Counted from the stretch's first letter, positions 1-64,000 are shown. The stretch: 64,000 nucleotides of DNA from Pirellulales bacterium (GCA_041750795.1 JBGSYQ010000064.1:5016-69015); one strand, 5' to 3'. The notes: a model not told the origin generated them from the sequence alone. Numbers and translations: made by a program.

Positions 1-625
1 ACTTCACGATGCGAGCCAAGGCGAGCAGCTTCGCGCTGATCTTCAAGTGCTGCTGCCTGGCCGCTTCGAGATTGACTTCAAAGCGAATCTTGTTGGACTC
101 GATGTAGAAATTCACGCAGCCACCCTGCTTGGCAAACCCGGCGGTGTCGCCGACCGTGAGCACGGGCAATCCACGCAACCGCTCGATCACCTGGCGAGAC
201 TGCGAAGCGCTGACATTGCGCGCCACGAACAGGATTTGGCAGGGGCCGACGCTTTCGGCCGAAGCGAACGAGCGGATCTCGATGCGGCGCCCGGCAATCG
301 TCTTCGTTGCCGCGATCTCGTGGAGCATCGTATCGAGCGGCGCGGTGCCCAGCACTCCGATGACGAACGGCTGTTGAGCGTCGCCAAAGGCCTCTTCCGG
401 CCACTCGACGTAGCCGCCGAAGTTGTAGAGGAACAGGGCCTTCAGCGGATACTCGCGGTTGATGAAGCCGTCCCCCTGCCAGGACCAGGCAAACGACGAC
501 AAGCCACTCACGGCCATCGCAATGGCCAGCAGCCAAAGGCCGGCCACGCGGCGCGCACCTGCCGCGCAAAACACGCGTGCGTGCTTCGTCGTGCGGCCTG
601 CGGTCGTAGTGGCTGGAAGGTTCAC
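1..625 (-). CDS. YfiR-family (DUF4154) periplasmic protein; 3' end runs off the left edge
   Basis: Hand translation of the minus strand. It is absent from the ORF track because its stop lies outside the window. GTG at 623-625 follows an in-frame TAG. A signal-anchor LWLLAIAMAVSGL is followed by YPLKALFLYNFGGYVEWPEEAF..PFVIGVLG..ILFVARN..LPVLTVGDT..FAKQGGCVNFYIESNKIRFEVNLEAA, the DUF4154/YfiR pattern as I remember it. Confidence 0.7.
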   Translation of the reverse strand, partial: MNLPATTTAGRTTKHARVFCAAGARRVAGLWLLAIAMAVSGLSSFAWSWQGDGFINREYPLKALFLYNFGGYVEWPEEAFGDAQQPFVIGVLGTAPLDTMLHEIAATKTIAGRRIEIRSFASAESVGPCQILFVARNVSASQSRQVIERLRGLPVLTVGDTAGFAKQGGCVNFYIESNKIRFEVNLEAARQQHLKISAKLLALARIVK

Positions 626-640
626 GTTTAATTCGATTTG

Positions 641-705
641 CGAGAACCCCTCTCCCTAACCTCTCCCGCAAGGGGCCGGCGGTTGGCGGAGAAGTTGTTC
701 TTCGG
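641..705. repeat. Partial, inverted copy of the palindromic intergenic repeat seen in full at 57778-57864
   Basis: The reverse complement of 641-705 (ccgaagaacaacttctccgccaaccgccggccccttgcgggagaggttagggagaggggttctcg) aligns by eye with 57778-57845. Only one of the two outer arms is present. Confidence 0.6.
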
Positions 706-726
706 CGAATCCTTGCTCTGCAGGTG

Positions 727-2823
727 CTAGTGGCTCCAGGCGACGCCGGCGTAAACGCCGCGGCGCACTTGCGTGTCTTCCATTCCCAATTCGAAGTCGG
801 TGTACTCCAGGTGATGGCCTTGCAACAGGTTCTGTCCCACCAGGCTGATCTCCAGATTGTTGTTGGGACGCCACGCCAGGCGGAGGTCCATCTCGATGTA
901 CTTGGGGACGAACGTCTCACCCTCGATCCGCACGCTGTCCATATAGCGGCCGATCATATCGAACTGCCAGTCGTCGGTGAGATTCCACGACGACCGCAGG
1001 TAGATGTTGTTGTGTGCAGTGCTGCCGTTGTACTGGGCGATGAAAAACTCGGAAGTAGACGGACCCGAGGCATTTGCCTCGAACAGCGAGTACGAGCCGA
1101 ACAGTTGCCAGTCCTTGCGCACTTGCCAGGTGGCAGTCAGCTCCGCGCCGCCGGTAACGGCGCTCACGTTGTTCTGCAGCTCGACAGGTATCGCGAACAG
1201 ACCGCCGCCGATCGGCATCGGCGCCCCGGGAGCGCCGAACCCGCGCAGCGCTCGATAGTCGTTCATGTATCCGGCTATGTCCCAACTGAAGCTGTCGACC
1301 GGCTGCGCGCGATAGCCCAACTCGTAGGAGACGACCGTCTCGGGCCGGAAACCCGGGTCGCCGTCGAACTGGACGAACAGACCGGGCAGCGGCCCGCGCG
1401 TGCGCAGTTGGATGCCCGTGTCAAAGCGCGTGGGATTCCGTACGGCGCGCGACACGGCCATCCACAACGACTGCCGTTCGCTCGGCTGAATCAACAGCCG
1501 CGCCGTCGGCTCCGGCTGGAACTTTCCGAACGTGTTGTATTCCAGGCGGCAGCCCAGCGTGAAATACATGTAGTCTTCGATCAGCGTCATCTCATCCTGG
1601 GCGAACACGCTGGCCCACTGGGTGAGAAAGTCGTTGGGAATCAACTCGAACGAAAAGCTGCCACGCTCGAAATCCTGGTTATGGCGGTAATTGGCGCCGG
1701 CAATGAACCGGTGATACTCGGCCGGGCTCCAGCGATACTGAAAATCGAGGTCCCACATGTAGCGATCTTCGGCCCAGGCCGGCTGATGCCGCCGCCTGGC
1801 CAGGTAGTACGTCTGGAACTGCCAGCCCGTGTCTTCATCCAGGTTGCGCGCCCAGCGGAACTGAATGTCGCCGCCCGAGACGTGTACCATATTGTCTTCT
1901 ACTGCGCGAAACGGCGGGACCGGGATCGTGTTGTTGAGTCGTTCGCCGTCGTAGCCGTTGTAGATGTCGCCGATGACCGTGACCGTGTCGTCCTTGTTGG
2001 GCGTGTAGTCGGTGCGGAATCCGAAACGCTGCTGGCGCCAGCCGTCGGGCACGAACTCGTCGCCGCTCCAGTTGCGGTTGCGGTCAAACTGCTTGCCCCA
2101 CACGCTATAGGTCGTGGCGTCGCTGACGCGGCCACCGAACCGCACCGTATTGAAATCCTGCTCGTAGTTGCCGCCGCCCGAGTGGACGTAGGCGCCTTGC
2201 GTCTGGCTGGTGCTCTTGGTGATGATGTTGATCACGCCGTTGACGGCATTCGAGCCCCAGGCGGTCGTGCCGGGGCCGCGGATGACTTCGATGCGCTCGA
2301 TGTCCTCGAGCACGACGTCCTGAATGTCCCAGAACACGCCGCCGAACGTGGGCGTGTAGACGACTCGTCCGTCGATCTGCACCAGCAGCTTGTTGGCAAA
2401 TCGGCCGTTGAATCCGCGGGCGCTGATGGCCCAGGTGCTGGAAGTGATTTTGGCCACCGTAATGCCCGGCGCCATGCGCAAGACTTCTGGAATGCAGCGA
2501 GCTCCGCTGCGCTTGATCATCTCGGGCGTGATCACGAAAACGGCTGCCGGCGAGTGGCCGACCGTGCTCTCCTGGCGGTCGACCGTGGTGACCACCTGGT
2601 TCATGGCGGGCACGACCACATCTTGCTTGATCAGGTCGTCAAGCTTCATGTCGGGGTTCAAGCCGCCGCCCGTCGGCCCCTGTTGCTGCGCCTCGGCCGT
2701 TGTGCCTTGGCTGGCAGCGGGCGCAGCAAGCTGCGCGTCCTGGCCGCGTGCCGCGGCCGAGATCAAGGCGCATATCAGCAGCATTCCAATGGCGTTGCCG
2801 ACCAATCGCCTGAGCACTATCAA
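727..2823 (-). CDS. TonB-dependent outer-membrane receptor
   Basis: 698-aa ORF with a signal peptide. Plug-domain motifs are present (IPEVLRMAPGITV, RGFNGRFANKLLVQIDGRVVY, IERIEVIRGPGTTAWGSNAVNGVINIITK), followed by a long barrel-type region. Confidence 0.9.
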   Translation of the reverse strand: MIVLRRLVGNAIGMLLICALISAAARGQDAQLAAPAASQGTTAEAQQQGPTGGGLNPDMKLDDLIKQDVVVPAMNQVVTTVDRQESTVGHSPAAVFVITPEMIKRSGARCIPEVLRMAPGITVAKITSSTWAISARGFNGRFANKLLVQIDGRVVYTPTFGGVFWDIQDVVLEDIERIEVIRGPGTTAWGSNAVNGVINIITKSTSQTQGAYVHSGGGNYEQDFNTVRFGGRVSDATTYSVWGKQFDRNRNWSGDEFVPDGWRQQRFGFRTDYTPNKDDTVTVIGDIYNGYDGERLNNTIPVPPFRAVEDNMVHVSGGDIQFRWARNLDEDTGWQFQTYYLARRRHQPAWAEDRYMWDLDFQYRWSPAEYHRFIAGANYRHNQDFERGSFSFELIPNDFLTQWASVFAQDEMTLIEDYMYFTLGCRLEYNTFGKFQPEPTARLLIQPSERQSLWMAVSRAVRNPTRFDTGIQLRTRGPLPGLFVQFDGDPGFRPETVVSYELGYRAQPVDSFSWDIAGYMNDYRALRGFGAPGAPMPIGGGLFAIPVELQNNVSAVTGGAELTATWQVRKDWQLFGSYSLFEANASGPSTSEFFIAQYNGSTAHNNIYLRSSWNLTDDWQFDMIGRYMDSVRIEGETFVPKYIEMDLRLAWRPNNNLEISLVGQNLLQGHHLEYTDFELGMEDTQVRRGVYAGVAWSH

Positions 2824-3303
2824 GGCTATCTACCAGTTAACAGGCTGCGTATGCGGACCAATCAAAGCCCGCTTTTGCGCATGCCGAGCGCCAAGCGCGA
2901 CTTGCGCGACGGAAAGAGCGTGGGGTGTATCGATGTCAGCACGGCGCGCGTGCGGAATGCCGGCAGGCAACCGACGCGCCCCGGCCAAGGGTCATGGCGT
3001 GGGGACGCAGGGGATGAACGGCGATGACCGGCTTCGCGGGATCGACGGGAATGGCGCCGGTAACCTGTCCCGATATCATGCAGTGACGTCGTGAGGTATC
3101 GGGATGCCTCTGGCGCGCACTTAAATCCCGATTTTCCAGTCGCGCCAGTTTGCCTCGACATGCGCTTCGCGTAACGCAGCAAGCCTGCGCTGGCTTTGCC
3201 GGCTGTAATTACACGCGCAGAACTGCACACGATGCGCGGCATCGTCCAATTGCACAGACAGGGTAACCCTGGCAGAGACTGACGCCCGCCTCCAGCCCTT
3301 TTA

Positions 3304-4773
3304 CTAGCTAGAACCGGCTTTGGCCTTGGCACGCGCTCGCCGCGGGCGCACCCCGTCGTTCAGGTCGGTGGCCGGCGGGCGCCGGTCGGCATTGGGCTGG
3401 GGCATCGGCGCCGAAACCGACTGCCGCCAGGCGACCAGTTTTTCGTGCAACTGCCTGGTTCTGTCCGGCAGTTCGGCCGCACGATTCACTCTCTCGCCGG
3501 GATCCTCGCTCAGATTATAAAGCTCCAGCCGCCCGTCCTCGAAGAACTCCAGCAGCTTCCAATCGCCCCAGCGAATGGCTCCGGCGGGCGTGGTTCTCCA
3601 GGTCCCGCCCGCGGAACCCAGATAGCCGGGGAAGTGCCAGTACAGCGGCGCTCGGTCGGCCGCGGCTTCGTTCGGCGTCACCAACAGGCTGGCATAGCTG
3701 TGGCCATCGAGCGTGTATGCCTTGGGCGCGATGGCGCCGGCTACGTCCAGCAGCGTCGGATAAAGATCGACGGAGTTGATGGGCGCCTGGCACGTTTGAC
3801 CCGCGGTGATCTTACCCTGCCAGCGGAAAAAATACGGTACGTGTACACCGCCCTCGTACAGCATGCCCTTGCCGCCGCGCAGCGGAGCATTGTCGGTGAT
3901 GTCTTTGGCTTGCACCCCTTCGCGAACGTATCCCCCAACGCCGCCGTTGTCGCTGGTGAAGATCACCAGCGTGCTGCCTGCGAGTTGAAGTTCGTCCAGC
4001 GCGGCGACGACGCGTCCGACGCTCTGATCGAGGCTGGCAATCATCGCGGCATACACCGGGTTGCCGTGTCCGCCCGCGGCCGGCTTGGTTTGGTACCGGC
4101 CGATCAAGTCCGCCTTAGCCTCCAGCGGCGTGTGAACGGCAAAGTGCGGCAGATACAGGAAGAACCGCTGGTCCTTGTGGCGGTGGATAAAGTCGACGGC
4201 CCGATCGGTAAGAAAGTCGGCCAGGTATGCGTCGGCGTCGTGCTCCGTCTGGGGATTGGTGGCAAAGTTGAAGTGGCGACCCGACGAGATGATCGCCTCA
4301 TCAAAGCCGCGTTTGCTGGGATGATGCTCGGGATCGTTGCCCAGATGCCATTTGCCGAACATGCCCGTGGCGTAGCCGGCTGCTTTGAGCGACTGCGCCA
4401 GCGTGATTTTGTCGAGCGGCAAATCGGCGACGTTTTCGGCGGGGCGCAAGGGACGGCTTTGCCAGTCGAACCGGTCGATGCTGCCGACCGTGTAAATGCC
4501 GGTGCGCGGCCCGTACTGCCCGCTCAGCAGCGCCGCCCTGGTAGGCTGACAATTGGGACCGCACGTATAGCCGTTGGCAAAGCGCACTCCCTCGGCGGCC
4601 AGGCGATCGATGTGGGGCGTCTCATAGTAGCCGCTGCCCGTGCAGCCGAGATCGGTGAAGCCCAGGTCGTCCGCGAGGATGAAGACGATGTTCGGGGGTT
4701 GCTCGGCGGCACCTGCGGTGTGAAAAGCGAGCAGCGCGGCCGTTGCGGCGGCATAGCGAAGGGCGTGCAGCAT
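3304..4773 (-). CDS. Sulfatase (formylglycine-dependent arylsulfatase family)
   Basis: 489 aa with a signal peptide. Contains PNIVFILADDLG, the C-x-P-x-R motif (CQPTRAALLSG), GKWHLG and TSDNGG. Confidence 0.9.
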   Translation of the reverse strand: MLHALRYAAATAALLAFHTAGAAEQPPNIVFILADDLGFTDLGCTGSGYYETPHIDRLAAEGVRFANGYTCGPNCQPTRAALLSGQYGPRTGIYTVGSIDRFDWQSRPLRPAENVADLPLDKITLAQSLKAAGYATGMFGKWHLGNDPEHHPSKRGFDEAIISSGRHFNFATNPQTEHDADAYLADFLTDRAVDFIHRHKDQRFFLYLPHFAVHTPLEAKADLIGRYQTKPAAGGHGNPVYAAMIASLDQSVGRVVAALDELQLAGSTLVIFTSDNGGVGGYVREGVQAKDITDNAPLRGGKGMLYEGGVHVPYFFRWQGKITAGQTCQAPINSVDLYPTLLDVAGAIAPKAYTLDGHSYASLLVTPNEAAADRAPLYWHFPGYLGSAGGTWRTTPAGAIRWGDWKLLEFFEDGRLELYNLSEDPGERVNRAAELPDRTRQLHEKLVAWRQSVSAPMPQPNADRRPPATDLNDGVRPRRARAKAKAGSS

Positions 4774-4940
4774 CGGAAAATTATCCGCTTGGGCATGAGT
4801 CGAGTTTGCCTTGCCAGCCGGCGCTCGCCGGGCGTCTCAGGCTACCATGGCGGAGGGAGCGCGACCACCGGGCCAAGCCGGTTCGAATGCGGATGCGACC
4901 TACTTGACCGTGCTCGTGCGACGAGGCTATAGTGCAGGCT

Positions 4941-4956
4941 GACTGACTGGTCAGTC
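4941..4956. promoter_or_regulatory. Candidate TetR operator palindrome
   Basis: Perfect 7-bp inverted arms GACTGAC-TG-GTCAGTC sit 24 nt upstream of the TetR ATG, just downstream of a TATAGT -10-like hexamer (4928-4933). Confidence 0.45.
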
Positions 4957-4979
4957 CGCATCCCACCTGATGGTGCCTT

Positions 4980-5669
4980 ATGGCCCGCGGCACCGAAAAC
5001 CGCCCCAAAAAACCCGCCGGCGAAGCCCTCTGGACCCTCCGCAAGGAAGAGATCCTCACCGAAGCTGCGCGCCTGTTTGCCGAACGCGGCTACTCCGAGA
5101 CCGACACCCAACTGCTGGCCGAAACCATCGGCGTCGGCAAGGGCACCGTCTATCGATATTTCCCCAGCAAGCGCGAGCTGTTTCTGGCCGCCGTCGATCG
5201 CGTGATGCGCATGTTGCGCCAACGCGTCGACCTGCGCGTCGAAGGCGTCGAGGATCCGCTGCAGCGCATCGAACGCGGCGTGCGCGAATTCTTGTCCTTT
5301 TTCGCCGAACATCCCGCCTACGTCGAGCTTCTGATTCAGGAACGGGCATTGTTCAAGGACCGCAAGCTCCCCACGTTCATCGAACATCGGCAGATGAACC
5401 TGCAGCGCTGGCGCGACATGTACCGCGACCTGATCGCCGACGGACGCGTACGCGATATCCCGCCCGAGGGAATCACCGACGTCGTCGGCAACTTGCTCTA
5501 CGGAACCATCTTCATGAATTATTTCAGCGGCCAGGTGGAATCGGCCGAGAAGCAGGCTCGCGAACTCACCAACATCCTGTTCAACGGCATTCTCACGGCG
5601 CAGGAACGAGCGCGCCGAGCGAGCGAGACGGCCGAGCAATCCACCGAGGCGCCGACGCACGATGCATAA
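4980..5669 (+). CDS. TetR/AcrR-family transcriptional regulator
   Basis: 229 aa with the N-terminal HTH ILTEAARLFAERGYSETDTQLLAETIGVGKGTVYRYFPSKRELF. It is the first gene of the efflux operon. Confidence 0.9.
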   Translation: MARGTENRPKKPAGEALWTLRKEEILTEAARLFAERGYSETDTQLLAETIGVGKGTVYRYFPSKRELFLAAVDRVMRMLRQRVDLRVEGVEDPLQRIERGVREFLSFFAEHPAYVELLIQERALFKDRKLPTFIEHRQMNLQRWRDMYRDLIADGRVRDIPPEGITDVVGNLLYGTIFMNYFSGQVESAEKQARELTNILFNGILTAQERARRASETAEQSTEAPTHDA

Positions 5670-6978
5670 GCGAAACCTGGCAATGATCGCCATTGGCCTG
5701 CTATGGGTATGCGGCTGTGCCGAGCAACCGGCCGGCCCCCAGGCCAATCAGCATGCGCCACCGCCCCTGCCGCCGCCCGAAGTACTGGTCGATGTTCCGA
5801 CCAGCGGCGACGTCGTCGACTACGAAGACTTCACCGGGCGGACCGCCGGCACGCGAATGATCGACATTCGCGCACGGGTCACCGGCTATGTCTCCAAGAT
5901 CAACTTTCGCGAACTGGAGGGTCGCGACGTCGAGAAGGGCATGGTGCTCTACGAAATCGACCCGCGCCCCTACCAGGCCGAGGTCGCCCGGGCAAAAGCT
6001 AACTTGTTACAGGCCAGTTCAAAGGCCAAACGCCTCGATCTCGATTTTCGCCGCGCGCAGCAACTGGTGGAGAGCAAGGCCCTCACGATCGAGGCCTACG
6101 ACTTGATCGCCGGCGACCGGGCCCAGGCCCAGGCCGCCGTGGCAATCGAGCAGGCCAATTTGCAGTTGGCTGAGTTGAATCTCAGCTTTTGCAAAGTCGT
6201 CGCACCGATCTCGGGCCGCATCGGCCGCACGCTGGTCGACGCCGGAAACGTCGTCAAGGCCGATGAAACCTCCTTGACGACGATCGTGCAGATCGACCCG
6301 ATCTTCGTCTACTTCGAAGTCGACGAACGCTCGCTGCTGCGAATTCGCCGCTATCTGGAGGAAGGTCGACTGAACTCATCCGACGGCACGGGCGTGGACG
6401 TGATGATGGGACTTGCCGACGACGACGGGCATCCGTACGCCGGTTACGTGAACTTTCTCGACAATCAACTCGACGCCGGCACCGGCACGCTGCAGGTGCG
6501 CGGCATATTTCGCAACCCGGGCCACACGCTGCGGCCAGGGCTGTTCGTGCGCGTGCGACTGCCGATCGGCCAACCGTATCGCGCCCTGTTGGTCGCCGAG
6601 GAGGCGCTGGGCACCGACCAGGGGCAGAAGTACGTTTACGTTGTCGATGATGAAAACAAAGCGCAGTATCGCCGCATCGAGATCGGCAAGCTCCAGGACG
6701 GACGGCGTGTCGTGCTCAAAGGGCTCGAGGCCGGCGAGCGCGTGGTCGTCAGCGGATTGCAGCGCGTTCGCCCGGGAGCTAGCGTGCAGCCGAAAATGAT
6801 CGAAACAGCCCAGCATCAGCACGCGGCCGGGGACGGACCGGCAGACGTGGCCGAGGCGCCGACCGAAACCAACGTGTTGCCCGCGAAAACGCGTACGCCG
6901 GCCGAACGATCGGAAGCAGCGCGAACCGCGCCGCGCCCGGCACGCGAGTCGGCGGCGGGATCTCCCTTGGCCCGGTAA
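5662..6978 (+). CDS. RND efflux periplasmic adaptor (membrane fusion protein), lipoprotein
   Basis: 438 aa with a lipobox-like LLWVCGC. MFP pattern present (VTGYVSKINF..V.KGMVLYEIDPRPYQAEVARAKANL..VVAPISGRIGR). Its ATG overlaps the TetR stop by 8 nt. Confidence 0.9.
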   Translation: MHKRNLAMIAIGLLWVCGCAEQPAGPQANQHAPPPLPPPEVLVDVPTSGDVVDYEDFTGRTAGTRMIDIRARVTGYVSKINFRELEGRDVEKGMVLYEIDPRPYQAEVARAKANLLQASSKAKRLDLDFRRAQQLVESKALTIEAYDLIAGDRAQAQAAVAIEQANLQLAELNLSFCKVVAPISGRIGRTLVDAGNVVKADETSLTTIVQIDPIFVYFEVDERSLLRIRRYLEEGRLNSSDGTGVDVMMGLADDDGHPYAGYVNFLDNQLDAGTGTLQVRGIFRNPGHTLRPGLFVRVRLPIGQPYRALLVAEEALGTDQGQKYVYVVDDENKAQYRRIEIGKLQDGRRVVLKGLEAGERVVVSGLQRVRPGASVQPKMIETAQHQHAAGDGPADVAEAPTETNVLPAKTRTPAERSEAARTAPRPARESAAGSPLAR

Positions 6979-7020
6979 CGCTCCGACGCGCAACGTTTCG
7001 CCCACGAAAGTGAATCGGCC

Positions 7021-10000
7021 GTGATTGCTCGGTTTTTTGTCGATCGTCCGATCTTTGCCTGCGTGCTGTCGATCGCCATCACGCTGGCCGGCGGCATTGC
7101 CCTGGTCAACTTGCCGCTGGCGCAGTTTCCCAACATCTCGCCGCCAAACGTGGGCGTGCAATGCGTCTATCCCGGCGCCAATGCCGAGGACGTGGCCGGT
7201 GCCGTCGCCGCGCCGATCGAGCAGCAGATCAACGGTGTCGAGGGCATGCTCTACATGTCGTCGAGCTGCACGAACGACGGCCAATACAGCTTGAACATCA
7301 CCTTCGAGCACGGCACGAACCTGAACGTGGCCCAGGTGCTGGTGCAAAACCGCGTGGCCTTGGCCATCCCCTCGCTGCCCGACGCCATCAAGCAGCGCGG
7401 CGTCACCGTGCAAAAGCGCTCGCCCGACGTGTTGATGGGCGCCGCCCTCATGTCGCCCAGCGGCCAGTACGACCAGCTATACCTGAGCAATTATGCCAAA
7501 ACGCGCATTCGCGATGAACTGATGCGCTTGCCGGGAGTGGCCGACGTGCGCCTGTCGGGACAGCGCGATTACGCCATGCGCGTGTGGCTCAATCCGGAAA
7601 CGCTGGCGGCGCGAGACCTGACAGCCGGCGACGTGGTGCAAGCCATCCGCGATCAGAACAGCGAAGTGGCCATCGGCACGATCGGCGCTCCGCCGCTCAA
7701 CGAAGACCAGGTGTTCGCGCGCACGCTCTCGGCGTTGGGCCGGCTGGAAACCGTCGAGCAGTTTGCGGACATCGTGCTCAAAGCGTCCGACGACGGACGC
7801 ATCGTGCGGCTCAAGGACGTCGCACGAGTGGAGCTGGGTTCCGACAACCAGGACGTCAGCGTGCGCTACAACGGCCACGAGGCCGTCTTTCTGGTCGTCA
7901 CCCAGATGTCGAGCGCCAACGCGCTGGACGTGCACGAGGCTGTTATCGACAAGATGAACGAGCTGCAACGGGATTTTCCTGAAGGGATCATCTGGACCAT
8001 CAATTTCGACACCACGGTCTATACCAGTGAATCGATCCGCGAGGTTTTCAAGGCCCTGCGCGACGCCATCGTGCTGGTGGCCATCGTGGTGCTGGTGTTC
8101 CTGCAAAACTGGCGGTCCGCCATCATCCCGCTCGTGACGGTGCCCGTGGCCGTGGTGGGGACGTTCGCGGCCATGCTGGCGTTCGACTTCAGCTTGAACA
8201 ACCTGACGCTGTTCGGGTTGGTGCTGGCAATCGGCATCGTGGTGGACGACGCGATCGTGGTGGTCGAGGCGGTGGAACATCACATCGCCGCCGGCAAGTC
8301 GCCGCGCGAGGCCACGCTCGTAGCCATGCGGCAGGTGTCCGGGCCGGTTGTCGCGGTAGGGCTGGTGCTCAGCGCGGTGTTCGTGCCGTGCGCGTTCGTG
8401 AGCGGCATCACCGGGAAGTTCTTTCAGCAATTCGCACTGACGATCGCCGTGTCGACGATCATCTCGGCGTTCAATTCGCTGACGCTCAGCCCGGCATTGT
8501 GCGCGCTGGTGTTGCGTCCGCGCGGCTCGAAGCCGACGCCGCCGTTTCCCTGGCTGGCGTTTGCCGTGGCCGGCGGCTGGCTGGGCTGGGTGATGCTGCC
8601 CGAGCTTGCCGCCGATCGCCTGGGCATCGACTCGACCTCGTCCGCGTGGACCCGCGGGATCATGTGCGCCGCCGGAACCGTGGTCGGCGCCCTGGTGAGC
8701 TGGCCGGTGAATCAGATCTTGCGGGCCGCGTTTCGGCTGTTCAACTACGGATTCGATGCTTTCACCACGCTCTATCTGTGGATCGTGGGCAAGTTGCTTT
8801 ACGTCACGGTGTTGGTGTTGGTCGTGTATGGCGGACTGCTGGCCGTTACGTACGACAAGTTCGCCAGCACCCCCAAGGGCTTCATCCCTCAGCAGGACAT
8901 GGGCTATTTGCTGGTGACCGTGCAGTTGCCCGACTCGGCCTCGGTCGAACGGACCGCCAGGGTCATGCGGCAGATCGAAGCCCAGGCGTCGGCCATTCCC
9001 GGCGTCCACCACGTGACGGCCATTTCGGGCGAGTCGTTCGCCACCGGGGCCGCCGGGTCCAACTTCGGCTCGATGTTCGTCGGCTTCGATCCCTACGACG
9101 AGCGCCGCGAGCAGAGCCGCTCGAGCGGCGCCATCGTGGAAAAGCTGAAGCTAGGCTTCGAACTAATTCCCGACGCCAAGGTGCAGGTGTTTCCACCGCC
9201 CCCCATGCGCGGCGTGGGACGTGCCGGCGGCTTTACGCTGATGGTCGAGGATCGCAGCGCCCTGGGCTCCGACACGCTGCAAGCGCAGACCGAGGAGCTC
9301 GTCGCACGGGCCACCGAGCACCCCAGCCTGACGAACTTGTTCTCCGTTTTTCGGGCCAACGTGCCGATGCTCGAAGTCGATCCGAGTCCGCGCGAAGTGG
9401 CGATGAAGCGCGTCAATCTGCGAGACTTCGCCGAAACGCTGACGGTCTTCCAGGGATCGCTGCACGTCAACGACTTCAATCTGCTGGGACGCACCTGGAA
9501 AGTGATCGTGCAGGCCGAGCATGCATTTCGTGACGAAGTCGAGGACATCGCCCGGCTCAAGGTTCGCAATGCCGAAGGCGCGATGGTCCCGCTCGGCTCG
9601 CTGGCCACCGTGAAGCAGGTCAACGGGCCGCTGGTGGTGAACCGTTACAACATGTACCCGGCCGCATCGATCACCGGCGCGGCCCAGCCGGGCACCAGTT
9701 CCGGCGATTCGCTCAAAGTGATGGAACAACTGGCCACGGCCACGCTGCCGTCGACGATGGCGTTCGAGTGGACCGAGCTGGCGTACTTGGAATTGAAGGC
9801 CGGCAACACCGCCATGGTGATCTTCGGCTTCGCCGTGGCGATGGTGTTTCTGGTGCTGGCGGCCCAATACGAAAGTTGGTCGTTGCCGCTGGCGGTGATC
9901 CTGGTGGTGCCGATGTGCCTGTTGAGCGCCATCATCGGCGTCAACCTGGCCGGCCAGGACATCAACATCTTCACTCAAATTGGCTTCGTCGTGCTGGTGG

Positions 10001-10452
10001 GGCTGGCCAGCAAGAACGCGATTCTGATCGTGGAATTCGCCAAGCACATGCGCGAAAACGGCGAGTCGCGCCGCCATGCCACGCTCGAAGCGTGCCGACT
10101 GCGCCTGCGGCCCATCATCATGACGTCGTGCGCGTTCATCTTGGGCGCCGCGCCGTTGATGATCGCCCACGGTGCGGGGGCGGAAATGCGACAAACGCTG
10201 GGCACGGCCGTGTTCAGCGGGATGGTCGGCGTGACGCTGTTCGGCATCTTTCTCACGCCGGTGTTCTTCACCACCATCGACTGGCTGGGCGGAACGCGAA
10301 TGTTTGCCTCGCGCCTGGCACGGCGCGGCGCCCAGCTTTCACTCGGCCTGCTCACCTTGCGGCCGATACGACGATTGCGCGAAAAGCTGTACAAGCCATC
10401 GCCACCCCACTACAAACCGCCTGCGCGCCGCGAGCGCGTCACCCACGAGTAG
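7021..10452 (+). CDS. RND (HAE1/AcrB-like) inner-membrane efflux permease, copy 1
   Basis: 1143 aa with a GTG start. [42 protein letters not shown] and the rest are collinear with AcrB-type pumps. Confidence 0.95.
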   Translation: [1143 protein letters not shown]

Positions 10453-10460
10453 AACTCGCC

Positions 10461-13400
10461 GTGTTCTCCAACTTCTTCATCAGCCGTCCGATCTTTGCCA
10501 GCGTGATGTCGATCGTCATCACGCTGGCCGGCGGCATTGCGCTGTTCACGCTGCCCATCGCGCAATACCCGGAGATCGCGCCCCCCACGGTCGAAGTCTC
10601 CGCGTCCTATCCGGGCGCCAACGCGCGCGTGATGGTCGACACCGTGGCGGCGCCGATCGAAGAGCGGGTCAACGGCGTGGAAGACATGCTCTACATGTCG
10701 TCGCAGTGTACCAACGACGGGACGTATACGCTGACCGTGACCTTTGCCAACGGCGTCGATCTGAACATGGCACAGGTGCTGGTGCAAAACCGCGTGGCGC
10801 TGGCGCAACCAATCTTGCCGGAGCTGGTACAGCGGCGCGGCGTGAGCGTCAAGAAAAAATCGCCCAGCGTGTTGATGATCGTCAACCTGTTCTCGCCCGA
10901 CGATTCACGCGACAGCCTGTACCTGAGCAACTATGCGACCATTCAACTGAAGGACGAATTGTCGCGCGTGCCGGGCGTCGGCGATATCACCTACCTGGGC
11001 CAGCGCAACTACAGCATGCGACTCTGGCTCGACCCGGAAAAAATGGCCTCGCGCAACCTGTCGGTCGCCGACGTCACCACGGCCATCGAGCAGCAGAACA
11101 CGCAAGTCGCAGCCGGGCAAGTCGGTCAGCCGCCGGTCAATACCGGGCAGGTGTTCCAGTTCACCGTCAGCACCATGGGACGCCTGGCCGATCCCGACGA
11201 GTTCGCCGACATGATCTTGAAGACCGATGCCAGCGGCCGCCTGGTGCGCCTGCGCGACGTGGCGCGGATTGAACTAGGCGCCGAGGGCTACGACCAGACC
11301 TGCCGGCTCAACGGCATGCCATCGGTGGCGCTCTCGATCTATCAGTTGCCTGGCTCCAACGCGCTGGAAATCGCCGAGCAGGTCAAGGAAAAGATGGTCG
11401 GCCTGAAGGCGCGCTTTCCCACCGGCGTCGACTACGCCATCGTCTACGACACGACGCCGTTCATCACCGAGTCGATCAACGAAGTGTTCAAGGCGCTGCG
11501 CGATGCGATCGTGCTGGTGGCGATCGTGGTGCTGGTGTTTCTGCAAAACTGGCGCTCGGCCATCATCCCCCTGGTGGCCGTGCCGGTGGCGATCGTCGGC
11601 ACGTTTGCCGTGATGGCGGCCATGGGCTTCAGTCTCAACAACTTCACGCTGTTCGGGTTGGTGCTGGCCATCGGCATCGTGGTGGACGACGCCATCGTGG
11701 TGGTGGAGGCCGTGGGCTATCACATCGAGCACGGGCTGTCGCCGCGCGACGCCACGATCCGAGCCATGAGCCAGGTGTCCGGGCCGGTGATCGCCGTGGG
11801 CCTGGTGCTCAGCGCCGTGTTCGTGCCGTGCGCCTTCATCACCGGCATCATGGGGCAGTTCTTCCGGCAGTTCGCGCTGACGATCGCAGTATCGATGGTG
11901 ATCTCGACGATCAACTCGCTGACGCTCAGTCCCGCGCTGACGGCGCTGTTGCTACGCCCGCGCGAAAAGGGCTCTGGACCGCCGTTGCCTTGGCTGGCAT
12001 ATGTTCTGGTCGGCGGTTGGCTGGGCTGGGAATACGTTTCCCCCTGGTTGATTGCGGGCGGCCACCTCGCCTGGATCGCACCGGACCACATGCCCTGGGT
12101 GGCCATGCTGCTGGCAGCGGCGGCCGGCGGCATCGTGAGCTGGCCCGTCAATCAAGTGTTGCGGTTGGTGTTTCGGACGTTCAACCTGGCGTTCGACGTT
12201 TCCACCAACGTCTACTTGTTCTTCGTCGGCAAAATGCTGCGCGTCAGCCTGCTGGTGCTGGTGGTGTATGGCGGCCTGCTGTATCTGACGTATACGAATT
12301 TTCTTGCCGCGCCAAAGGGCTTCATTCCCACGCAGGACAAGGGGTATCTGCTCGTCAATCTGCAATTGCCCGATTCGTCCAGCGTGACCCGCACCGAAGA
12401 GGCCATGCGCCGCGTCGAGGAAGTCGTGCGCACGTCGCCCGGCGTCAAGCATACGGTTTCGATCTCCGGCCAGTCGATGCTGTTGGGCGCCAACGCTCCG
12501 AACTTCGGCGCCATGTACATCATGCTCGACGACTTCCACCACCGCCTGGCGCCGGAGCTTTCGGCCGATGCACTGGCGGCCCGCTTGCAACGCACGCTGC
12601 AAGCCCAGATCGTCGACGGGTTGGTGAACGTGCTGGGAGCGCCGCCGCTGGAGGGTCTGGGTACGTCCGGCGGATTCAAATTGATGATCGAAGATCGCGG
12701 CAACACCGGGCTCGACGCGCTGCAGGAGACGGCCGACCGTGTCGTGGAGGCGGCCGAGCAGGCGCCCGAGTTGTCCAATCCCTTCACCAGCTTCCGCGCC
12801 CAGACGCCATGGCTCTATCTCGACATCGATCGCACCGAGGCCAAGGTGCTGGGCGTGCCCATGGCCGAGGTCTTCAACACCTTGCAGGTCTATCTGGGAT
12901 CGCTGTACGTCAACGACTTCAACCTGTTCGGGCGCACCTGGCAGGTGAACGTGCAGGCCGACCGGCATTTTCGCGAGCAGATCGAGGATCTCAAGCAACT
13001 TCGCGTGCGCAACGACCGCGGACGCATGGTGCCCTTGAGCGCGTTTGCATCGGTGCGCGAGGTGACCGGCCCGGTGCTTATCGCGCGGCACAATCTCTAC
13101 TCGGCGGCGCCTGTCATCTGCAACGCGGCTCCCGGCGTCAGTTCGGGCCAGGCCATCGAGCGATTGGAAGACGTGGTCCAACAGCAGCTCAATTGGTCGA
13201 TGCGCTACGAATGGACCGAGTTGGCCCTGCTGCAGTTGCAGACGGGCAACACGGCCATGATCGCTCTGTTGTTGGCCGTGGTGCTGGTGTTTCTGGTGCT
13301 GGCGGCACAATATGAAAGCTGGGCGCTGCCGCTGGCGGTGATCCTCGTTGTGCCGATGTGCCTGCTGTGCTCGATCGTGGCCGTGCTGTGGGCCGAGATG

Positions 13401-13883
13401 GACGTGAACATCTTCACGCAGGTGGGATTCGTCGTGCTGGTGGGCCTGGCCTGCAAGAACGCCATTCTGGTGGTGGAGTTTGCCCGGGCACAGCGCGAAG
13501 CCGGGCTCGATCGCTACGAGGCGACGATCGAAGCCTGCAAGCTCCGCCTGCGTCCGATCGTGATGACGTCGTTCGCGTTCATTTTGGGGGTGCTGCCGCT
13601 GGTGGTGTCGGTGGGGGCAGGCGCCGAAATGCGCCGCACGCTGGGTACGGCCGTGTTCGGCGGCATGTTGGGCGTGACGATGTTTGGCATTTTTCTCACG
13701 CCCGTGTTCTACTATGTCATCGAGTGGGCCGGCGACATGCGCAGATTGCTCCACAAGCTGCGCTCCGGGCCGCCGCCGGCCTGGGTGTCTCGCTTGGGGC
13801 TGCGGCGGCCGGCGCGCCTTGCAAAGCGCGAGCTGCGCGTGGCCGCTCACGAGGAAGAGACGGCCGACGTCGATGCGACGTGA
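10461..13883 (+). CDS. RND (HAE1/AcrB-like) inner-membrane efflux permease, copy 2 (paralog of copy 1)
   Basis: The track ORF 9768..13883 is over-extended. The AcrB-type N-terminus [42 protein letters not shown] begins at GTG 10461, 9 nt after the copy-1 stop. Long blocks are identical to copy 1 ([28 protein letters not shown]). Confidence 0.9.
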   Translation: [1140 protein letters not shown]

Positions 13884-13919
13884 TCGGCCTGCCGATCGGT
13901 ACTTTTCACGAGGAATAGC

Positions 13920-14726
13920 ATGGCGATGAAGTCTCAATTCAGCGGTCTATTGGTCGCATGGATGGCATGCGGGATGGGTCCGTTGCACGCCGGCGAGTCA
14001 CAGGACGCCACCCATTTCGGCGCCGTTCGCTGCGAAGGCAGCTATCAGGGCCACTTGCAGGGCGTCTGCACCAACCAGCGCGACGCAATTTATTGGAGCT
14101 TCACCGACGTGCTCGTCAAAACCGACCCGCACGGCAAGATCATTCACCGCCAGGACGTTGCCAACCACCACGGAGATTTGTGCTTCCATGGAGGACGCGT
14201 GTACGTGGCGGTCAACCTCGGCAAGTTCAATCAGCCGGCCGGCGCGGCGGACTCCTGGATCTACGTCTACGACGCCGACACGCTCGATGAGTTGCAGCGC
14301 AAGGCCGTGCCCGAGCTGGTCCACGGCGCGGGCGGAATCGCGTTCGGCGACGGGCGGTTCATCGTGGTGGGCGGTCTGCCCGGCGAGATCGACGAAAACT
14401 ACCTGTACGAGTACGACGAGACGCTAACGTTTCGCCGGCGCCACGTGTTGGCCAGTGGCTACACGCTGATGGGCATCCAGACCGCCGCATTCTTCGACGG
14501 CCACTGGTGGTTCGGCTGCTACGGCGCGCCGCGCAAGCTGCTCAAGGCCGACCGCGACCTGCAGTTGTCGGGCAAGTGGGATTTCGACGCGTCGCTGGGC
14601 ATCATGGGCCTGCCCGACGGACGGCTGCTGGTAGCGCGGCCAGCGCGCGATCCGGCCGGCGGCCACCTGGGCGACCTCAAGCTGGCCGTGCCCGATGAGC
14701 AGCACGGGCTGCGCTTCGTGGAATAG
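13920..14726 (+). CDS. Hypothetical secreted protein (possible beta-propeller-like fold)
   Basis: 268 aa with a signal peptide (LLVAWMACGMGPLHAGE). Codon usage looks coding and the gene immediately follows the RND genes. I recognise no family signature. Confidence 0.55.
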   Translation: MAMKSQFSGLLVAWMACGMGPLHAGESQDATHFGAVRCEGSYQGHLQGVCTNQRDAIYWSFTDVLVKTDPHGKIIHRQDVANHHGDLCFHGGRVYVAVNLGKFNQPAGAADSWIYVYDADTLDELQRKAVPELVHGAGGIAFGDGRFIVVGGLPGEIDENYLYEYDETLTFRRRHVLASGYTLMGIQTAAFFDGHWWFGCYGAPRKLLKADRDLQLSGKWDFDASLGIMGLPDGRLLVARPARDPAGGHLGDLKLAVPDEQHGLRFVE

Positions 14727-14789
14727 CGCAGCACAAGCGCGGAACTCCCGCCCGCAAAGCATCGGCTTCATGTACTTGGCGAATACTAG

Positions 14790-15173
14790 TTAGCTCGTCG
14801 CGGCAGGACTGGCCGAACCTTCTTCGATCCACTTGCGTGCGGCCTCGATGTCGCTCTCGTCGAAGTAGCGCACCGTGGCGGTCGTAAACGGCTTGCAGAA
14901 GGCGGCCATGCCGGCTTCCCACTTGCGATCGCCCACCATGGCCAGCCGCTCGATGTCTTTGAAGTGCTTGACGTCGAACTTGATATCTTCCCACAAGGCG
15001 CCGACGGTCCAGCCGTGGAAGTCGTGCATTTGCAGCAAAATGCGGAGCTTGCCTTGCGATTTGATCAGGCCCTCCACCTCGGGAACGAACACTTCATAAT
15101 CTTCCTTGGTGAGCTTGCCGCTCAATTTGACGGATAGAAACTTTCCATTCGGCTCCGATTGCAACTCAATCAT
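14790..15173 (-). CDS. STAS/SpoIIAA-like (DUF3478-type) protein
   Basis: MIELQSEPNGKFLSVKLSGKLTKEDYEVFVPEVEGLIKSQGKLRILLQMHDFHGWTVGALWEDIKFDVKHFKDIERLAMVGDRKW matches the SpoIIAA-like family pattern. I moved the start to the internal ATG at 15173; the track ORF extends to 15218. Confidence 0.7.
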   Translation of the reverse strand: MIELQSEPNGKFLSVKLSGKLTKEDYEVFVPEVEGLIKSQGKLRILLQMHDFHGWTVGALWEDIKFDVKHFKDIERLAMVGDRKWEAGMAAFCKPFTTATVRYFDESDIEAARKWIEEGSASPAATS

Positions 15174-15545
15174 CGTCAGAACTCCTTTGGGTGTTGGCGC
15201 GACCCGGCCGCCGAACAATCGGTTGTCCGGGTCCTATTCTGTGACTCATCCGCATTGGGGCGGCAACCGCGGTTCTCAGCCTCTAATGTAACGCCTTCCA
15301 GCGGGGCTTGGCAAATCGCACTCCACAACGTCGCCAGCAGCGTGTGGAGGAATACAACAGGCCGCTGAGCCGCTTTGCCCGCACTCGCGTATCGCGAACG
15401 TTGCAACAACGTAGCGCCGCTGGACAGTTTGACTTGGAACAAGGGGCCGCTCGCGTTACGATGCGTGCCATGTCGGGCGGCGCCCCTGAGGCCGACGCCC
15501 CGACGGCGACTTGCCCGGCCGTTCCCTGCGACAGAGCAGCGTGTG

Positions 15546-16940
15546 ATGACGGAACCGATCCAGAACGAACTCGCAGTCTCGGGCCACGCCGTTTCGGCAT
15601 CGGCCGGACCAGGCGAACTGGTAAGGCAGGGGCCGTTGCGAGTGGCCGAAGGCATCCGCCCGATGATTCTGTTCGTTTGGTCGGCGCTGGTCGGCGGTCT
15701 GGTCGGACTCGTGGGCGGGCTCTTTCAACTGAGTTTGTCGGCCATCGCTGCCTGGCGCGACGAAGGGATCGCCCGTTTTCAGTCGCAACCGGTGTTGTGG
15801 TGGCTGCTGCCGACCGTCTTCTCGGCGGTTGTGGTGTACGCCGCGTTTTGGCTGGTCCGTCGTTTCGCGCCGGAAACCGGTGGCAGCGGCGTTCAAGAAA
15901 TCGAGGGTGCGCTGAACGATTTGCGACCGCTGCGGTGGCGGCGCGTCTTGCCGGTGAAATTTGTCGCCGGCATGCTCTCGCTCTCCGGAGGACTGGTGCT
16001 GGGCCGCGAAGGTCCGACGATCCAAATGGGCGGCAACGTCGGCAAAATGATCGGCGACCTCTTCAAGCTCTCGCGCGACGACGTCCACACGCTGGTCGCC
16101 GCCGGCGCCGGCGCCGGACTCGCGGCAGCGTTCAATGCTCCGCTGGCGGGCATCCTCTTCGTCATCGAGGAGATGCGCCCGCAGTTCAAGTACAACTTCC
16201 TCTCGGTTCACTCGGTGCTGATTGCCGCCGCCACGTCCGACATCGTGTTGCGCATGATGATGGGACAGGCGCCGGATATTCAGATGGCGGCCGCACCGCG
16301 CCCGCCGTTGGCTTCGCTGTGGCTCTTTCCCTTGCTGGGCATCGTCTTCGGAGTGCTCGGCGTCGCTTTCAACGCGCTGCTCGTGCGCACGCTCGATTTC
16401 TTCGCCAACCTGAAGGGTCCCGCCTATCGTTTCACGGGGCTCGGCGTCGGGGCGGCCATCGGCTTGCTGGGCGTGTTTTACCCGTTGGCCGTGGGCGGTG
16501 GATACGACGTCATTCCGCACGTCTTGCAGGGCTCGACGGCCACACTCACGTTGGCCGTGCTGTTCATCGCCCGCTTCGGCACCACGATGGTCAGTTACGG
16601 ATCGGGAGCGCCCGGCGGCATTTTTGCGCCCATGCTCGCGTTGGCGACGATCGTCGGCATGGCGACCGGCCATTTTGCCCACGCCTGGTTTCCCGACTGG
16701 ATCGTCCACCCGCAAGTCTTCGCCGTGGCTGGCATGGGCGCGCTGTTTTCCGCCACGGTCCGCGCGCCCCTGACGGGCATTGCCCTGTCGATCGAAATGA
16801 CCGGAAACTATGCGCTGATCTTGCCGCTGATCCTCACCTGCATGGTGGCGGCCATCGTCGCCCAAGCGCTGCGCGGCAAGCCCATCTACAGCGTATTGCT
16901 CAAACGCACGCTCGACCGTGCGGCGGCCGCCGGTCCATAG
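15546..16940 (+). CDS. clcA: ClC-type H+/Cl- exchange transporter
   Basis: Collinear with E. coli ClcA from memory: APETGGSGVQEIEGAL, GREGPTIQMGGN, AAFNAPLAGILFVIEEMRPQF, GAPGGIFAPMLALAT, RAPLTGIALSIEMTGNY. I placed the start at MTEPIQ (15546); the track ORF begins at 15375. Confidence 0.9.
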   Translation: MTEPIQNELAVSGHAVSASAGPGELVRQGPLRVAEGIRPMILFVWSALVGGLVGLVGGLFQLSLSAIAAWRDEGIARFQSQPVLWWLLPTVFSAVVVYAAFWLVRRFAPETGGSGVQEIEGALNDLRPLRWRRVLPVKFVAGMLSLSGGLVLGREGPTIQMGGNVGKMIGDLFKLSRDDVHTLVAAGAGAGLAAAFNAPLAGILFVIEEMRPQFKYNFLSVHSVLIAAATSDIVLRMMMGQAPDIQMAAAPRPPLASLWLFPLLGIVFGVLGVAFNALLVRTLDFFANLKGPAYRFTGLGVGAAIGLLGVFYPLAVGGGYDVIPHVLQGSTATLTLAVLFIARFGTTMVSYGSGAPGGIFAPMLALATIVGMATGHFAHAWFPDWIVHPQVFAVAGMGALFSATVRAPLTGIALSIEMTGNYALILPLILTCMVAAIVAQALRGKPIYSVLLKRTLDRAAAAGP

Positions 16941-16966
16941 AAGGCCGCAGCCGTCGCCGCGCGTTG

Positions 16967-18154
16967 CTACGGCTGGCGATACCGGGCCAGCGCCTCTCGG
17001 TTGAGCTCGATGCCCAAGCCGGGCTTATCAGGAAGTTGGATCGCGCCATCGACCAGCGAGTACTCCTCGCGGACCAATTCACGCCGTAGCGGCGACTCCG
17101 AAAGTTCCGCCGGCAGAAACTCCAAATAGGGGCACGCCGTCGTCGTGGCCACCAGGTGAGCGCTGGCGGCGATGCCGATCATGCTCTTCCAGCAATGCGG
17201 CACAACCAGCCGATTACGCTCTTCGGCGATGCGGCACACTTTGCGCGCCTCGCTGAAGCCGCCCACGCGGCCGACGTCGGGCTGCAAGACGGCCAGCTTG
17301 CCGCGGTCGGCCAGCTCCAGAAACTCCCAGTGCGTGTTTTGCCATTCACCGGCCGCAATGCGCACGCCCGAGCGCTCGGCCAGCCACGCATAGCCCTCGA
17401 CGTCGTCAATGTCGATCGGTGTCTCCAGAAAAAAGACGTCGTAAGGCGCCAATTGCTCGATCACGCCAAGGGCATGCTCCGCGCTCGGCCAGGCGTACGC
17501 CACGTCGACCATGAAGGTAAAGTCCGGCCCCAACGCCGCGCGGCACGCTGCCACCGTCTCGACGACCGCCGCGTCGTCCTCCTGCAAGCCGTTATGGCTA
17601 TACGGTCCGTTGAGGCACACTTCCAGCTTGGCGGCGCGAAATCCCATGTCGCGGGCACGCCGGGCCTTGCCGATCAGCGATTCGCACTGCTGCGAAGCCG
17701 TGCGGCCCGTGGCCAACAGCGATGCATAGGGCACCACTGGCCGGGCGGCGGCGCCGGCATCACTCGTGCAGCCGGCCAGCAGTTTCCACACCGGTTGACC
17801 GAGCGCCTTGCCGCACAGATCCCACAGTGCCATGTCGATGGCCCCCAGGGCGCAAATCAGCGCGCCGCGCCGACCGGTCATCTTCGAGCCGCTGTAGAGC
17901 CTTTGCCAGATCGCCTCGGGCTGGAGCGGATCGTCGCCCAGCAGCATCTCCTCCAGCCCCAAACCCATGCAGTGCGTCCCCCGGGCGCGAATGCACTCGC
18001 GAGCAATCCACGGGTTGGTGTCGGTCTCGCCGATGCCCACCAGGCCTTCGTCGGTGTGGATTTCCACGACCAGGTCGTCCTGAGCGGACGAGCAAGCTTC
18101 GGCATCGTAATCGGGAATCAACAGCACGTGGCAGTCGATCTTGGTGATCTTCAT
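16967..18154 (-). CDS. Enolase-superfamily enzyme (mandelate racemase/muconate lactonizing family; probable sugar-acid dehydratase)
   Basis: MKITKIDCHVLL..VVEIHTDEGLVGIGET..AIDMALWDLCGKALGQPVWKLLAG.. is the typical MR/MLE N-terminal and barrel pattern. Start set at the internal ATG 18154. Confidence 0.85.
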   Translation of the reverse strand: MKITKIDCHVLLIPDYDAEACSSAQDDLVVEIHTDEGLVGIGETDTNPWIARECIRARGTHCMGLGLEEMLLGDDPLQPEAIWQRLYSGSKMTGRRGALICALGAIDMALWDLCGKALGQPVWKLLAGCTSDAGAAARPVVPYASLLATGRTASQQCESLIGKARRARDMGFRAAKLEVCLNGPYSHNGLQEDDAAVVETVAACRAALGPDFTFMVDVAYAWPSAEHALGVIEQLAPYDVFFLETPIDIDDVEGYAWLAERSGVRIAAGEWQNTHWEFLELADRGKLAVLQPDVGRVGGFSEARKVCRIAEERNRLVVPHCWKSMIGIAASAHLVATTTACPYLEFLPAELSESPLRRELVREEYSLVDGAIQLPDKPGLGIELNREALARYRQP

Positions 18155-18161
18155 AGCGGCG

Positions 18162-19508
18162 TCAATGTGTTGTGCTAGGCGCGATTTGATGGTCGACAGT
18201 TGGTGCGGTCTCATCGGGCTCCCCAGCCTGGCCGCCGGTCGGATCGATTCCCAACCAGAGCACGGCGCCGATCAGGCCGACCACGCTGCCCAGCGTGATG
18301 CCGGCCTGCCAGCCGTAGCCGAGCGTCTCGCTGACCCAGGGGGTAATGATCGGCGCCAGGATTCCGCCGGCGTTGCCCCCGGTGTTGAAGATGCCGGCCG
18401 AAGCGCCGCCCCGGCCGCGCCCCACCTCGACGGCCGTGACCCAAAATGGGCCCTCGGCCATGCCCAGCACGCCCAGCGCCAGCGACAGCCACGTGACGAT
18501 CCACATTGGATCGGTGGCGCGAATCCCCAGCAGCAGCAACCCGGCACTGGCGCCCATCGCCACGACCGCCAGTCCGGTGCGCGCGGTGCGCCAGCCAAAG
18601 CGCATCATGAGCCGATCCGAAAGCCAGCCGCCCAGCGGCATGCCAAACGCCATCGCCAGCGGCGGAATGGCCGCGTACCACTTGCTCTGTTCGCTGCCCA
18701 GTCGGAGCACCGTTTCGAAATAGTAGTGCATCCAGTAGAAAAACAGATACTGGAAATAGCCGACGCAAGCGTAGCTGCCGGTGAGCAGGATCAAGTTCTT
18801 GTTGGTGCGCACCGCGCGCATGAAATGAAACTCCGGTTCGTCGATGGACGGGTGCGGCCCACCGGGAGCATCGGACGAACGGCGCGCGACGGCCGCACCG
18901 GCGCCGTAGTTCCACAGCTCGCCCAACGCGATTGTGATCACGGCAGCCTCCAGAAACGCCACGGGCCAACTGAACCGGTCGACCATCGTGCCGAAGATGA
19001 TGAACGTGGATGCCACGCCCAACAGTGCCGCGCCGGTCACGATGCCATTGGCGGCCGACCGCCCCTCGAGCGGCACGCCCAGCGCAACCGCATTGGCTGC
19101 GGCCGGGTGCAACGGCGCACTGACCACGCCCATGGCTCCGCGCACGAGAAACAACGCCACCAAGGCCACGCCTGCCGACGAGGCGACTAGCCCGACCACA
19201 CCGGTCAGCGCCACGAACAATCCGGAGCCAAAGCACACCGCGGCCAGTGCAAACCTCGGACCGCGCTCGTCGACCAACCAGCCGCCCGGGATCATCGCCA
19301 GCGTGTAAGCGAACAGAAACGCCGAGTACACAAAACCCATCTGCGTCGCCGTGATGCCGAACTGGGGCATGATCTGCTGATCGGCCGCGACGGCCATGCT
19401 GACGCGATTGAAGTGCGCCAAAAAACAGATCGCCGCCAACAGCGCCACCAGTCGCCAGGGATGGGCACTGCTGACCGGCTTCGCAGAGGACGCGGCGACG
19501 TTGGACAT
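18162..19508 (-). CDS. MFS transporter (anionic sugar/sugar-acid type)
   Basis: 448 aa, about 12 hydrophobic segments, with FNRVSMAVAA..GFVYSAFLFAYTLAMIPGGWLVDERGPR. The stop is 8 nt upstream of the dehydratase start. Confidence 0.85.
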   Translation of the reverse strand: MSNVAASSAKPVSSAHPWRLVALLAAICFLAHFNRVSMAVAADQQIMPQFGITATQMGFVYSAFLFAYTLAMIPGGWLVDERGPRFALAAVCFGSGLFVALTGVVGLVASSAGVALVALFLVRGAMGVVSAPLHPAAANAVALGVPLEGRSAANGIVTGAALLGVASTFIIFGTMVDRFSWPVAFLEAAVITIALGELWNYGAGAAVARRSSDAPGGPHPSIDEPEFHFMRAVRTNKNLILLTGSYACVGYFQYLFFYWMHYYFETVLRLGSEQSKWYAAIPPLAMAFGMPLGGWLSDRLMMRFGWRTARTGLAVVAMGASAGLLLLGIRATDPMWIVTWLSLALGVLGMAEGPFWVTAVEVGRGRGGASAGIFNTGGNAGGILAPIITPWVSETLGYGWQAGITLGSVVGLIGAVLWLGIDPTGGQAGEPDETAPTVDHQIAPSTTH

Positions 19509-19544
19509 GGCTTACAATGCCGGCGGAGGAGAGCGTCGGACAAG

Positions 19545-20552
19545 TTATTGATAAATCGGGTCCAGTTCTCGCGCGACGTAATCCATCGAAATCCGCCAGC
19601 TCTCCAGCGGCGAGACGCGAATCGTGTCCAGATCGTGATTGATCCAGCCCCGATACTTCACCTGGGCCAGCATCCGCATCAGCACCGTAAAGTCGATCTG
19701 CCCGCGTCCCAGCTCGAGCATCGAGTTGTAGAACTTTCCCGACTTCGAATCGCCGGCGTAGCGCTGGCCGTTGGGCGCCACGTAGTCGTCGGCGACCGGT
19801 GTCAGTGTGGCGTCTTTGAAATCGGTGTACACCAGCCGGTCGATCGACTTGCGATACGTGTCCACCACGTCGCATCCGCCTAACAGCAGGTGGGCCGAAT
19901 CCCATGCGCAAAACACCCAGCGCGGATCGGTCCCTGCGAGAAAACGATCGACTTGCGCCTGGTTCTCGATCAACGAGTCGGTGTGATTGTGCAGTCCCAT
20001 GCGCACGCCGAACTCTTCCACCGCCATTTTGCCCAACTCGTTAAGAAATCCGAATGAGTCTTTCAGGGCGGCCGCCTCCTCGGCTCCCTCGGCCAGCCCC
20101 GGCGGAAAGAATACCATTGCGTCGGCGCCATACTTTTGATGTGCCGCCAGCGCAACGCGCGCCCGGCGGCGGATGTCGTCCTGCTGTGCCGGATCGTAAT
20201 ACTGGCCGCCGAATGATACGGTGGAGAACTTCAGGCCGCGTTTGGCCAATTCGTCCCCGTACTGTTCGAGCGACATCCCATTGCGCTCGAGAATGCTTGG
20301 AAAACCGGTGAGGCGGACGCCGTTGAAGCCGCCGGCGGCCGTCTCGTCGAGGATTCTCAGCAGCGGCAATGGCTCACCCGGCGGCGTCACCGGGCCCCAA
20401 CAGCCGGTCGATAGCGCGTACAGGACGTTCGGCCGCTGGCGAGGGCGCGCCTGCGAGTCGAGCGCCGCGCTGCGATGAACGCGCCCCAGCAGAGGAGTCG
20501 CAACCCCGGCGGCGGCAGCGCCCAGAAACGTGCGGCGATTCACGCGTGTCAT
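19545..20552 (-). CDS. Xylose-isomerase-like TIM-barrel protein (sugar phosphate isomerase/epimerase family) with TAT signal
   Basis: 335 aa with a twin-arginine motif NRRTFLGAAAAG. Body is TIM-barrel AP-endonuclease-2/isomerase-like (GFNGVRL.., HNHTDSLIE). Confidence 0.75.
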   Translation of the reverse strand: MTRVNRRTFLGAAAAGVATPLLGRVHRSAALDSQARPRQRPNVLYALSTGCWGPVTPPGEPLPLLRILDETAAGGFNGVRLTGFPSILERNGMSLEQYGDELAKRGLKFSTVSFGGQYYDPAQQDDIRRRARVALAAHQKYGADAMVFFPPGLAEGAEEAAALKDSFGFLNELGKMAVEEFGVRMGLHNHTDSLIENQAQVDRFLAGTDPRWVFCAWDSAHLLLGGCDVVDTYRKSIDRLVYTDFKDATLTPVADDYVAPNGQRYAGDSKSGKFYNSMLELGRGQIDFTVLMRMLAQVKYRGWINHDLDTIRVSPLESWRISMDYVARELDPIYQ

Positions 20553-20591
20553 GGTTAGACCCCCTTGGCAGTGCGATCGAATAGTCGCTGG

Positions 20592-21542
20592 CTACCCCTG
20601 TTCGGCAAAAGGCCACAGCTTGAGGGCCGTTTCGCCCAGGATCCAGCGGCGATCATCGTCGTTGAAAAACTTGATCTCGTCGCGATATAGCGCCAGCGCC
20701 CTTGCATAGCCGCAATATTCCTCGACCGCCGGCCAGTCGGTGCCCCACATCAGTCGCTCCGGGCCAAATGCGTCATACAGCTTGCGTACCTGGTCGTGCG
20801 TGTCGCGGTAGGGATAGTCCTGTTTCGACAACAACCACAGGTGGCTCAACTTGACGTACACGCGCGGATAACGGGCCAACGTCAGCAGCTTCTTCAACTC
20901 CGCCGGCTGATCGATCGGGCAGTCGGCCATGTGGTCGATGCACACGTCCAATCGATCGCCCTGCCGGGCAATCACCCGCTCCACGTCGGGAATGCGCCCG
21001 ATGGGGCACAATACGCACATCGGCACGCGCAATTCGGCGGTCCGCTGCCAAATGCGATCCATCCGCGCCACGTCGTTGATCCAATCGCCGCCGGGCCCCA
21101 ACGCGGGACTCAGCCGCACGCCGCGAAAGCCCTCGGCCATCCAATGATCCAGATCGTTGGCGGACGTGGCGCTCTCCGGATCGATACGGCACACGCCGGC
21201 AAACTTGTCGGGATGCCGGCGCACTACGGTTGCTGCATAACGGCAGTCCCAGCGATAGTAGATCACGTGTACGATCACCGTGCGCTCGACGCCGTTGGCC
21301 TGCATGAGCTCGAGCAGCGTCTCCGGCAGCGCGTCTCCGGTGGGCGGGTTTTGCAAGTCGGCCGGCCAGGGGAACTGCGGATCGTTCTTCCACACGTGTA
21401 CGTGCGGATCGATCACGCGGAGCTTACGATCGTCGGCGGCCATTGACAGGTTTCCAAAAATACGGGATCCCGCCATTACACCGGCCGCCGCGGTCGCCCG
21501 GCCCAGCCAGCGGCGTCGGTTGATCGCGGGGCGAACGGCCAT
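20592..21542 (-). CDS. Amidohydrolase-2 family protein (lactonase/decarboxylase-type) with TAT-like signal
   Basis: 316 aa with NRRRWLGRATAAAG. The metal motif VIDPHVHVW and later DHMADC and GTDWP are typical of amidohydrolase_2. Confidence 0.8.
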   Translation of the reverse strand: MAVRPAINRRRWLGRATAAAGVMAGSRIFGNLSMAADDRKLRVIDPHVHVWKNDPQFPWPADLQNPPTGDALPETLLELMQANGVERTVIVHVIYYRWDCRYAATVVRRHPDKFAGVCRIDPESATSANDLDHWMAEGFRGVRLSPALGPGGDWINDVARMDRIWQRTAELRVPMCVLCPIGRIPDVERVIARQGDRLDVCIDHMADCPIDQPAELKKLLTLARYPRVYVKLSHLWLLSKQDYPYRDTHDQVRKLYDAFGPERLMWGTDWPAVEEYCGYARALALYRDEIKFFNDDDRRWILGETALKLWPFAEQG

Positions 21543-21575
21543 GGCCTGACTCCTGCGCGGGTTCGTTGTCAGTCG

Positions 21576-21758
21576 TCAATCGCGCGGCGGAAGCTTCGCG
21601 ACCCAGTCGGAGTATACCGCCGGCCGCTCGACTATTCCTTCGTGTACGAAGACGCCAAAGCGCAATCGCACGGCTGGATCGGCCGCAGCAAGTGGCGGCA
21701 ACCGATGTCCCAGCAGCATCAACACCAAGAGCACGAGACAGCCGCTCGATTTGCTCAC
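21576..21758 (-). CDS. Possible small membrane-anchored hypothetical protein (60 aa)
   Basis: The GTG overlaps the DJ-1 TGA (GTGA). The product is VSKSSGCLVLLVLMLLGHRLPP.. then DPAVRLRFGVFVHEGIVERPAVYSDWVAKLPPRD. Support is positional only. Confidence 0.3.
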   Translation of the reverse strand: MSKSSGCLVLLVLMLLGHRLPPLAAADPAVRLRFGVFVHEGIVERPAVYSDWVAKLPPRD

Positions 21759-22330
21759 GCTTTGCCCTCCACTTGGCGCCGGGCCTCGTTGAGCATCTTC
21801 ATCCACGCGCCGATGTAGTGCCCGTGATCGTGATAGGTGCGCCCGCTCACCAGGTTGCCGTCGATGACGCAGGGCTCGTTGACGAAGATGCCGCCGCACA
21901 CCTCGAGGTCGAACTGGCACTTGGGCACCGTGGCCATGCGGCGCCCCTTGACGCAGCCGGCACGGGCCGGAATCTCCACCCCGTGGCAGACGCTGGCGAT
22001 CGGCTTGTTGGTTTCGAAGAAATGCCGCGTGATGCGCAGCAGATCTTGATCCTCGCGGATATACTCCGGTGCTCGCCCGCCGCTGAAAAAGATGCCGAGA
22101 TAGTCCGCCGGATCGACGTCGGCAAAGCGCACGTCCGCTTCGATCGTGTAGCCTTCCCATTCCTTGGTGATGGTCCAGCCCGGCTTCACTTCGTGCAACA
22201 CCATCTGATAGCGGCGCTTTTCCGGAGCGGCCACCACCGGCACAAAGCCGTCCTCCTGCAAGCGATAGTAGGGATACAGCGTGTCCACCGTTTCGGTGGC
22301 ATCGCCGACGACGATCAGCACCTGGTTCAT
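21755..22330 (-). CDS. DJ-1/PfpI family protein
   Basis: MNQVLIVVGDATETVDTLYPYYRL..GIFFSGGRAPEYIR..PIASVCHGVEI contains the nucleophile-elbow Cys-His. Start set at the internal ATG 22330. Confidence 0.85.
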   Translation of the reverse strand: MNQVLIVVGDATETVDTLYPYYRLQEDGFVPVVAAPEKRRYQMVLHEVKPGWTITKEWEGYTIEADVRFADVDPADYLGIFFSGGRAPEYIREDQDLLRITRHFFETNKPIASVCHGVEIPARAGCVKGRRMATVPKCQFDLEVCGGIFVNEPCVIDGNLVSGRTYHDHGHYIGAWMKMLNEARRQVEGKA

Positions 22331-22478
22331 GACATGCAGGGGGCAGCAGGGAGGGCGGCACGAGGGCCGGAAGCGGGAAACGTTCAACTCGCACGCCAAT
22401 GTAGCCGAATCGTGCGACAGGTGCCACAAGCGGGCAGCGGAAATGGGCCAACAGCCCGTCGAAGAACTCGACGGGCCG

Positions 22479-23564
22479 CTAGATAGCCGCGGGCTGTGTG
22501 GCGGGGGCGGGCTTGCCGTAGTGATAGCCTTGCGCCAGATCGAAGCCGAGCTGCGCGCAGACGTCGCCTTCGGCCTGGCACTCGATGCCTTCGGCCAGCA
22601 CCCGCACGCCCAGGTCGTGTGCCATGCGGACCAGCGTCTCCAGCATCTGCTGACGTTGAGCGGTCCCCTTGTGAATGTCGCGCACCAGGCCGATATCGAA
22701 CTTCAAGCAATCGGGCGGAACCTCGATCAGGTCGACGAGCCGGGCCTGGCCCGCGCCAAAGTCGTCGTACGCAAGCTGAATGTCCAACTCCTTGAGCGAC
22801 CGGTGAAGCGCGAGCATCCTCTCCAAGTCGGTGATCGCGGCCTCGTGGATCTCGAGCGTCAGCGGCACGTTCGGCGCCACCTCACGCAGCTCGACGAGCG
22901 ACTCGACAAGTCCTTCCTCGGACAATTCCGCCGGGTGCGTGTTTAGAAAAAGGTTCGAGCCATCCGCCAGGTCCAGACCTTGCCGCACGCCTTCGTGACG
23001 AAACAGCCGGCTCAACGCGGATTCCAGCTTCAGCCGCGCCGCCACGGTAAACATCTGGGCCGGACTGCGCAGCCCGTCCAGCGAACTGCGAGCCAGCACT
23101 TCATAGCCGACAGTCCCGCCCTCCGTCAGGTCGACGATCGGCTGATAGAAAGGCGTGGCTGCACCGGGCGTGAACAGCTTGTCGAATTGACCGATCGACC
23201 ACACCCAGTCGTTCGCATCGACCTGCATCGTCATGCCGGCATCGGCGGCCGACTGATTGGCGAGTCGAAACTCTTGATTGGCAAAGTGTACGACGTCGCC
23301 GTGCGCCAGCGGCGTATCGCATTGGATTTGATTGCCGTTGACGAACGTGCCGTTGCGACTGCCCAGGTCGCGGAGCACGAGCTTGCCCCCTTGCTCCCGG
23401 ATTTCCGCGTGATCCTTCGATACCCCGACCCCCGTCAGACAGAACGACGCGCCGGCGCGGCGGCCGATGCGAAACGGCAGCGTATTGATGGACACCTGTC
23501 GCAAGCTGGGAGGATCGCCCACAAGCCCTTCCAAGTACCAGGAGGAGGTCGGCCGTGATTCCAT
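22479..23564 (-). CDS. FHA-domain / EAL-domain protein (predicted c-di-GMP phosphodiesterase)
   Basis: The N-terminus is FHA-like (FRIGRRAGASF..VSKDHAEI..LRDLGSRNGTFVNG). The C-terminal EAL domain has all remembered catalytic motifs: YEVLARS, LFLNTHP, LEIHE, YDDFGAGQA, LKFD, AEGIE, QGYHYGKP. Start set at MESRPTS. Confidence 0.85.
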   Translation of the reverse strand: MESRPTSSWYLEGLVGDPPSLRQVSINTLPFRIGRRAGASFCLTGVGVSKDHAEIREQGGKLVLRDLGSRNGTFVNGNQIQCDTPLAHGDVVHFANQEFRLANQSAADAGMTMQVDANDWVWSIGQFDKLFTPGAATPFYQPIVDLTEGGTVGYEVLARSSLDGLRSPAQMFTVAARLKLESALSRLFRHEGVRQGLDLADGSNLFLNTHPAELSEEGLVESLVELREVAPNVPLTLEIHEAAITDLERMLALHRSLKELDIQLAYDDFGAGQARLVDLIEVPPDCLKFDIGLVRDIHKGTAQRQQMLETLVRMAHDLGVRVLAEGIECQAEGDVCAQLGFDLAQGYHYGKPAPATQPAAI

Positions 23565-23781
23565 GTCGATGCTGCCTCGGCGCAAAGGTGCAGATGTGTC
23601 GTGCGATCGGAGGAATCCCTCCAAGAAATAGCCTAGCTCGCCCCGCGGCGCGCACAACGGCGCGATCGCTACGACCGCCACGATTGCACCGAAGAATCGG
23701 CGTCCAGGAAGACGTCGAGTGCTGGCGCGGCGAAAACGGTCGCCGCGCGCTCTCGAACCGCCGGCAGCAAAACCCAGCGCC

Positions 23782-26247
23782 CTACTGTTCCGGTGCCGAC
23801 CAGTGGTCGCCCCAGCCGGCGTAGAGGTCGGCCAGAAACTGCTGCCATGCCTCTTTGGTGCGCGACGGCGGAAACGGCTGCGGAGCCTCGGGCCGCACGG
23901 CCTCCCACACCACGTCGAACTGGGCCTCGTCCTTGATCTGGCCGATGCGCGGCGTCTTATAAGCGTGCCGCGTGGCAGGGTCGATGCGCAGCGGGCCTTC
24001 GGGCGCCGCCATGTGTTGCTCGAGGATCTTCTGCCGAATCACCCGCACGTCGTCGGTTTTCGCCTCCTCGACGGCGTTGGCCCAGAGCTTCACGCCGACG
24101 TAGGCCGCTTCCATCGGATCGGTGACCACGCGCTGCGGACTGTAGCTCTTGTGAAACCGATCGACGAAGCCGATGTTCTCGGCCGAATCGATCGACTGAA
24201 AATAGTTCCAGGCCGCATAGTCGCCGACCATTTGTGACACGTTCATCAACCGCAGCTCTTGCTCGCCGATGCTGAAGGAGATGGTGGGCAACTGCTCCGG
24301 AGTAATGCCGGCAGCGCGCAGCTCCTTGAAAAAAGGAATATTTGAGCTGCCGTTGATCGTGTTGACGATCACGTCGGCGCGGCTGGACAGGATCTGCTCG
24401 ACGATCGGCTTGACGTCGAAGCTGCCCAACGGCAGATAAGCCTCGCCGACGACCTCGGCGTTCATTTCATCCAACGTATCGTTGATGATGGCGTTGGCCG
24501 CTCGCGGAAATACATAGTCGGAGCCCACCAGAAAGAAACGCCGCTTGCCCAGAAAGGCAAACGCCCAGCGTATGGCCGGAATGATCTGTTGATTCGGCGT
24601 GGCGCCCAGGTAGAGAACGTTCGGAGACTCTTCCAGGCCTTCGTACTGGACCGGATACACGAGCAAACCGTCGTGACGCTCGAATATGGGCACCACGGTC
24701 TTGCGACTGGCCGACGTCCAGCAGCCGAACACCGTGCTGATCTTGTCCTCGTTGAGCAGTCGACGCGCTTCGCGCGCGAACACCTCGGGGTCGGATCGTC
24801 CATCGCGCACCACGGCCTCGACCGGCCGCCCCAGCACGCCGCCGGCTTCGTTCAACTCGTCCACCGCCAACAGCGCAGCGTCCACGACGGGCGACTCGCT
24901 CTCGGCCATGGTGCCGGTGATCGAGTGCAGGATGCCGATGCGGATCGGCGGGCCCGTCGGAACCGGCGCTGCGGCGGGCAAAACGCCGGCAACGGAAGCT
25001 GCCGACGCAACCGCCGAATCGGACGGCGGCCGCCGCAAGAACCATGCAAACGCCCCCACTGCCAAGAGCACCGCGACTGCGGTGGCTGCCCCCAACAACA
25101 AGCCGACGGATTTGGACTGTCGCGGCGCATGGCTCGGCTGTGCCATCGGCGGCGGCATCAGGGGCTGTGCGTGCGTGCCCGATTGGCTGGGCAGCGTGAC
25201 GTTGACGCCCGAAACCGTGGCTAGCAGCGCCTCGAGATCGGCCAGCATTTCGCCGGCGTGCTGATAGCGGTCTTCCGGCAGCTTGGCCATGGCCCGCGCC
25301 ACGATCTGCGTGCAGGCCGCGGGAATGCGCGAATTAATGGCGCGCGGATCGAGGGACGGCCCGTTGCAGTGTGCGTACATCACCTGCACGATGCTGCCCA
25401 TGCTGTCGTAGGGATTGATGCCCGTGAGCATGCAGTAGTAGGTGGCGCCGAGCGAATAGATGTCGCTGCGATGATCGATCGGACGGGCCTCGCACTGCTC
25501 GGGACTCATGAAGTAGGGAGTGCCGACGATCTTGCCGGCCTGGGTCACTTGGCGCGCATGATCGATTGCCTGCCGGGCGAGCCCGAAGTCGGCGATCTTG
25601 ATCGTGGCGTCTTGCGTGTACAGCAGATTGGCCGGCTTGATATCGCGATGAACCATGCCGGCGGCATTGGCGGCCGCCAATCCGCGGCAAGCGTCGGCCG
25701 TGACGCGCGTGGCGTCGTACACGGACAGGTGGCCGGTTCGCTCCATCTGATCGGCGACGCTGCCGCCACTGACGTACTCCATCACCAGGTAGTAGTGCTC
25801 GCCCTCTTGCCCCACCTCATAGATTGCCACGGTGTTGGGATGGTTGAGCTTGCCGGCCGCTTTGGCCTCCGAAAGAAATCGTTGCAGGTTGACCGAGTTC
25901 TCTGAGACCAGGTCGGGCAACAACTTGACGGCGACTTCGCGGTCGATCACCTCGTCGTAGCCGCGGTACACCACGCCCATGCCGCCCACGCCCAGCACGC
26001 CACGAATCTCATACCGCCCGAGGCGCTTGCAGACCCAGGCATCGATCGCAGCTTGCCGCGATTCGCCGCCGACCGTGGGCGAGCGCGACGAGGTGTCGCT
26101 CGACAGGTACTGCGTCTCCCCCAGCGTGTCCTCGCTCGACGGCAGATCGGGCGGTGAAGCGGCAGGCGCATCGGGCGCATCGGGCGCGCGATTCGGCTGC
26201 GGATCGGCGCCGGGAGGTGTCGGATCGGGACGGTTCGTGGCCGCCAT
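23782..26247 (-). CDS. Hanks-type Ser/Thr protein kinase with extracytoplasmic UrtA/AmiC-like (type-1 periplasmic binding protein) sensor domain
   Basis: Kinase motifs are GVGGMGVVY, AVKLL, HRDIKPANLL, IADFGLAR and YFMSPEQ. One TM segment follows (LLLGAATAVAVLLAVGAFAWF). The C-terminal ~400 aa are collinear with urea-binding UrtA as I recall it (IRIGILHSITGTMAESE..VFGCWTSASRK..LLVYPVQYEGLE..FLVGSDYVFPR..AAWNYFQS..DPMEAAYVGV). Start uncertain (26247 or 26376). Confidence 0.85.
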   Translation of the reverse strand: MAATNRPDPTPPGADPQPNRAPDAPDAPAASPPDLPSSEDTLGETQYLSSDTSSRSPTVGGESRQAAIDAWVCKRLGRYEIRGVLGVGGMGVVYRGYDEVIDREVAVKLLPDLVSENSVNLQRFLSEAKAAGKLNHPNTVAIYEVGQEGEHYYLVMEYVSGGSVADQMERTGHLSVYDATRVTADACRGLAAANAAGMVHRDIKPANLLYTQDATIKIADFGLARQAIDHARQVTQAGKIVGTPYFMSPEQCEARPIDHRSDIYSLGATYYCMLTGINPYDSMGSIVQVMYAHCNGPSLDPRAINSRIPAACTQIVARAMAKLPEDRYQHAGEMLADLEALLATVSGVNVTLPSQSGTHAQPLMPPPMAQPSHAPRQSKSVGLLLGAATAVAVLLAVGAFAWFLRRPPSDSAVASAASVAGVLPAAAPVPTGPPIRIGILHSITGTMAESESPVVDAALLAVDELNEAGGVLGRPVEAVVRDGRSDPEVFAREARRLLNEDKISTVFGCWTSASRKTVVPIFERHDGLLVYPVQYEGLEESPNVLYLGATPNQQIIPAIRWAFAFLGKRRFFLVGSDYVFPRAANAIINDTLDEMNAEVVGEAYLPLGSFDVKPIVEQILSSRADVIVNTINGSSNIPFFKELRAAGITPEQLPTISFSIGEQELRLMNVSQMVGDYAAWNYFQSIDSAENIGFVDRFHKSYSPQRVVTDPMEAAYVGVKLWANAVEEAKTDDVRVIRQKILEQHMAAPEGPLRIDPATRHAYKTPRIGQIKDEAQFDVVWEAVRPEAPQPFPPSRTKEAWQQFLADLYAGWGDHWSAPEQ

Positions 26248-26594
26248 GCACGCACTCGTAAAGGTCTGAGTTGGATTGCAGCGCCGGTGCCGCCAGCCTT
26301 TCGAGATCCGGCGGCCGCAGCAAGCGTTCAACGCCGACAAATCATTGGAAAAATCCTGCTGCAATCGGTACGCCAAGTATAGCGTGCATCGGCCGATCGG
26401 GCGATGACGGCTCGCCGCACCTTGACGGCTCGCCCGCGAACACTCGTCGCCGCTAATATGACTACGACAGAAGTCCCGCTATGTGCGGGATGCGCCAGGA
26501 AAATGGTCGGCCTGTAGCGGAAGTTGCTATCGTGCGGGCGGTGGGCCACTATGATGAGACCACTGTCTGCGAAAACCGGGACGATCCACCGCCG

Positions 26595-27821
26595 ATGTCA
26601 CACTCCGCCGCTAGCTCCGCCGAGTCCGATCGGGCCTCCGGCCCCTGGACGATGGATGCCCCACCGGGCGCCGAAACCGTGGTCAACGGGCGGCGCGTCC
26701 TCTACTTTGCCGGCACCGGTTACCTCGGCCTGCAGTCGCACCCCGCACTGGTTGCCGCAGCTCACGACGCGCTGGCGCGATTCGGCATCCACACCGCCAC
26801 CAGCCGCAACGGCTATGGCACTTGCCCCCCGGTGCGCGAGGTGGAGCGGCGCGCGGCCGAATGGCTCGGGGTCGAGGACGCCGTCTACCTGGTGAGCGGC
26901 TACGCTGGCAACACGGCCGTGACGGCCACCTTGTCGGGCACGATCGACTGCGCGCTGATCGACGAGCATGCGCACGAATCGCTCTACGAGTCGATGCGCA
27001 GCCTTGAGTCGCTCGCACAGCCGCCCATCGTGTTTCGACATTGCGACGCGGAACATCTCGGCCAACTGCTCGCGCGGCACGCCTCCGCTGGCCAGCGTCC
27101 CTTGGTATTGACCGACGGGCTATTCGCCGTGAGTGGTCACCTGGCGCCGTTGGACCGTTATCTGCAAGTACTCCAACAATTCAACGGCGCGGCGCTGTTG
27201 GTCGACGACGCGCACGGGCTTGGCGTCTTGGGAGCGGCGGGGCGAGGCAGCATGGAACTTGCCGGCGTAACGCCGGAAACCGTGAATCGCGAAATCGACG
27301 AGATCGCAACCGGGCCGCGCGTGTACCACACGGCCACGCTCAGCAAGGCCATTGGTGGCCACGGGGGTGTGGTGGCTGGCTCCCGCAAGTTCCTCGACCG
27401 CGTGCGCAACGCCAGTGGTTGGTTCCGCGGGTCCAGCGCGCCGGCGGCCCCCGTTGCGGCAGCAACGTCCAAAGGGTTGGAGCTGGCCATGGCAATGCCC
27501 TCGCTGCGAGAGTCGCTGGGACGGAACGTGCTCCAACTGCGGCGGGCGCTTGGGGAACTGGGGCTGCCCGTCGAATCGAGTCCAGCGCCAATCGTGGGAC
27601 TGCGACTGGCAAGCGCTGCCGCGATGCAGCAAGTACACCGACGGCTGGCCGAGGCGGACGTCCTGATCGGTTATACCCGCGACTATGCCGGCGCCGGACC
27701 CGATGGTATGCTGCGAATCGCCGTGTTCGCCACCCACACGCCCCAGATGGTCGAGCGACTGATTGCCGCGCTGCGAGAAGCTTTACTTCGCACTGGGCTA
27801 GACGAGGTGCACCGAACGTGA
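26595..27821 (+). CDS. Alpha-oxoamine synthase family PLP enzyme (BioF/Kbl/SPT-like)
   Basis: YFAGTGYLGL, DEHAHESL, LLVDDAHGLGVLG and the PLP-lysine context TLSKAIGGHGG. Start set at MSHSAASS (26595). Confidence 0.8.
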   Translation: MSHSAASSAESDRASGPWTMDAPPGAETVVNGRRVLYFAGTGYLGLQSHPALVAAAHDALARFGIHTATSRNGYGTCPPVREVERRAAEWLGVEDAVYLVSGYAGNTAVTATLSGTIDCALIDEHAHESLYESMRSLESLAQPPIVFRHCDAEHLGQLLARHASAGQRPLVLTDGLFAVSGHLAPLDRYLQVLQQFNGAALLVDDAHGLGVLGAAGRGSMELAGVTPETVNREIDEIATGPRVYHTATLSKAIGGHGGVVAGSRKFLDRVRNASGWFRGSSAPAAPVAAATSKGLELAMAMPSLRESLGRNVLQLRRALGELGLPVESSPAPIVGLRLASAAAMQQVHRRLAEADVLIGYTRDYAGAGPDGMLRIAVFATHTPQMVERLIAALREALLRTGLDEVHRT

Positions 27822-29536
27822 AAGTACGACGAGCCTACCGAAAGTGGTTGTTCTGCCTGAGTTGCACGTGCCTGCTGATCCTCGCGCCGTGGGGCGCGAC
27901 GACCGCGGCGCTCGACCTGGATTCCGCCAAGGCTCGCTATGCCGCGATCGTCGAGGCAGAGCTTGCCCGCGACGTTGCACCAGGGGTGTCGGTGGCGTGG
28001 ATCGTCGACGGCCAGACCGTACACGCGGCCGGCTATGGGCTGGCCGATCGGCGCGCCAACATCCCGGCGACCGCCGACGCGATTTACCGGGCGGGTTCGA
28101 TTTCCAAGCTGTTCAATGCCTTGGCGGCCGTGCAATTGGTCGAGCAAGGCCAGCTCGACCTGGACGCGCCGATCGAGCAGGCCCTGCCCGAGTTTCGAAT
28201 CGTTGTGCCGTTTGCCAATGCCGGGCCGATTACGGCGCGGCAGTTGTTGTGTCACCGTTCGGGCATGATTCGCGAGTCGCCCGTCGGCGGATATCTGGAC
28301 AACCGGCAACCCACGGTGCAGGCGACGATCGCCAGCGTGGGCGATTGCGTGCTGGTCAATCCGCCGAACACGAAGACGCGCTATTCGAACGTCGGACCGA
28401 CGATCGTCGGCCGCGCGATCGAAGTGCAGACAGGCCGTGATTACGCCGACTATCAGCAACAGCACGTTCTGGGGCCCCTTGGCATGGCCAGCTCGGCCTG
28501 GCGGATGAACGACGCGCTGCGGCCTCGGCTGGCCAAGGGCGAGATGCGCGTGGCGTGCGGCAACGATATCTTCAGCTATGAACCCGCGCCCGAGTTCGAG
28601 TTGGGGACGCTTCCCGCGGGCAACCTCTACACCACGGCACCCGACCTGGCTCGCTTTGCCAGCTTCGTCATGGGAAGCGCGTCCAGGTCGGAATTATCGC
28701 CACCGCTGGTGAAACGAGAATCGCTGGACCTGATGCTCCGTGTGCAGTTGACGAACGACGGCACCGGATTCGGCCTGGGATTCTTCGTGAATCGGTATCG
28801 CGGGCACAAAACGGCGCAGCACATGGGCGCCGTTTATGGATTCACGACGTCGATCGTGGTGTTGCCTGCTGAGCGAATCGGCGTAGTGGTCTTGTCGAAT
28901 GTCGATATCGGGATGGCGCCGGTGCGGCGGCTGAGCGAGGCGGCGCTCGACCTGCTGCTGGAGGCCGTGCTCGGCGAAACTCCGCCAACACCGCCAGCAA
29001 CCGTGGAACTCGCCAGCGAAAACCTGGCCGAGTTCGTCGGCGATTATGAGTCCGAGAGCTATTGGGCCCGAACGTTCGTTGAGCACGGCAAGCTGCGCTG
29101 CCTGCTCTCGGGCCAGCGCCTCGACCTTACACCCGTGGGGCCCACCAGGTTTCTGGCCGATGGCCGGATGATGTCGCAAAGCGAGTTTGAGTTTCAGCGA
29201 AACGGAAATGGAATCGTCGCGGCGCTCAAGGCGGCGGGACAGTCATTTCGCCGTGTCGATCCCAACCAGGTGCCCGCCGCGCCGGCGGGTTGGCGGCGTC
29301 TACTGGGCAGCTATGGCCTGCGGTTCATCCCGCTGATCGTTTCCATACGCCACGGTCACCTGTATGCGTCGGTGGAAAACGAGTACGACTATCGTTTGAC
29401 GCCGGTCAACCGCGTCACCTTCGCTTTGCCGAGCGGCATGTACAGCGACGAGCAGATTGTGTTCCAGGAGGATGCAGCGGGTAACGTGGCAGGCGTCGTG
29501 ATGGCCAACATGGTTCTGCCGCGGCGCGACGACTGA
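27818..29536 (+). CDS. Beta-lactamase-fold serine hydrolase (class C / DD-peptidase / esterase family), secreted or anchored
   Basis: GTG 27818 overlaps the upstream TGA (GTGA). A signal-anchor WLFCLSCTCLLILAPWG is followed by S-x-x-K (AGSISKLF) and Y-x-N (RYSNVGP). The track ORF (27041..) is over-extended. Confidence 0.85.
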   Translation: MKVRRAYRKWLFCLSCTCLLILAPWGATTAALDLDSAKARYAAIVEAELARDVAPGVSVAWIVDGQTVHAAGYGLADRRANIPATADAIYRAGSISKLFNALAAVQLVEQGQLDLDAPIEQALPEFRIVVPFANAGPITARQLLCHRSGMIRESPVGGYLDNRQPTVQATIASVGDCVLVNPPNTKTRYSNVGPTIVGRAIEVQTGRDYADYQQQHVLGPLGMASSAWRMNDALRPRLAKGEMRVACGNDIFSYEPAPEFELGTLPAGNLYTTAPDLARFASFVMGSASRSELSPPLVKRESLDLMLRVQLTNDGTGFGLGFFVNRYRGHKTAQHMGAVYGFTTSIVVLPAERIGVVVLSNVDIGMAPVRRLSEAALDLLLEAVLGETPPTPPATVELASENLAEFVGDYESESYWARTFVEHGKLRCLLSGQRLDLTPVGPTRFLADGRMMSQSEFEFQRNGNGIVAALKAAGQSFRRVDPNQVPAAPAGWRRLLGSYGLRFIPLIVSIRHGHLYASVENEYDYRLTPVNRVTFALPSGMYSDEQIVFQEDAAGNVAGVVMANMVLPRRDD

Positions 29537-29564
29537 TCGAATCAGCGCGCCCCCCTGCTCTGGC

Positions 29565-30746
29565 ATGCAAACTCTCATTTCCAGCGACGACGCCTGGCTG
29601 CTGTGGTCCGTAATCCTGGCCGGCGTGGCGCTGAGCATCTATCTCGAGCAAACCTTCACTTGGGCCGCCAGGCTGAGCGGGCCGGTGTTGGCGCTGCTGA
29701 TGGCGATGGTGCTGGCCAACTTGCGGATTATGCCGCCCGCGTCGCCGGTGTACGACACGGTGCAAGACAGCCTGGTGCCGCTGGCGCTGCCGTTGTTGTT
29801 GTTCCGCGCCAATGTATTTCACATCGTGCGCTCGACCGGCTGGCTGTTCGTGGCGTTCAACCTGGCAGGTGTCGGCACGGTGGCAGGCGCCATCACTGCC
29901 GGCGCGGCATTGCACCGCTCGGTGGAGCACACGCCCGAGGTGGCCGCCATCATGACGGGCAGCTATATCGGCGGCGGCGTAAATTTCTTTGCCGTCAAGC
30001 AATCCTATCAATTGAGCGAGAACGTGACCGGGCCCCTGCTGGTGGCCGACAACTTCATCATGGCCGGGATGTTCGTCACGCTGCTGCTGATCTGCGGCAG
30101 TCGCTGGGCGCGGCGATGGTATCCGCACCCGCACACGGCCGACGCCGTCGACAGCCGCAAGCTGGCGGCCGAGCATTGGCGCGCCAAGGAAATCTCGCTG
30201 TTGGATATCGCCGCCGCAATGGCCATTGCCGTGGCTGTGGTCACACTCGCCCAGTGGTCGTCGTCGTGGCTCGCGCATGCCTTGGGCAACTCTACGGTCG
30301 GGCAGATTGCCGGCAATCGATTCATTCACATCACGGCCTGGTCGACACTGCTGGCCACGACGTGCGGTTCGATCTTGTCGCGCATTCGCGGCGCGGACGA
30401 GATCGGCGCGTATTTGTTGTACGTCTTTCTGTTCGTGATCGGCCTGCCCGCCGACTTGCGACAGGTGATCCTGCACGTGCCCCTGCTGTTCGCGTTCTGC
30501 CTGATCATGGCCCTGGTGAACCTGATCGTGACGTTCGCCGCCGGAAAGCTGCTGCGGCTGAACCTGGAACACGTGGCGCTGGCGGTCAACGCCACGCTGG
30601 GCGGACCGACGTCGGCCGCCGCCATGGCCATTGCCATGGGCTGGTCGAAGCTGGTGCTGCCCGCGCTGCTGGTGGGGATTTGGGGATACTCGATCGGCAC
30701 CGCCGTGGGACTGACCGTGGGCGAGATGCTGCGGGCGTGGCTCTGA
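29565..30746 (+). CDS. DUF819-like polytopic membrane protein
   Basis: 393 aa, about 10-12 hydrophobic segments. The N-terminus ISSDDAWLLWSVILAGVALSIYLEQT resembles the DUF819 family as I remember it. Confidence 0.6.
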   Translation: MQTLISSDDAWLLWSVILAGVALSIYLEQTFTWAARLSGPVLALLMAMVLANLRIMPPASPVYDTVQDSLVPLALPLLLFRANVFHIVRSTGWLFVAFNLAGVGTVAGAITAGAALHRSVEHTPEVAAIMTGSYIGGGVNFFAVKQSYQLSENVTGPLLVADNFIMAGMFVTLLLICGSRWARRWYPHPHTADAVDSRKLAAEHWRAKEISLLDIAAAMAIAVAVVTLAQWSSSWLAHALGNSTVGQIAGNRFIHITAWSTLLATTCGSILSRIRGADEIGAYLLYVFLFVIGLPADLRQVILHVPLLFAFCLIMALVNLIVTFAAGKLLRLNLEHVALAVNATLGGPTSAAAMAIAMGWSKLVLPALLVGIWGYSIGTAVGLTVGEMLRAWL

Positions 30747-30817
30747 CGGCGTGGCTATGACAACGGGCCGAGGGCGACGCTCCGGCGAGAATCCCGCGCG
30801 GCTGCGTTTTCGCAATG

Positions 30818-31510
30818 TCACGACGTGACGTCGACGTCGCGATGCGACAGCCTCAGCTTGAGTCGAGCCGCCCAGCCGATGCCCGTGTCCTTGAGCACCA
30901 GTTGCTCCAGACGGTCCAGCGCGTCCAGCAGCGCCGCGACGGCCTCGCTGCTGACCTTCGTGCCGGTGAGGTCGATTTCTCGCAGATTCTCGCAGCGGTG
31001 CAACTCGCGCAGGCCGACCGCGGTCACGCGCGTATGGACCAGCGCCAGGTGGTGCAGCCCGGCTTGGCGCCGCAGCTTGGGGGCGATCGATAACAACGCC
31101 TCGTCGTCGACCTGTTCTCCAGAGAGTCGCACCGAAGCCAGCCGGTCCATCACCGTGGCAAAGTCGCTGCCGATCGTCTGGCCGAGCCACTCGACGCTTT
31201 CGACCTCGGTCGCGCCGCCGAGCGCCTTGATTTCGTCGACCAGCGCCTGCTGCTCGGCATACTGCTCGACCCAACCACTGAGCCATTGCATGCGGCCGGC
31301 CTTGAAGCGAGCGTACTCGGTGGCCTGCTCGAACGCCTCGTGCAGGCGAACAAATGCCTGTCGATCGCCGCCACGATCGGGATGGGCCGTCTTCGCCTTC
31401 TCGAGATAGGCCTGCTTCACGTCCTCGACCGAGACGGGCGGCTTGAGCCCCAGCACGGCCAGGATCTCCAGCGTGCGCTCGTCGCGTGGTGATGGTGGTT
31501 CGGTTGCCAT
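30818..31510 (-). CDS. J-domain (DnaJ-like) protein with C-terminal leucine-rich-repeat-like region
   Basis: LEILAVLGLKPPVSVEDVKQAYLEKAKTAHPDRGGD carries the HPD motif. The C-terminus has LRR-like LRELHRCENLREIDLTGTKVS..LDRLEQLVLKDTGI. Confidence 0.7.
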   Translation of the reverse strand: MATEPPSPRDERTLEILAVLGLKPPVSVEDVKQAYLEKAKTAHPDRGGDRQAFVRLHEAFEQATEYARFKAGRMQWLSGWVEQYAEQQALVDEIKALGGATEVESVEWLGQTIGSDFATVMDRLASVRLSGEQVDDEALLSIAPKLRRQAGLHHLALVHTRVTAVGLRELHRCENLREIDLTGTKVSSEAVAALLDALDRLEQLVLKDTGIGWAARLKLRLSHRDVDVTS

Positions 31511-31566
31511 AAATCACTCTTGCCCTGTTCTCTTGATCCGTTGTGAGTCCGACGTTGCGCGAACGT

Positions 31567-31610
31567 TTACTTCGCGGTCCCGAGCAACCGCGGGATGTAT
31601 GACCGATAGC
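31567..31610. repeat. 44-bp duplicate of the 3' end (last 14 codons + stop) of the sulfatase gene at 31746-31789
   Basis: ttacttcgcggtcccgagcaaCcgcgggatgtatgaccgatagc versus 31746-31789 ttacttcgcggtcccgagcaaAcgcgggatgtatgaccgatagc. There is 1 mismatch and the copies start 179 bp apart. Confidence 0.85.
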
Positions 31611-31618
31611 ACAGGTGC

Positions 31619-31642
31619 CACTGGTGGCGGCAGCCACCAGTG
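31619..31642. repeat. Hairpin CACTGGTGGC-GGCA-GCCACCAGTG (copy a)
   Basis: Perfect 10-bp stem with a 4-nt loop, read directly from the sequence. Confidence 0.85.
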
Positions 31643-31680
31643 TCGTCGGGCTCCGTTGATCGCAAGACTTGTTGTTGAAT

Positions 31681-31745
31681 TGCACTGGTGGCGTGCGCCA
31701 CCAGTGGCACACGAACAAACACCGAAGTTACTCGTGAGTCGTTCC
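31681..31745. repeat. 65-nt repeat containing hairpin CACTGGTGGC-GTGC-GCCACCAGTG (copy b); inverted partner of 37840-37905
   Basis: In my hand alignment to the reverse complement of 37840-37905, 58 of 65 positions are identical, plus one 1-nt indel. It ends immediately before the sulfatase stop codon at 31746. Confidence 0.8.
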
Positions 31746-33620
31746 TTACTTCGCGGTCCCGAGCAAACGCGGGATGTATGACCGATAGCGATCGTGCGGC
31801 GCCGGCCCTTGGTCGGGAAACTGGCGAATCGCCGCGCGCGCCGCCGCAGCGTCTTCACCGCACGCATCGACGGCATTGAGCGCAGAAAGCGTCACGAAGA
31901 TGTCGTTCTTCGACCAATTGCAAAGTGGGGTCAACACTTCAAGTGCCTCGTTGCGATGCTCGCCGCTGCCATACCGGCACAACGCCTCGGCCGTGGAAAT
32001 ACGCACATAAGGCGACCCGTCGTCCAGCGCATCCATCAGTGCCGATTGGGCCGCGGTCACGCCGCGCGCTCCGCGGATGCCGAGTCCCGTCGCGGCCCAG
32101 TAGCGCACTGCGCTGTCGGTGTCTTGCAACAACTCGATGAGTTTCGGCGTCGCCCCTTCATCCCTTCCGGCTGCCAACTCCGCCGCGGCCAGCACGCGCT
32201 CCAATGGATACCCTGCGTCGTCGTGGCCCATGTCGTACGGTGTGGAACCCTCGGCACGCGCGTGCATCTCGCCCTCGGGCAGGAATCCCACGTCGCGAAT
32301 CGTCAACGCGTGCTGCCGCTGCACGTGGCGCAGCCGCGCCAACGTTTCGGCGTGCTCGGGCGCAGCAACAAGATTGGTGACCTCGTCGGGATCGTTGGCC
32401 AGATCATACAGCTCTTCCGGCGGCTTGGTGTTCCAAAAGGCATCCTGAACCGCGTTGAGCTGGCGCGCTTCGTGCAACTTGTGCCACACCTGCGTCGTGG
32501 GAGTCTGGAACATGTAGTTGAGGTACTGGCCGTAAATGCGATGTGGCATGTAGTTGCGAACATAGACGTAGCGTCCGTCGGTGACGCTGCGCACCAGGTC
32601 GATTCGCTCGTCCATGCGGCCGCGAAAGCCGTGCGCAAATGGCTGCGGCGGCGCGGCATACTTGCCCAGAAACGCATGACCTTGCAGCCACTCCGGCGGC
32701 TCGATGCCCGCCAGGCTCAACACCGTGGGCGCAAAATCGACGAAGCTCACCAGTCGATCGCTCTTGCCACCGGGTACATAGTCGGCCGGGCGCAGCGCGC
32801 GAAACTTCTCTGGAATGTATACCACCAGCGGCACGCGCAGCCCCGAGTCGTACGGCCAGCGCTTGCTGCGCGGCATGCCCGAGCCATGATCGGCAAAGTA
32901 AAACACGATGGTGTCGTCGGCCAGCCCGTCGGCGGAAAGCCGGTCGAGAACGCGGCCGGCGTCGGCGTCGGCGGCAGTGATGCTGTCGTAGTATTGCGCC
33001 CAATCCTGCCGCACCTCCGGCGTGTCGGGATGATAGGCCGGCACGCGCACCCCGGCCGGATCGTGTACCGGCTGGTGCGGACGCTTGCGAATCTGGCTCT
33101 CGTGGCTCTTGTTCGAGTTGAACACGGCAAAGAACGGCCGTCCGGCTGCGCGGTCATTCCAGCCAGCGCTTCGACTGGAAACGTCCCACAACGGGCCCGG
33201 CTCGGCCAGGTTGTAGTCCTCCTTCGCATTGTTCGTGCAGGTGTAGCCGGCCGCCCGGAGCAACTGCGGAAACATTTGCTTGCCGGCCGGATACGCCACC
33301 ATGCTGCGCATATGCTCGCCGCCGGTGGACGGGCCGTACAGTCCGGAGATCAGCGTGGTCCGCGCCGGCGCACACACCGGCGCGTTCGACCAGCAGTGCA
33401 TGTACATCATGCCCCGCGCGGCCAGACGATCGACGTTCGGCGTCGTGGCGTACGCGTCGCCATAACAGCCCATATGCGGCCCGTGGTCTTCACTAGTCAG
33501 CCAGAGAATATTCGGCCGCGTGTCGACTGCCCATGCGCCGGACGTGCCGGCGCCCATCAACGCCATCCAGCAAATTGCCCAGGTGGTAATCCACCGCAAC
33601 GATGCCACGCGACGTATCAT
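31746..33620 (-). CDS. Sulfatase with C-terminal HEAT-like repeats
   Basis: 624 aa with a signal peptide. Contains PNILWLTSEDHG, the C-x-P-x-R motif (CAPARTTLISG), and a C-terminus with DSAVRYWAATGLG / SPYVRISTAEAL repeats. Its ATG overlaps the upstream PhoD-like stop (ATGA). Confidence 0.9.
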   Translation of the reverse strand: MIRRVASLRWITTWAICWMALMGAGTSGAWAVDTRPNILWLTSEDHGPHMGCYGDAYATTPNVDRLAARGMMYMHCWSNAPVCAPARTTLISGLYGPSTGGEHMRSMVAYPAGKQMFPQLLRAAGYTCTNNAKEDYNLAEPGPLWDVSSRSAGWNDRAAGRPFFAVFNSNKSHESQIRKRPHQPVHDPAGVRVPAYHPDTPEVRQDWAQYYDSITAADADAGRVLDRLSADGLADDTIVFYFADHGSGMPRSKRWPYDSGLRVPLVVYIPEKFRALRPADYVPGGKSDRLVSFVDFAPTVLSLAGIEPPEWLQGHAFLGKYAAPPQPFAHGFRGRMDERIDLVRSVTDGRYVYVRNYMPHRIYGQYLNYMFQTPTTQVWHKLHEARQLNAVQDAFWNTKPPEELYDLANDPDEVTNLVAAPEHAETLARLRHVQRQHALTIRDVGFLPEGEMHARAEGSTPYDMGHDDAGYPLERVLAAAELAAGRDEGATPKLIELLQDTDSAVRYWAATGLGIRGARGVTAAQSALMDALDDGSPYVRISTAEALCRYGSGEHRNEALEVLTPLCNWSKNDIFVTLSALNAVDACGEDAAAARAAIRQFPDQGPAPHDRYRSYIPRLLGTAK

Positions 33621-36178
33621 AGCGCAACTTCCACTTGTTTGTCGTTGTTCTCACGTGCCGCAACGTGCTGCAACCGCGCCGCTCGCTGGGAATCGGGATC
33701 CATCACTTCAATCGTATACTCGCCGAGGCCGAACACCCACGGCTGAAATGCGTTCTCGCGAATGCGCAGATTGTAAACCATTTCGCCGGTGGCCTCGTCG
33801 ATGACGCGAACCACCGGTTGATCGACGCCCGAGATCGCCAGCGTGGGCAATAGCGCCACCGAGCGGCGACCGTAGTTGTCCGGTCCCTCGACGACAAGCG
33901 GCCAGCCCGCGAACTGCGATTGCGGATCGCTCACGTCGGCCAGCAGCGGCCAGCAGTCGATAGCGATCGAGCGGCCCGATTTGTCGAACCGCACCACCCC
34001 GATGCCCGAAGCGCGATCCAAGGCATTTTCCAGCGGCGTGTTGCGAAACGTGGTCGCCGGATTCGCCACCGCCAGCACCGTCAGCGGATGGTCGAAGTGG
34101 TCGTGAAAGTCGCCCGTGTTGTCCGGAGACCCCGGCGAGCGCCGCTCGCCCGGCGTATCGGGTTCGAACCAGCGTGGATAAACGCAGTTGATGGCCGGAC
34201 CCGCAAACGCCACGCCCGCGTCCCGATGTTCGTCGATGCCGTAGTGAACCACCGCCGGCAGGTGCTGGTCGCCGGCAAGGTGAAAGGCGAACGCCTTGCG
34301 CATTTCGCGCAAAGCGGCGTTGCGCGCCGATTGCGGCCAGCCGTTGGCGTCGTAGTCGGCGCGCAGCCGCTGGCGCTCGGCGCCGTGGGCGGTGGCCATG
34401 GCCGTGAAAATCGTCTGCGAGATGACGGCCTTCATCTCGGCGCCGCGCCAATCGCTCGCCCACTGCCGGAGAAACTCGAGCTGACGCGGGCCCAACAGCT
34501 CCAGCCCCGGCAGATCGGCGGTTTTCGGATCGAAGTTGGGATCGACGACATGATCGCCCCGATCGCCGGTCGGAGGCACTTTGCCCTGCGGGCCGCTCTT
34601 GAATTGTCGATCGGCGAGGATCGCGAAGCTCATGCGCCCATAGGTCAACGCGCCGTAGTACACACTGATGCCGCGCTCGACGGGGGTCGAGTCAAAAGGA
34701 TCCGGATGGTGCGCTGTCTGCGTACGGTGTACCACGTTGACCCACTCGGGCGGCATGTCGTAGCCACCCATCTCCTGCGTGCCGTGCCGCGCGGCCCCGC
34801 CCTCGCCCCACACGTTGCCCTGATAGACGTCGTGATCGTCGGGGATGGAAACGCTCGGTCGATCGCGCATCAAGTCGCGCCAGGTCCAGCCGTGCAGGTA
34901 CCACTTACGAAGCACGTCCAGGATGGCCATGTCGAGCGGTGCGCGCTGGACGCCGTAGCCGCCGCTCCCCTCGTAAAACTGGTCCCCGGTGAAGGCCAGC
35001 AGATCCGGATCGAGTTGCGTCATGCTGTCGACGCACCACGTGTTGGGAAATGCCGAGTGCCAGTTACAGGAGATATCGGCCACCGTCAGCACGTCGCGAT
35101 CGACCGGATCGCGCCGCACCGTCCCGTGCCAATAGTGTTCGGTCGCAGTGCCGCCGCTCGATCTGAGAGAGTATGCCAGCCGATAGGGCACGTCATGGGT
35201 GTCGTTCCAACGGGCGACGCGAAACGTGGCCGTGCGCGCCTCGGGATGGATCGATTCACGTCCCACTTCCACCCAACCGCCATCACGCTGAACTTCCAGC
35301 CCGACGGTTTGCTCGTCGTCGCTTCCCAGCGGGGGCATCTGCGCGGTCATTTTGAGCGTGCCGCCCGAGAGCGTGTACTGGCTGAACAAAATCGGCCCGA
35401 ACGCGCGATCATCGTGCCGCGCGACTTTGCTCCCGGCCACGCGCCAATCGGCAAACCAGAAACGTCCGGTGCCGCCGCCAGCGCCGTTGGCTTGCTTGCC
35501 GCGGGGGCGTTGTGCCGGGCCGAAATTGGCCACCAACGCCAGGTTGCCGACGACCCGTTCCGGCGGCAGGTTTTCTCGAACCGCCTCGCCCAGTACGGCG
35601 CCCGTTGCTGCATCGTGCCCGGTGAGCACCACTGCATAACCGCTGCCGCGCGGCTCGGCGGCCACGCGCAGCTCGACTTCGCTGCCAGAGATGTTGGGGC
35701 CGGCGGCATCGGAAATCGCGCCAACGAACAATTGCCCCTTGGCCGTGATGCCCGCGTCGAGCCCGCTGCCAAAGAGCAGGCTGTTGCGATAATCTCCCAG
35801 TGGCCCGCGCACGCCGATGCGAAAGCCGGCCGAGCCAGCGCCGCCGCCCAATTCCCCGTCGTCCAGTCGCCCCAATCGAACGGACATCCGCAGGTCGCCA
35901 GGCTGCTCGCTCAACTCGCGCGCAAGCAAGTGAACGTTGCGGTCCGCCGCGGCCTTGATGCATTCCAGCCGGCCGGCCGCGATGCGCCAATCCTGCAGCG
36001 GATTGGCCCAGAATTCCGGCCCCAGCCAAACGCGATCGGGCGTCGACCGCCAGCGACAGGCAAACGTGTTGTCCGGCGCTTCATCGCCGCGTGCCGCCAG
36101 TTGCGACGCGACGGCCAGACCGGTGGTCACCGTGGCGCTGGATCGCACGAATTGGCGACGAGTAAAGCGATGGGGCAT
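33617..36178 (-). CDS. PhoD-like / metallophosphatase-type phosphoesterase with TAT signal
   Basis: Start set at MPHRFTRRQFVRSSATV (twin-arginine). Metallophosphatase-type motifs are FTGDQFYE, IPDDHDVYQGNVWG and LAGDQHLPAVVHYG. The track ORF extends to 36397. Confidence 0.75.
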   Translation of the reverse strand: MPHRFTRRQFVRSSATVTTGLAVASQLAARGDEAPDNTFACRWRSTPDRVWLGPEFWANPLQDWRIAAGRLECIKAAADRNVHLLARELSEQPGDLRMSVRLGRLDDGELGGGAGSAGFRIGVRGPLGDYRNSLLFGSGLDAGITAKGQLFVGAISDAAGPNISGSEVELRVAAEPRGSGYAVVLTGHDAATGAVLGEAVRENLPPERVVGNLALVANFGPAQRPRGKQANGAGGGTGRFWFADWRVAGSKVARHDDRAFGPILFSQYTLSGGTLKMTAQMPPLGSDDEQTVGLEVQRDGGWVEVGRESIHPEARTATFRVARWNDTHDVPYRLAYSLRSSGGTATEHYWHGTVRRDPVDRDVLTVADISCNWHSAFPNTWCVDSMTQLDPDLLAFTGDQFYEGSGGYGVQRAPLDMAILDVLRKWYLHGWTWRDLMRDRPSVSIPDDHDVYQGNVWGEGGAARHGTQEMGGYDMPPEWVNVVHRTQTAHHPDPFDSTPVERGISVYYGALTYGRMSFAILADRQFKSGPQGKVPPTGDRGDHVVDPNFDPKTADLPGLELLGPRQLEFLRQWASDWRGAEMKAVISQTIFTAMATAHGAERQRLRADYDANGWPQSARNAALREMRKAFAFHLAGDQHLPAVVHYGIDEHRDAGVAFAGPAINCVYPRWFEPDTPGERRSPGSPDNTGDFHDHFDHPLTVLAVANPATTFRNTPLENALDRASGIGVVRFDKSGRSIAIDCWPLLADVSDPQSQFAGWPLVVEGPDNYGRRSVALLPTLAISGVDQPVVRVIDEATGEMVYNLRIRENAFQPWVFGLGEYTIEVMDPDSQRAARLQHVAARENNDKQVEVAL

Positions 36179-36192
36179 GAGTGCGTCGCCGC

Positions 36193-37791
36193 CTACGTTG
36201 ATTTCTTGCCGGCTTTGACCCGCGCCGGATCGCGCCGCCGGCCCGATGCTTCCGGTGGATCCTGCTCGGGCACGCGCAGCTCGGCGCGCAATTGCGCAAG
36301 CTGCGATTCCAGCTCCTTGCGCACGCCGGCATAGTCTGCCGCGTCGTAAAAGCTGGTCAGCTCGTGCGGATCTTGCTGGCGGTCGAATAATTCCCAATAG
36401 TCCGTATCCGGCCCATAGAAGCGCACCAGCTTATAGCGATCGGTAACGACCCCGTAATGCGGACGCACGTGATGCGGCGCGGGATACTCGTAATAGTGAT
36501 AATAGAACGCCGTACGCCAGTCGCTGGGAGTCTTCCCTTGCAACAACGGCACGAGACTCGCGCCTTGCATTTCCGCGGGAATGGGCAGCCCGGCGGCGTC
36601 CAGAAACGTCTCGGCGAAATCCAGGTTCGACACCAGGTCGCTGTTCACGCTGCCTGGCTTGGTGACGCCGGGCCAGCGCACCAGCAACGGCGTGCGCAGC
36701 GATTCCTCGAAAATCCACCGCTTGTCGAACCAGCCGTGCTCGCCAAGATAGAATCCCTGATCGGACGCGTACACGACGATCGTATTGTTGGCCAGCCCCT
36801 CGTCCTCCAGGAATTGGAGCAACCGCCCGACTCCCTCGTCGACGGCCTTGATGCATCCCAGGTAGTCGTGCATGTAGCGCTGGTAACGCCAGCGAACCAG
36901 GTCCTTGCCCGACAAGTTGGCCTGCAGAAACGCCTCGTTGCGCGGTGCGTAGTAGGCGTCCCAGGCTTGCCGCTGCGCGTCGGTGAGTTGCCCGGGCGTG
37001 ACGAGCTTCATGTCGCGCGGCGTCATCGTCTTCTCGATGGTCATATCCTGGTCGCGCTCGGCCAGGCCGCGGCCCGCATAGTCGTCGAACAACGTCGCCG
37101 GCTCGGGATAATCGCGATCGCCGTTGTGTCCCAGGTGGCGCAGGGCCGGCTCCCACTCGCGGTGCGGCGCCTTGTGCTGGCACATGACCATGAACGGCTT
37201 GGAAGCGTCTCGACTCTTGAGCCACTCAAGTGTGAAGTCGGTGATCAGGTCGGTGGTGTAGCCTTCGTGTTTTGTCTTCTCGCCGTTGCGAATCATCGGC
37301 GGATTGTAGTAGACGCCCTGCCCCGGCAAGATGTGCCAATGATCGAAGCCGGTGGGATCGGTCACCAGGTGCCACTTGCCGATCAACGCCGTTTGATAGC
37401 CGGCCCCCTGCAGCAGCTTGGGATAGGTGGTCTGCGAGCCGTCGAAGCGGCTGTTCGAGTTGTTGTAAAAGCCGTTCAGGTGCGAGTATTTGCCGGTCAG
37501 AACCGTGGCGCGGCTTGGTCCGCAGATCGAGTTGGGCACCAGGCAGCGATCGAAGCGCATGCCCTCGTTGGCCAGCCGGTCGATGTGCGGGGTGTCGAGC
37601 AGCTTGCGCGATTCGTTATATGCGCTGACGGCCTGCCAGGCATGATCGTCGGAAAAGATGAACAGGATATTAGGCCGCCTGGGCTCGGCGGCGTGGGCAG
37701 CCAGCGCGGCGACAACACTCAACGCGAACAACGATAAAACAATCGGCGTGGTACGACCGATCCATCGCCGCATGATCGATGGCGTGCTCAT
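36193..37791 (-). CDS. Sulfatase
   Basis: Start set at [10 protein letters not shown] (37791). Contains [14 protein letters not shown]-x-P-x-R ([11 protein letters not shown]) and GKWHL. The stop is 14 nt upstream of the PhoD-like start. Confidence 0.9.
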
Positions 37792-37839
37792 GACATCTCC
37801 CGTGACAAAGCCCCGTGTTCGGCCAGCCCGCCGCACTAG

Positions 37840-37905
37840 GGAACGACTCACAAATAACTTTGGTGCTTGGTCATGTGCCACTGGTGGCACACGCCACCAG
37901 TGACA
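37840..37905. repeat. Repeat with hairpin CACTGGTGGC-ACAC-GCCACCAGTG (copy c); inverted partner of 31681-31745
   Basis: See 31681-31745. It lies 49 nt upstream of the sulfatase ATG at 37791. Confidence 0.8.
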
Positions 37906-38005
37906 CGTGCGAGCGTTTGCGGAAGTTATTCTTGAGTCATTCCTAGGAGGGCATTCTAACGGCCCGCGACGGCGCCTGTCGACCGTGGCGATTCCGGGTA
38001 TTGGT

Positions 38006-38582
38006 TCACTTTGAACCATGATTTTTCAATACTGCCGGCAGGTAGTCGGTCAGCCGCCCCTTTAGCTTGGATTCTTCGGCCTCGATCATTTTAACCAAGT
38101 CCAGCACCGTCAGGGGAGAGAGAGTTGGTCAGACCAGCGGCCACGGCCGGGGTGGTCTTTAGGGTCATGTGCTTGCGGATGAAGTCGTAGCGGAAGCAAT
38201 GCAGGGCGAGCGCGTGAACGTGGTTGTCGACCTTCTAGGAAAACGCATTAGTTGGCCGTGTCATCGGGCGCACCGACATTCGCACGGTCAGATTCTGCCG
38301 CTCGATAATGCTGGAGCTGAAGTTCCTCGCGTCCGGGTTGCCCGACTTGGTTTCCTTCTTGCAGCCCTTGCACTCGTCAGGGCTGTAGCGGCGCTGCTCT
38401 TCAACGCCCGGTTTGCCGAAGATTTTCACAAGCATGGCGTAATCGACGTTGGCGTGGAAAGCCTTGTCGACCGCATCGGCGTAGACCGAATGGCTATCGG
38501 TCGTTAGCTGAATGCGGCTTTCCAGGCAGGATTCAACGTTGCGTACGAACACTTCGGCGCGTCTGGATGTCAAAGTGAACAC
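38006..38582 (-). pseudogene. IS1595-family (ISXO2-like DDE) transposase, C-terminal fragment with in-frame stop
   Basis: ..DYAMLVKIFG..RRYSPDECKGCKKETKSGNPD..SSSIIERQNLTVRMSVRPMTRPTNAFS*KVDNHVHALALHCFRYDFIRKHMTLKTTPAVAAG.. The TAG at 38235-38237 interrupts the conserved TNAFSKK motif. The whole N-terminal half of the transposase is missing. Confidence 0.75.
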
Positions 38583-38588
38583 TCGCGC

Positions 38589-38597
38589 TGCTATAAT
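38589..38597 (+). promoter_or_regulatory. Extended -10 box TGCTATAAT, 6 nt upstream of ATG 38604
   Basis: Same TG-n-TAnAAT-N6-ATGAGC geometry as the four copies at 60950, 61239, 61850 and 63226. Confidence 0.5.
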
Positions 38598-38603
38598 GGG
38601 ACC

Positions 38604-38747
38604 ATGAGCAAAGAGAAGCGAGGTTGGTGGGAATACCTTGTCGTGGTAGGCGTCGCTCTCAGTGTGCTGTACATATTGGCGCGCCTTCTAATTCCAGACA
38701 AATGGATAGCTACCGACGTATTCCTGGGACCAACACTCTTTCCCTGA
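38604..38747 (+). CDS. Small hydrophobic protein (47 aa), candidate leaderless gene
   Basis: Not in the ORF track (<60 aa). My translation is MSKEKRGWWEYLVVVGVALSVLYILARLLIPDKWIATDVFLGPTLFP, with one TM segment and an N-terminus (MS.EK.) like 60965 and 61254. Confidence 0.4.
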   Translation: MSKEKRGWWEYLVVVGVALSVLYILARLLIPDKWIATDVFLGPTLFP

Positions 38748-38749
38748 TT

Positions 38750-40126
38750 TCAAAGTGAACCACTATCCGATTCCGTGCCGGAAGTTCGCGGGGCGTCGAA
38801 GTCGACCGGGTCGTCGAACTCGCGCCGGGCCTCCGCCATCAATCGCTCCAGGCGAGTCCGCTGGGCGGCATGTTGGGCTTCCCCGGCCAGATTGTGCAGC
38901 TCCTCGGGATCCTGCCGCAGATCGAACAATTGCGTGTTGCGCACGCCGCCGGCGTTGTATTGCAGCAGCTTCCACCGCGCGTCGCGCACCATCCGCTGGC
39001 AATCCTTATAAGCGCCAAACACATGATCGCGCACCGCCGCCTGGCGGCCATCGACGATGCCCAGCAGGCTCTTTCCTTCGACCACCGACGGGGTGTCCAC
39101 GCCGCCCAGTTCGCAAATCGTCGGAAACAGATCGAACAAATACACCAGCGCGTCGGACTGGCCGTGCGGAATGCCGGGGCCGGCGATGATCAGCGGCGGC
39201 TTGACGTGCTCGTAGAGATTTTGCTTGCCCATCAGCCCGTGCCGCCCGCCGACGGCCAACCCCTGGTCGCTGGAGTAAATCACAATGGTGTTGTCGGCCA
39301 GCCCGCGCTGATCCAGCTCTTTAAGAATCCGCCCCACTTCGTGATCGAGGTGTGAAATGGTGGCGTAATACTCCGCCAGGTGCTGCCGCATGACGGCCTC
39401 GGTGCGCGGAATGGGGGCCAGCAACTCGTCGCGCACCTGCAACTCGCCATTGTCAAACGGATGCTCCGGCAGAAAGTTTTCGGACAGCGAAAGTTTCTCC
39501 GGATCGTACATCTCCATGAACTCGGCAGGCGCCGTACGCGGATCGTGCGGCACGGGCGGCGCCAGGTAAACGAAAAACGGCCGCTGGCCATCGTGTTGCC
39601 GGAGAAACTTCAGCACCTCGTCGGCGCCCTCGCTGGCCGATGTGGGCGTGCGCCCTTGCGTGGATATATCCGTTTGAAAGGCCGCATTGCCGAACGTACA
39701 CGAGTTGCCCGCCTTGCCGCAGTGAAACGTGGCGTAGCCGGCGTCGTTCAACAGCGCCGGCAGCAGCGGCACGCCGGCCGGCGCGATCTTGGCGCGAGGA
39801 TTCTCCGGAATCCGCCACAGCGACCGCCCGGTAATGAGCATCGTGCGACTGGGAAGGCACACCGCGCCGACCATCGAGCCCATGCAGTAGGCGTTGTTGA
39901 AATGAAAGCCGCGCTCGACGAGCCCGTCGACGTTGGGCGTGCGGATCTCCGGATTGCCCAACGCGCCAACGGTGTCCCAACGCTGATCGTCGGTAAAGAC
40001 GAACAGAATGTTCGGACGCTGAGGGCGCGGTTCGGCTGCCACCAGCGCGCTGCCCAACGCGCCAACAACCCATGCCGCAGCGATGGCGCCAACCAGTGCA
40101 ATGGCACGCCGGCCGATGATGTTCAT
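38750..40126 (-). CDS. Sulfatase
   Basis: Start set at MNIIGRR (40126). Contains PNILFVFTDDQRWD and C-x-P-x-R (CLPSRTMLITG). The last 4 codons and the stop lie inside the IS terminal repeat. Confidence 0.9.
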   Translation of the reverse strand: MNIIGRRAIALVGAIAAAWVVGALGSALVAAEPRPQRPNILFVFTDDQRWDTVGALGNPEIRTPNVDGLVERGFHFNNAYCMGSMVGAVCLPSRTMLITGRSLWRIPENPRAKIAPAGVPLLPALLNDAGYATFHCGKAGNSCTFGNAAFQTDISTQGRTPTSASEGADEVLKFLRQHDGQRPFFVYLAPPVPHDPRTAPAEFMEMYDPEKLSLSENFLPEHPFDNGELQVRDELLAPIPRTEAVMRQHLAEYYATISHLDHEVGRILKELDQRGLADNTIVIYSSDQGLAVGGRHGLMGKQNLYEHVKPPLIIAGPGIPHGQSDALVYLFDLFPTICELGGVDTPSVVEGKSLLGIVDGRQAAVRDHVFGAYKDCQRMVRDARWKLLQYNAGGVRNTQLFDLRQDPEELHNLAGEAQHAAQRTRLERLMAEARREFDDPVDFDAPRTSGTESDSGSL

Positions 40127-40225
40127 GCTCGCCCCCTGGCGTTGTAAAAACGGTGCGCCGCAAAGATCGTGATGTGGCCCCCCTTGCTCCACGGCGGCAC
40201 GCGGGCTCGAGCAACCGAACCTGCG

Positions 40226-41608
40226 CTACGCGGCGCCGTACTCGCGATTGGTGACAATACCCGGCAGCGGCACCGGGTATCGCCCGTCGGCGTCGGCTTG
40301 AATCGGCGCGGGTCCGTCGACAACCAGCTTGTCCACGTCGGGCGCAAACTCGTGCTCGCAGTTGAGCATGCCATCGTAGGTCACCACGCGACCGGTGTGC
40401 GCCGCCATGCGCCCCATCGACGTGACCAGGCTGGCTTCGACGCCGCGCTTCACTTCGTTGTAGGGCTTGTCCTGCCGGATGGCCTCGATCAGGTGGTTCC
40501 ACTCCAGTTGATAGGGACTCGGCTCCGGCGGCGGGAAACGCCACACCAGCTCGGCACGATCCATCTTGTGCCCCTTGTACGTGCGGCACTTGGCCGGCGA
40601 GTGCGACGACGTGGAAATAACGGCCGATCCCTTCGTGCCGTGCGCGTAGCTGGCAAATTCGTCGTGGCAGCCGGGAACGTTGCGGCCGTCGAGCATCAGC
40701 TTCGTGCCGTCGGCAAAAGTATATTCCACCGCGTAATGGTCGAAGTTCTGGTCGACGTTGTCGCCCCGATAGTGCCGGCCGCCGAGCGCCTGGGCCGAAA
40801 CGGGCCAGGCGTTCTTCATCCAGCAGCATTCGTCGATATTGTGAATCAAAAAATCGCTGTAGCAGCCGCCGCTGGCCCACAGGAAGCTGTGGAACCGTTC
40901 GATCTGCCACATCAACTCGTTGCGGTCGGCCGGCTTGGGCTCGGAAAATGCCGAACCGATTGGCGGCGTCATGCGATAAGCACGCAGCAGCGTGATGTCG
41001 CCGATTTCGCCGTTCTGGATCCGGTCGAAAAGCTCTTGCCGGGCCTTGCAGTGGCGGCACATCAGTCCCACCGCAACTTTCAGGTTCTTGGCCGTGGCCT
41101 GGTCGGCCAGTTCCAGCATGCGCTTCGACGTAGGCCCATCGATTGTCACCGGCTTCTCCATGAAGACGTTGACGCCTTTCTCGATGGCATACTTGAAGTG
41201 TACCCAGCGGAAGGCCGGCGGCGTGGCAAAGATGGCGACGTCGCCCGGGCGCAGGCAGTCGATCGCCTGCTTATACGCGTCGAAGCCGATGAACTTGCGA
41301 TCGTTGGGCACGTCCATCCGCTCCGAGTACTCGTTCTGCAACGCGTTGTGGCTGGTGTTCAATCGATGCTCGAACACGTCGGCCATCGCGGTCAGCTTGA
41401 CCAGACCCTGCTGCTCGACCGACAACGCATTGGCGGCCGCGCCGGTGCCGCGACCGCCGCATCCCACCAGGGCCACCTGCACCGTGCTGTCTTCCGCCGC
41501 ATGGACCGCCGGCACCACCATGCTGGTCAACGCCGATGCGGCCGCTATCCGGCCCGTGTTCTGCAAAAATTCGCGACGCGACGTGGTGTGTGCGGTGGGC
41601 TTGGTCAT
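40226..41608 (-). CDS. Gfo/Idh/MocA-family oxidoreductase with TAT signal
   Basis: 460 aa with SRREFLQNTGRIAAASAL. Rossmann motif VALVGCGGRG, and EKPV in FMEKPVT. Confidence 0.85.
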   Translation of the reverse strand: MTKPTAHTTSRREFLQNTGRIAAASALTSMVVPAVHAAEDSTVQVALVGCGGRGTGAAANALSVEQQGLVKLTAMADVFEHRLNTSHNALQNEYSERMDVPNDRKFIGFDAYKQAIDCLRPGDVAIFATPPAFRWVHFKYAIEKGVNVFMEKPVTIDGPTSKRMLELADQATAKNLKVAVGLMCRHCKARQELFDRIQNGEIGDITLLRAYRMTPPIGSAFSEPKPADRNELMWQIERFHSFLWASGGCYSDFLIHNIDECCWMKNAWPVSAQALGGRHYRGDNVDQNFDHYAVEYTFADGTKLMLDGRNVPGCHDEFASYAHGTKGSAVISTSSHSPAKCRTYKGHKMDRAELVWRFPPPEPSPYQLEWNHLIEAIRQDKPYNEVKRGVEASLVTSMGRMAAHTGRVVTYDGMLNCEHEFAPDVDKLVVDGPAPIQADADGRYPVPLPGIVTNREYGAA

Positions 41609-41760
41609 CGGGGGACTGCTCCTGGTTCGCTTCAGGCGGGAAAGATCGTTCGAGGCGGGACGCGGCTCTGGAGTGTTAGTTTAGTTGACCGGCAACCGGG
41701 TATCTAGCCAGCGTCGACGCGTTCGCACCGACGATCGCCCCGGATGCAAGCGCGGCGGCG

Positions 41761-43254
41761 CTATTTCCCGCCATCGCGTACGCATAGCAGCTTGTGCCGC
41801 GTGCGAAAAAACAGGCTGCCATCGGCGATGGCCGGGGTGGCCAGGCAACTGTCGCCCAGGTCGTTGGTCGCCAGCACGTCGAGTTCCGCTCCGGCAGCCA
41901 GCACCACGACCGTGCCATTCTCGCCCGTAACGTAGATCTTGCCATCGCCATAGACGGGCGAGGCGAAGTAATCTCCCACGTTCTGAATGCGTCGCTGGTA
42001 CCACAACGGCTGGCCGTCGCGGGTGTCGAAACAACTGGAGATGCCGCCCCCTTTGACCACCAGCATGCGTCCGTCGATCACCAGCGGCGAAACGATGTGA
42101 TCGGGCGCGCGGCTGTCGTGCTTCCACAGCACGTGGGTCGCCGTAACGTCTCCCCGGCCGCCGGCCCGAACCGCCAGGATGTACTGCTCGGCGGCATCCG
42201 CGGCGTCGTGCCGGGCGCCGGCGAAGTTGTCGGCATCCAGAAACGCGCGGTCGAGCTCTTCCCCTTCGAGATAGCCATCCTTATTCACGTCGCCCCGATC
42301 GAAGCGCTCGAAAAACTCGGCCGGAAGGGGGACGTCGCCGGCGAAGTCCTGCATTTCCTGCTTGGTCAGCCGGCCGTCGTTGTTGCCCGTCTCACCCTGA
42401 TCGGCGGTGGCCAGCCACTGGTTGGCGATGCCGCTGCTCTGCAATGAAATGTAAACCACACCCTCGCTGCACACCGGCGTCGTCTTGATGTTTCGCAAAA
42501 GCGTCTTCGCCAACCAAAGCTGCTCGCCCGTTTTCGGATCGTAGCCGATGAGCTTGCCCGTGCCGGCCACGACCAGCTCCGATCCGGCATCCGTCCGGCA
42601 AACGATCGGGTGCGAGTAGTTGACGGCCATGTCGTTGCGCGCCACGCGCCACTCGATCGCACCGGTCTGTCGATCCAGCGCGTACATGGCCGGAGAGAGA
42701 TCGTCGTCCTGCAGGAAGATCACCTTGTCCTCGAACAACACGGGCGACATGCCGGGGCCCCATTTGAACACGAAGTAGGGCACGGGCAGCGGCGTGTGCC
42801 AGGCGGTCTCGCCCGACGCCGCGTCGAACGCCGTCATGCCCAGCGTGTTGAAATAGAAATAGGCTCGCTCGCCGTCCGCGGCCAGGGTGGTCGAGGCGTG
42901 GCTGTTGGTGCGATGGATCTCGCCCAGCGCTCCGGTCGCCAGATCGCGCGACCAAAGCGCCTTGCCGCTGGCCGCATCGAAGCACTGCACGCGCACCAGC
43001 TCGTCGCCGGCCATCGAAGAAACGAACACACGTCCAGCCGCCACGACCGGCGAGCCGATGCCGTCGCCCAATTCCTGCGACCAGGCCACATTCTCGGTCG
43101 CGGAGAAGTTGACCGGCAGCGATCGACTCGACGCCGAGATGCCACTGCAATTCGGCCCACGAAACTGCGGCCAGTCCTCGGCCATGGCGACGCCGAGCGT
43201 GGCGACCCAAAGGGCCGCCAGCCGCAACAGAGATATTGGCTTTGATGTGTCCAT
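41761..43254 (-). CDS. PQQ-like beta-propeller repeat protein with EF-hand insert
   Basis: 497 aa with a signal peptide. DWPQFRGPN is followed by repeated G.V.....G.L.A.D..TG...W units. An EF-hand loop DVNKDGYLEGEELD is present. Confidence 0.8.
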   Translation of the reverse strand: MDTSKPISLLRLAALWVATLGVAMAEDWPQFRGPNCSGISASSRSLPVNFSATENVAWSQELGDGIGSPVVAAGRVFVSSMAGDELVRVQCFDAASGKALWSRDLATGALGEIHRTNSHASTTLAADGERAYFYFNTLGMTAFDAASGETAWHTPLPVPYFVFKWGPGMSPVLFEDKVIFLQDDDLSPAMYALDRQTGAIEWRVARNDMAVNYSHPIVCRTDAGSELVVAGTGKLIGYDPKTGEQLWLAKTLLRNIKTTPVCSEGVVYISLQSSGIANQWLATADQGETGNNDGRLTKQEMQDFAGDVPLPAEFFERFDRGDVNKDGYLEGEELDRAFLDADNFAGARHDAADAAEQYILAVRAGGRGDVTATHVLWKHDSRAPDHIVSPLVIDGRMLVVKGGGISSCFDTRDGQPLWYQRRIQNVGDYFASPVYGDGKIYVTGENGTVVVLAAGAELDVLATNDLGDSCLATPAIADGSLFFRTRHKLLCVRDGGK

Positions 43255-43281
43255 GCGTCTCTACGCTCGGCGCCAGCGGGA

Positions 43282-44775
43282 TCAGGCCACTACCGATTTC
43301 ACGACCTTGCCGGCCACGTCAGTCAGTCGGAAGTCGCGCCCGTTGTAGCGGTAGGTCAGTTTCTCGTGGTTCATGCCCAGCAGGTGCAGCACCGTGGCGT
43401 GCAAGTCGTTGATGCTGACGCGGTCGACGACCGCCTTGTGGCCGATTTCGTCGGTCTGGCCGTGATGCACGCCCCCTTGCACTCCGCCGCCTGCCAGCCA
43501 GGTGGTAAAGGCGTGCGGATTGTGGTCGCGGCCCGTGCCCCCTTTCTGCACGATGGGCAGCCTGCCAAACTCTCCGCAGCAGATCACCAGCGTCGAATCC
43601 AATAAGCCGCGCTGCGCCAGATCGGTCAGCAGGCCGGCGATGGGCGTGTCGGTCTCTCCGGCAAACTGCGTGTGGTTCTGCTGGATGTTCTGATGGCCGT
43701 CCCAACTGCGCTCGTTTTCCATGCCGCCGGAATAGATCTGCACGAAGCGCACGCCCCGCTCCACCAGCCGCCGCGCCGTGAGCGCCTGCCTGGCGAAGTG
43801 CGTACACTTGGCATCGTCGATGCCGTACAGCTTGTGAATGTGCTCGGGCTCGGCATCGATATCGAGCGCCTCGGGCGCCGCCATCTGCATGCGATACGCC
43901 AGCTCGAAGCTTTCGATCCGCGCCGCAAAGTCGGCCTCGTCCGCCGCCGGGTGATGCCTGTTGAGCGTGCGCAGCAAGTCGAGCTGGGCGACCTGCTGCT
44001 GGTCGGTCATGTCGGCGCGGCGAAGAAGATTGTTGATCGGCGCGCCTTGGGCATTGAGCGCAGTGCCCTGAAACACGCCGGGCAGGAACCCCGTGCCCCA
44101 ATTTTGCGCATGCCCTTTGGGCAGCCCGCGGCCCAGCGTGTCGTACATCACCACAAAGCCGGGCAGATTGCGATTCTCGCTGCCCAGCCCATAGGTCACC
44201 CACGCCCCCATGCACGGGAAGCCCATGCGGCTGAAGCCGGTGTTGATCTCGAACAGCGCGGGCGAGTGATTGTTGGTCTTGGTGAAGCAGGAATGGATGA
44301 ACGCCATCCGGTCGACGTGCTCGCCGATCTTCGGAAAAATCTCGGACACCCACGCGCCGGATTGTCCGCGTTGCTCGAACTTGAAAGGCGACTTCATCAG
44401 CGGGCCGACCTGCTCGGTGAAGAAGCCCGTGTTCTTGTCGAAGCCCTCCAACTCCTGGCCGTCGCGCTTGGCCAACTCAGGCTTGTAGTCCCAGGTGTCG
44501 ACCTGGCTGGGGCCGCCGTTCATGAACAGCCAGATGACGCTCTTGGCCTTGGCCGGAAAGTGCGTGGACTTGGGGGCCATGGGATTGAGAGGAAGCGACG
44601 CGGTGGCAGCATCGGCCGAGCCGGCCAGCAAGCCTTGCGAGTCGAGCATCGCCGCCAACGCCAACAGCCCCGCGCCCGATCCGGCGCGAGCAAGAAACTC
44701 GCGCCGCGAAGGATACGCCGATGGCGGCCGTGCGAAAAGCCTCGGAGCATTCATGACGCTATCCCTCGGAAACAA
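43282..44775 (-). CDS. DUF1501 domain protein (sulfatase-fold, TAT signal)
   Basis: SRREFLARAGSGAGLLAL, VIWLFMNGGPSQVDTWDYKP and the C-terminal GRDHNPHAFT form the classic planctomycete DUF1501 pattern. The start may be 44754. Confidence 0.9.
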   Translation of the reverse strand: MFPRDSVMNAPRLFARPPSAYPSRREFLARAGSGAGLLALAAMLDSQGLLAGSADAATASLPLNPMAPKSTHFPAKAKSVIWLFMNGGPSQVDTWDYKPELAKRDGQELEGFDKNTGFFTEQVGPLMKSPFKFEQRGQSGAWVSEIFPKIGEHVDRMAFIHSCFTKTNNHSPALFEINTGFSRMGFPCMGAWVTYGLGSENRNLPGFVVMYDTLGRGLPKGHAQNWGTGFLPGVFQGTALNAQGAPINNLLRRADMTDQQQVAQLDLLRTLNRHHPAADEADFAARIESFELAYRMQMAAPEALDIDAEPEHIHKLYGIDDAKCTHFARQALTARRLVERGVRFVQIYSGGMENERSWDGHQNIQQNHTQFAGETDTPIAGLLTDLAQRGLLDSTLVICCGEFGRLPIVQKGGTGRDHNPHAFTTWLAGGGVQGGVHHGQTDEIGHKAVVDRVSINDLHATVLHLLGMNHEKLTYRYNGRDFRLTDVAGKVVKSVVA

Positions 44776-44804
44776 ACGGACGCTGCGGTCGATCGTATTC
44801 TACA

Positions 44805-47800
44805 TCAGTCGATATAAATAAACTCGTTCAATCCGAACAGCACCTGGCAGAAGTCGCCCACGGCCAGCGAGAGCGCGTCCTCCTTGCCCGCCGCCGCGTA
44901 CGACTGCGTGGCGCCGCGAATAAACAGTGCCGAGTCGGCCAGCTCCGCTTCGTCCGGCGGCCGCCCCAGCCCAATCAGGTATCCGCGCGCCACGGCCTCC
45001 TCGGGGCTCGCCTCCTTGCCGCTCAACAAACGCCCGGCCATGGAGCGGGCACGCTCGATGACTTGCTCGTTGTTGAGCATGGCCAGCGCCTGCGGAGCCA
45101 CGATGGTCGAAGCCCGCTGCCCGAGCCCCTGCAGCGCATCGGGCGCGTCGTACAGCATCATGCTGGGCACCAACTGGCTGCGCTTGACCATGAAGTAAAT
45201 GCTGCGGCGCTGGTGCGCGGGATCGAGCGTGCTGGGGCCATACAAGCTGCGGTCCAGGTCGCCGCTGGCCGCCAGCATCGCGTCGCGGATCACCTCGGCC
45301 TCCAGCCGCACTCGCAAGCGCCGCCACAACAGCCGATTGTCCGGGTCGACCGCAACGCGTGCATCGTCGCCGCCGACGCTTTGCTTGTAAGTGGCGCTGG
45401 TCATCATCAGTTTGTGCAACGGCTTGAGCCGCCAGCCGCCGTCGATCAGTTGTCCAGCCAGATAGTCGAGCAACTCGGGGTGCGACGGCGGCTCGCCCGA
45501 GCGGCCGAAGTCGCTGGCCGTGGCCACGATGCCCCGTCCAAAGTGATGTTGCCACAGCCGGTTGACGATCACCCGTGCCAACAGGTGGCCGGCGCCTTGC
45601 TCGGAGTCGGTGATCCAATCGGCCAGCGCTCGCCGCCGATAGCTGGTGCGCCAGCCGTCCGGCGGGGACGACTGCCAGTGCTTCTCGGCTTCCGGCGCCC
45701 GCATCAGCACTTGCAGATAACTGGCATCGGCCGGCGCGATCTTCTGTTGCAGGTCGCCGCGCTTGAGAAAGTACGTGTGCTCGAAGAAATCGACCCCCTG
45801 CGTTCGCAAACGCAGCGCCGGCAATCCTTCGGTGGAGATCAACACCTTGGTCAGCTCGGGCTCGGGCGCCTGTTTCTCGTGCTCTTCAACCGCGGCGTTG
45901 AGCTTTTGCCACTCGGCGTCGTGCTCGCAATGCCAGGCCAATAGCGCCGCGCGCTGCTCGTCGCTGCGCTCGGCGGCAGGCGTGGCCAATGCCTGATTCA
46001 CCAGTTCGAGCCGCTTGACCGTCACTTGCTCGCCGTCGAGCGCCACGGGCTTGGGCGTCGTGCTGAACGAGAACCGCACGCGGCCCAGGTTGTGCTGCTC
46101 GTTGTTCTCGAACCGCAGAATGAACGTCAGCGTCGTCCCGTTGGCGTCGGCGATGGGTGTTTCCAGGTCGAACGCGGCGGAATGACTCTTGCCGAATTCC
46201 GGATCGACCGCCCAGGCCGATTTTTTGTTGTCGTCGATCGCTCCCACTACCGGCAGCTTTTCCTGCGAGAACGTGGCTTTGGCGGCCACCAGCTTGCGCG
46301 GAGCCCCCGCCGTGTTCGACCCGTTGGGCGCCGCCCAAAGCTGAAAGTCGGACAAGGCAAAATTGCCGTTGGCGGCGCGTCCGGGGCCGTTCTTCGGCAG
46401 AGAAGGGTCGGCCAGCGCGTCGATCCGCACGGCCGTGATGCCCGTCGCGGAGGTGGGCGCCGTAAAGGTATAAACGTCCTGCGACGCGTTGGTTCCACTG
46501 GCCAGGTACGATCCGTCGTCTTGCAGAGCGAAGGTCGCGCCACCTTCGGACTTGGTGGCGCTGGCTTCCACAATTTGCCACTTGGCGCTAACTCGCTGGA
46601 CGTCGCTCGCCAGCCACTCTTCGAAACGGCTGGGCAATTCCTCCGACTCGTAGCGCTTGAGCGCCTCGACCAACCGTGCATGCGCGCGCTCGTACTCCTC
46701 TTGCCGAGTACGAGTGCGCTCGGGATCGAAATCCAGGTCGACTTCGCTACGCACCGTCGCGGTAAACGTAGCGACGAAACGATAATAGTCGGCCTGCGGA
46801 ATCGGGTCGAACTTGTGATCGTGGCAGCGGGCGCAGCCGATCGTCAGCCCCAGCATCGACGTGCCGATCGTGGCGGCCATGTCGTCCAACTCGTCGTAGC
46901 GTTCCTTCTCTACCTGGTTGGCCGTGATCTGCGTAGCGTGCGTGCCCGCGGCCAGGAAGCCCGTGGCCATCAGCGCCAGGTTGTTCTCCGGTTCGTACTC
47001 GTCTCCGGCGATCTGCCAGCGCACGAACTGGTCGTACGGCATGTCCTGGTTGAGCGCCTGAATGACGAAGTCGCGGTAGTGATAGGCCGTGGGCCGGTCG
47101 TCGTCCTGCTCGTAGCCGTGACTCTCGGCAAACCGCGCCAGGTCGAGCCAGTGCCGTCCCCAACGCTCGCCATAGTGAGGACTGTCGAGCAAGCGATCGA
47201 TCAACCGGTCATACGCATCGGGCGATGCATCGGCCAGAAACTCGTCGACCTGCTCGGGCGTCGGCGGCAGTCCGGTCAGGTCGAAGGTCGCGCGGCGGAT
47301 CAGCTTTCGCTTGTCGGCCGGGCCGTTGGGTCCGATGCTGGCCGCTTCCAGCTTGTGCAGCACGAACTGGTCGATCGGCGTACGGCACCAGCCGTTGTTT
47401 TGCACCGCCGGCACTTCCGCATCGGACAGCGGCGCCAGCGACCAGAATTCACGGTCCTGGGGACTGACCAGCTTGGCGATGAATTCCTGGGCCACGTCCA
47501 CCAGCGGCGCGTCGTAGGCGGCCCCGGACGCGATCCACGCCGCGAGGTGTTCGATCGACTCGACCGGCAACTGCGCGGCCTCGGCGGGCATGAACGGCTC
47601 GTCCCCGTGACGCACCAGCGTCATCAGTCGGCTCTCGTCGGGCTTGCCGACCACGACGGCCGGACCAGATTCGCCCCCCTCGAGCAGCCCTTCTCGGGTG
47701 GTCAGATCGAACTCGCCGTGAGTTTCAGCGCCGCCGTGGCACTTCACGCAATGCGAAGTCAAAAGATCGCGCACCGGGCCCTTGAACAGCTCGAGGCTGC

Positions 47801-47963
47801 GGGTCATTTGCGCCGCATGATCGGCGGGTATCGCATCACTCGCTGGCGTCTCATCCGCGCTGGTTCCGGCGGCCTGAAACACTGCAAACACAAAAATCAA
47901 AAACGCCACGTTGCGAACGGCCGCTGTCCGGCGGCGTCTGCCTGCTCCACTCCATAACATCAT
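44805..47963 (-). CDS. PSCyt (planctomycete cytochrome c) / DUF1549 / DUF1553 protein
   Basis: CVKCHGG heme motif, then DUF1549-type (RRATFDLTGLPPTPEQVDEF..YERLIDRLL.SPHYGERWGRHWLD). A middle region follows, then DUF1553-type (CARCHDHKFDPI). It is the usual partner of DUF1501. Start set at MMLWSG. Confidence 0.9.
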   Translation of the reverse strand: MMLWSGAGRRRRTAAVRNVAFLIFVFAVFQAAGTSADETPASDAIPADHAAQMTRSLELFKGPVRDLLTSHCVKCHGGAETHGEFDLTTREGLLEGGESGPAVVVGKPDESRLMTLVRHGDEPFMPAEAAQLPVESIEHLAAWIASGAAYDAPLVDVAQEFIAKLVSPQDREFWSLAPLSDAEVPAVQNNGWCRTPIDQFVLHKLEAASIGPNGPADKRKLIRRATFDLTGLPPTPEQVDEFLADASPDAYDRLIDRLLDSPHYGERWGRHWLDLARFAESHGYEQDDDRPTAYHYRDFVIQALNQDMPYDQFVRWQIAGDEYEPENNLALMATGFLAAGTHATQITANQVEKERYDELDDMAATIGTSMLGLTIGCARCHDHKFDPIPQADYYRFVATFTATVRSEVDLDFDPERTRTRQEEYERAHARLVEALKRYESEELPSRFEEWLASDVQRVSAKWQIVEASATKSEGGATFALQDDGSYLASGTNASQDVYTFTAPTSATGITAVRIDALADPSLPKNGPGRAANGNFALSDFQLWAAPNGSNTAGAPRKLVAAKATFSQEKLPVVGAIDDNKKSAWAVDPEFGKSHSAAFDLETPIADANGTTLTFILRFENNEQHNLGRVRFSFSTTPKPVALDGEQVTVKRLELVNQALATPAAERSDEQRAALLAWHCEHDAEWQKLNAAVEEHEKQAPEPELTKVLISTEGLPALRLRTQGVDFFEHTYFLKRGDLQQKIAPADASYLQVLMRAPEAEKHWQSSPPDGWRTSYRRRALADWITDSEQGAGHLLARVIVNRLWQHHFGRGIVATASDFGRSGEPPSHPELLDYLAGQLIDGGWRLKPLHKLMMTSATYKQSVGGDDARVAVDPDNRLLWRRLRVRLEAEVIRDAMLAASGDLDRSLYGPSTLDPAHQRRSIYFMVKRSQLVPSMMLYDAPDALQGLGQRASTIVAPQALAMLNNEQVIERARSMAGRLLSGKEASPEEAVARGYLIGLGRPPDEAELADSALFIRGATQSYAAAGKEDALSLAVGDFCQVLFGLNEFIYID

Positions 47964-48184
47964 CACGGGCTCTCCAAGCCACGAACCGAGCAACCCCGAC
48001 GGCCGCTTCTCTGGCTCCCATTTCCGTTGAGCCGGCGCGTGCTGTCAAGGGGCCGTGACAACCCCCGCGCGCTGCGGCAGATACCCGCCCGCGCCGCACT
48101 GCCCGAGCATGAGCGCATCCCCGGACGGCAACACCACTTCGGCGTGTCAGCCCCAGCGGCGTCCAGGTCCCTATGAGCGGGCCG

Positions 48185-49372
48185 CTACGTGTGATAGTCG
48201 GCATTCAGCCGGACATATTCGGCGGTCAGGTCGGTGGTCCAAAAGCGCACGCTGGCCTCCCCCTCGCGAAAGCGGAGATCGACGTGCGTATCGCGATTGT
48301 CGCGGATCGACGCCGAAACCTTGGCGGCGTCGAACTCGACGGGCCGTCCCTGTTCGTACAGCGGATGGTCGTTGATCCGCAAATCGACGCCGGCCGGATC
48401 GAACTCGATGCCCGCATAACCGGCGGCCGAGACAATCCGGCCCCAATTCGGATCGGCCCCGGCCACGGCCGTCTTTACCAGCGGGCTGTCGGCCACCGTC
48501 CGCGCGATTTCGCGGGCGGCCGCCACGGTCTTGCAGCCGGACACGTCGATCGTAATCAGGTGCGATGCCCCCTCGCCGTCCTCGGGAATCGCCCGAGCCA
48601 GATCCGTACACACTTCCTGGAGCGCAACGCCAAATGCCGCCAGATCGTCGCCGGCAATCGGCGTTCCCCCCGCCGCCCCATTGGCCATCAGCAGCACCGT
48701 GTCGTTGGTACTCATGTGGCCGTCGACGTGAATGCAGTTGAACGTGACGTCGACGATGCGGCCTAGTAATGCTTGCGCATCGGCGGAGGTTAGCGGCGCA
48801 TCGGTGAGCACCAGCCCGAGCATGGTGGCCATGTTCGGTCCGATCATCGCGGCGCCTTTGGCCATGCCGGTGATCTGGATGGAGCGCCCGCCGACGGAAA
48901 TCGTGCGCCCGGATATTTTGTGAACCGAATCGGTCGTCAGCATGCCGCGCGCGGCCGCCAGCAAGTTCTCCTCGCCGCGCCCCAATTGCTCTGCCGCGGC
49001 GGTGATGCCATCGCGAATCTTCTCGATCGGCAAAAAGCTGCCAATGATGCCGGTGGAGAGCACGAGGCACTGTTGCTCGCTGGCGTCGCAAACGACGGCC
49101 CCGGCGCGCGCCATGGCGCGTGCGTCTTCGAGTCCGCGCGCGCCCGTGCAGGCGTTGGCATTGCCCGAGTTGACAACGACCACGCGGATGTTCTCGGCCG
49201 GAGTAATGGCGCGATCCCAAGCCACCGGCGCGGCAAACACCAGGTTCTGCGTGTAGACGCCCGCCGCAACCGCCGGCCGGTCGGAGACGACCAACGTCAA
49301 ATCCTGCTTGGCCGGGTTGCGCTTGATGCCGCAATGGACACCAGCGAGTCGAAATGCTTGAGGAACGTTCAT
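48185..49372 (-). CDS. argJ: Bifunctional glutamate N-acetyltransferase / amino-acid acetyltransferase
   Basis: 395 aa, collinear with Bacillus ArgJ from memory. GVHCGIK, VVVNSGNANACTG, self-cleavage site PNMATMLG, GEGASHLI, DPNWGRI and the C-terminal YVRLNADYHT. Confidence 0.95.
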   Translation of the reverse strand: MNVPQAFRLAGVHCGIKRNPAKQDLTLVVSDRPAVAAGVYTQNLVFAAPVAWDRAITPAENIRVVVVNSGNANACTGARGLEDARAMARAGAVVCDASEQQCLVLSTGIIGSFLPIEKIRDGITAAAEQLGRGEENLLAAARGMLTTDSVHKISGRTISVGGRSIQITGMAKGAAMIGPNMATMLGLVLTDAPLTSADAQALLGRIVDVTFNCIHVDGHMSTNDTVLLMANGAAGGTPIAGDDLAAFGVALQEVCTDLARAIPEDGEGASHLITIDVSGCKTVAAAREIARTVADSPLVKTAVAGADPNWGRIVSAAGYAGIEFDPAGVDLRINDHPLYEQGRPVEFDAAKVSASIRDNRDTHVDLRFREGEASVRFWTTDLTAEYVRLNADYHT

Positions 49373-49466
49373 AGAGGCATAGGCGAGAGGCTGGAGACTG
49401 GAGGCGGAACGCTGAAGGAACAGACCAATTCAAGCAGCGCAAGCTCGGCCGAAGGCAGCGATTTTT

Positions 49467-49501
<35 letters not shown>

Positions 49502-49506
49502 CCTGT

Positions 49507-50514
49507 CTAAAGCGCCATCGTTTCGGGAAACTCGTGCATGAGGTTGAAGTTTTGCACCGCGGCGCCGCTGGCGCCCTTGATCAGATTGTCGAGACAGCTA
49601 ATCGTAATCAGGCGGCCGCGGACCATCCGCGCCGTGATGTCGCAAAAGTTGGTGTCGCTGGTGTCCTTCGTGCCGGGCAGGTGATTCACCACGCGAATGA
49701 ACGGCTCGTCGGCATAAAACTCACGCAAGGTCGCCAGCGCCGCATCTTCGGTCAGGTCGCCCACCGGCTGCGAGTAACAAGTCGAGAGAATGCCGCGGTC
49801 CATCGGAATCAAATGCGGCGTGAAAATCACTTCCACGTCCTTCTCGCTGGCCAGGCTCAACACTTGCTCGATTTCCGGCGTGTGCCGATGCCGGCCGACG
49901 TTGTAGGCCGACACGCTCTCGTTCACCTCCGGAAAGTGCGTCATTAACTTGGGCGTGCGACCCGCGCCCGATACGCCGCTCTTCGAATCGATGATAATCT
50001 CGCGCGGGGCAATCAAGCCGCGCTTGATGAGCGGCGCCAGCGCCAGGATGGCCGACGTGGGGTAACAGCCCGGATTCGCCACCAGCCTGGCGCCGCGAAT
50101 CTGCTCGCGAAACAGCTCGGGCAGGCCATAGACGGTCTTGCCGAGCCGATCGGGATCGACGTGCTTCTGGCCGTACCAGTCGGCATACGACTCGGGGCTG
50201 TTGAGCCGATAGTCCGCGCTCAAATCGACGACGCGCATGCCGGCATCGAGCAGCTTGGGCACCAACGCCGCGGTCACGCCGTGCGGCAAGCAACTGAAAG
50301 CCACGTCGGCGCGGGCGGCGATCTCGGCCGGCTGCAAGTCGGCCATGCACAGGTCGATCCGCCCGGCCAGTTGCGGGTGGACGCTGGCCACGTGCGGGTT
50401 GTCCTCGCTGCGGCTGGTCAGCGCCGTAATCTCCGCCTCCGGATGGCGCAGCAGGATCTTCATCAGCTCCAGAGCCGTGTAACCCGTAGCGCCAATGATG
50501 GCAACGCGAATCAT
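49507..50514 (-). CDS. argC: N-acetyl-gamma-glutamyl-phosphate reductase
   Basis: 335 aa with [32 protein letters not shown], the active-site context NPGCYPTS and the typical ArgC tail. Confidence 0.95.
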
Positions 50515-50725
50515 GGAGGCAAGCGTGCAAGAAGGTTGAAGATCCAGGCAAACCAGCAGATGCGACAGTATATCGAAAGCACGTCGAATCGGCTACGCCG
50601 CCAGACCTTGCGCCGCGGCAGCCAGCCATCAGACTCAGGACGCAGGACAGCGGCCAAGGGTTCGCCGGTGGTGCGTAAACCTGCGCGGGCCGCGAGATGC
50701 TCCAGTCGGAGATACGGCCCCGCGC

Positions 50726-51679
50726 TCATTCGCGCCAGCCGGTCGCGTCGATCCGCCGCAGTTCGCCCTCGATGTCCGTGCCTTCATAAAACGACAGCCA
50801 GCCTTGGATGCGGCGCGTCTCACCCGGCGGGCAATCCGCAAACTTCGGATCCGAGTGCAGGCAGGGGCAGCGCTCGTTGCCCCAGGGACGATGGCAGGGC
50901 GCCCAGGCCGTGATCACCCAGCGACGACCGTCCTGCGAACGGCAGGCGGCATACGGCGCACGGAACACTTTGTTGTCGTTGGTTTGCAGCTCGAACCCGG
51001 CGGCCCCTTTGAGCATCACGCAATTTTGCACGCGCAAGTCGGAGAGCACTTCGGACGTGTCGTTCAACAGCCACATCTCCATGCGCACTGCCGTCGGCGT
51101 CGGCGTCACCTTCGTGCCAAAGCGAATGCCATTGGGCAGCACGCGCTTGAACTCCAGCACGCCCCCCTTGCCGCGCGTCCACTCCAACGGCTCCAACTCG
51201 ATGCCGGAATTCGTCCAGATCGTCGGTACGTGCGTGTGCGCCAGGTAGGTCAAGCCCAGGTTCGACCAGATGGCCTCCGGCACGTCGGCCACCACGTAGC
51301 TTTGCTCGTCCCAGGGACAAAACACACTGATCTTCGTATCGCGCTGCGGGCGAACCGCCCCCTCCAGAAAGCCGATCCGCGGGTGGCGTCCGCCCGGATA
51401 AGGCAGCACCCGCAGCGGCTCGCCCGGCTGGCGGCGCGGCTTGTTCTCTGGCGTGATTTCGAAGCGCTCGATCGCCTCGGCAATGGCCTGCGGCGAGAGC
51501 CCGGTGGCCGCGTGGATCTCGTCCGTGGTAAAGCGATGGTGCCAGACCATGTTGGTCAGCCAATAGCGAAGTTGCGCGTCCCCCTCCGGCATCCGGTGGT
51601 TGGCGGGCTCGGCGGCAGTCGCCACCAGCGCCAACAGCGCGATCGATGCGAAAACGACAACGCGAACGTGCTTCGACAT
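50726..51679 (-). CDS. Hypothetical secreted protein
   Basis: Start set at MSKHVRVVVFASIALLALVATAA (signal peptide). The Cys-rich C-terminus is CHRPWGNERCPCLHSDPKFADCPPGE. I recognise no family. Confidence 0.55.
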   Translation of the reverse strand: MSKHVRVVVFASIALLALVATAAEPANHRMPEGDAQLRYWLTNMVWHHRFTTDEIHAATGLSPQAIAEAIERFEITPENKPRRQPGEPLRVLPYPGGRHPRIGFLEGAVRPQRDTKISVFCPWDEQSYVVADVPEAIWSNLGLTYLAHTHVPTIWTNSGIELEPLEWTRGKGGVLEFKRVLPNGIRFGTKVTPTPTAVRMEMWLLNDTSEVLSDLRVQNCVMLKGAAGFELQTNDNKVFRAPYAACRSQDGRRWVITAWAPCHRPWGNERCPCLHSDPKFADCPPGETRRIQGWLSFYEGTDIEGELRRIDATGWRE

Positions 51680-51740
51680 GGGCTGTTCAACCGCAAGCAA
51701 CGACTCAATGGCAGCAACGGCCTACGTACTTGTGCCGCTG

Positions 51741-53153
51741 TTAGCGGCGGCCGAAAGCGTACAGCGCTTTATCCGTGCGAACGTACACGCGACCATCGGC
51801 CAGCACCGGCGAGGCGCAAATCTGCTCGCCGAAATCGCGCGCGCCGACGACTTCCAGCGGCGGCCCCAGCCGAAACACGGTGACCTCGCCCGCCTTGCTG
51901 GCCACATAGATCTTGCCATCGCCGCCGGCCGGCGAGGCATAGTAATTCCCGCCGCCCCGCGCCCGCATCTGTTTCACCAGCTTGCCGGTGGCCGCGTCGA
52001 GCAACGTCGCCACGCCGCCGTCCTTGACCATGAACACGTGGCCCCGATAGATCAACGGGCTGGGCACGTACGACAAGCCGCGCTCGTATTGCCAGGCCAG
52101 TTCCGGCTCACCGCCGCTGTTCTGGGCCGGCCGCAGCACCGTCAGCGTGTTACGCGCCAGCTCGAAAACTTGCGCGTACTTGTTCCACTCGTCCTCGTCC
52201 AACGACTGGCTGTCGTCCAGGTCGATGCGATAGAAGCGCGATTGCACTTCGCCGGCCGGCAGTTCCGATTTCTCCAAGCGAGCGTTCTTGTTGGCGTCCC
52301 ACTGAGCCAATGCCTGCGACCAGGGCTCCATGGCAATCCGCGCGTCGGTATCCCCGCCCGGCGACCAGGTACACACGTACAACGCCCCGTCGGCCAGCGC
52401 CGGCGTGGGATTGACAATGCGCGCAAAACCATCGCGCGACCACAGCGGCTTGCCGTCGCGCGGGTCGTAGGCCACCAGTTGCAACGCGCCGGCCATCACA
52501 ATCTGCTTCTTGCCGCCCTGCTCCCAGAGCACCGGGGTGGCGTAGCTGCGCGTGAATCCATCGCGCGGAGTCTGCCAGGCCGTCTCGCCATTGTCGGCCC
52601 GCACGGCAATCAGAAAGCTGTCCAGATCGTGGTCTTCGCACAGCACCACCTTGCCGTCGACCAGGATCGGCGAGCTGGCCGAGCCGAACTCGTCGCGAAA
52701 CGGTCCCATCCGCCGCGTCCAGACCGGATCTCCGGCCATCGTGTAGCACAGCAGCCCATAGCTGCCAAAGAACGCGTATACGCGCTGACCGTCCGAAGCC
52801 GGCGTCGAGGAAGCAGGGCTCCCCTCGGCGTGGTTCTTCTCCAGTTGATCGGCGCGGACGGTTTGCTTCCACAGCACGTCGCCCGTGGCCCGATCCAGGC
52901 AGATCGTCGACAGGTCGTGCCCCTCGTGGGCCGTCAGCAGCATGCGATCGCCAACCACCAGCGGCGTCGAATGTCCGGGCGCAAGCGCGGTCTTCCACAA
53001 CAGGTGCTCATCGTCGAGCTCGGCCGGCAGCGGTTGGCTGTCGACGGCCGCGCGGCCGTGATCGTGGCGGAAGTAGTTCACCTGCTGAGCGCTGGCGCAC
53101 GCGACCAAAGCACTCCAGGCCGCCAGCAACAGGATCGACAATCTACAATTCAT
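51741..53153 (-). CDS. PQQ-like beta-propeller repeat protein (paralog of 41761-43254)
   Basis: Start set at MNCRLSILLLAAWSALVACASA. It has the same repeat architecture as 41761-43254 and an acidic EF-hand-like insert (WDANKNARLEKSEL.., IDLDDSQSLDEDEW). Confidence 0.8.
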   Translation of the reverse strand: MNCRLSILLLAAWSALVACASAQQVNYFRHDHGRAAVDSQPLPAELDDEHLLWKTALAPGHSTPLVVGDRMLLTAHEGHDLSTICLDRATGDVLWKQTVRADQLEKNHAEGSPASSTPASDGQRVYAFFGSYGLLCYTMAGDPVWTRRMGPFRDEFGSASSPILVDGKVVLCEDHDLDSFLIAVRADNGETAWQTPRDGFTRSYATPVLWEQGGKKQIVMAGALQLVAYDPRDGKPLWSRDGFARIVNPTPALADGALYVCTWSPGGDTDARIAMEPWSQALAQWDANKNARLEKSELPAGEVQSRFYRIDLDDSQSLDEDEWNKYAQVFELARNTLTVLRPAQNSGGEPELAWQYERGLSYVPSPLIYRGHVFMVKDGGVATLLDAATGKLVKQMRARGGGNYYASPAGGDGKIYVASKAGEVTVFRLGPPLEVVGARDFGEQICASPVLADGRVYVRTDKALYAFGRR

Positions 53154-53211
53154 GCTCGATGGCCCCACGTCCACGACGTTCGTTGGTGAGTATTCGATCA
53201 CGCCGCCCGGA

Positions 53212-54291
53212 TCACTGCGTCGCCAGATCCTGCGACGCATTGATGAGCGAGCCGGGAATCGGTCCCAGGCCCAGCAGCGACAGCGCCAGGTTGCCGCCGT
53301 CGCCGTTGCGAATCGGCTGCAACGGCGCGCCGGTATAGTCGGGCCGGTCGGCTTGCGGGTTGGCACGAGACGAAGGATTCAGCTCGTACAGGTCGCGGCC
53401 CGGCGCCACCCCGGCGCCCCACACGTAAAACGGTATGGTGTAGTTGAGCACGTTGCTGTTGATGCCGTGGTTGAGTCCCAGCCCGCCGTGGTCGGCCGAA
53501 AGAATGATCGTCGTCTTGTCCTGGAAGCGCTCGTCGCTGGTCACCAGCTCGAGCACGCGCGCCAATTGGCCGTCGACGTGCGCCATGGCTTCCATGTATT
53601 CAGGGCTCCCCCAGCCCTTGGCGTGACCCTTGCCGTCGGTATCGGCATAGTGGAGGAAGACGTAGTTGAACGGATTGGCTTTCATTTCTTCGATGAAGCG
53701 ATCGGTCATGGCCGCGGTGTTGCCATCTTTGACGTACAGGTCGATCTTCTTGCGGCCGTTGTCCTCTCCGGTGGTGTCGGGCGCGCCGTTGCGGGCATCG
53801 TACGACTGCTCGTACAGCACGAACTTGCTCTTCGAAGCGAGCATGGCCGTACGCAACCCGTTGTCGTGCGCAACGTCGAACGCGCTGGCCACGTAGTCGA
53901 GCCGGCTGTTGTGCAGATTTCGATCGCCCGGATCGGAATTGATGGTCCACAGGTGCCCGGCAATGGCCTCCGGGTCGGCGGCCCGATCCTTGACCGGACG
54001 GCCCGTGATCATACAGGTGTGGTTGGGCAGCGTGATCGTAAAGTCGTAGTCGGTGCGCGCGTTGTGCGTCCAGGCTCCTTCGCGCTGCAATCGCTCGAAC
54101 GTCGGCAGTTTCCCCTCGGCCAGCAGCGCCTCCAAATGCTTGGGCGCCAGTCCGTCGACGCTGATCTGAATCACGTATTCCGCGGCCGCGTCGGTCGCCA
54201 GCGAGCGAGCGGCCGCCGCGCAGTGCAGCACGGCAGCCAGGGCGAGAACGTAGCCGGCGTGGCCAAGCCATCGGTTCGAATGGAAATTCAC
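53212..54291 (-). CDS. Nucleotide pyrophosphatase/phosphodiesterase (alkaline-phosphatase superfamily, NPP type)
   Basis: 359 aa with a signal peptide. ISVDGL, nucleophile context TLPNHTCMITG, HYADTDGKGHAKG and LSADHGG. Confidence 0.75.
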   Translation of the reverse strand: MNFHSNRWLGHAGYVLALAAVLHCAAAARSLATDAAAEYVIQISVDGLAPKHLEALLAEGKLPTFERLQREGAWTHNARTDYDFTITLPNHTCMITGRPVKDRAADPEAIAGHLWTINSDPGDRNLHNSRLDYVASAFDVAHDNGLRTAMLASKSKFVLYEQSYDARNGAPDTTGEDNGRKKIDLYVKDGNTAAMTDRFIEEMKANPFNYVFLHYADTDGKGHAKGWGSPEYMEAMAHVDGQLARVLELVTSDERFQDKTTIILSADHGGLGLNHGINSNVLNYTIPFYVWGAGVAPGRDLYELNPSSRANPQADRPDYTGAPLQPIRNGDGGNLALSLLGLGPIPGSLINASQDLATQ

Positions 54292-54383
54292 GGCCTGCCT
54301 CAGGAATTCAGTAGGACAGTAGGAATGGTTCTGGTATGACGCGCAAGCGCATGCCCTTTATTCTAATCGGCCGCCGGGCGATT

Positions 54384-55712
54384 TCATACGTTGGCCGGCG
54401 TGGCCCAATGGCCGCCTTCGCGATACTTGCGGCGGACCAGCGCGGCGGCATCCGGGTTGTTGGTCACCCGCTCGCTGGCCGGATCGAACTCCAACTGCCC
54501 GCGCACCCGCGTGGCAATGTTGCCCAGGTGGCACAGGGCGCTCGAGCGGTGATTGATTTCAATGTCGGCCGTGGGGCGCTCGCCCGACTTGATACAGGCG
54601 ATGAAATTGTCGTGATGCGCTTGCAGGTCGGGTTCGCCCTTGCTGACTTCCTCGATGAGCTTGTTGCGCGGGCCGAAGATTTTGTAACCGCCCCGCTTGC
54701 CCAGCAGCATCATCCCCTGCGTGCCGTAAAAAGCATCGCCGTTCTCGAATCCCTCCTGCACGTAGGGAGACCAGATGCGCTGCTCGAAGATGAGCTGCCG
54801 CTTCTGCCCGCTGGCGCCGTCGCCGGCATATTCGAACACGACGTACTGCGTGTCGGCGTGCTGCTGGTCGTCGTCGAAGAAATACTTGCCGCCCAGCGCC
54901 GCGATCGACGATGGGTGCGTTTCGACCCCCAATCCCCACAGCGCGATGTCGATGTCGTGGACGCCGTCGTTGCCCATGTCGCCGCAGCCGAAGTTGTACC
55001 ACCAGCGCCAAATGCTCGGCAGCAGATTCGATTGATAGGGCACCATCTCGGCCGGGCCAACCCATGCGTCGTAGTCCAGGGTCGAAGGCGCGTCGCCGGG
55101 CTGCTGCTTGCCGATCGAGCCGCGGCGCTGGCTGTTCCAGGCCTTGGCGACCAGCACATCGCCGATCGCGCCCTGGTGCAGCTTTTCCATACCCTCGCGC
55201 ACGTGGGCCGTGCTGCGGCTTTGCGTGCCGACTTGCACCACCTTCTTGTTGCGGCGCGCGGCGTCGACCATCAGTCGCCCTTCGCGCAGATTGTGGGCAC
55301 ACGGCTTCTCGACGTAGACGTGCTTGCCGGCGTCGCAGGCCAGGATCGTGGCCGGTCCGTGCCAATGGTCGGGCGTGGCAATCCACACCGCGTCGACCGA
55401 CCTGTCGTCGAACACCTGCCGCATGTCCTTGACGGTCTTGGGCGAGCCACTGCCGTGCTGCTCGGCAAGTTTCACGGCGCTGGCCAGACGCACCTCGTCC
55501 ACGTCGCACAAATACGCCAGCTCGACCCCCTTGTTCCTGGCCAACAGTTCCACGTGGTGGCTGCCCATGCCGCCGGGCCCAACCACGGCGACTTTCAAAC
55601 GTTCGTTGGCACTTTTGCCATCGGCAGCCTCGGACCAGGCGAGCACGGCCGCCGCGGCGGCGGTGCCTTGGGCGCTGCGTTTCAGGAATTCACGTCGATC
55701 GTGCGTGGACAT
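54384..55712 (-). CDS. Gfo/Idh/MocA-family oxidoreductase with TAT signal
   Basis: 442 aa with DRREFLKRSAQGTAAAAAVL, VAVVGPGGMG and VYVEKPCAH. Confidence 0.85.
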   Translation of the reverse strand: MSTHDRREFLKRSAQGTAAAAAVLAWSEAADGKSANERLKVAVVGPGGMGSHHVELLARNKGVELAYLCDVDEVRLASAVKLAEQHGSGSPKTVKDMRQVFDDRSVDAVWIATPDHWHGPATILACDAGKHVYVEKPCAHNLREGRLMVDAARRNKKVVQVGTQSRSTAHVREGMEKLHQGAIGDVLVAKAWNSQRRGSIGKQQPGDAPSTLDYDAWVGPAEMVPYQSNLLPSIWRWWYNFGCGDMGNDGVHDIDIALWGLGVETHPSSIAALGGKYFFDDDQQHADTQYVVFEYAGDGASGQKRQLIFEQRIWSPYVQEGFENGDAFYGTQGMMLLGKRGGYKIFGPRNKLIEEVSKGEPDLQAHHDNFIACIKSGERPTADIEINHRSSALCHLGNIATRVRGQLEFDPASERVTNNPDAAALVRRKYREGGHWATPANV

Positions 55713-55787
55713 GGCGTGCCTCGTGCGGGTTTGGGGGTGGAGCGGGGAAGGCCGGGTCGTTGCCGCCGCGCGGAGCGGCGGCGCAAA

Positions 55788-57731
55788 CTATTCGAGCAGA
55801 TATTCCTTCACGAACAAGATCGTGGCGTAAAACTGAAAATCGGCGTTCTTCTTCTTGGCAAAACCGTGACCTTCGTCCTCGGCCATCAGGTACCAGACCG
55901 GCGTATTGTTCTTTTGCAGCGTTTCGACGATCTGCACCGATTCCGAGAGCGGCACCCGCGGGTCGTTCTTGCCTTGCACGACGAACAGCGGCTTCTTGAT
56001 CTTGTCGGCGTGGTTCAGCGGCGCGATCTCTTCCAGAAACGCCCGCATCTTCGGATCGCGCTCGTCGCCGTACTCCACGCGGCGCAGGTCGCGACGATAG
56101 CTCTCGGTGTTCTCCAGAAACGTGACCAGGTTCGAGATGCCCACCACGTCCAGCGCGCAGCGGATGTGGTCGCTATACCGCGTGGCAACGGCCAATGTCA
56201 TGTGGCCGCCATAGCTGCCGCCGGTGACCATGATGCGATTCTCATCCAGGTCGTCGCGCTTGCGCATCCAGTCGAACAGCGCGGCGATGTCCCGATACGT
56301 GCCCTCGCGCAGAAAGCCATTGTCGAGCTGCAGGAACGACTTGCCATAGCCGGCAGATCCGCGCACGTTGGGATAAACCAGCGCCACGCCAAGCTCGTTG
56401 AGATAATAGTTGTTGCGCGCCAGGAAGCCGGGGCGCGATTGGCCTTCTGGCCCGCCGTGAATCACGACGATGACCGGGCGCTTGCCCGTGAATTTGGCCG
56501 GCGGGTTGTAGAGAAAGCCGGAAATCTCCCGATCGTCGAACGATTTCCACTTGATCAGCTCGGGCTCGGAAAACTTCTCGGCGTCGAGTCCGCCCGTCTC
56601 GCTCTTGGTCCAGCGGTCGACCTTGCCGGTGGTGATATCCAGCGAGTACACGTCGGCCGGCGAACGCGCCGAAGTCATCACGAAGCCCAGGTCGCGATTG
56701 TTGTCGTGCCACTCCAGCCCGCCGATCACGGCCGAGGGCAACTCGGGCAACGGCCGTTCCTGCTTCGTTTCGAGATCGAGCACGTGCAGCCGGCTGATGC
56801 CGTTCTCGTTGGTCACAAACGCCAACAGTTTGCCGTCCTTCGACAGATCGCCCCCTTCGACGTCCCAGGGAATGTCGCCGGAGAGTACCGTCTCTTTCTT
56901 GCTCGCCAGATCCAGGTAAACCAGGCGATGAAACTCCGAATCGCGATCGGTGGTCACATAGATGCCCTGGCCGTCGGCGCTGAAGGCAATCGGTCGATAG
57001 GCAATCTTTTCGGTGCTTTGCTTGGGTGTCACCAGCGTCTTTTTGCCGCTGGCCACGTCGACCAGCCAGATAGTGCTCTCGTTGATCGACACGTATTCGT
57101 ACGCCAGCAATTGTTGGTCGTCGGGCGACCAGTCGACGACGCCCCAGCCGCCCCCTTGGTTTTCAGTCAGCAGCTTGCCGCTTTCGGGATCGGCGGGATC
57201 CATCGTATAGAAATCAACATCGGCGCCGGTCCGGCGGGTCGATCCATAAACCACGCGGTCGCCAGAAGTCGACCAGCGGGCGCCGGTGTTGCGCGACTTG
57301 CCGTCGGTCAGCAGCGTGCCCTGCCCCGCGGCCAGATCGTAGCGAAACAGTTGGAAGAATTCGCTGCCGCCGGCATCCTTGGAGAAGACAAAGTAGTCGG
57401 GCCGGCTGGGCTGATACGAAGCGCCCCCCACGCGATCGGCATAAAACGTGACTTGCTCGCGCGCCGCTCCGGGCGCGGCCACGCGGTGGACCTGGTTGGT
57501 GTCGCCAAAGCGCGTGGAGATCAGCATTTCGCGCTTCGTGGGATGCCAGTCCGACAAGCCGGCCGAGCGGAATTCGGTGTAGCGGTTGGCGCTTTCGGCC
57601 AGTGCCGCGGGAATGGGCGGAATGCCCGCGACCACCAGGTTGTCGCCCGGCGTAAGAACCGCCGCTTCTTCTCCCCACAACAAGCCCGCCGAAAGCAGGC
57701 ACACGCAGCATGCCAGGCCAAATCGCTTCAT
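55788..57731 (-). CDS. S9-family serine peptidase (prolyl oligopeptidase / dipeptidyl aminopeptidase type)
   Basis: Start set at MKRFGLACCVCLLSA. The N-terminal region is propeller-like. The C-terminus is alpha/beta hydrolase with VIVVIHGGP, nucleophile VTGGSYGGHMT, the D in VVQGKNDPRVP, and GHGF. Confidence 0.9.
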   Translation of the reverse strand: MKRFGLACCVCLLSAGLLWGEEAAVLTPGDNLVVAGIPPIPAALAESANRYTEFRSAGLSDWHPTKREMLISTRFGDTNQVHRVAAPGAAREQVTFYADRVGGASYQPSRPDYFVFSKDAGGSEFFQLFRYDLAAGQGTLLTDGKSRNTGARWSTSGDRVVYGSTRRTGADVDFYTMDPADPESGKLLTENQGGGWGVVDWSPDDQQLLAYEYVSINESTIWLVDVASGKKTLVTPKQSTEKIAYRPIAFSADGQGIYVTTDRDSEFHRLVYLDLASKKETVLSGDIPWDVEGGDLSKDGKLLAFVTNENGISRLHVLDLETKQERPLPELPSAVIGGLEWHDNNRDLGFVMTSARSPADVYSLDITTGKVDRWTKSETGGLDAEKFSEPELIKWKSFDDREISGFLYNPPAKFTGKRPVIVVIHGGPEGQSRPGFLARNNYYLNELGVALVYPNVRGSAGYGKSFLQLDNGFLREGTYRDIAALFDWMRKRDDLDENRIMVTGGSYGGHMTLAVATRYSDHIRCALDVVGISNLVTFLENTESYRRDLRRVEYGDERDPKMRAFLEEIAPLNHADKIKKPLFVVQGKNDPRVPLSESVQIVETLQKNNTPVWYLMAEDEGHGFAKKKNADFQFYATILFVKEYLLE

Positions 57732-57777
57732 CGCCGTCCCCTTCTTGGCGCCAAGTGAATGTGCGGCAAAGGGTCGA

Positions 57778-57864
57778 CCGAAAAACAACTTCTCCGCAAC
57801 TCCCCTCGCCCCTTGTGGGAGAGGGTTGGGTGAGGGGTTAGAGAATCAGGAGGTTGTTTTTCGG
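57778..57864. repeat. Palindromic intergenic repeat (full copy)
   Basis: The outer arms CCGAAAAACAAC (57778-57789) and GTTGTTTTTCGG (57853-57864) are perfectly complementary. The core is tcccctcgccccttgtgggagagggttgggtgagggg. A partial inverted copy lies at 641-705. Confidence 0.7.
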
Positions 57865-58058
57865 TCTCCCCCAAAGGGCCCCGTACCGGGGCGTATCGCT
57901 TGAGCTTAAGGGCGCTGCGCCCCGGTTGCAATGGTTTTCGGGCGCCGCCCTGGCGTCATCCCCTGCCTCGGGAGCAACTGATTTACAACCGATCGCGTCA
58001 GAACTATGTTAGCCATTACCCCAATGATTGCGCAGCGCCGCCATTTCCCCCAAGGATC

Positions 58059-59366
58059 ATGTCGATGAAAACGTTTGCCCCGGGTCTCGCCCTCTGGCTG
58101 CTCTGCGCCGCGGCGCTGGCCGCAGATGCTCCCAAATTCAACGTCGGCGTCGCCAGCCGCGACATCACGCCGCAAGCGCCGACGCCCATGTGGGGCTATG
58201 GCGCCCGCCATGCGCTGCTCTCGCAGGGAACCCTCGATCCGCTGATGGCCAAGGCCGTGGTAATCGAGGCCGGCGACGCCCGGCTGGCCATCGTGGGCCT
58301 CGACATCGGTCGCGGCCCCACGCCCGACATGATGGCGCAGATTCGCAAGGACGTGGCCGAACAGGCCGGCGTGGACTACGTGTTGATCAGCGGCAGCCAC
58401 ACGCACCACGGACCGGTCATCGAGCTGACCAATCGCGAAGGCCTGGGCAAGGGCAAGTTCGACGATGCCGTGGCCTATAGCCAGCGCCTGCCCGGCCTGC
58501 TGACCGAGGCCATCGTCGCAGCGGCCAAGAGCGCCGTGCCGGCCAAGATCGGCGTGGCCAGCCGCAACTTGGAGCTCAATCGCAATCGCCACACCAAGCG
58601 CCAACCGAAGCCCACCGATCCGGAGCTGGCCGTCATTCGCATCGATACGCTCGACGACAAGCCGCTGGCCGTGATCGTCAACTACGCGGCCCATCCGGTG
58701 ACGCTGCCCGGCGACCTGCTGAAGTTTTCGCGCGACTATCCCGGTCCGCTGCAGGATCGGGTCGAGTCGGTCCTCGGCACGCATTGCGTGTTCATGCAAG
58801 GCGCCTCCGGAGACATGAGCCCCAACCGCGGCGACCTGGATACCAAGGGATACGGCCAGGCCTTGGGCGACCACGTGGTTTCACTGGCACAGTCGATCGA
58901 AACCAAGCTGCCCGAGCGGCCGTCGATTCAAGCCACCGTCGAGCGCTTCGAGTTCAGCAGCCGGGTGAACTTCTCCAACCCACTGCTGGCGATCAGCTTT
59001 GAACAGGCGTTCTTTCCCGAGCTGGTGCGCAACTTCTTTCGCGAGTTTCAGAACGGCATTACGCCGGAGCTGTCGACCGTGCTGGTCAATGGCGACTTGG
59101 CGCTGGTCGGCGGCTCGGGAGAGTTCTTCTGCAACCATTCCAATCGCCTGAAGGAACGGGCCTACGTTCCCAACCTGCTGTTCTTCGGCTACTGCAACGG
59201 CCACCACATGTACTTCCCCACCATCGAAGCGGCCAGCGAAGGCGGCTACGGCGGCGACCCCGCCGTCGCGCCCGTCCAGATCGGCGGCGGCGAAATCATG
59301 ATGAACCGCGCGCTGGTCAATCTCTACACCATGCTCAAAAAATTCCCGCCGGAGACGATCGAGTAA
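58059..59366 (+). CDS. Neutral/alkaline ceramidase-like hydrolase, secreted
   Basis: Start set at MSMKTFAPGLALWLLCAAALA. VGVASRDITP, MWGYG and ISGSHTHHGP resemble the neutral ceramidase N-terminal domain. Confidence 0.65.
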   Translation: MSMKTFAPGLALWLLCAAALAADAPKFNVGVASRDITPQAPTPMWGYGARHALLSQGTLDPLMAKAVVIEAGDARLAIVGLDIGRGPTPDMMAQIRKDVAEQAGVDYVLISGSHTHHGPVIELTNREGLGKGKFDDAVAYSQRLPGLLTEAIVAAAKSAVPAKIGVASRNLELNRNRHTKRQPKPTDPELAVIRIDTLDDKPLAVIVNYAAHPVTLPGDLLKFSRDYPGPLQDRVESVLGTHCVFMQGASGDMSPNRGDLDTKGYGQALGDHVVSLAQSIETKLPERPSIQATVERFEFSSRVNFSNPLLAISFEQAFFPELVRNFFREFQNGITPELSTVLVNGDLALVGGSGEFFCNHSNRLKERAYVPNLLFFGYCNGHHMYFPTIEAASEGGYGGDPAVAPVQIGGGEIMMNRALVNLYTMLKKFPPETIE

Positions 59367-59370
59367 TCCC

Positions 59371-59542
59371 CTAGCCAGTAGTTTCTAGCACTTTGATGAT
59401 TGAATCTGCGTCTTTCTCGGCCTTCACAGCGTTTTCGCATGTCGCCGCACACCGCGAGACATGTGAATATTCCCGCGACATGACAAAACGCTTGGATTTC
59501 TGGCATTTCAACGTTCGGAAAGTCCTAGAAACTACTGCCTAG
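59371..59542. repeat. 172-bp MITE-like imperfect palindrome with 18-bp terminal inverted repeats
   Basis: The ends are CTAGCCAGTAGTTTCTAG (59371-59388) and CTAGAAACTACTGCCTAG (59525-59542), complementary at 17/18. A nested inner pair gcgttttcgcatgtcgc / gcgacatgacaaaacgc is present, and the interior is A/T-richer. Confidence 0.5.
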
Positions 59543-59569
59543 CAGCCTGTTGAAGAATTCGACAGGCTG
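59543..59569. terminator. Hairpin between convergent genes (possible bidirectional terminator)
   Basis: CAGCCTGT-tgaagaattcg-ACAGGCTG is an 8-bp stem. There is no clear U-tract. Confidence 0.3.
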
Positions 59570-59690
59570 CGACATCGCATGGATGCGGTGACAAAATGGC
59601 GACGTAAGTCGTTGTTTTGCGCTTCCCTGTGAAGCTTTGCTTCGCACTTGGCGCTTGTCGCCGAGGCGGCCCATCCATCGTACCGCCGGC

Positions 59691-60584
59691 TCAACGCGCC
59701 CCGCCGCCGGCCGGTTTCTTGCACGGCAGCTCGAAATACCGAACCGCCCGGCTGTCCGCGTCCGTGTCGACTTCGCTCGTGTCGACTAACAGCCGATCGC
59801 CGAACAGCTCGGCCGTGACGACCTCCCCTTGCGGATCCGTCACCAGGAACTCGGCCGGATGGACGAAGACGATGTGGACGCCGTTCTCGCGCGAACGGGC
59901 CTGCACGATCGGGTCGTTCCGCTGCGGCCCGAACATGCCGCCCGACGGGCAGATCAAAAAGTCCGCGCCCGCGGCACAAAAGCGCTGCACGATGCCGGGC
60001 TCCGTGCGATCGGCGCAGATCATCACGCCCAGCGTGCCGTACGGCGTGCTCCACACGCGCGAGACGTCGCCCGGCGTGTTGCGCACAAGCTCGTGCTGCA
60101 GCTTCTGCTTGCGATACTTGCCCACCAGCGTGCCGTCGGGAGCAAGCACGACCGCCGTGTTGTAGCGCGCCTCGCCATCGGCTTCGAGCAGTCCGGCGAT
60201 CAGGTGGATGTCAAGCTCGTCGGCCAACCGCGTCAGACGCTCGAAGTACGGCCCGCCCGGAACCGGTTCTCCCAGGGCACGATACACGTCGAGCGGAATC
60301 GACTTGTCGGCGATGGCATAACCGTCGAGGAAACACTCGGTCGTGCAGACGATCTTAGCGCCGCCGCCAGCCGCCTGGCGGATCAACGGCTCGGCACGCC
60401 GATAATTGGCGTCCTTGTCCGTGCGAATCCACTTCAACACCACCCCGGCCACGCGAACCGTATCGCCGGGCTTGTCGGCTGCGCCGGGCGCATCGGCACC
60501 CCGTGCGATCGAGCACACCGCCAGCACGCCCAGCCCAAGCATCGCCGCGACCATGCGCGTAAAGTCGTTTCGCCCCTGCCGCAT
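59691..60584 (-). CDS. Carbon-nitrogen hydrolase (nitrilase superfamily), secreted
   Basis: The Glu-Lys-Cys triad contexts are CTTECF, KYRKQKL and VMICAD. A signal peptide MVAAMLGLGVLAVCSIARGADA is present. The start is uncertain (60584, 60554 or upstream ATGs up to 60761). Confidence 0.8.
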   Translation of the reverse strand: MRQGRNDFTRMVAAMLGLGVLAVCSIARGADAPGAADKPGDTVRVAGVVLKWIRTDKDANYRRAEPLIRQAAGGGAKIVCTTECFLDGYAIADKSIPLDVYRALGEPVPGGPYFERLTRLADELDIHLIAGLLEADGEARYNTAVVLAPDGTLVGKYRKQKLQHELVRNTPGDVSRVWSTPYGTLGVMICADRTEPGIVQRFCAAGADFLICPSGGMFGPQRNDPIVQARSRENGVHIVFVHPAEFLVTDPQGEVVTAELFGDRLLVDTSEVDTDADSRAVRYFELPCKKPAGGGAR

Positions 60585-60837
60585 GACGTGGTGCCGCCGC
60601 ATAACATTGTGCCTCATTGCGCGGAATGTCAGGTCGCATTGCCGAATCCTAACCCCAGCATCGCGCCGGCGAAAGCATTCGGGCGGAGATGTCGGATCAG
60701 CTATGTGAAGATCTATGTAGCCGGGGCGTTTCTTTTGGTGCGACTGAGCGCGGCACTTCACTCGAAAAACACCTTTGATCGTATTCGTGCCATCATTGCG
60801 GTCTGGCCGGAGCTATGTACCTTTCCCGAGAGACGAC

Positions 60838-60860
60838 GGAGGAGGAGGAGGAGGAGGAGG
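60838..60860. repeat. (GGA)7 trinucleotide tract
   Basis: Read directly from the sequence. It lies in the divergent spacer at the left edge of the A/T-richer island. Confidence 0.9.
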
Positions 60861-60949
60861 TTGCGCGAACCAAACTCTGCCGCCTGCACACGATCTTAGG
60901 ACACTACCAATCACTTACACTGGCCACCGCCGCACTACACAGCGCCCAC

Positions 60950-60958
60950 TGCTAGAAT
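60950..60958 (+). promoter_or_regulatory. Extended -10 box TGCTAGAAT, 6 nt upstream of ATG 60965
   Basis: TG-n-TAGAAT, then cccggt, then ATGAGC. No Shine-Dalgarno fits in the spacer. Confidence 0.5.
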
Positions 60959-60964
60959 CCCGGT

Positions 60965-61165
60965 ATGAGCGACGTCAAAACGAAGTTGAAAATCAATTCG
61001 CTGATGGTTGTCGGCACTTTTTCGGCAGTCACATGCGTGCCCACTGCTGTCGGCATCGCGTTCGAGTCCGGCACGGATCGGCTAGTCCTGGCTGCGATAG
61101 CGCCAATTAGCGGAATCTTGGCTGCGTTCTCATTGGCGATGGCATATCGGCATGGTAAAGCATAG
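60965..61165 (+). CDS. Small membrane protein (66 aa, 2 predicted TM), island gene a
   Basis: MSDVKTKLKINSLMVVGTFSAVTCVPTAVGIAFESGTDRLVLAAIAPISGILAAFSLAMAYRHGKA. The leaderless-type promoter lies directly upstream. Confidence 0.5.
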   Translation: MSDVKTKLKINSLMVVGTFSAVTCVPTAVGIAFESGTDRLVLAAIAPISGILAAFSLAMAYRHGKA

Positions 61166-61238
61166 CCCCACCACCGCCCAGCAACACACTATCCACCCAG
61201 TACCAAATTCCGAAAAGTCGCCCTAGTTGTCCGCCCGC

Positions 61239-61247
61239 TGCTACAAT
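61239..61247 (+). promoter_or_regulatory. Extended -10 box TGCTACAAT, 6 nt upstream of ATG 61254
   Basis: TG-n-TACAAT, then gccgga, then ATGAGCGAC. Confidence 0.5.
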
Positions 61248-61253
61248 GCCGGA

Positions 61254-61412
61254 ATGAGCGACGAGAAAAAACGATTCGAAGAACTCACGCCAGATGACGC
61301 ATGGGTCCACGAGATGCTTGATCTTGGACTGTACACTTGGCGCCACGCCGTTGGGACGATTGCGGTCGCGGCGCTCATCGGATTCTACGTGTGGTGGAAA
61401 TACTCCCCATGA
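61254..61412 (+). CDS. Small membrane protein (52 aa, C-terminal TM), island gene b
   Basis: MSDEKKRFEELTPDDAWVHEMLDLGLYTWRHAVGTIAVAALIGFYVWWKYSP. The track ORF starts at 61227; I prefer the ATG at fixed distance from the -10 box. Confidence 0.5.
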   Translation: MSDEKKRFEELTPDDAWVHEMLDLGLYTWRHAVGTIAVAALIGFYVWWKYSP

Positions 61413-61804
61413 CCCCCGCCCCTAAGCGCCGCTGGCTACGGTTCTCGCTGCGGACGATGCTCGTGGCGATGACTCTGTTGGCTGCTGGTTTAGGCTGGAG
61501 ACTTGCGGTGGCTCGGCAACACCAAGCATTGTATTCGCGGTTGCACGCGCGCAGCGTGCGCCTGGTTTACACCGACGAGTTTGGGTACGCATCCGACTTG
61601 GATTACTACTGGTGTTGCGTCAAGGAGGCATTTGGATACGAAAGGATTTATGAGGCATGGTTTGAAATCCCTCGGGGGGCAAACTTCCCAGACGGCTGTA
61701 AGCCTGATTTGCTTGCACTTCGAGCGATGCATCCGAACGTCGCCGTTTGGGGAAACTTTGGGGGATGCGGCGAACGGATAGACATCGACTCACTTGGGCG
61801 CTAG
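61409..61804 (+). CDS. N-terminally anchored protein (131 aa) with KRRW-RFSLRTMLV module, island gene c
   Basis: The ATG overlaps the stop of gene b (ATGA). The product begins MTPAPKRRWLRFSLRTMLVAMTLLAAGLGW, followed by a unique Cys/aromatic-rich C-terminal domain. Confidence 0.6.
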   Translation: MTPAPKRRWLRFSLRTMLVAMTLLAAGLGWRLAVARQHQALYSRLHARSVRLVYTDEFGYASDLDYYWCCVKEAFGYERIYEAWFEIPRGANFPDGCKPDLLALRAMHPNVAVWGNFGGCGERIDIDSLGR

Positions 61805-61849
61805 GCCTCCTGCACACACTCGCGGGCAGTGCGACAACCTGCCGCCCCC

Positions 61850-61858
61850 TGCTAGAAT
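61850..61858 (+). promoter_or_regulatory. Extended -10 box TGCTAGAAT, 6 nt upstream of ATG 61865
   Basis: Same geometry as the other copies. Here the ATG opens only a 22-codon ORF and a 155-nt leader that precedes gene e. Confidence 0.45.
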
Positions 61859-61864
61859 GAAGCC

Positions 61865-62019
61865 ATGGTGCGCCCTGAAGATTCGGCACGCGACAGCGTG
61901 GCGAGTCGTGCTGTGTGTCAGACTAGCGGGTGAGAGTCCCTTGGCGCTAAGCGCCGGAGCGCCGTGTAGCAGGACCTAAGGATACGGAGCCGGCGCGCCA
62001 CCGCGCCTGAGGTCTACCA
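61865..62019 (+). other. Candidate structured 5' leader / small RNA upstream of gene e
   Basis: Possible long-range pairing GGUGCGCC (61867-61874) with GGCGCGCC (61992-61999). Local hairpins are CACGC-GACA-GCGUG, GGCGC-UAA-GCGCC and GGCGCG-CCAC-CGCGCC, the last next to the GAGG ribosome-binding site. Confidence 0.3.
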
Positions 62020-62256
62020 ATGAGCGAGCAACAGGGAATCAACGACATTGAGTGGGACAACCCAGAGAATTGGGCGGGCTTAGGGTTGTTCCAGGCCTAT
62101 TTCAGCAAGCGTGATTCACGCATGTTCGTGCTGAGCCGCTGGGGGAGCATAACACCGAACTACGGCCACCGCTTCACTATCTTGCTCCGCAGCGTCGTGC
62201 TAGCTTTGGCGTTTGGGGTGTTCGCCTTCGCAATCATTTCCAGATATCCCAAATGA
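62020..62256 (+). CDS. Small membrane protein (78 aa), DUF5808-like, island gene e
   Basis: NPENWAGLGLFQAYFSKRDSRMFVLSRWGSITPNYGH resembles the DUF5808 pattern (W..G.FY.N..D.R.FV.KR.G.G.T.N) from memory, followed by a TM segment. GAGG lies 6 nt upstream of the ATG. Confidence 0.55.
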   Translation: MSEQQGINDIEWDNPENWAGLGLFQAYFSKRDSRMFVLSRWGSITPNYGHRFTILLRSVVLALAFGVFAFAIISRYPK

Positions 62257-62723
62257 CTCCCGCCCCAAAGCGCCGCTGGCAACGATTCTCGCTGCGGACG
62301 ATGCTCGTGGTGGTCGCCGCAACGGGACTTATCATTGGACTCGGAGGGCGCAATTTAACTCTGGAGCGTCAGGCGCGCTTCCACGATGAGCAAGCACAAT
62401 CCCAAGCCCATCAATTCTATTACCGCGCTCCCTTTGACGAGAGTTTGAAATTGGGAGGGGAGGATCAGGCGCGATTGTGGGGCATGTATCGGGCACGAGC
62501 ACGCTGGCATTGGGAGAAAGCTCAACAGTATCGCCGGGCCATATGGCGGCCGTGGTTACAAGTGAAGGCGGGCGGTGAACTGCCACCGGACCCGGAACCA
62601 CATTTGCCGCTTGCGCCCCCAGAAAGCACAGGCGGTTGGAGCAGCCTAGAAGCGTACCGCAGCAACGGTGGTCGCGGTAGCCAGTCCTTGAGGGAAAGCC
62701 CGTATGAACGACGCCTCCCGTAA
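62253..62723 (+). CDS. N-terminally anchored protein (156 aa) with KRRW-RFSLRTMLV module, island gene f
   Basis: The ATG overlaps the stop of gene e (ATGA). The product begins MTPAPKRRWQRFSLRTMLVVVAATGLIIGLG, followed by a unique helical/charged C-terminus. Confidence 0.6.
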   Translation: MTPAPKRRWQRFSLRTMLVVVAATGLIIGLGGRNLTLERQARFHDEQAQSQAHQFYYRAPFDESLKLGGEDQARLWGMYRARARWHWEKAQQYRRAIWRPWLQVKAGGELPPDPEPHLPLAPPESTGGWSSLEAYRSNGGRGSQSLRESPYERRLP

Positions 62724-63162
62724 CCGCCGCTGGCTGCGGTTCTCGCTACGGACGCTGTGTTCATTGACTCGCGGTGAGCCGGACGTTGTGATTCGGTGGG
62801 CCGGACCACTAATTCTCGTGGGAGCCGTTCTCGGATTTGCATCCGCGAGGCTTGAACTCCCTGGTGTGATCACGGCGATGTTTGCAATCGCATTCGGCGC
62901 ATCCGGCGGTTCGCTCGTCCAATGGCGACACGAACGGGGTCTCTGGATGCTCGCCGGCATCTTCCTCCTCCTCAACATCACGATCTACAGCCTGTGCGTC
63001 TATGGCAAGGTCAGTGACTTAGCGCGAGGCGCTCCTCCGAACGACTTTGGACTGATCATCGACTTCAGTCTGGGAACACTAGTTCTTTCAAGTACAATCC
63101 AGTTCCTTTGGCGAGTCGCCAAACACAACTGGACTCTCTCACGAGAATCGGAGAACGCTTAA
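62704..63162 (+). CDS. Polytopic membrane protein (152 aa, ~4 TM) starting with a variant RRWLRFSLRT module, island gene g
   Basis: MNDASRNRRWLRFSLRTLCSL.. then four hydrophobic segments. It overlaps gene f by 20 nt. Confidence 0.5.
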   Translation: MNDASRNRRWLRFSLRTLCSLTRGEPDVVIRWAGPLILVGAVLGFASARLELPGVITAMFAIAFGASGGSLVQWRHERGLWMLAGIFLLLNITIYSLCVYGKVSDLARGAPPNDFGLIIDFSLGTLVLSSTIQFLWRVAKHNWTLSRESENA

Positions 63163-63225
63163 CGCAAGCGCCGCCCACCAACACACGACTACGAAAATGC
63201 CGGAAAACAACCACCCAGCGCCACT

Positions 63226-63234
63226 TGCTAGAAT
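63226..63234 (+). promoter_or_regulatory. Extended -10 box TGCTAGAAT, 6 nt upstream of ATG 63241
   Basis: TG-n-TAGAAT, then cccgga, then ATGAGCAAC. The surrounding ~35 nt are nearly identical to the copy at 60944-60970. Confidence 0.5.
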
Positions 63235-63240
63235 CCCGGA

Positions 63241-63948
63241 ATGAGCAACCAGCTACGCAGCGCGTTGAAACTGCTGGCCATGAGATTCCGTGGACTGGTG
63301 CCACGCTATAGCCTTCGCGCCCTGTTGGTCGGCGTGGCTTTGACGGCCGCGCTGATTCCAATTGGGCAAATCGGTTGGCGCCGATTTGCCCGCTATAGCG
63401 AAGTCCGCCAATACGCCACGCTCCAAGCGTCGCGGACATGGCCTGTTGCATCACTTCAGTCTTTCGTCATCGACGAAGGTCGCGGAGTTCCCGACGACTT
63501 TGCCATCCTGGTGCGCCAGGGCAACACGTTCGGCTGCTTCATCCCTCGCAATCAATTTAAGAGAGGCGAGTCCGTCGAATACGATTGGTATTATCGTACA
63601 GATGGCCTCGGTCGATTCGACCCCAGCGACCCCCAAGTTCAATCCGGTCGCGGCTTCGCCGGACCCTATGTCTTCGGCAGCGAGTCGGTCATGATCACAT
63701 TTGGCCCATTCACGATCCCCTGGTCGGGCGGCGGTCCCGGCTGGGGATTCATCTACTTCGACTATAATCCAGACCCGCCAGACCGTTCGGCGCCCGACGT
63801 TCTCCGCATCTGCTCGACCGACATCAAGAGCTTGACCTTAATCGACGGCCGCGACGGGCACTGGATCTACAAATCGCATCGCGAAGACCGTGGTCTTGCC
63901 GGCAACCAACCTGCCAACATGCAAAACACATCGCGCAAGACCGACTAA
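63241..63948 (+). CDS. N-terminally anchored protein (235 aa) with variant RYSLRALLV module, island gene h
   Basis: MSNQLRSALKLLAMRFRGLVPRYSLRALLVGVALTAALIPIG, then a Gly/aromatic-rich beta-like domain (WYYRTDGLGRFDPSD.., GPGWGFIYFDYNPDP). Confidence 0.6.
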   Translation: MSNQLRSALKLLAMRFRGLVPRYSLRALLVGVALTAALIPIGQIGWRRFARYSEVRQYATLQASRTWPVASLQSFVIDEGRGVPDDFAILVRQGNTFGCFIPRNQFKRGESVEYDWYYRTDGLGRFDPSDPQVQSGRGFAGPYVFGSESVMITFGPFTIPWSGGGPGWGFIYFDYNPDPPDRSAPDVLRICSTDIKSLTLIDGRDGHWIYKSHREDRGLAGNQPANMQNTSRKTD

Positions 63949-63971
63949 CCACAGGTTGCATCCAATCGCCC

Positions 63972-64000
63972 ATGACCGCCCCTAAGCGCCGCTGGCTACG
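63972..64000 (+). CDS. Start of another KRRW-RFSLRT-module gene (island gene i), truncated by the window edge
   Basis: atgaccgcccctaagcgccgctggctacg (MTAPKRRWL..) is identical to the gene c 5' module except for one missing codon. Confidence 0.4.

Follow-up and report, generated by a model that had tools for sequence, protein, structure and literature searches.

A putative promoter–start signal for leaderless genes in a planctomycete accessory island and its recurrence across Planctomycetota

Genes and promoters of the locus

The window that we analysed is a 64 kb stretch of DNA, the source of which is a planctomycete as judged by its PSCyt1/PSCyt2/PSD1 protein. A low-GC accessory island spans ~60.9–64.9 kb in window coordinates, between a CN-hydrolase gene (Pfam) on the left and a DUF6263 gene on the right (contig table). 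Its products, from fast-evolving genes, are lineage-specific small membrane proteins and proteins with an N-terminal RRWLRFSLRT anchor motif. Four copies of one putative promoter head transcription units of the island and a fifth heads an ORF inside an IS remnant; the features below are on the + strand unless a strand is given.

Promoter 1 (60940–60964) comprises a C-rich run and the extended −10 element TGCTAGAAT (60950–60958), with no −35 match. It precedes a putative leaderless 66-aa ORF (60965–61165; MSDVKTK…) with two hydrophobic segments, for which no homologue was found in a large protein collection or among the fetched loci and no family match was obtained. Promoter 2 (61229–61253; C-rich run and TGCTACAAT at 61239–61247) precedes a putative leaderless 52-aa ORF (61254–61412; MSDEKKR…). 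The C-terminal hydrophobic segment of this ORF is its only one and is borderline, with a score of 1.8 in a 17-residue window; a 19-residue window with a cut-off of 1.6 gives none. Its stop codon overlaps the next start (ATGA), that of a gene for a 131-aa protein (61409–61804) anchored N-terminally by MTPAPKRRWLRFSLRTMLV, and translation of the two is probably coupled. The AF2 model of the 131-aa protein has a long N-terminal helix and a small α/β domain, with no significant fold match.

Promoter 3 (61840–61864; C-rich run and TGCTAGAAT at 61850–61858) is alone among the five in having a −35-like hexamer (GCGACA, with a 16 nt spacer). Its putative 5′-terminal ATG opens a 22-codon ORF (61865–61933) that is not coding-like (GC by codon position 0.65/0.65/0.57); about 86 untranslated nucleotides follow, up to 62019, and the next gene starts 155 nt downstream of the ATG. 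For the leader, neither a significant fold (z = −0.37) nor a significant match in Rfam was obtained. Downstream are three genes (62020–63162): one for a 78-aa protein (62020–62256) with GAGG 7 nt upstream and a hydrophobic C-terminal stretch judged by eye, one for a 156-aa RRW-anchor protein (62253–62723) whose start sits in an ATGA overlap, and one for a 152-aa NRRWLRFSLRT protein (62704–63162) that overlaps the preceding gene. Promoter 4 (63216–63240; TGCTAGAAT at 63226–63234) precedes a putative leaderless 235-aa ORF (63241–63948; MSNQL…) with an N-terminal hydrophobic anchor and a conserved ~170-aa domain of no assigned function. The next RRW-anchor gene (MTAPKRRWL…) starts at 63972 and leaves the window at 64000; it is complete at L001 1933–2355.

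The IS remnant is 775 bp long (37995–38769), with 21 nt terminal inverted repeats at 37995–38015 and 38749–38769, and contains the C-terminal half of a degenerate transposase (38020–38582, − strand). We tentatively take it to be IS1595-like; nothing matched in Pfam, PHROGs or NCBIfam. Promoter 5 (38579–38603; TGCTATAAT at 38589–38597) lies inside it and precedes a putative leaderless 47-aa ORF (38604–38747; MSKEKRGWW…) with one hydrophobic segment and no homologue among the fetched loci. Because the core of the IS repeat has an internal copy at 38566–38580, this promoter and its ORF lie between 15 nt direct repeats 180 nt apart.

Two further blocks are conserved between genes. The block CCGCCTGCACACGATCTTAGGACACTACC (60880–60908) stands at the island's left edge and has a near-identical copy ~4 kb downstream, just beyond the window end (L001 2877–2905); a 22–28-mer of it recurs in other planctomycete MAG loci (L015 and L020, and in diverged form in L011), at every occurrence 37–43 nt upstream of a −10-like hexamer. 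The other block, CCGCCCAGCAACACACTATCCACCCAGTACCAAATTCCGA (61175–61214), is C-rich and G-poor and has a near-identical copy in another MAG (L015 3585–3625). The first-pass annotation had described it as shared between two intergenic segments of the island, and a copy is indeed present at 63170–63218 (GCCGCCCACCAACACAC … CAACCACCCAG), although it is more diverged. By eye, no hairpin potential was seen in these blocks.

Geometry of the signal and its recurrence

The window contains five TGCTANAAT-N6-ATG matches, all on the + strand, at 38589 (spacer gggacc), 60950 (cccggt), 61239 (gccgga), 61850 (gaagcc) and 63226 (cccgga), in agreement with the coordinates and spacers first proposed for them. 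Shuffles of the window give a chance expectation of 0.01, and thus the claim that five copies with fixed spacing are not fortuitous holds. No TGCTANAAT 9-mer occurs in the window outside these sites, so that 5/5 are followed by N6-ATG. Four of the five ORFs open with ATGAGC, also as claimed, the exception being that at 61865 (ATGGTG). The spacer is exactly 6 nt at every site, within the 6–8 nt range by which leaderless −10 boxes are recognised; it would fall in the untranscribed discriminator region, leaving no room for a 5′ UTR or a Shine–Dalgarno (SD) sequence. TGC lies directly 5′ of TAnAAT in 5/5 copies, which would place the TG at −15/−14, as in an extended −10 element, and a −35 scan upstream of the five sites found no match at four of them. 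The closest pair of copies (60934–60973 and 63210–63249) shares 83% identity over 40 nt, which bears out the description of two near-identical island copies. Of the roughly 36 ORFs of the core genome that lie in the window, only ~2–3 have the arrangement even in weak form; in this genome the strong form of the consensus is concentrated in accessory DNA.

We compared about 550 kb of planctomycete DNA, the window included. TANAAT shows a sharp peak of ATG at exactly N6 (6/20 in the window, 8/79 in unseeded MAG loci and 17/149 in metagenome loci), while every other spacing accounts for 0–5 cases; the leaderless-type geometry that had been suggested for the window is thus a feature of the clade, as far as can be read from sequence. 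At 33 unbiased sites the hexamer is preceded by C-rich sequence, with G (27/33) and C (25/33) directly before TA, and is followed by a G-rich spacer and then ATG AGC. The shared signal is ~33 nt long: a C-run, (T/G)GC-TAnAAT, a G/C-rich 6-mer and ATG AGC GA. Beyond this the sites have no similarity and the flanks are unrelated on both sides; k-mer enrichment found no shared upstream element. The genes behind it are likewise unrelated, among them genes for a sigma-factor-like protein, a pseudopilin-like protein and RRW-anchor proteins as well as numerous small membrane ORFs; at several sites in other MAGs the ORF is 1–28 aa long. An independent contig, L117, has six promoter–start modules in 6.2 kb. 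At independent TGCTANAAT sites in other planctomycete DNA, N6-ATG follows in 9/15 cases (about 60%) and 6/15 are leadered; leadered genes with SD sequences are also among those behind TGCTANAAT. Planctomycetota MAGs account for 23 of the 45 genome matches to the 21-mer TGCTANAATNCCGGNATGAGC, for which our own arithmetic gives about 17 chance matches across all taxa. Outside the phylum the 21-mer heads an apparently leaderless 456-aa ORF conserved in three Arenimonas genomes, which by our own reading looks like cysS. Viral contigs gave one match, a non-planctomycete 56-aa ORF (MSIDDVMKHF…) with the same geometry, presumably a phage repressor from its appearance. Literature searches found no planctomycete TSS map.

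Small proteins behind the signal

The 52-aa ORF has homologues with 61 and 55% identity (E = 1e-14 and 3e-12). Its orthologue in L117 keeps the frame, with 28/51 residues identical, and also keeps the extended −10 element and N6 spacing (TGCTATACT-gccggg-ATG). As in the window, its end overlaps the start of an RRW gene (ATGA), while farther upstream the two loci are unrelated in sequence. At least one small ORF is thus conserved as a reading frame, together with its promoter geometry. The 235-aa ORF has 27 homologues (43–77% identity); at four orthologous loci the gene is not leaderless, the N-termini differ and the promoters are other, leadered ones. The 52-aa and 235-aa ORFs are therefore real conserved coding sequences, no homologue was found for the 66-aa and 47-aa ORFs and the 22-codon ORF is not coding-like.

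In the clade comparison a hydrophobic 17-mer is present in 21 of the 28 short ORFs behind TANAAT-N6-ATG (75%) and in 4% of 2022 other short ORFs, an 18-fold enrichment (odds ratio 73, p = 4e-23). A link between the signal and small membrane proteins, part of the original description, is therefore supported. The further statement that the three tiny products (MSDVK, MSDEK and MSKEK) are transmembrane proteins fits the hydrophobic segments of the 66-aa (two) and 47-aa (one) ORFs and is borderline for the 52-aa ORF.

The roles first suggested for these proteins (type I toxin, holin or immunity protein) found no support in PHROGs, PADLOC, Pfam, NCBIfam or Rfam. Like type I toxins, they are hydrophobic proteins of 47–66 aa with promoters of their own. 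Unlike type I toxins, which have a long structured 5′ UTR, they would be translated from mRNAs with none, and their ORFs overlap, and would be co-transcribed with, larger downstream genes. No Rfam or Pfam family matches them, and an antisense RNA gene is unsupported: the single minus-strand TANAAT inside a small ORF (61382–61387) lacks the TG extension, and TANAAT counts in the window are at the chance level. Type I toxin–antitoxin systems were rejected on these grounds, since no 5′ UTR is possible in the predicted transcripts and an antisense promoter is without support. Rfam gave nothing at gathering thresholds, and a relaxed search of the island gave one non-significant match (E = 0.49). 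A holin or phage lysis cassette was discarded because no island protein has a PHROGs match and the neighbouring genes are the CN-hydrolase and DUF6263 genes. As for a polymorphic (Rhs/YD) toxin array, no toxin gene was found flanking the island of the window and PADLOC gave no match; in L048 an RRW-anchor gene lies behind a truncated YD-repeat fragment.

Interpretation of the signal

Leaderless phage and transposon regulators are known, for example λ cI from PRM, which begins AUG AGC, and tetR of Tn1721. The sites here resemble them in the 5′-terminal AUG, predicted in our case, and the viral 56-aa ORF shares the geometry; they differ in being chromosomal membrane-protein genes in multi-gene units with no regulator or phage context. 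As in extended −10 (TGn) promoters, TG stands one base upstream of a near-consensus hexamer and the −35 is unrecognisable in 4/5 copies; unlike in the classical form, TG is nearly always separated from TA by a C and a C-run stands in front, and the promoters here are putative. More generally, leaderless bacterial genes are recognised by a −10 box placed 6–8 nt ahead of the start codon (PMC6028130, PMC3160421), and mapped TSSs have confirmed this in Mycobacterium (PMC3898074) and Deinococcus (PMC4007540). For the one planctomycete genome covered in one study, SD use was inferred to be low, and the signal was interpreted as leaderless mRNA and/or ribosomal protein S1 (PMC5397173). In Actinobacteria and Deinococcus (GeneMarkS-2 'group C' genomes; TSS maps of M. 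tuberculosis and D. deserti), leaderless genes have TAnnnT 6–8 nt before the start and, like the sites here, no SD and usually no −35. This class is rich in small, accessory or novel proteins, and some of its 5′-AUGs head only short leader peptides (PMC6028130, PMC3898074, PMC4007540, PMC4633059); both the N6 peak and the leader ORF of 22 codons agree with this. The sites here belong to a different phylum, and their geometry is read from sequence. Their consensus is also richer (TAnAAT rather than TAnnnT, the C-run, the G/C-rich spacer and the usual ATG-AGC-GA opening), the TG extension is common, whereas TGN accompanies only 7% of the TANNNT motifs of M. tuberculosis, and the start codon is ATG throughout, whereas in M. 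tuberculosis GTG is as common as ATG.

The first-pass annotation had seen in the five copies a reused, possibly mobile module. A duplicating promoter-plus-start cassette that spreads in the genome and is captured by new genes would account for the identity of the closest pair, which exceeds the bare consensus, for the copy between direct repeats in the IS remnant and for the novel N-terminus and promoter of the 235-aa gene, where leadered orthologues of up to 77% identity fit promoter replacement. The likeness among copies, however, both here and in 20+ other genomes, ends at the ~33 nt consensus, no inverted repeats or target duplications surround the island copies, and the only viral match is the non-planctomycete repressor-like gene. 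The 9-mer with N6 spacing precedes many unrelated genes, the outcome that the first-pass annotation had itself named as refuting, and the identical 21-mer does so in many different MAGs; the private-module reading therefore fails, and we regard such a cassette as very improbable. A mobile element or integron cassette in the narrower sense was rejected, as the island modules share the consensus only, with no flanking repeats of their own; family searches gave no integrase or transposase match for the island proteins.

Alternatively, the C-run, GC-TAnAAT and GCCGGA might not be a housekeeping promoter but be specific to a specialised sigma factor or regulator; its regulon would consist of genes for small membrane proteins and might be active, for example, during envelope stress or stationary phase. 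The consensus is more informative than a plain −10 element and in the window is confined to accessory genes, and leaderless mRNAs of M. tuberculosis are enriched in non-growth functions and rise in starvation (PMC3898074). TGnTAnAAT is, however, what textbooks give as the extended −10 of the primary sigma factor, the signal also stands before leadered genes that have SD sequences, apparently leaderless housekeeping genes outside the phylum carry the 21-mer (the 456-aa Arenimonas ORF, for example) and no upstream element is shared; this makes a dedicated regulon quite improbable. It is also conceivable, if very improbable, that the promoters are real and ATG is just a preferred initiating sequence (A at +1 and T at +2) of leadered or non-coding transcripts with untranslated short ORFs. 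RNA polymerase generally prefers purine starts flanked by pyrimidines (PMC12641261), and the 22-codon ORF at the 61850 copy, with its distant downstream gene, and the ORFs of 1–28 aa in other MAGs would fit. Against this, the enrichment at exactly N6 is that of the whole ATG triplet, beyond A alone, hydrophobic helices are 18-fold enriched among the ORFs that follow the signal, both the 52-aa and the 235-aa ORF encode conserved proteins and L117 keeps both frame and ATGA coupling.

The leaderless reading of the sites is well supported by the sequence comparisons. Counting against it are that the 61850 copy heads only a non-coding-like 22-codon ORF, that the 66-aa and 47-aa ORFs are without a detected homologue, that few core-genome ORFs in the window have the arrangement and that the orthologues of the 235-aa gene have other, leadered promoters. 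Under the leaderless reading each copy would be a primary-sigma-type extended −10 promoter, with a C-rich run and then (T/G)GC-TAnAAT, that does not need a −35 element. Transcription would start on the A of ATG, so that the mRNA would begin with the start codon and carry no SD sequence. Ribosomes would probably be loaded directly via the 5′-terminal AUG, and the downstream genes of the units would probably be translated by coupling at ATGA overlaps or from weak SD-like sites. We consider it likely that the signal is not private to this locus and represents a clade-wide consensus promoter–start signal for leaderless genes across Planctomycetota.

Promoter copies in the window and the frames behind them

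The sequence TGCTANAAT followed by six nucleotides and an ATG was found five times in the window, always on the plus strand: at 60950, 61239, 61850 and 63226 (promoters 1–4) and at 38589 (promoter 5). Dinucleotide-preserving shuffles give 0.01 matches against the five observed, which makes a chance origin unlikely; the arrangement reported in the first-pass annotation is real and far from chance. As TGCTANAAT is absent elsewhere in the 64 kb, an ATG stands exactly 6 nt after every copy. Four of the five continue as ATGAGC, the exception being ATGGTG at 61865, and the surroundings of promoters 1 and 4 (60934–60973 and 63210–63249) are 83% identical across 40 nt. A −35 match is missing in four of the five, as expected for extended −10 promoters. 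On the minus strand, TAGAAT-ccg-ATGAGC (61382–61387, within the 3′ end of the 52-residue frame behind promoter 2) is module-like but has a 3 nt spacer and lacks the TG; it may be a chance occurrence or a weak antisense promoter.

Promoter 1 precedes an ORF of 66 residues (60965–61165) with two hydrophobic segments, promoter 2 one of 52 residues (61254–61412) with one borderline hydrophobic segment and an ATGA in which its stop overlaps the next start, and promoter 5 one of 47 residues (38604–38747) with one hydrophobic segment; promoters 3 and 4 precede ORFs of 22 residues (61865–61933) and 235 residues (63241–63948, with a hydrophobic anchor at the N-terminus), all five being on the plus strand. 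Length is weak evidence for the small ORFs, with 23–29% of the ATGs in the low-GC island around promoters 1–4 opening equally long ones. Conservation as a reading frame, whose absence the first-pass annotation had named as refuting its proposal, is seen for the 52-residue ORF, which has two homologues with 61% (E = 1e-14) and 55% (E = 3e-12) identity. Its orthologue in L117, a comparison locus, has 28 of 51 residues in common with it, and the differences at codon positions 1, 2 and 3 number 16, 12 and 19. The upstream conservation consists solely of CGCTGCTA(C/T)A(A/C)TGCCGG(A/G)ATG; the N6 spacing is the same and the ATGA overlap again leads into an RRW-anchor gene, encoding a protein with an N-terminal RRWLRFSLRT-type motif and a hydrophobic helix. 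The gene caller ran this orthologue upstream across its promoter (‘PRCYTAGM’), like the TTG-extended ORF in the window, and in P0039 the extension ‘RCYTAGM’ passes upstream through the promoter itself. No homologue of the 66-residue ORF was detectable, and tblastn searches with the small ORFs, including those of 66 and 47 residues, gave no match in the fetched loci.

The 235-residue protein has 27 homologues (43–77% identity), and in four orthologous loci its N-terminus differs. Two of these have a (C/G)ATAAT hexamer some 20–55 nt upstream and would accordingly carry a short leader, and the other two have no −10-like element abutting the start; the leaderless start in the window is thus a local acquisition. 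The case shows that individual genes acquire and lose such promoters, with no mark of transposition on the gain. The 22-residue ORF does not look coding, judging from GC fractions of 0.65, 0.65 and 0.57 at codon positions 1, 2 and 3. Since the stretch 61865–62030 folds no better than shuffles (z = −0.37), a riboswitch or structured leader was ruled out there, and the region from promoter 3 to the 78-residue gene downstream gave no detected structure and no significant Rfam match. The 61850 copy with its 22-codon ORF resembles the 5′-AUG leader peptides on leadered mRNAs of D. deserti (PMC4007540), and by this analogy it would be leader-peptide-like or else a decayed cassette.

The same signal in other planctomycetes

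The 21-mer TGCTANAATNCCGGNATGAGC, with 18 specified bases, was scanned in one genome per species and gave 45 loci, 23 of them in Planctomycetota MAGs, against a chance expectation by our own arithmetic of about 17 matches in 1.2e12 positions. In these MAGs a C-run, typically CCCCGCCCCC, lies upstream of the 21-mer and the ORFs behind it are unrelated: many are membrane ORFs of 47–104 residues, others encode RRW-anchor, sigma-factor-like or pseudopilin-like proteins, and some are merely 4–28 residues long. The hits outside the phylum look like ordinary leaderless genes; they comprise a 456-residue ORF conserved in three Arenimonas genomes (presumably cysS), several Chloroflexi genes and one phage ORF that we take to be repressor-like. 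For the spacing of TANAAT to ATG we used, besides the window, 158 kb surrounding the seeds, from which the seeds had been taken out as a control for seed bias, 309 kb of metagenome loci found via the peptide RRWLRFSLR and a 20-kb locus found via a protein homologue. In the window, 6 of 20 TANAAT hexamers have an ATG at exactly N6; in the comparison samples the figures are 8 of 79 (MAG loci without the seeds) and 17 of 149 (metagenome loci). Every other spacing within 0–15 accounts for 0–5 each.

A logo from 33 non-redundant unbiased sites has C at the four positions preceding the extension (18–20 of 33), then T or G, G (27) and C (25) immediately 5′ of the TA, a G/C-rich spacer and the ATG, most often continued by AGC and then GA(C/A). 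When the sites are sorted, the likeness ends at the edges of this signal of ∼33 nt, and k-mer enrichment upstream of 50 promoters gave T-runs only and no common upstream motif. Of 15 additional TGCTANAAT sites from planctomycete DNA beyond the window, nine have N6-ATG and six have leaders, one of these with an AAGGGAG Shine–Dalgarno sequence. The unrelated downstream genes, the peak at N6, the ∼33-nt limit and the nine of 15 sites thus identify the promoter as the ordinary strong promoter of the clade, of which N6-ATG is the commonest use. The first-pass annotation had proposed a special, possibly mobile module. The same signal precedes unrelated genes in other planctomycetes, an outcome named beforehand as refuting a private module, and a mobile element was rejected because both flanks of the copies are unrelated beyond the consensus. 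The module is a planctomycete consensus for leaderless genes, neither private nor mobile.

Promoter 5 lies in an IS remnant of 775 bp (37995–38769) with 21-nt inverted repeats (37995–38015 and 38749–38769, 90% complementary) and a degenerate C-terminal transposase half on the minus strand. The promoter and its 47-residue ORF are flanked by the right repeat and by an internal copy of the repeat core (38566–38580), two 15-nt direct repeats that are 180 nt apart; the consensus is the only link between this copy and those of the island. HMM libraries gave no type for the transposase fragment, which has an IS1595-like look (…TNAFS; …KVDNHVHALALH…). Both inverted repeats extend over the ends of the sulfatase-like ORFs on either side, and the right one provides the final codons and stop of the gene at 38750–40192. 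The toxin- or holin-like roles that had been suggested for the small proteins found no backing: searches of the island proteins against Pfam, NCBIfam, PHROGs and PADLOC returned nothing significant, be it a phage, a defence or a toxin family. Rfam gave no match in the whole window at gathering thresholds and one non-significant match (E = 0.49) in a relaxed search of the island, and a scan of viral contigs gave one unrelated phage match for the 21-mer and none for the intergenic block.

Initiation on the A of the ATG, the mechanism put forward in the first-pass annotation, is the best-supported reading, an inference from polymerase geometry, the known leaderless signature and the comparative evidence. 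Initiation takes place ∼7 nt past the −10 hexamer, on a purine between pyrimidines (PMC12641261), and a −10 box 6–8 nt before the start is the computational signature of leaderless genes (PMC3160421, PMC6028130), which TSS maps of M. tuberculosis (PMC3898074) and of D. deserti (PMC4007540) have confirmed. The sole planctomycete genome in a comparative study is among the low-SD phyla, its signal being put down to leaderless mRNA, ribosomal protein S1 or both (PMC5397173); no published planctomycete TSS map was found in the literature. The proposed tie to small membrane proteins was borne out: a hydrophobic 17-mer is present in 21 of 28 ORFs of 35–110 residues behind TANAAT-N6-ATG, a set drawn partly from seeded or RRW-selected loci, whereas the share among the remaining 2022 short ORFs of this DNA is 4% (odds ratio 73, p = 4e-23). 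This enrichment is hard to explain unless most of these ORFs are translated membrane proteins.

The accessory island and its RRW-anchor proteins

The window has a G+C content of 63.6% and a third-position G+C near 0.8 in its core genes, which include a PSCyt1/PSCyt2/PSD1 protein, marking a planctomycete, and sulfatase-like proteins (judged from sequence). From ∼60.8 kb to the window end the values are ∼57% and 0.61–0.72. Only two or three of the ∼36 core ORFs have even a weak version of the arrangement, for instance GATAAT-N6-ATG at 4773 on the minus strand, before an ORF that is sulfatase-like and opens with what resembles a signal peptide; the strong consensus is thus largely a feature of accessory DNA in this genome. 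A parallel exists in M. tuberculosis, whose leaderless genes are biased to non-growth and accessory functions (PMC3898074). Elsewhere in the window, the ORFs at 6979–10452 and 9534–13883 both match the AcrB/AcrD/AcrF transporter family, and as the frames overlap by ∼900 nt the true start of the second gene is probably well inside its ORF.

The public contig L001 is identical to the right end of the window and adds about 3 kb, containing one further RRW-anchor gene, a near-copy of a 29-nt block known from 60880–60908 and a core-like DUF6263 gene. Just beyond the window end (L001 2449–2510), CGCTACAAT-N6-ATG precedes an RRW-type gene, likely a recent pseudogene, whose frame is broken after nine codons by a 13-nt tandem duplication (CCCCTAATCGCAG/CCCCTAATCGCCG). 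From the content of this extension, the four local modules head transcription units of a ∼4-kb accessory island: promoter 1 the 66-residue ORF; promoter 2 the 52-residue ORF and, through the ATGA overlap, a 131-residue protein; promoter 3 the 22-codon ORF with a leader and then proteins of 78, 156 and 152 residues; and promoter 4 the 235-residue protein and one of 140 residues. No intrinsic terminators were found between the units. A (GGA)8 simple repeat (60837–60861) lies between the carbon–nitrogen hydrolase gene and the island. Dense islands of such genes recur, as a 6.2-kb stretch of small unannotated genes on the independent contig L117 carries six extended −10/N6/ATG modules.

Several of the larger island proteins start with MTPAPKRRWLRFSLRT followed by a hydrophobic helix. 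The motif (K/R)RRWLRFSLRT with its helix occurs at 61409, 62253, 62704 and 63972 and in more than 60 metagenome loci (L049–L112). Its twin arginines recall the Tat motif, and it has the appearance of a membrane anchor or export signal peculiar to the lineage; Pfam and NCBIfam models gave no match to it in the proteins of the window. A single immunity family was rejected because this arginine-rich hydrophobic N-terminus is fused to many different and unrelated domains, including leucine-rich repeats, in proteins of 60–385 residues. The DNA collected contains 86 RRW genes, of which 16 carry a TAnnnT-N6-ATG of their own. Another 11 start no more than a few bases from the end of a preceding leaderless ORF; eight of these upstream ORFs are short (46–87 residues) and most are hydrophobic. 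The 131- and 140-residue proteins form a sub-family with a weak C-terminal LFPEA motif. An AF2 model of the former (pLDDT 76) has a long helix and a small α/β domain, and a PDB fold search with it gave no match at E ≤ 0.001 (best E = 0.45). At 9267–10078 of L048, a further comparison locus, the truncated end of an Rhs/YD-repeat core (…DPIGF) forms a fusion with a transposase-like tail, with an RRW-anchor gene directly 3′ of it; this is the sole hint of a polymorphic-toxin link, and an immunity-like role is possible, although unsupported for the window. The metagenome contig Ga0351864_10152 (L074/L075) has a tandem duplication of ∼7.9 kb with several RRW-anchor genes, leucine-rich-repeat proteins among them.

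Conserved intergenic blocks and wider reading

Two intergenic blocks are conserved. The first, of ∼28 nt, reads CCTGCACACGAT(C/T)TTA(A/G)GACACTACC and lies at 60880–60908 and at L001 2877–2905 (about window coordinate 64916), so that an imperfect direct repeat encloses the low-GC island; it is also present in at least three other MAG loci (L015 3540–3565, L020 and, on the minus strand, L011). It always stands shortly past a stop codon and 37–43 nt upstream of the −10-like hexamer of unrelated genes, and in L117 its 3′ part (GGACACTACC) directly adjoins a TGCTACAAT promoter. The second shared block of the first-pass annotation was recovered at 61175–61214, with a more diverged version at 63170–63218; it is C-rich and G-poor, and its core CAGCAACACACTA(T/A)CCACCCAGTACCAAA (61177–61210) is nearly identical in the Pirellulales MAG locus L015 (3585–3625, also 5979), with a further site at L048 10265. 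With a position about −50 to −80 relative to the predicted start, the blocks might be activator or UP-like sites; a composition rich in C and poor in G would also fit rut-like Rho loading, and a placement at unit boundaries would fit recombination.

It seems improbable that all of this forms an undescribed envelope-varying cassette system, in which a dedicated, unusually information-rich ∼33-nt promoter-plus-5′-AUG signal would drive a large set of fast-turnover small membrane proteins translationally coupled to RRWLRFSLRT-anchored proteins, in dense islands with units bounded by the conserved blocks CCTGCACACGATCTTAGGACACTACC and CAGCAACACACTAnCCACCCAG, which would serve as regulatory or recombination sites. 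The consensus for leaderless planctomycete genes itself leaves as leads the conserved intergenic blocks and the dense islands of leaderless small membrane-protein genes and RRW-anchored proteins that recur in several genomes. It gives a concrete consensus for leaderless promoters in Planctomycetota, which aids the annotation of gene starts and helps to find small membrane proteins missed by annotation, and for genetic work in planctomycetes the signal may offer a strong and compact promoter.
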